Below are positions 1-16,903 of a DNA stretch of 16,903 nt, piece by piece (the stretch's first letter is position 1; each line of letters opens with the position of its first letter). The stretch is from NCBI GenBank assembly GCA_018992565.1, contig JACVGW010000060.1, positions 1 to 16,903 on the forward strand. The letters run 5' to 3'. This stretch comes from Theionarchaea archaeon. GTDB lineage: Archaea > Methanobacteriota_B > Thermococci > Methanofastidiosales > SZ-28-30. The position numbers were made by a program, and so were the translations under genes. Under the pieces are notes generated by a model. That model saw only the letters and a program-made list of their open reading frames with translations, had not been told where the DNA came from and ran no database searches.

Positions 1-77
1 TTGAATCGGAGCGTAGTCCGCTTGGGAGTCCTTATCTTTTTGCGTTTCATTGAACCTGAACGATACATTCCTCTCAT
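1..77 (-). CDS. rpl34e: 50S ribosomal protein L34e (eL34), N-terminal part, runs off window edge
   Basis: Manual translation from ATG at 77: MRGMYRSGSMKRKKIRTPKRTTLRF..., resembling the archaeal L34e N-terminus (YRS...RTP). GAGGTGAT SD at 81-88. Usual position after DUF106. Confidence 0.85.
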   Translation of the reverse strand, partial: MRGMYRSGSMKRKKIRTPKRTTLRF

Positions 78-86
78 GTCATCACC

Positions 87-608
87 TCATGCCATATCCA
101 GCACTTTACGGAAAGCTGTTGAGAAAAAGAAGCTGCACAGGAAATACCAGCCCAGCCAGCCCAGTGTACTCCCGAAATAGGGGAGCGTAAAGGGCAGATC
201 AATCACCAGACTAGCAGCTGCAGGTTGGCTACGCACCCATCCAAAGAAGACCATGATGGGAACAAGGGTAATCATCATGGGTTTCATTGTCATTCCTGTC
301 ATTTCCGCCTGTTGTTCCTTCACTTTCTTTCCTCTTGCTTCAAGCTTGCGCAGTTCCTTCTTATTCCCTGTTTTCTGTGCCTGGAGCATTCGGCTCTGGT
401 AATCAGACATCTCCTTTCGTATAGTCTTTAGTTTGTCCTGATCCACCAGGAAGTACTGGGCGCCGACTGAAAATACGCCCACAAGAATGGAGACAATGAA
501 CACTGCGTATATGCCGGGCAAGTCCCAGATAAACCCCAGTCCACCGTCTAGAAACCCATAGAAGTAGCTTGCGATTTCGCCCAGGACATCCCAAATTCCT
601 AATATCAT
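87..608 (-). CDS. EMC3/TMCO1 (DUF106) family membrane protein, Oxa1-superfamily insertase
   Basis: TM segment, then a charged coiled coil (VDQDKLKTIRKEM...QQAEM), MKPMMITLVP, and C-terminal LGWLGWYFLCS...FRKVL motif. Usual position downstream of secY. Confidence 0.9.
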   Translation of the reverse strand: MILGIWDVLGEIASYFYGFLDGGLGFIWDLPGIYAVFIVSILVGVFSVGAQYFLVDQDKLKTIRKEMSDYQSRMLQAQKTGNKKELRKLEARGKKVKEQQAEMTGMTMKPMMITLVPIMVFFGWVRSQPAAASLVIDLPFTLPYFGSTLGWLGWYFLCSFFFSTAFRKVLDMA

Positions 609-612
609 TCTA

Positions 613-1980
613 TCACTCTCCTAGGAAGCTTCTCAATGCGGGGAACATTTCAGACATCTGCTCCCTCATCAAGTCTTCATACATTCTATATACAATACCC
701 ACTGTCAGTAATATACCTGTCCCCGTTCCCAGTGCATTGGTGAAGGTGGCAAAGGCGGCCAGGAGTCCAATTGTCGCCCCTCCCATGATGGTCACCTTGG
801 GTATATAACGATTGAGCACCTTCTCCACCACTCTGGGGTCTCTCCTGAATCCGGGTATCTGCATACCTGACTGCTGCAACCGTTCGGCCACTGATCTGGG
901 GCCCATGTTGGTCAGTTCAATCCACATGGTGGCAAACAGAATACATCCACCAACCATAACCAGGAGGTACACCAGAGCCCGAATCGGTTCACTGGCTACC
1001 TGATCCAGCCCCACAGGAGGCGACAAATAGTACATCAACCCACTGGTGGCTGAAGATCCTTCAAAGGTGCCCAGAAACTCCCATCCGAACCGAGTATTCA
1101 GCAGACGGGCTACCAGGTTCGCTGACCCGATCATGGCAGATGTGAGGATCACGGGGATGACACTGGCATAAATGAACCTGATGGGGTACCTTCCCCTCAC
1201 TCCCTTGTACTTGCCGTAAGAGAGAGGTATCTCCACCCGCATAGATTCAGCATAGACCACCACCACGAATATGAGAACTGTAAAGAGCACCTGCACCATG
1301 TCTGGAAGGCCTGCCCTGGTCCATGTGGGTGTTCCTGCAATCACTGACCGGACAAACTGGGGGATAGCCCCTATCCACTGTCCGGGATATTCTTCAACTT
1401 CCAGTACGCTGAATGTTCTCCAGATAATGTCCTTGGCAACACCCCCTGCAATGAACAGGGAGACGCCAGAACCAAATCCCCACTTGGTGACCACTTCATC
1501 CATCAGGAGAACAAGAAATGCGCCTGCTGCCATCTGCAGCATAAGGAAAATCATGACATTCGTTCCCGGCCTTCCGAAGGCTCCTCCCCACACGAACATG
1601 AATGCTTCAAAAATGCAGAGGAAAATGGCCAGCAATTTCTGGAGGCCCTGGAACACTGTTTTGCCTTCATGAGTAGTAAGATCAAACTTGAAGATTTCTG
1701 CTCCCTGGAACAGCTGCATGAAAATGCCAGCCATGACCACGGGACCAATACCGAGCGTGATAAGGGTACCTTGCTCACTGGCCAGTACTGCTTTGAAATA
1801 GCCAAAATAATCCTGTGAGGTTCCTGTCATTCCATACAGAGGAATTTCCCCCAGGACAAAATAAACTACCAGGATGACTGCTGACCAGGTGAGCTTCTCT
1901 TTAAATGGGATATGTCTTTTGGGAATGCTCACTTCAGGGAGCAGGTGAAACACAGGCATTAACTTTTCAGCCAGTGACAT
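613..1980 (-). CDS. secY: Protein translocase subunit SecY/Sec61alpha
   Basis: 455 aa polytopic protein with LPEV..P, GTLITLGIGP, LMDEVVTKWGFGSGVSLFIA, YPIRFIYASVIPVIL, GMQIPGFRRD and GTGTGILLTVGI motifs. Confidence 0.99.
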   Translation of the reverse strand: MSLAEKLMPVFHLLPEVSIPKRHIPFKEKLTWSAVILVVYFVLGEIPLYGMTGTSQDYFGYFKAVLASEQGTLITLGIGPVVMAGIFMQLFQGAEIFKFDLTTHEGKTVFQGLQKLLAIFLCIFEAFMFVWGGAFGRPGTNVMIFLMLQMAAGAFLVLLMDEVVTKWGFGSGVSLFIAGGVAKDIIWRTFSVLEVEEYPGQWIGAIPQFVRSVIAGTPTWTRAGLPDMVQVLFTVLIFVVVVYAESMRVEIPLSYGKYKGVRGRYPIRFIYASVIPVILTSAMIGSANLVARLLNTRFGWEFLGTFEGSSATSGLMYYLSPPVGLDQVASEPIRALVYLLVMVGGCILFATMWIELTNMGPRSVAERLQQSGMQIPGFRRDPRVVEKVLNRYIPKVTIMGGATIGLLAAFATFTNALGTGTGILLTVGIVYRMYEDLMREQMSEMFPALRSFLGE

Positions 1981-2416
1981 TGCACACTCCTCCCTTTTCC
2001 TCTATCTTTTGAATAGCTGATTTTGAGAATTTGGACGCTGTAACGTCTAATTTCCGGGTTACTCTCCCCCCTCCCAGAACCTTGGTCACTCCCAGGGCTT
2101 TCACATCGATAGAAACACTGTCTTTCTTCTTTTGGGCTAATCCCTGCTGAAGGTAGTACTCAATGTTCTGATCCAGTTCCTGCACACTGATGGTCTCATC
2201 TGTAACCTGGACAGCAGGGGGACGCTTGAACCCCCTCCTACCCAAATGATTCGGAAGGGTTTGTCTCACCCAATCGTACTTCGTCTTCTTGTTCTTTCCA
2301 CCACCTGCCAGTCCTCTGCCTCCTCTATTTCCAGCTCCCCGCCTCTTCTTGGCATTACCGCCTCCGCAGGTCCGGGAGCCCCTCATGGTCCTGATCTTTT
2401 TTCGTTTTCTTCTCAT
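1967..2416 (-). CDS. rpl15: 50S ribosomal protein L15 (uL15)
   Basis: RGSRTCGGG..KKRRGAGNRGGRGLAG, KVLGGG, FSKSAIQKIEEKGG. Overlaps the secY start by 14 nt. Confidence 0.97.
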   Translation of the reverse strand: MRRKRKKIRTMRGSRTCGGGNAKKRRGAGNRGGRGLAGGGKNKKTKYDWVRQTLPNHLGRRGFKRPPAVQVTDETISVQELDQNIEYYLQQGLAQKKKDSVSIDVKALGVTKVLGGGRVTRKLDVTASKFSKSAIQKIEEKGGVCNVTG

Positions 2417-2426
2417 GCAACCACCT

Positions 2427-2888
2427 TTATATCATTCGTCTTACCAGTTCGTTGATAGCTGGTCCCCTGTATCCTACAGAACCTCCCTGAGAGAAGGCCC
2501 GTTTGATGTCCTTGTATCCTTTTCGGGGAGGGTGCAGTCTGAATAGTGGTTTTGTCCCCAGGTCATCCAGTTCTTTTTCAAATGCCATGACACTGGAAGT
2601 GAACTCGGAAACTGTCTGACCTACTCTCTCTTTTACGTACTGCTCGGTTATCTTCTCATCTCCGGGAAGCCTGGCCCACTTGGAAAGCAGAGCTTCCAGG
2701 ACAGGCTGCTCAATCTCCCCGTATGTTACGTAGTCTTTTGCCTTGTCAAGCATCCCTAAGAAGTCCGGCCTGTCATCGACAAGAACTGCATGGTTTATCC
2801 GGGTCAGATTAAGCATCTTGAGGGTATCCTTGATATCCTTTCTTACCTTTGAAGTGCTGCGAACCGCCACCACGATTATCCTGTTCAT
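2427..2888 (-). CDS. rpl30: 50S ribosomal protein L30 (uL30, archaeal long form)
   Basis: DTLKMLNLTRINH, KDYVTYGEI, FRLHPPRKG, GYRG..INELVRRMI. Confidence 0.97.
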   Translation of the reverse strand: MNRIIVVAVRSTSKVRKDIKDTLKMLNLTRINHAVLVDDRPDFLGMLDKAKDYVTYGEIEQPVLEALLSKWARLPGDEKITEQYVKERVGQTVSEFTSSVMAFEKELDDLGTKPLFRLHPPRKGYKDIKRAFSQGGSVGYRGPAINELVRRMI

Positions 2889-3541
2889 TATTCCACCTTC
2901 CCAGTGACTACTCCAATCTGCCGGGCTGCTCCTTCCTGTACACTGGTGGTTGTGGTCTGCTTCAACGCATTAAATACGGCCTTGGCAAAGTTCACTGTGG
3001 TCTGGGTCTGGCCTTCTGTGAAGGACCACACATCCCTGACGCCTGCCAGTGTGAGTATTTTCTTTCCGATGTCTCCGATTGCCAATCCCAGTCCCCGTGG
3101 AGCGGGCTTGAGGATGACGCGCACACTGGAAGATTTGCCTGTCACTCTGAAGGGAACAGAATGGTGCCTTCCACAGGCACATTCCCAACTCCCACACCCT
3201 CGTCGCACCTCAATGAGGTTGATTTTGGCATTATCAAGGGCTTTCCGTATAGCTGGACCCACTTCTCCTGCTTTTGCTTCTCCAAGTCCCACAAAGCCAT
3301 TCTTATTTCCCACCACGGCCACCACAGAGAACTTGACTCTTCTCCCTGAGTCAGTCATTCTCTGCACCATGTTCACATTGAGGACTTCCTGATAATCTTT
3401 TTCATTCAATTCGGGCATCAGAGCATCAATGATGCCTATTTCCATGATCTTATTTGATGAGCGTAATACATCGGACATGCTGGTTACGGCCCCTTCCTTG
3501 ACCTTCTTTCCCAGCTCTGTCTGAGGAATCCATTCATTCAT
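2888..3541 (-). CDS. rps5: 30S ribosomal protein S5 (uS5)
   Basis: [54 protein letters not shown]. Confidence 0.98.
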
Positions 3542-4038
3542 GCTACTGCCTCCTTCATGTTCTTCAGTACTGAATCCACTGCATCCCCTGCCGTGATGTG
3601 AGCGCCCTTTATCCTGTCCTCTGAGGGCAGTATTGTCTCCCCGTAGGGAATGTCAAGCCCTGCATCAGCTGCTCCCTTGAGAGCTGCAAATAGCCGGGAT
3701 CCGGGGACAATCCGGTTAACACCAATATCCAGGACTGCTTTCTCAATCCCTTCCTTGAGTGCACGCACTCCGCACAAGTAGCCTGTCAGATATGCTGCGG
3801 GTATATTAGAAGTGGGCAAGCTCCATCCAAAGCTCTTGAGTTCACCGGAGTGAGCACAGGCCAGCGTTTTGTCACCCTGAGTTTCTGCCCTGACAACCTG
3901 AACAGCCACATGCTTCAGTGACTTTCTCACCACAAGCCTGTCCCGCCCTGATCGCACCATAGTGATCCGCTGGTGATAGTCTGTCTTTCCTTCTCGCCTC
4001 CGCCTGGAGGCCACCCGGTAACGAGGTCCATGCGCCAT
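3538..4038 (-). CDS. rpl18: 50S ribosomal protein L18 (uL18)
   Basis: [49 protein letters not shown]. Confidence 0.98.
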
Positions 4039-4040
4039 GG

Positions 4041-4496
4041 TTATCGCCTCTTTCGTACAAGGCTGTGTTCATCTATGTATGTACGCAGGTGGGTCACACT
4101 CCTGAAGGCTCCACCCTTGGCCATCCTGTACAGCCTGCGGTAGACGTCACGCTCAATGTATCGAGTGTCTCTCATAGTCTTGAGTTCGCGTCTCTGGGAT
4201 CTGATTCTCTGCATCCATCGCCCTTTCCGGGAGCTGCGTGCGTTCGCAGTACCTTTTCTTGTTCCATAGCCTTTTCTTCGACCTTTTTTTCTTTGGAGAG
4301 TCCTCTTTCTAGCCCTCACATGAGAGATAGCTTTCTCCGGCTTCTTCTTGATAAGTCCCCTGTGAACCAACTTCCTGATGTCTTCCCGAGTAATGGCCAT
4401 GGAAATCTCTTCTGCTCTCTCTCTGTCCAGCCATACCCGGTGGACTCCACAATCCATCACATCTGACGCTATCCGTTTCTGGACACTGAGGTTCAT
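4041..4496 (-). CDS. rpl19e: 50S ribosomal protein L19e (eL19)
   Basis: L..QKRIAS....[44 protein letters not shown]. Confidence 0.98.
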
Positions 4497-5116
4497 TCAA
4501 CCACCTCGATACCCTCGTCTTCTGCACGTTCCAGTACGTCTTCTCGTTCATCTTCAGTGAGTTTATCAGATACATGCCATGACACAATAACATCTCTCAG
4601 GGGGAGGAGGGATTCCAGCTCTTCAAGAGATGCAATTTTGGCAACTCTCACTTTGGGATTTGCCACATACAGGTTCTTTTCACGGGCTGCTCGTACCAGA
4701 TCAAGTTTCTTGCGGTTTCCCACTCCAGAACTAATTCGAAGAACATAAGGTGTCTGAGGTTTTTTCTTCGATTTCCGACCTGATTGTGACTTTCTTTTTG
4801 ATTTTCCTTCTGATAGCTGGGCCGCTTCTGCTGACTCTTCTATCTGAATTCGATTGATATCCTGAAGAGTATGAACAGTGATCTCAGGAGCACCTCGAGG
4901 ATGCCACCCTCGTATCAACTTGGGGCTCCTGTACCCCACAGTTACCGAGAAGGGCTTGGCCCGTTCCCTGGCACGCATTTTGCTTCTCTTTCCCCTGGGT
5001 TTCCTCCAGGAAGCTTTCTTGAATCGTTTCAACTTCCAGTGTTCCTGATGGAGAAATGCAGGTCTCTTCTGTTTCATACTCCGTCGCAGCCGCAATAATC
5101 GATTCTTGTCCGTCAT
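4493..5116 (-). CDS. rpl32e: 50S ribosomal protein L32e (eL32), extended 207-aa form
   Basis: KRPAF, WRKPRG..SKMR, VGYRSPK..RG.HP.G, RISSGVG.RKK...ANP core. Position between L6 and L19e. Has an internal insert and a ~52-aa C-terminal extension. Confidence 0.95.
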   Translation of the reverse strand: MTDKNRLLRLRRSMKQKRPAFLHQEHWKLKRFKKASWRKPRGKRSKMRARERAKPFSVTVGYRSPKLIRGWHPRGAPEITVHTLQDINRIQIEESAEAAQLSEGKSKRKSQSGRKSKKKPQTPYVLRISSGVGNRKKLDLVRAAREKNLYVANPKVRVAKIASLEELESLLPLRDVIVSWHVSDKLTEDEREDVLERAEDEGIEVVE

Positions 5117-5649
5117 TTCAGTTTCACCCCGTCTCTTTCAATGAGGTATATCCCATCCTGGAATACCCGAGGATCTCTATGTCTCACCCGTGTGGCCTGT
5201 TCCAGGTTGGCTGCAGTCTGACCAACATGTTCTTTGCTGATGCCAGTAACAGTAATAGCTTCTGCCTGTACTTTGACCTGGGTGTCTCCCATGATATTCG
5301 CATAGCGGGGATACTTCTCGCCCAGAAAGTTGTCTATCTTGACCTTATCCCCATCGACAGTGACATTCATGGGGAAGTGGGCATAGAAGACTTTCAACTT
5401 GTATTCGAATCCTTCCTGTACACCATGCACCATGTTGGCAGCATGAGATGCAATGGTGCCCAGTGCAGCAACATCACACTTTCTGCTGGAAGGAGTTGAC
5501 ACTACGATTCTGCCATCATCTATACGGATGACTGCAGAGGGCACTTTGAAGGTCTTGGTGAGTGTACCTTTTTTTCCTGTGACAGTGAGGGTTTTCCCCT
5601 CGAGTTCCACAGTTACTCCATCTGGTATGAGGACTTCTTTCTCTTCCAT
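5113..5649 (-). CDS. rpl6: 50S ribosomal protein L6 (uL6)
   Basis: IPDGVTV, GFEYKLKVFYAHFPMNV, NFLGEKYPR, VGQTAANLEQAT, DPRVFQDGIY. Confidence 0.98.
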   Translation of the reverse strand: MEEKEVLIPDGVTVELEGKTLTVTGKKGTLTKTFKVPSAVIRIDDGRIVVSTPSSRKCDVAALGTIASHAANMVHGVQEGFEYKLKVFYAHFPMNVTVDGDKVKIDNFLGEKYPRYANIMGDTQVKVQAEAITVTGISKEHVGQTAANLEQATRVRHRDPRVFQDGIYLIERDGVKLK

Positions 5650-5657
5650 GCCATCAC

Positions 5658-6044
5658 CTAGTACACATATGCCAGCAGGCGTCCTCCCATCTCTCCTGAT
5701 TCAGCCTCCAGGTGATCCATGACCCCCTTGGGGGTGGACACAATGAGGATACCGAATCCTTTGGCAGGGAGGTACCGCCTCTCCCATTTCTCAAACTCAT
5801 TCCACTTGGATGCATGCCTGGGCTTTATGACCCCGCACCTGTTGACATTCCCCAAAAGTTCTGCCTTGAACTTTCCATTTTGTGGGTCATCAACGTACTC
5901 GAATGTTCCAATGTAGTTATGCTTCTGCATGACCCGCAGGACATTCCCTATAGCCTTGGAATAGGGCACAACACAGTACCGCTTCCGAGCTTTCTCGTGG
6001 ATATTGATGTTGGACAGGGCATTGGATAAAGGATCGTTGAGCAT
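5658..6044 (-). CDS. rps8: 30S ribosomal protein S8 (uS8)
   Basis: MLNDPLSNALS..., GVIKPR, WERRYLPAKGFGILIVST..GVM.H.EA...GGRLLAYVY. Start reassigned to the ATG at 6044 (128 aa, AGGTGG SD), because the longer 6197 ORF overlaps S14. Confidence 0.97.
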   Translation of the reverse strand: MLNDPLSNALSNINIHEKARKRYCVVPYSKAIGNVLRVMQKHNYIGTFEYVDDPQNGKFKAELLGNVNRCGVIKPRHASKWNEFEKWERRYLPAKGFGILIVSTPKGVMDHLEAESGEMGGRLLAYVY

Positions 6045-6052
6045 GATACCAC

Positions 6053-6193
6053 CTACGAATATTTCTTGAATCCAATCTTTGGAGCAAATTCCCTGAAGCA
6101 TTGTCTGCAAATATTCAATCCGTAGGCCCTGATGACCGGTCCATGACTTCCGCATCGTCTGCATGTTCTGCTGCCTTTCCCGAATTTTTTCAT
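6053..6193 (-). CDS. rps14: 30S ribosomal protein S14 (uS14, zinc-binding type)
   Basis: Not in the ORF track (46 aa). Manual translation [46 protein letters not shown], with CxxC...CRQC. ATGA overlap with the L5 stop, GGTGA SD. Confidence 0.97.
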
Positions 6194-6696
6194 ACAATTC
6201 TCACCCCGAAGTTCTCCTTAACAAACTCCATGGCTTCATTTACAGTCACATAATCGCGATGATGAATGGACTTTTTCTGGATTTTTCTTCTCTTTATCCT
6301 GAACCCAGATCTCTCCAGTGTCACAGCAACGTCCATCCCAAAAATGCCCACTGCAGGATCATATTTCACACTTGGAAGATCAATATGTTCCCCGATTCCA
6401 AAAGCAAAGTTTCCCTTGTTGTCAAAGTTGCTTTCGGCCAGAGTCTTCTCCTTGGCCTCCAGTGCTCTTTTCAAAAAAGAGTCTGCTTTCGCATGACGCA
6501 AGGTCACCTTCACTCCAATGGGCTCTCCTTTCCTGATACCGAAGTCTCTATTGGAGACTTTTGCTTTTGTCCGTACTGGAGCCTGATCAGTAAGCTGTTG
6601 GAGGAGCTTCTCTGCTTTCTCCAGTGGCTCTCCTGATTCGCCCAATCCCATATTGACAACGACTTTCCCGATTCTCGGCTTGCGCATGATGTTCAT
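6190..6696 (-). CDS. rpl5: 50S ribosomal protein L5 (uL5)
   Basis: [60 protein letters not shown]. Confidence 0.98.
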
Positions 6697-7395
6697 TTAA
6701 TCACCCAGTGATATGGCACTTTGCTTGGTTCCCAGCACGAAAACGTAGTCTCTCAACGTCCTGAATACTTCTTCTCCCTCGATTTCCACCAGTTCATCTC
6801 GCATTGATGTGATCTTTCCTGTTCTGGAAACGTTCCTTCCCGCAGTTATCATTGCATAGCTGCCTGTGGCAAAGGGAAAATACTCTGCAATACTCTGTTT
6901 TTCAAAATCGTACAGGAGAGTCCCGAAGGTACTATACCCTTTGCTGTCCACATGCATGGAGGTGCCATCATGGAACCCCAGCTGGATTTTCTGGCCTTTC
7001 GCCAGCTGTTTTCCGGTAATCTTCAAGGGTCTCATGTGTCGTTCTTCACCTGTTATTGGATGAAGGATCAGGCCTCCTTTCTGGTTGGGCAGCACCCTGT
7101 AGCATTCGTCTATCAAGGGTATTTCCACCACATCCAGAATTCCCACTGGAAACTTGAAGTCTGTTCTCACTCGACCATTTATTTTCACTTTGCGCTCATT
7201 GAGAATGCGCTTCGATTCCCTCAATGTGCGAGCATATCCAAGATAATCTCTCAGGATGAATGCCAGGGGAAGTGCCTCTCTCGTGTGAGGACCCGGATGG
7301 GGGTTGATGGTCCACTTCATGTGCTTCCTGGCAATGGGCCATCCCCGGGGAGCTTTTGATCGTTTCAATCCTTTCTTCTGTCCTTTTCTCGCCAT
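6697..7395 (-). CDS. rps4e: 30S ribosomal protein S4e (eS4)
   Basis: LKR.KAP..W.I.RK..KW...P.PGPH, LRDYLGYA, NGRVRTDFKFPVG.LDV, F.TL.DYVFVLG. Confidence 0.97.
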   Translation of the reverse strand: MARKGQKKGLKRSKAPRGWPIARKHMKWTINPHPGPHTREALPLAFILRDYLGYARTLRESKRILNERKVKINGRVRTDFKFPVGILDVVEIPLIDECYRVLPNQKGGLILHPITGEERHMRPLKITGKQLAKGQKIQLGFHDGTSMHVDSKGYSTFGTLLYDFEKQSIAEYFPFATGSYAMITAGRNVSRTGKITSMRDELVEIEGEEVFRTLRDYVFVLGTKQSAISLGD

Positions 7396-7397
7396 GG

Positions 7398-7790
7398 TTA
7401 CACCTTTCTCTCTATGATCCTGGAACGCCTGTCATCTTTCAAATTGAGATCTGTAATTACTACCTTGGAGGGGTGTATGGCGTAGTAGCGTTCAGTGCCA
7501 TCTGCCTTCTCAACGGTAACACCATCAACATGAATACGCATTCTCCTCAAATCGACCTCAACGACTTCTCCTTCGGTGTAGGCAAAATCCCCACGAGCCA
7601 CCCGTACCTTGTCCTTGGTCTTGACTGGGAGCCTTTTCACACCATATCTACTTTGGAGGTCCTCAGAAAGAGGTGCAGTCATCATTCTGCGCCTCCTGTG
7701 GGCAGGGGCAGTATATAATACTTTTCTCTGCCTTCGGGGATGCTTGGATTTTATCCTGTATTTTGGTTTGGGTAATGATTTCTTGTTCAT
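7398..7790 (-). CDS. rpl24: 50S ribosomal protein L24 (uL24)
   Basis: SKHPRRQRK.LY.AP.H.R, D.VRV.RGD, EG.V..VD, IHPSKVVIT.L.L.D.RR. Confidence 0.97.
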   Translation of the reverse strand: MNKKSLPKPKYRIKSKHPRRQRKVLYTAPAHRRRRMMTAPLSEDLQSRYGVKRLPVKTKDKVRVARGDFAYTEGEVVEVDLRRMRIHVDGVTVEKADGTERYYAIHPSKVVITDLNLKDDRRSRIIERKV

Positions 7791-7793
7791 AGG

Positions 7794-8219
7794 TTACACC
7801 ACGATATTTGCTGCACTAGAAAGCCTGACCCACTTTTCCACAGCTTCTTTTGCTACCGGGCCCCGTATCTCTGTCCCAGTAGGGACCCCGTCTTCTCCTG
7901 TTATGACGGCTGCATTGTCTTCGAACTTTATCCTGATTCCTGATGCCCGTCGGTACTCCTTCTTCTGCCTGACAATGACAGCATTGACCACTTTCTTCCT
8001 GACGTCGGGTCGTCCCTTTTTCACAGAAGCCATTACCATGTCTCCCACACCTGCCTTGGGATATCTCCGCAGGACCCCATGGTATTCTCTCACTGAGACG
8101 ATTTCAAGTTCCTTTGCTCCTGTATTATCAGCGCATACCAGGCGAGATCCTGTAGTCAGGGCCCGGGTAGGTCTGGCAAGGGACCGGCCCCTGGTGGCTC
8201 CTGCACCTTTCTTTCCCAT
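7794..8219 (-). CDS. rpl14: 50S ribosomal protein L14 (uL14)
   Basis: [15 protein letters not shown]....[36 protein letters not shown]. Start set at ATG 8219 (GAGGTGA SD, TGATG overlap with the S17 stop). Confidence 0.98.
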
Positions 8220-8509
8220 CACATCACCTCCGTCACCACGAAGTGCTTGGTCTTTGATAGAGGCCTGCATTCAGCTATTCTCACTCTGTCTCCAGTTTTG
8301 GCTGCAATACAGGGAGGATTGTGAGCGGGAATACGGGAACTGCATTTTTTGTACCGTTCATACTTGGGAACATACCTGACGTGGTCCCTGCGTACCACCA
8401 CGGTAGACTGCATCTTGTCTGATACAACCTCACCTTCCAGTACCTGTCCCCGTGTACTCAGGGTCCCATGTATAGGGCAATTTGGGTCAGTGCATTTCTT
8501 CTTTGCCAT
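8219..8509 (-). CDS. rps17: 30S ribosomal protein S17 (uS17)
   Basis: [50 protein letters not shown]. Confidence 0.98.
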
Positions 8510-8513
8510 TTTC

Positions 8514-8744
8514 TCACCTTTTCATTCTGTCTTCAGGTCGTCCTATGAGCTCTCTTCCGTCGACTGTGCGTCCGTCCAGCAGGACAACCACATTCTTTTT
8601 GATAAGCCACTTGAGCTTTCCATTCTCAATTTGAATCATGTTTTGTGTTTCATCCACCACAGTCCCCCTTGAATGGAGGTCTGCAGGGTTCGTACTGAAT
8701 ATGACTTCAAGCTCCTTTCCGATTATCAGAGTCCTGTAGGTCAT
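8514..8744 (-). CDS. rnp1: Ribonuclease P protein component 1 (Rpp29/Pop4)
   Basis: IIG..LEV..STNP.....[10 protein letters not shown]....[15 protein letters not shown]. Usual position between SUI1/L29 and S17. Confidence 0.93.
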
Positions 8745-9049
8745 CTGACGTCAATCATATCTTCACTGTATCCTGTCTTGACCAGAATGTCCAATACCCG
8801 CCTTTTCTGGTCTCCCTGCAATTCGATTCTCCCGTCTTTCACTGTGCCGCCACAGGCGCACTTTGTTTTGAGCTGGCTGCTCAGGTCTTTGAGATCGATG
8901 TCCTTTCGATTGATTCCATCTATTATTGTCATGAGCTTGCCAAACCGCCGTCGTGTGGTATATATCTGGATGTGCTGCTCTTCCATGGCAATCTCTTCGC
9001 ATACACACAGCTCCTTGGGCAAGCCGCAGACTGAACATATCTCACTCAT
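8741..9049 (-). CDS. sui1: Translation initiation factor SUI1/aIF1 homolog
   Basis: [51 protein letters not shown]. Confidence 0.97.
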
Positions 9050-9264
9050 TTATTCAACCTCTCTTCTTCCTCCCTTTGGTAAATTAAGGTATGTAACCGA
9101 GCTATGGTGCGTCTCAAAGCTCGTATCCTTCCCGGATTTTCAGGAGCAGTGCCGGTGGCCAGAAGCGCCTGTTCCTTGGAGTATTCTGCTCGCAGCTCTC
9201 TCCTTTTTTCCTTCATTTCCTCAAGCGACATATCCCGTATATTTTCTGCTCTCAATATTGCCAC
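9046..9264 (-). CDS. rpl29: 50S ribosomal protein L29 (uL29)
   Basis: [32 protein letters not shown]. Confidence 0.97.
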
Positions 9265-9900
9265 TTATGTCTCCTCCTGTTTTTCAGATTCTTCTGTTGT
9301 ATTCTCTTCCTCGATGAATTCGATTTCATCGGGCAGTACTGCATCGGGAGGCATTATTTGTACTGTAACGCCCAGGACACCCACCTTTTTCTTGGCTACT
9401 GCATAGCCATGAGAAACCTGTTCTATGGCAGGTGCTCCACACTTTTTCAAATATCCATCTGCAAATCGCACCGACCGGGACCTTCCACCTGTTATCTTCC
9501 CTGAAATGACAATCTCGACACCTCTGGCACCTGCTTCCATCATCCTCCTCAACGCACCGTACGCTGCTCGTCTGAAGTTCACTCCCTTCACCAGCGAGTC
9601 TGCAATCTTGCCTGCCATGACGTTAGCATTCAATTCAGGTTTGTTGATTTCCTCCACCTCGATTTGAGGGTTCTCCATCCCGAAATCACTCTCAACTCTC
9701 TCCGTGAGTCGCTTGATGTTTTTTCCCTTTCTTCCTATTACCAGTCCTGGTCTCTCTATCCTGACGATAATACGGGTTCCCAGTGGACTGCGCTTCAAGT
9801 CCATACCACCGTACCCTGCCCGATCCAGAGAACTGGCCAGATACTCATCAAGTGCCGCATTCTTAACATTTTCTTCGATAAATCGCCGTTCAATGGCCAT
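9265..9900 (-). CDS. rps3: 30S ribosomal protein S3 (uS3)
   Basis: MAIERRFI, L.RAGYGG, KH-domain RPGLVIGRKG..I, GARGVEI.ISGK.TG.R, GVLGV.V.IMPP...LPDEI. Confidence 0.98.
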   Translation of the reverse strand: MAIERRFIEENVKNAALDEYLASSLDRAGYGGMDLKRSPLGTRIIVRIERPGLVIGRKGKNIKRLTERVESDFGMENPQIEVEEINKPELNANVMAGKIADSLVKGVNFRRAAYGALRRMMEAGARGVEIVISGKITGGRSRSVRFADGYLKKCGAPAIEQVSHGYAVAKKKVGVLGVTVQIMPPDAVLPDEIEFIEEENTTEESEKQEET

Positions 9901-10359
9901 TTAGCCCACCTCTTCCACAATTAATTCAACATTTGTTGTCTCGTGATTGTAGGGACTTGATCTACCGTAAGCACGGGGAATGTATCCCTGATACACCCTT
10001 CCCTTGTAAGCAGAAGCGTGGATAATCCTCAGCCTTTCACTGTCCAGTCCTTTGTACTCAGCATTTGCCTCTGCCTCTTTTAGCAATCGGTAGAAGTGGC
10101 TGGAAGCCTTGACAGGATATCGTCCTGCATACCACTTGAATAGACTCTTGTGTCCAACCTTTTTCTTGTGCCGTCTGAAAGGGATTGCTGCCTTCTTCTT
10201 CTGAACCTGTTCCAGGTACGATTTTGCCTGGTCAACCCTCATCCCTTTGATAGCTCTGGCTATTTCCACTGAGTGCTTGGGGGAAATCCTGAGGTTCCGT
10301 CCACACACTCTGGCAATTTTGGATTCTTCTTCCTGATTGATAGTTCGTGAGTATCCCAT
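9901..10359 (-). CDS. rpl22: 50S ribosomal protein L22 (uL22)
   Basis: LRISPKHSVEIARAIKGM, GRYPVKA, ANAEYKGLD, PRAYGR. The ATG at 10359 is preferred over the GTG at 10365 because the GTG lies inside the AAGGTG SD. Confidence 0.97.
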   Translation of the reverse strand: MGYSRTINQEEESKIARVCGRNLRISPKHSVEIARAIKGMRVDQAKSYLEQVQKKKAAIPFRRHKKKVGHKSLFKWYAGRYPVKASSHFYRLLKEAEANAEYKGLDSERLRIIHASAYKGRVYQGYIPRAYGRSSPYNHETTNVELIVEEVG

Positions 10360-10368
10360 AGTCACACC

Positions 10369-10776
10369 TTACTTCAGAGGTACATACATTGAAGACTTGG
10401 TTGCACCAATACCTGGAGCTGAATGGACCACTTTCCGGCGTGTCAGTGCAAACTCACCGAAGAAATGTCCCACCATTTCCGGTTTAATCTCCACGACTTT
10501 GAATTCTTTGCCATTGTATATCCCCACTGTTAATCCCACCATTTCAGGCAGGACAATCATGTCTCTGCAGTGGGTACGCACAACAACGCTTTCGCCATTT
10601 TTCGCTGCATCTTTTGCCTTTCGCAACCGCAGCAGAAGCTTTCTCTTTTCTGGAGGAAGTCCCTTTTTCAAAGATCTCCTCTGCCTCGAAGGAAGCAAAG
10701 AGATAAACTTATCCATGGGCATTTTCTGAAGTTCTTCCACAGGTATGCCTCTGTAGGTAAATTCTTTCTTGGCCAT
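10369..10776 (-). CDS. rps19: 30S ribosomal protein S19 (uS19)
   Basis: FTYRG...[57 protein letters not shown]. Confidence 0.98.
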
Positions 10777-10778
10777 AG

Positions 10779-11477
10779 TTACTTCCTCCCGGTTCTCTTA
10801 GCTTTTATCAATCCCACCTTTCTTCCTGGGGGGGCATTCTTGGAGACTGTGATGGGCCTTCCTTTGATATCATGCTGTCCACCGCCAAAAGGATGGTCTA
10901 CCACGTTCATGCTCACTCCAGATACCTTTAGGTATGAGCGTGCTTTGCTCTGCAAGGCATGGAATCGTTTTCCAGATTTCAGCATGGGCTTTTCTGTCCT
11001 TCCTCCCCCTGAAGCCACTCCAACTGTTGCCCTGGCTGTGGAAGGGAAGGTTTTCATCTGTTTCGAGGGGAGCTGAACCACAGTCTTTCCATCTTCATGA
11101 GAAATAATAGTAGCATAGGTTCCTGAAGATCGTACAAGCTTTCCTCCATCATACTGCTGTTTTTCAAGGTTATACACCAGAGTTCCTTCCGGAATTGACC
11201 CCAACTGCATCACATTTCCAGGGGCCACATCAGTACCTCCCACAGAGACCATCTGGTTTACACGCAAACCCTCGGGAGCTATTAAGAACCCCTTCTGTCC
11301 ACTCTCAAATGCAATTTTGGCAATAACAGCAGTATGAGCAGGATCATTAATCAACTCTTTTACAACACCTTTGCAGGGCTGGACAGGATACTTCACCGAG
11401 TACTTGTAGCGGTGGCTGGGTGCTCTGTACTTGGTAGATCCTTTTCCCCGGGCCTGCTGAATCAATCTCTTTCCCAT
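10779..11477 (-). CDS. rpl2: 50S ribosomal protein L2 (uL2)
   Basis: [64 protein letters not shown]. Confidence 0.99.
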
Positions 11478-11485
11478 GATATCAC

Positions 11486-11749
11486 CTAGAACACTCCTAT
11501 CTTGGTGGCTACTTCGTCAGCCAGGTACTCCTCTCTCAGTTTGACGTATGCCTTCTTTCTTCCGTCAAGCAAGACCAGCGTATTCACTGAGACTAATTCC
11601 ACCTCGTACAGTTCCTCTATGGCCTTTTTGATCTCGCTTTTGGACGCCGTTCTCTTGACAATGAACACCAGGACATTATCTCTATCCATGGAAGCAACAG
11701 TCTGCTCAGTTACCAGGGGATGACTCACAATACTGTAAGGGTCTACCAT
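11486..11749 (-). CDS. rpl23: 50S ribosomal protein L23 (uL23)
   Basis: PLVTE, N.LVFIV...A.K.EIK.A.E.LY.V....VNTL, G.KKAYVKL, A.EVA.KIG.F. Confidence 0.97.
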   Translation of the reverse strand: MVDPYSIVSHPLVTEQTVASMDRDNVLVFIVKRTASKSEIKKAIEELYEVELVSVNTLVLLDGRKKAYVKLREEYLADEVATKIGVF

Positions 11750-12498
11750 GCTATCCTCTCCAGGTTCTCAATGGCTGACTTGGTCCAGATGACGAATCGT
11801 CCAGGATGAGTTCCAGGTGCCAGATGTTCTGGCCCCAGGTTATCCACTGTTACTACGTCCACTCCTGGCAGATTCCTTGCACTCCTCACAGGTCTGGTAA
11901 CCACCAGTAAGGGTCCTTTCTTCTTCTTGTATTTTCTTCCTCTCATTTTTCCTTTACCTGCTCTAATCTTTCGATTCTGGGCTCGCTCAACATCTCTGAA
12001 TGCTCCCAGAGCTTCAAATGCCTCAGCAATCTCCCGGGTCTGCTCCAGGTCCTGCAGGGCATCCTCTACGATCAGGGGGATTTCTTTCACCTCATCGATT
12101 CTGTGGCCTCGCAGCCTCACAATATCAGAATCTGCAGACATTGCCACCGCAGAACGAAGGGCTAGTTTTCTCTCTTTCCTGTTTATTTTCTCTGCGTATA
12201 TCTTTTCCACCTTTGGAGGATGAGCTATACGTCCCCCCACTGCCTGGGGAACAAAAGCTGCCCGTCTCCCTCCTGACGCTGTACGCGGTGTTCTGGAGAT
12301 CCCTCTGTTAGTGCCCATGTAGTGAACGACACGCCTCTTTCCTGCGGCAAGACTTGTCCCTCTGGGCTGGGTCCTGTTGCTGATACACGAGAGAACTGCC
12401 CTCTTGATGAGGTCTGGTCTATGTTCTGTTTCAAAGACGGATGGAAGTTCTATCTTCCCTGAAGGTTCGCCCTCTAATGAATACACAGTAGCTTTCAT
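11743..12498 (-). CDS. rpl4: 50S ribosomal protein L4 (uL4)
   Basis: LP.VF....RPDLIKRAV, VPQAVGGR.AHPPK, IRAGKGKMRGRKY...KGPL.V, RNLPGVDV, LAPGTHPGR. Confidence 0.98.
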   Translation of the reverse strand: MKATVYSLEGEPSGKIELPSVFETEHRPDLIKRAVLSCISNRTQPRGTSLAAGKRRVVHYMGTNRGISRTPRTASGGRRAAFVPQAVGGRIAHPPKVEKIYAEKINRKERKLALRSAVAMSADSDIVRLRGHRIDEVKEIPLIVEDALQDLEQTREIAEAFEALGAFRDVERAQNRKIRAGKGKMRGRKYKKKKGPLLVVTRPVRSARNLPGVDVVTVDNLGPEHLAPGTHPGRFVIWTKSAIENLERIAW

Positions 12499-13503
12499 TT
12501 ATACACCCTGCTTACTGGATAGTGAAACATGAGTAATCACGGGTTTTCCCGGAGGTAGATGGCGGGGCGGCCTGATAGCCTGGCGCATTCTCACCATTCT
12601 CTTAGAAGGACCTGCCACACTCCCCTTCACCAGAACATAGCTGGTTCTCAGAATCCCGTAGTTGATAAATCCACCTGATGGAGTGATATCTTCCTCCTGA
12701 ACCGAGCCCATCTTCAGCAGCCTCTTGTTCAAGGCAGTTCTGGTATGTGTACCCATCTGACCAGAGAATGGTACCCTCCAGAGGGTTTTGTGGGGTTTCC
12801 ACGGACCAATGCAGCCCACATGCCGTCGGGCATCGTCTGTCTTTCTGTCCTGGATTTTCACACCCCACCGCTTGATAACGCCCTGAGTACCCTTTCCTTT
12901 GGTAACACTGATGACATCGATAAAGTCTCCTTCTCCGAATACCTGATCCACGGTGATTTCCTTTCCCAGGACTCCTTCAGCAAATTCAAGCTTGGAAGCT
13001 GCATCACTCCCACCTATACCACATTCCATGATATCTGGATTCTTTTTCAAATGAATGAGGTGAGGTTGAGTACAAATGAGCAGGCGAATGTCTGCTGCTT
13101 CGGAAAAATCTACTTTCTTTTTCTTGCTCTTTGACTTACTTTTTTTCTTGGTCAAGACAAGTTTTCTACCTAAATAGGAATGACCATTGTCGCTCCACAC
13201 TTCTCCCATTGGCTGTAATCCACTGGAAGTCTTCTTGTACCCTCTAATGCCGAATACATACACAGGTGGAGTCTCAATTACAGTAGCAGGAACCAGCACT
13301 TCTTTTCCCCTGCTCAAAGCATGTGGACGGTCATCTATCTTGTACGCATGCGTCATTCCTGCCTTGTAACCAGGATAATCTAGGAGTTTTGCCTCTTCCA
13401 TTTCTTTCCATGCTGAGACCCTTGGTACGAGCCTCTTAGCCCGTTTCCGGGGGGAGTAGCCAAGGGAGCCTCGTCTTGGTCTGCGGTGCTTGAAATTAGT
13501 CAT
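12499..13503 (-). CDS. rpl3: 50S ribosomal protein L3 (uL3)
   Basis: RPRRGSLGYSPRKRA, GYKAGMTH, DVISVTKGKG.QGVIKRWG, GQMG.HTRT..NKR, ITP.GGF..YG. Start set at ATG 13503, preceded by a GGAGGT SD (13511-13516). The TTG at 13518 overlaps that SD. Confidence 0.99.
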   Translation of the reverse strand: MTNFKHRRPRRGSLGYSPRKRAKRLVPRVSAWKEMEEAKLLDYPGYKAGMTHAYKIDDRPHALSRGKEVLVPATVIETPPVYVFGIRGYKKTSSGLQPMGEVWSDNGHSYLGRKLVLTKKKSKSKSKKKKVDFSEAADIRLLICTQPHLIHLKKNPDIMECGIGGSDAASKLEFAEGVLGKEITVDQVFGEGDFIDVISVTKGKGTQGVIKRWGVKIQDRKTDDARRHVGCIGPWKPHKTLWRVPFSGQMGTHTRTALNKRLLKMGSVQEEDITPSGGFINYGILRTSYVLVKGSVAGPSKRMVRMRQAIRPPRHLPPGKPVITHVSLSSKQGV

Positions 13504-13508
13504 GTGGA

Positions 13509-13618
13509 TAACCTCCAACGAGAGGTGATGATTTTCAGAATTGGAATGAAGCTAACCCCATTCCAACGTAACTGAATGCATTTTCAACTACTGTTCAACG
13601 CCGAATTTTCGCATAGAA
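13509..13618 (-). promoter_or_regulatory. Structured 5' leader of the ribosomal protein operon (tandem hairpins, the last one covering the L3 SD)
   Basis: On the mRNA strand: UCGC-uucuau-GCGA (13605-13618); GUAGUUGAA-aaugca-UUCAGUUAC (13568-13591); UUGGAAUGGGG-uuag-CUUCAUUCCAA (13541-13566); ACCUCU-cguu-GGAGGU (13511-13526). The G-U pairs form only on the minus/mRNA strand. Confidence 0.6.
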
Positions 13619-13647
13619 GCGAGCCTGTATTTTTACACTGGTTCTTC

Positions 13648-13662
13648 TTTATAAAGGTTTCG
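13648..13662 (-). promoter_or_regulatory. Archaeal promoter (BRE + TATA box) of the L3 operon
   Basis: Minus strand CCGAAACC-TTTATAAA (TATA 13648-13655). Predicted TSS ~13622-13627, giving a ~120-nt 5' UTR. Confidence 0.75.
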
Positions 13663-13902
13663 GATTTCGAATCGAAAAACTCTCAAGAATCCTCTGTCTA
13701 TCCCCCATGGAGCTGAGGTCGCGCTCCCTCATTGGAATGCAACCGGGCAGGACAGGAGCACTCTCCTTCACTTCACCCGAATTAAGTGCTCCTCTCTGCA
13801 ACTCAAGGTAGACGGAATTTCTATACTACTCATAGTTATCCTGCTGCCGATTTCCAAGAAATGACCCAAATCCTTCCCTGTCGCTTGCATGTGGTAGGGG
13901 GG

Positions 13903-13917
13903 GCAAAGATTTTTATA
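13903..13917 (+). promoter_or_regulatory. Candidate BRE/TATA element
   Basis: GCAAAGA-TTTTTATA, ~22 nt upstream of a 13-bp stem starting at 13939. Also reads TATAAAAA on the minus strand. Confidence 0.4.
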
Positions 13918-13938
13918 CATCTTATGTATGGGGAGACT

Positions 13939-14090
13939 GCTGGGTACGTCACGCACAAACACGCTAAGGGACATAGAGGTTGGCGTACCTGGCTCAACCC
14001 TGATTCTATTGAGCATCTCATTCTGCACATCTCACCTATGAAGCAGGGAAATACTGCCGCAGGCAGGAGTTCAGTACCCGCACATCTGCA
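13939..14090 (+). ncRNA. Candidate structured non-coding RNA (family not recognised)
   Basis: GCUGGGUACGUCA (13939-13951) pairs fully with UGGCGUACCUGGC (13981-13993), with 3 G-U pairs that work only on the plus strand. Further short stems follow, a TATA lies at the right distance, and no convincing ORF is present. Confidence 0.3.
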
Positions 14091-14102
14091 CAGGGGGCAG
14101 GG

Positions 14103-14116
14103 ACAATCTTTAAATA
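14103..14116 (+). promoter_or_regulatory. TATA box for a leaderless small ORF
   Basis: ACAATC-TTTAAATA (TATA 14109-14116), with 21 nt between it and the ATG at 14138. Confidence 0.65.
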
Positions 14117-14137
14117 GAAACTCTCCTCTCTAACTAC

Positions 14138-14317
14138 ATGCCACATAGATGTGGAGAGTGTATCCACTTCATTGATCGCGAAGATTCGCTTTACAAGAGG
14201 GAAAACGTCAAGTATTGTGAAGTACATGATGCGTATTACCTGGCAAGGCATATTGAATGTGAGTACTTCGAATCAAAAGAAGAACGAAAGTCACTCATAA
14301 ATAGAATTTGGAAGTAA
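14138..14317 (+). CDS. Small Cys/His-rich putative metal-binding protein (59 aa)
   Basis: MPHRCGECIHFIDREDSLYKRENVKYCEVHDAYYLARHIECEYFESKEERKSLINRIWK*. CxxCxHF...C...CxxF pattern, upstream TATA at leaderless spacing, oligo-T tract right after the stop. Below the apparent 60-aa cutoff of the ORF track. Confidence 0.7.
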   Translation: MPHRCGECIHFIDREDSLYKRENVKYCEVHDAYYLARHIECEYFESKEERKSLINRIWK

Positions 14318-14336
14318 TTTTTCTTCTCCTGTTTCT
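14318..14336 (+). terminator. Pyrimidine/oligo-T archaeal terminator candidate
   Basis: TTTTTCTTCTCCTGTTTCT immediately after the TAA of the 59-aa ORF. Confidence 0.5.
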
Positions 14337-14351
14337 GGCAAATCACTCTAC

Positions 14352-14380
14352 ACAGGTGAGAGCTTATGGTAATCACCTGT
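14352..14380. repeat. Perfect 8-bp inverted repeat between convergent genes
   Basis: ACAGGTGA (14352-14359) - 13 nt - TCACCTGT (14373-14380), 3 nt past the trmO stop. Confidence 0.55.
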
Positions 14381-14383
14381 CCT

Positions 14384-14806
14384 TTACCTGGTTTTGGAAA
14401 CCCATTGGGGAAGTCTTACAGGTTCTGGCATGGGAAGATGTGGCTTGATATCAAGCACAGGAGTCTCATCAAAAGCATCCAGCCCTTTCACTGTCAGGAT
14501 ATTCTCCCTGACCGATACCAGTTCAGTGATAGTGACTCCTATAGGGTTTGGACGTACAGGTGCTCGTGTCCCAAATACTCCAACCAAGGGCAGGGACTCG
14601 TCTCCCCTGGGATGTACTTTGAGGCGTGAAGACATGGACAGGTGCAGATAGAACAGGACCAAAACGTGAGAGAATTCCTCCAGGTCTGAAAGGCCTTCCT
14701 GCAGTTCCTTCCTGATGTGGATCTCTGAGATAACGTCTTTCCAGGCAGGTGGTCTCTCGGTTATGCCATTCTTTACTACCCCAATAGGGACGAGGCAAAT
14801 TGACAT
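14384..14806 (-). CDS. trmO: tRNA m6t6A37 methyltransferase TrmO (TsaA/YaeB family), single-domain form
   Basis: L.PIGVV, GL.DLEEFSHV.VLFYLH, VHPRG...LPLVGVFGTRAPVRPNPIG.T, L.VKGLDA.D.TPVLDIKP. Confidence 0.93.
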   Translation of the reverse strand: MSICLVPIGVVKNGITERPPAWKDVISEIHIRKELQEGLSDLEEFSHVLVLFYLHLSMSSRLKVHPRGDESLPLVGVFGTRAPVRPNPIGVTITELVSVRENILTVKGLDAFDETPVLDIKPHLPMPEPVRLPQWVSKTR

Positions 14807-14821
14807 TGTATCAGGTCACTC

Positions 14822-15253
14822 TCAACTGATTGAGCAGCGGACTGCTCGCTCAACAGTCACTTCTACTCCTTCTCCCAGGTGACGTTTTTCTATTGTCTTG
14901 ATTCTTCCGATACAGACTGGTTTAACCTGTATTCGTACAGCCACAAGTTCTATTTCGTCCCACTTTTTCACCTTCTGGAGGGTGACCTTCTTGTCCTTCA
15001 GTTCACAGATCATTCCCTCCGCCTTGGGCATTATGTCTTCTCTCAGTACAGGAGTCAGGAAGAGAGTGGCTCCTTGTTCTGCAGACAGGAGGGAACTGAC
15101 ATTGTCAGCACTCTTGATTTCCAGCGAAAGCAGGGGCCTCTGGAACAGCAGTTCATACATCTTGTTGGAAATACCGGTCACTGCTGGCATGTTATCAGTC
15201 CTGATGAATGTCACTCTGCCGATATATTCTGATAGAAAAGCTACGCGGGCCAT
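14822..15253 (-). CDS. DUF473 family protein (archaeal, unknown function)
   Basis: AVTGIS.....EL...P..SLEIKSA.N, G...FLTPV..EDI....EG.I.E, E.E.V..RIQ....C.GRI, recalled as DUF473-like. Commonly next to PAC2 genes. Start set at ATG 15253 (GGTGA-N4-ATG spacing, as in other genes here). Confidence 0.75.
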   Translation of the reverse strand: MARVAFLSEYIGRVTFIRTDNMPAVTGISNKMYELLFQRPLLSLEIKSADNVSSLLSAEQGATLFLTPVLREDIMPKAEGMICELKDKKVTLQKVKKWDEIELVAVRIQVKPVCIGRIKTIEKRHLGEGVEVTVERAVRCSIS

Positions 15254-15257
15254 GATC

Positions 15258-15959
15258 TCACCTATACATGGGGACATACTCCCCTGCTCCTTCTTTCTGA
15301 CGCATGGTTTCCATCATCTGCTCAAACCGTTCTTCTACTGCTTCTGCTTCTTCAAGAAGAGGTCCCACATCTATTTTCAGTCCAAGTATCTCTCCCAGTT
15401 GCGTGACCAGGTTGGCAGAGGCTCTGGGATCAGGTACATTCCCAAACGTCTCAGCCAGAAGGCCGATGCCAGGGATGCCCAGCCTCTTACACTCCAGCAG
15501 GAGAGATCCTGAAGCTCCTACAATGCTGCCCAGTTGCAGTGGCTCAATTTTCAATTGTTCCAGCAGTGCCTTGTCCGTGGCTGCTGCATATACTTTTTCT
15601 CCCTGTTTTCCTGTTCCAATGCCTGCCAGAGATAAAGATTTTCCAACCTTTTTTTCTTTCAGGAACCTGGAGATCTCTCTGGTAATCTCGTATACTGATT
15701 CAGATGGAAGGGGAATGTCACAGATGAATATCAAGATGGTGTCATGAAGGTACAGACGAAGGGGTGGGATAATGTCACCTTCGTACACAATGGATATGGG
15801 GGGAAGGTTGTCTGAGTTGATGTATCCGACAAGTTTCATGTTCAGGGCACTGATCATATAGCTACCTGCAATGTGCCCTACTAATCCTACTCCAGGAAAA
15901 GCTTCAATTGCAGTGCCGCCTTCAATATTGATTGGTTCTTTTTCTACAATTTCTACCAT
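15258..15959 (-). CDS. PAC2-family proteasome assembly chaperone (PbaA/PbaB-like) with C-terminal HbYX motif
   Basis: IEAFPGVGLVGHIA..Y.I..L.M..VG.I.S..LPP, G.IVG.SG.LL, G.GLLAET....PDPRASA, L..EAE.VE; ends in ...PMYR*. Confidence 0.92.
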   Translation of the reverse strand: MVEIVEKEPINIEGGTAIEAFPGVGLVGHIAGSYMISALNMKLVGYINSDNLPPISIVYEGDIIPPLRLYLHDTILIFICDIPLPSESVYEITREISRFLKEKKVGKSLSLAGIGTGKQGEKVYAAATDKALLEQLKIEPLQLGSIVGASGSLLLECKRLGIPGIGLLAETFGNVPDPRASANLVTQLGEILGLKIDVGPLLEEAEAVEERFEQMMETMRQKEGAGEYVPMYR

Positions 15960-15980
15960 GGTTTAGTGTATGGTTCGACG

Positions 15981-15995
15981 TTTATAAGGGTTTGG
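15981..15995 (-). promoter_or_regulatory. BRE/TATA promoter for a leaderless PAC2 transcript, embedded in the last codons of DUF434
   Basis: Minus strand CCAAACC-CTTATAAA (TATA 15981-15988, includes the DUF434 TAA stop). 21 nt between it and the PAC2 ATG, no SD, and close to the L3 promoter sequence. Confidence 0.65.
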
Positions 15996-16581
15996 AAAGC
16001 AGAATCTCAAAAGGAATGTCAATGAAGTGGTCTAATTTTCTGATGAGTATTGAATCTGAGGTGGCTGTAATGAGGTTCAGCTGTGCCAGAACCAGGTCCA
16101 CGTGCTTTGTAATTGTGCAGGGGAAGTGGGTTCTCACCAGGGAACAGAGATCTCCAGAATGAGATACCTGCTGGTCAAAGTAGAAGGTTGCAGTACGGGG
16201 TGAATGTGAGGTGAGGACTGCAAAAATCTCCTGAAGGGCTCGGTGAGTAAGATCCGTGAGAGTATACTTTCCAAAGATGCCCTTGATGTCTCTGACCACC
16301 GAATCATCGCAGATGAGGGCATCACCAGTCAGGACGGCCTCGGTGGATATTAATACATTATATCCATCTATGGCGATGTCCTGGCCTTGAATTCGTTCTA
16401 AATGGACTTTCTTCTGTCTGATTGAGCTGGCTTCTTCTTCTGAGAATACGGTTCGGGCCAGAAAGTGGCGATCTTCTTTCTGGAGCTGGTAGTGATTGCA
16501 TACAAAGGTGAGAGCATAGGACTTTCTGTATCCTCGATTTAGAAGATGCCGCAGATCATCAGTCGCTTCGTGTATAGACAT
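15982..16581 (-). CDS. DUF434 domain protein with PIN/NYN-like C-terminal domain
   Basis: EA..DLR.LLNRGY.K..AL.FV.NHYQL....R..L.R.VFS, then IAIDGYNVLI..E, D.VVRD, YFD..VSHSG, VD..L, ATSDS.L. Start at ATG 16581 avoids overlap with the upstream ORF. Confidence 0.85.
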   Translation of the reverse strand: MSIHEATDDLRHLLNRGYRKSYALTFVCNHYQLQKEDRHFLARTVFSEEEASSIRQKKVHLERIQGQDIAIDGYNVLISTEAVLTGDALICDDSVVRDIKGIFGKYTLTDLTHRALQEIFAVLTSHSPRTATFYFDQQVSHSGDLCSLVRTHFPCTITKHVDLVLAQLNLITATSDSILIRKLDHFIDIPFEILLSKPL

Positions 16582-16597
16582 AACAGAAAAGGGGTAT

Positions 16598-16903
16598 CTA
16601 GCCAGACTCGGACTGTTCCTGACCAAATCGATGTAGCACAATTCCTTTTATGGTATCTGCATCAGATGCAGCCTCCTTGGAGAAATCAAGAACAACGGTC
16701 AAATCTGCGCCCCGCTGCCATAACCCCACATGCAGCTCTGCCGATTTGTAAGAACTCAAGAGGGAATCCAGAATTCCTTCTCCTGATTCAACCTTTTTCT
16801 TTCCCACAATCTTGACAGGTTCCACTGATTGATTGAGGTAGTATCCATTGACTGCCATGAATCCAATCACTTCTTTGTATACATCAAGAGCCTTAATGCC
16901 TTT
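16598..16903 (-). CDS. Hypothetical protein, C-terminal part (open to the window edge)
   Basis: Frame is open from 16903 (KGIKALDVYKEVIGFMAVNGYY...RFGQEQSESG*). Co-oriented with DUF434, with 16 nt between its stop and the DUF434 start. No family recognised. Confidence 0.65.
   Translation of the reverse strand, partial: KGIKALDVYKEVIGFMAVNGYYLNQSVEPVKIVGKKKVESGEGILDSLLSSYKSAELHVGLWQRGADLTVVLDFSKEAASDADTIKGIVLHRFGQEQSESG

Follow-up and report, generated by a model that had tools for sequence, protein, structure and literature searches.

The window analysed here is a stretch of 16,903 nucleotides of DNA from a Theionarchaea archaeon. The gene order on its minus strand is uS8, uL6, eL32, eL19, uL18, uS5, uL30, uL15 and SecY, so that eL32 is flanked by uL6 and eL19, which is its position in the archaeal ribosomal protein operon. 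The start of eL32 overlaps the stop of uL6 by four bases (5113-5116), and its own stop overlaps the start of eL19 in an ATGA, as the reading frames 4493..5116 and 4041..4496 confirm for the overlap that had been predicted. The features of the locus are the following:

4493..5116, minus strand: eL32 gene, an open reading frame of 207 codons plus a TGA stop
4895..5116, minus strand: basic N-terminal arm of eL32, residues 1-74, alignable with the canonical eL32 chains in archaeal ribosome structures
4655..4894, minus strand: copy 1, the canonical C-terminal beta-alpha-beta-alpha-beta unit including the insertion, residues 75-154
4748..4849, minus strand: Lys/Arg/Ser-rich insertion, residues 90-123, in the copy 1 loop from helix 1 to strand 2
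4496..4654, minus strand: putative copy 2, the acidic extension, residues 155-207 (53 aa), based on models, hhalign and charge
4493..4496, minus strand: ATGA overlap of the eL32 stop (TGA) with the eL19 start (ATG)
4041..4496, minus strand: eL19 gene, directly downstream (Pfam PF01280 and PF25476)

The reading frame encodes 207 aa and contains exactly the sequence quoted in the original prediction; its translation also bears out a core ending in ...LYVANP154 with an extension behind it. The stop codon occupies 4493-4495, and residues 156-207 correspond to 4496-4651. The full-length protein scores 97.3 bits against PF01655 (cut-off 25) and 121.5 bits against the NCBIfam equivalog NF006332 (cut-off 120). 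With these scores, its operon position and its invariant residues, the whole 207-aa protein is eL32 (Ribosomal_L32e). Public annotations name the extension-bearing proteins simply "50S ribosomal protein L32e" or "hypothetical protein".

The order to which the window belongs is that of the Theionarchaea and Methanofastidiosa, by source names. Within it, the N-terminal arm is the most conserved part of the protein (mean pairwise identity of 0.66). In the full-length AF2 model, copy 1 comprises the elements E77-81, H84-107, E125-128 and H134-146, and it retains the signature of the family (R127-I128 and V132-G133-N-R-K-K137). W37, R38, G42, R48, G61, P65, R69, H72, G75, G133 and N153 are invariant in an alignment of 46 sequences. 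The basic insertion is modelled with a lower pLDDT (10-residue block means of 63-71 over residues 101-120); among the 30 loci aligned it is seen in L001-L003 only, and in 38 relatives it is between 3 and 46 aa long.

Canonical archaeal eL32 (4v6u_Bb, 6skf_Bd and 9sra_Bb; 125-130 aa) is similar to the window protein in the arm and copy 1 (E = 4e-22 to solved chains), and has the same operon position and invariant residues. However, canonical eL32 ends after a single C-terminal unit, whereas the window protein adds an acidic second unit after a linker of 1-2 residues; in the genus of the window protein, copy 1 is also split by a 34-aa basic insertion. The length of about 130 aa that had been given for canonical archaeal eL32 agrees with the sister-family frames (127-130 aa) and with the solved archaeal chains (123-161 aa, halophile forms excepted). 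The L32e of halophiles (1s72_Y, 241 aa; PRK12766) likewise carries a lineage-specific domain appended to archaeal eL32, but this addition is an N-terminal helix-hairpin-helix of unrelated fold (Pfam HhH in P0048 and P0051) and not a copy of eL32. The literature consulted, from which subscription journals were mostly absent, yielded no description of an eL32 duplication or C-terminal extension, and L32 does not appear in PMC3553981.

Origin of the extension

The last 53 residues of the protein are very probably a tandem in-frame duplicate of the C-terminal beta-alpha-beta-alpha-beta unit of eL32 itself. The original prediction had proposed such a duplicate, and it is backed by hhalign, BLASTP, six-frame searches and fold comparison. 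The competing explanation sees in the extension a small alpha/beta domain of unrelated origin, born de novo from 3' sequence or acquired by gene fusion, which converged on a common motif. The Pfam result speaks for the latter: the extension alone matches PF01655 at profile positions 62-107 of 108, but its 14.3 bits (E = 0.05) fall short of the cut-off of 25. The similarity to the eL32 profile that had been expected thus stays under the threshold with Pfam, but it is seen with hhalign. When the extension segments of relatives are searched by themselves, 8 of the 23 match PF01655 (best E of 0.0034) and 15 have no PF01655 match even at an E-value of 10; PF01655 is nevertheless the most frequent family among the matches, the next family being matched by 4/23.

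The hhalign comparison of the extension (23 sequences) with copy 1 (27 sequences) gives a probability of 88% and an E-value of 3e-6, for a single comparison, with 45 columns in register. None of 200 column shuffles reached the score (maximum of 16.4, compared to 29). When the extension is compared to the seven sister-family sequences alone, the probability is 94% and the score 34.9, versus 8.2 in a control with the reversed profile and 23.0 with copy 1 of the order itself. Similarly, BLASTP aligns the extension of the window with residues 82-125 of a 128-aa canonical eL32 from the sister family (14/47 identical, 30%, E = 4e-5), whereas the extension has no BLASTP match in copy 1 of the same protein (E = 0.3). 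By sequence, the extension is closer to canonical sister-family eL32 than to the adjoining copy 1. The missing BLASTP match to copy 1 favors an unrelated domain; the match to canonical eL32 and the hhalign results argue against it.

A six-frame search of 97 sister-family genomes with the extension profile returns a weak match in 41 of them (E from 4e-4 to 9e-3 per genome). Frames of 127-148 aa in a common register make up 38 of the 43 rows, and the four rows checked by their coordinates (G035, G094, G053 and G126) each correspond to the C-terminal end of a canonical eL32 gene. Since these matches are orthologues, they count as one observation and not as 38. That the best sister-family match is usually the end of eL32, in the same register, is again at odds with an unrelated domain. 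On the contrary, canonical eL32 is not reached by the library-wide HMMER search with the extension profile (E <= 0.001), as would be expected of an unrelated domain. When the extension profile is searched against 1.84 billion representatives, 8 of the 10 matches are extension-bearing eL32 or eL32 fragments and none is a stand-alone family of the extension domain; the fact that no other family carries this domain argues for the duplicate, and so does its tandem site beside the template, which makes duplication the simplest origin.

The AF2 model of the extension alone (pLDDT of 83.3) is a beta-alpha-beta-alpha-beta unit with the elements E3-7, H10-19, E23-28 and H34-46 followed by a last strand. 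In the full-length model the elements of copy 2 are E156-161, H164-173, E177-182 and H188-201, and the pLDDT block means (10 residues) are 94-95 over residues 151-200. Foldseek returns 49 rows for the extension model, all of which are ribosome or pre-60S chains, with a TMq of 0.75-0.81 and an rmsd of 1.3-1.9 Å over about 50 columns; eL32 or L32 is the name of 30 of the 49. With VIA-align, searched over 48,161 chains, the top seven rows fall on the last ~50 residues of eL32 chains, with Z between 6.2 and 7.2; eL32 is the recorded name for six of these rows. The structure prediction that had been suggested thus leads to a model which both methods match to eL32 chains first, with rmsd values of 1.3-2.1 Å. 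The range matched on the solved chains is shared with copy 1: for example, copy 1 in the full-length model (residues 70-154), which aligns with the solved eL32 C-terminal unit with Z of 7.5-8.7, falls at 176-232 of 1s72_Y, and the extension at 181-230. As modelled, the extension has the fold of the eL32 C-terminal unit and the same order of elements. In VIA-align, a Z under 8 may mean a common arrangement, and this motif is a very common small fold; the runner-up folds, which are mandelate racemase barrel segments, have Z of 5.3-6.0. That TIM-barrel segments come so close to eL32 (6.0 versus 6.2-7.2) is a point for convergence, against which stand the 49 Foldseek rows, all of ribosome chains and 30 of them confirmed as eL32. 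Considering all this evidence, we find an unrelated origin quite improbable. The complex prediction of eL32 1-154 with the extension returned "no answer" (score of 0.05, mark of 0.32).

Behind eL32, the structures most similar to the extension are segments of barrel enzymes, of the mandelate racemase type and from quinolinate phosphoribosyltransferase. A unit of this kind has been proposed as the smallest element from which TIM barrels are built, and the small beta-alpha unit has been discussed as a possible ancestor of larger barrels (PMC11354259). In the eL32 of the window this unit would actually be duplicated in tandem, and the protein may be regarded as a natural two-unit version of a candidate barrel ancestor. 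The fold search with the full-length model gave no sensible match of a solved chain across both units, the only row spanning them having an rmsd of 9.3 Å.

Ribosomal proteins usually gain tails or lose segments. One that contains an internal repeat is the two-domain uL6, and such duplications are, as far as known, ancient and universal, with both domains binding rRNA. The eL32 of the window would likewise have grown by duplication of its own domain but, unlike in uL6, the duplication is restricted to a single order of archaea and the basic signature is missing from the added copy. The extension would be a rare case of the growth of a ribosomal protein by self-copying.

Distribution, charge and conservation of the extension

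The extension profile finds the extension in frame in 31 of the 34 genomes of the order; no extension turned up in the sister family f5 (97 genomes) or in f6 (two genomes). Among the aligned loci, it is in frame in 23/23 from the order and absent from 7/7 of the sister family; in 30 genomes of the order, the in-frame extension has no internal stops. This distribution bears on the idea that the reading frame is an artefact, with the true end of eL32 at residue 154 and a frame prolonged by the wrong joining of two genes or by a stop codon lost in sequencing or assembly. No observation in its favor was found; one RNA-library contig of low depth (3.2) has a single extra T behind 4759, within the copy-1 insertion. 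On the other side, the extension is in frame in independent assemblies, the identical eL32 protein occurs on two contigs, DNA contigs of two other runs, which may include the source sample, span 4000-5589 and 4000-5700 without indel, and the fold over residues 151-200 is predicted with confidence. An RNA-library contig also crosses the junction between the two copies; the RNA-library contigs cover the gene in parts, with 4342-4569, which includes most of the extension, outside them, and RNA libraries can contain DNA. Conservation across independent assemblies already effectively refutes an artefact, to which we give almost no credence. The original prediction had itself considered a stop lost in assembly, and the retention of the extension in relatives disposes of it.

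The most likely history is a single duplication at the root of the Theionarchaea and Methanofastidiosa order, or close to it, with retention of the copy ever since. The extension would then be a shared derived character of this order with respect to its relatives of the Thermococcaceae type.

P0060 is a divergent extension-bearing eL32, of which the related-locus search of genome contigs found no relatives. In a quick tree of eL32 built without the extension, it lies on the extension-bearing side, as a long branch beside another long branch.

The two copies differ in charge. The count of 16 D/E and 6 K/R given earlier for the 52-aa extension is correct; the 53-aa version (K155-E207) has 7 K/R and 16 D/E, for a net charge of -9. 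In relatives the extension is net negative in 23 cases out of 23 (-1 to -9), versus a mean of +3.8 for copy 1. Extensions of the Methanofastidiosa type range from -1 to -7, and a charge as negative as -9 is characteristic of the Theionarchaea type. In the window, the extension takes the net charge of eL32 from +33 to +24 and its pI from 11.7 to 10.6. Without the extension, the net charge of eL32 is +20 to +33 in the clade, compared to +24 to +27 in the sister family.

The R-I...V-G-x-[KR]-K-[KR] signature is presumably an rRNA contact. All 27 copy-1 sequences have the R, the I and the G, and 26-27 of them have the [KR]-K-[KR] residues. In the alignment, copy 2 has the G in 3/23, D or E at the first basic position in 20/23, and K or R at the position of the invariant R in 7/23. 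In the window, V-G-x-[KR]-K-[KR] of copy 1 aligns with L-T-E-D-E-R of the extension, which bears out the replacement of the basic patch that had been noticed at first. From these alignments, the signature is lost in copy 2, which would make it a homologue by descent of the C-terminal unit and not its functional equivalent. Copy 1 has retained the basic and glycine residues that are invariant in the family. Copy 2 would have retained the hydrophobic core and the helix caps, lost the signature and become net negative.

The extension evolves faster than copy 1 (mean pairwise identity of 0.38 versus 0.49), and S9, E11 and A44 are its sole invariant or nearly invariant positions. Extensions of the Theionarchaea type have a conserved W/Y-rich strand and an ELESL helix. 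With a tandem duplication that is recent and limited to one order, and with the subsequent loss of the signature and reversal of charge, this eL32 would be an exceptionally clear example of neofunctionalisation within the ribosome.

Possible roles of the extension

The best explanation overall is that the extension is a duplicate of single origin which forms a folded, acidic, generic module on the 50S subunit, and we regard it as probable. Taken by itself, the functional part, in which copy 2 acts on the solvent side through charge and bulk, is tentative. Copy 2 would be a folded acidic knob, not bound to rRNA, at the solvent-exposed C-terminus of eL32. The selected property would be generic negative charge and bulk and not a specific conserved binding site; for example, copy 2 may keep the very basic free eL32 soluble and off non-cognate RNA, or may set the local surface charge of the ribosome. 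On this proposal, the 50S subunit of these uncultured archaea should show additional protein density at one defined site; a PDB search returned no solved ribosome from the order.

Acidic tails occur on the eL32 of other archaea. Among the 10 other eL32 of archaea whose C-terminal tail is at least 25 aa long, eight have a net-negative tail of low complexity, which implies that the C-terminus of eL32 is solvent-accessible. Like the extension, the acidic tails of P0037, P0040, P0042, P0044, P0046, P0049 and P0050 are C-terminal, with net charges of -6 to -23; they are Glu-rich, of low complexity and without sign of a fold, whereas the extension is confidently predicted to be folded and is homologous to eL32. 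The scarcity of invariant residues, the faster evolution and the acidic tails found elsewhere were counted for a generic role. Against it, the extension of some relatives is nearly neutral (-1), and the eL32 of the clade, taken without the extension, is no more basic than that of the sister family, so that an added demand for charge shielding is not apparent.

Alternatively, as considered in the original prediction, copy 2 may serve for docking. A lineage-specific factor, involved in assembly or hibernation or belonging to the membrane or to other machinery, would then bind to it at the solvent side of the 50S subunit. The folded domain has indeed been retained across order-level divergence, and the conserved W/Y-rich strand and ELESL helix of the Theionarchaea type also speak for docking. 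The domain would lie on the solvent-exposed side of domain II if eL32 is placed as in yeast (PMC4671574). However, few surface positions are conserved order-wide (S9, E11 and A44), the extension evolves faster than copy 1 and no candidate partner was found, so that docking is possible but rather unlikely.

The original prediction also mentioned an RNA mimic or built-in chaperone. In this proposal, copy 2 would act in cis over the basic face or the arm of eL32 and be displaced at rRNA binding. More specifically, an acidic "anti-domain" would cover the basic RNA-binding surfaces of free eL32 as an intramolecular RNA mimic, until domain II of the 23S rRNA displaces it, after which it would decorate the solvent side of the 50S subunit. 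The inversion of charge falls precisely on the basic signature, the extension lowers the net charge and pI of the protein, and acidic eL32 tails recur in other archaea, all of which fits such a role. The version in which the extension compensates for the extra basic charge of the insertion was considered and rejected: among 38 relatives, the charge of the extension is correlated neither with the charge of the insertion (Spearman rho of 0.03) nor with its length (-0.02), and this form of the chaperone idea is without support. Moreover, the eL32 cores of the clade are no more basic than those of the extension-less sister family; the nearly neutral extensions of some relatives also count against self-chaperoning. 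Both the general proposal and its anti-domain form are unlikely. If true, the anti-domain would be a built-in chaperone of a ribosomal protein; we know of no dedicated chaperones of ribosomal proteins in this lineage.

The last possibility to be weighed is that copy 2 occupies the space vacated when the order lost eL33. PF01247 (eL33/L35Ae) is matched in 0/34 genomes of the order, including that of the window, and in 7/7 of the sister-family genomes searched. However, an acidic domain would be a poor substitute for an RNA-binding protein, and the co-occurrence of the two traits is a single phylogenetic event. The two genomes of f6 have neither an eL33 match (0/2 over the cut-off) nor the extension, their eL32 frame being of 108 aa. 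In yeast, eL32 is explicitly placed outside the cluster of domains II and VI which holds eL33 (PMC4671574). The proposal is weakened by the absence of both traits in f6 and by this position of yeast eL32, and we consider it highly improbable.

The eL32 gene and its C-terminal extension

The features concerned are the following.

4493-5116, minus strand: eL32 gene, an ORF of 207 codons
4493-4496, minus strand: ATGA overlap of the eL32 stop and the eL19 start, from the ORF coordinates and the sequence
4496-4654, minus strand: extension (residues 155-207), which begins right after P154, the end of the canonical unit

The protein scores 97.3 bits against Pfam PF01655 (cut-off 25) and 121.5 bits against the NCBIfam equivalog NF006332 (cut-off 120) and, by these profiles, belongs to the eL32 family. 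Its gene is part of the typical archaeal operon of ribosomal proteins (uL3, uL4, uL23, uL2, uS19, uL22, uS3, then eS4, uL5, uS8, uL6, eL32, eL19, uL18, uS5, uL30, uL15, SecY), and at its start there is a four-base overlap with the uL6 stop. The translation of 4493-5116 agrees exactly with the letters quoted in the original prediction and, as was claimed there, the frame continues past the canonical unit up to the overlap with eL19. The extension is also acidic, as had been stated, with 16 D/E and 7 K/R (net -9).

The operon ends with SecY, and the next gene downstream encodes an EMC3/TMCO1-like membrane protein (87-608, minus strand; PF01956, E 2e-28); we take this to be the known archaeal Oxa1/YidC-like insertase arrangement.

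Distribution in one archaeal order

The nearest database proteins have the source names Theionarchaea archaeon, Candidatus Methanofastidiosa or Methanofastidiosum (the order, below), and carry no annotation beyond "hypothetical protein" or "50S ribosomal protein L32e". A whole-protein search of 41 related genomes matched 38. Wherever an order genome has an eL32 match, query residues ~124-206 are matched as well, in the same open frame and with no stops, the exception being genome G026, where the match is cut at a 66-aa frame. The eL32 frames of seven genomes of the sister family f5 are 127-130 aa long. When 30 fetched loci are aligned, all 23 order loci have the extension and the seven f5 loci all stop after a single unit. 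With a profile built from the extension (alignment A1), 31 of 34 order genomes are positive, and those missed are 68%, 69% and 85% complete. Neither 97 f5 genomes nor two genomes of another family, f6, match this profile strongly; the f6 eL32 lies in a 108-aa frame.

Searched against 1.84 billion representative proteins, this profile gives ten matches at E <= 0.001. Of these, eight are eL32 proteins, or fragments of eL32, that carry the extension and two are repeat proteins with a common "ERAEELGI"-like word; the extension domain is therefore confined to eL32. One of the eight, P0060 (164 aa, metagenome source, profile E 6e-5), is a much more divergent eL32 which lacks the N-terminal helix of the others, and may extend the distribution beyond the sampled families.

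The original prediction named absence from close relatives, together with a stop lost by assembly error, as an objection, and neither holds. An artefact is rejected on the basis of the in-frame extension across the order genomes and of DNA contigs from two further public runs (X9 and X14, which may include the source sample) that carry the gene without indels. The junction between the canonical unit (copy 1, residues 75-154) and the extension (copy 2) is also bridged by a 226-base contig (4576-4800) of a metatranscriptome library, run X18. In that contig (depth 3.2) position 4759, which lies within an insertion of copy 1, is followed by one additional T; this T is absent from the X9 and X14 contigs and may be an error.

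Relationship to the C-terminal unit of eL32

The extension was originally read as an acidic tandem duplicate of the C-terminal domain of eL32, and profile, BLASTP, six-frame and fold searches all support this. Taken by itself, the extension has a below-threshold match (E 0.05) to positions 62-107 of the 108 in PF01655. This family is also matched by 8 of 23 separate extension segments (best E 0.0034), and the runner-up family by four. The hhalign comparison of the extension alignment with an alignment of 27 first units gives a probability of 88% and an E of 3e-6, with 45 columns in register. A repeat of the comparison scored 29.0 with all 27 sequences, 34.9 (94%) when only the seven f5 sequences were used and 23.0 (57%) when only the first copies of the clade were used; none of 200 column shuffles exceeds 16.4, and reversing the profile gives 8.2. 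By BLASTP, extension residues 7-53 match residues 82-125 of a canonical 128-aa f5 eL32 (30% identity, E 4e-5); the extension has no match to residues 1-154 of its own protein.

The most telling sequence test of the duplication was unplanned. In a six-frame search of whole f5 genomes, the extension profile has a weak best match in 41 of 97. Of the rows obtained, 38 of 43 lie in frames of 127-148 aa, at query positions ~5-51, and the four checked by coordinates all correspond to the part of the canonical eL32 gene that encodes its C-terminus. These rows are orthologues, so they count as one observation, but it is very unlikely that a chance match within 2 Mb of genome would fall on just these 44 residues.

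The AlphaFold2 model of the full-length protein (mean pLDDT 81.4, block means 94-95 over residues 151-200) predicts the same β-α layout for copy 1 (E77-81, H84-107, E125-128, H134-146) and the extension (E156-161, H164-173, E177-182, H188-201). Folded alone with its own 23-sequence alignment, the extension has an identical layout (pLDDT 83.3). Foldseek of the extension model against the PDB returned 49 rows, every one a ribosome or pre-60S entry chain (TMq 0.75-0.81, rmsd 1.3-1.9 Å over ~50 columns, E-values 2e-3 to 1e-2), and in 30 of them the chain or entry is named eL32/L32 by sequence search. VIA-align, which is independent of Foldseek, placed seven of 48,161 representative chains first, all over their C-terminal ~50 residues (Z 6.2-7.2; scores below 8 may come from a common arrangement); six are named eL32 by sequence search. 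In the full model, copy 1 matches solved eL32 chains (Z 7.5-8.7) over the same ranges as the extension does, and therefore both superpose on one part of solved eL32. The next ranks for the extension are barrel segments of mandelate-racemase-type enzymes (Z 5.3-6.0); given this small margin and the caveat on Z, the fold evidence supports the duplication and does not decide alone. PMC11354259 discusses a small β-α unit as a possible ancestor of larger barrels; the barrel matches just behind eL32 fit this proposal, which makes a natural tandem duplicate more interesting. The fold search with the full-length model did not support a packing of both units like barrel quarters.

We consider it very probable that the extension descends by tandem duplication of the C-terminal unit; it is a real feature which the original prediction interpreted correctly. 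Halophile eL32 carries N-terminal helix-hairpin-helix domains, whereas the window eL32 has a C-terminal copy of its own unit. Other archaeal eL32 (P0037, P0040, P0042, P0044, P0046, P0049, P0050, also P0038 and P0052) differ by low-complexity C-terminal tails of 27-91 aa, and no self-copy was seen among the tailed and helix-hairpin-helix forms examined. No published description of the duplication was found in the full text searched, whose scope excludes most subscription journals; as far as that text goes, the acidic self-copy adds an unreported form to the known eL32 family, conserved across one archaeal order.

Loss of the basic signature and possible roles

The tandem duplicate has been kept across the order with the basic family signature lost and a negative charge. 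In copy 1 and canonical eL32, the R and I of "R-I-A" and the G of "V-G" are present in 27/27 sequences and the [KR]-K-[KR] that follows "V-G" in 26-27/27. At the aligned positions of the extension the G is kept in 3/23. D/E occupies the first basic position in 20/23 and the second in 11/23 (the second is hydrophobic in 11/23), and only the third keeps R/K (18/23), so that the basic patch is replaced, as predicted. Judged from these residues, the extension is a homologue of the eL32 C-terminal unit that lacks that unit's signature. It is net negative in all 23 relatives (mean -4.6, range -1 to -9; -1 to -11 among 38 database relatives); by comparison, copy 1 has +3.8 and the unit of f5 has +3 to +5.

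Copy 2 would not bind rRNA and would lie on the solvent side. According to PMC4671574, eL32 of yeast is bound to domain II of 25S, on the side exposed to solvent, with a bridge to domain I. In other archaea the eL32 C-terminus tolerates tails of 27-91 residues. Among the tails of at least 25 aa (n = 10, a sample biased by the length window of the protein search), eight have a negative net charge (as low as -23) and the remaining two are rich in Lys (as high as +20); the C-terminus therefore must be exposed. Such recurrent acidic appendages suggest a generic electrostatic benefit, which is the role favoured here for copy 2, if only tentatively. That copy 2 is a specific docking module seems unlikely: only S9, E11 and A44 (extension numbering) are invariant or nearly so, and mean pairwise identity within the order falls from 0.66 (N-terminal arm) and 0.49 (copy 1) to 0.38 (extension); the constraint on the extension is therefore on its fold and its acidity, and not obviously on a specific interface. 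A self-chaperone that mimics RNA in cis, for which an acidic copy might serve, is less probable again.

A replacement of eL33 by copy 2 would agree with the searches for PF01247 (L35Ae), which matched none of the 34 order genomes (one of them the window's own genome, 88% complete) and 7/7 f5 genomes; however, f6 lacks both eL33 (0/2 genomes) and the extension, and yeast eL32 lies outside the eL33 cluster according to PMC4671574, which leaves this idea highly improbable.

Copy 1 is split between helix 1 and strand 2 by a Lys/Arg/Ser-rich insertion (4748-4849, minus strand; residues 90-123), modelled partly as a long helix at lower confidence. Simple charge compensation was rejected: the charge of the extension does not follow the charge or length of this insertion (rho 0.03 and -0.02, n = 38), and in-clade eL32 cores are no more basic than f5 cores. 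Among the 38 relatives the insertion varies from 3 to 46 aa and from -2 to +14 in net charge, so that it can be likened to a protein "expansion segment" of Theionarchaea-type eL32.
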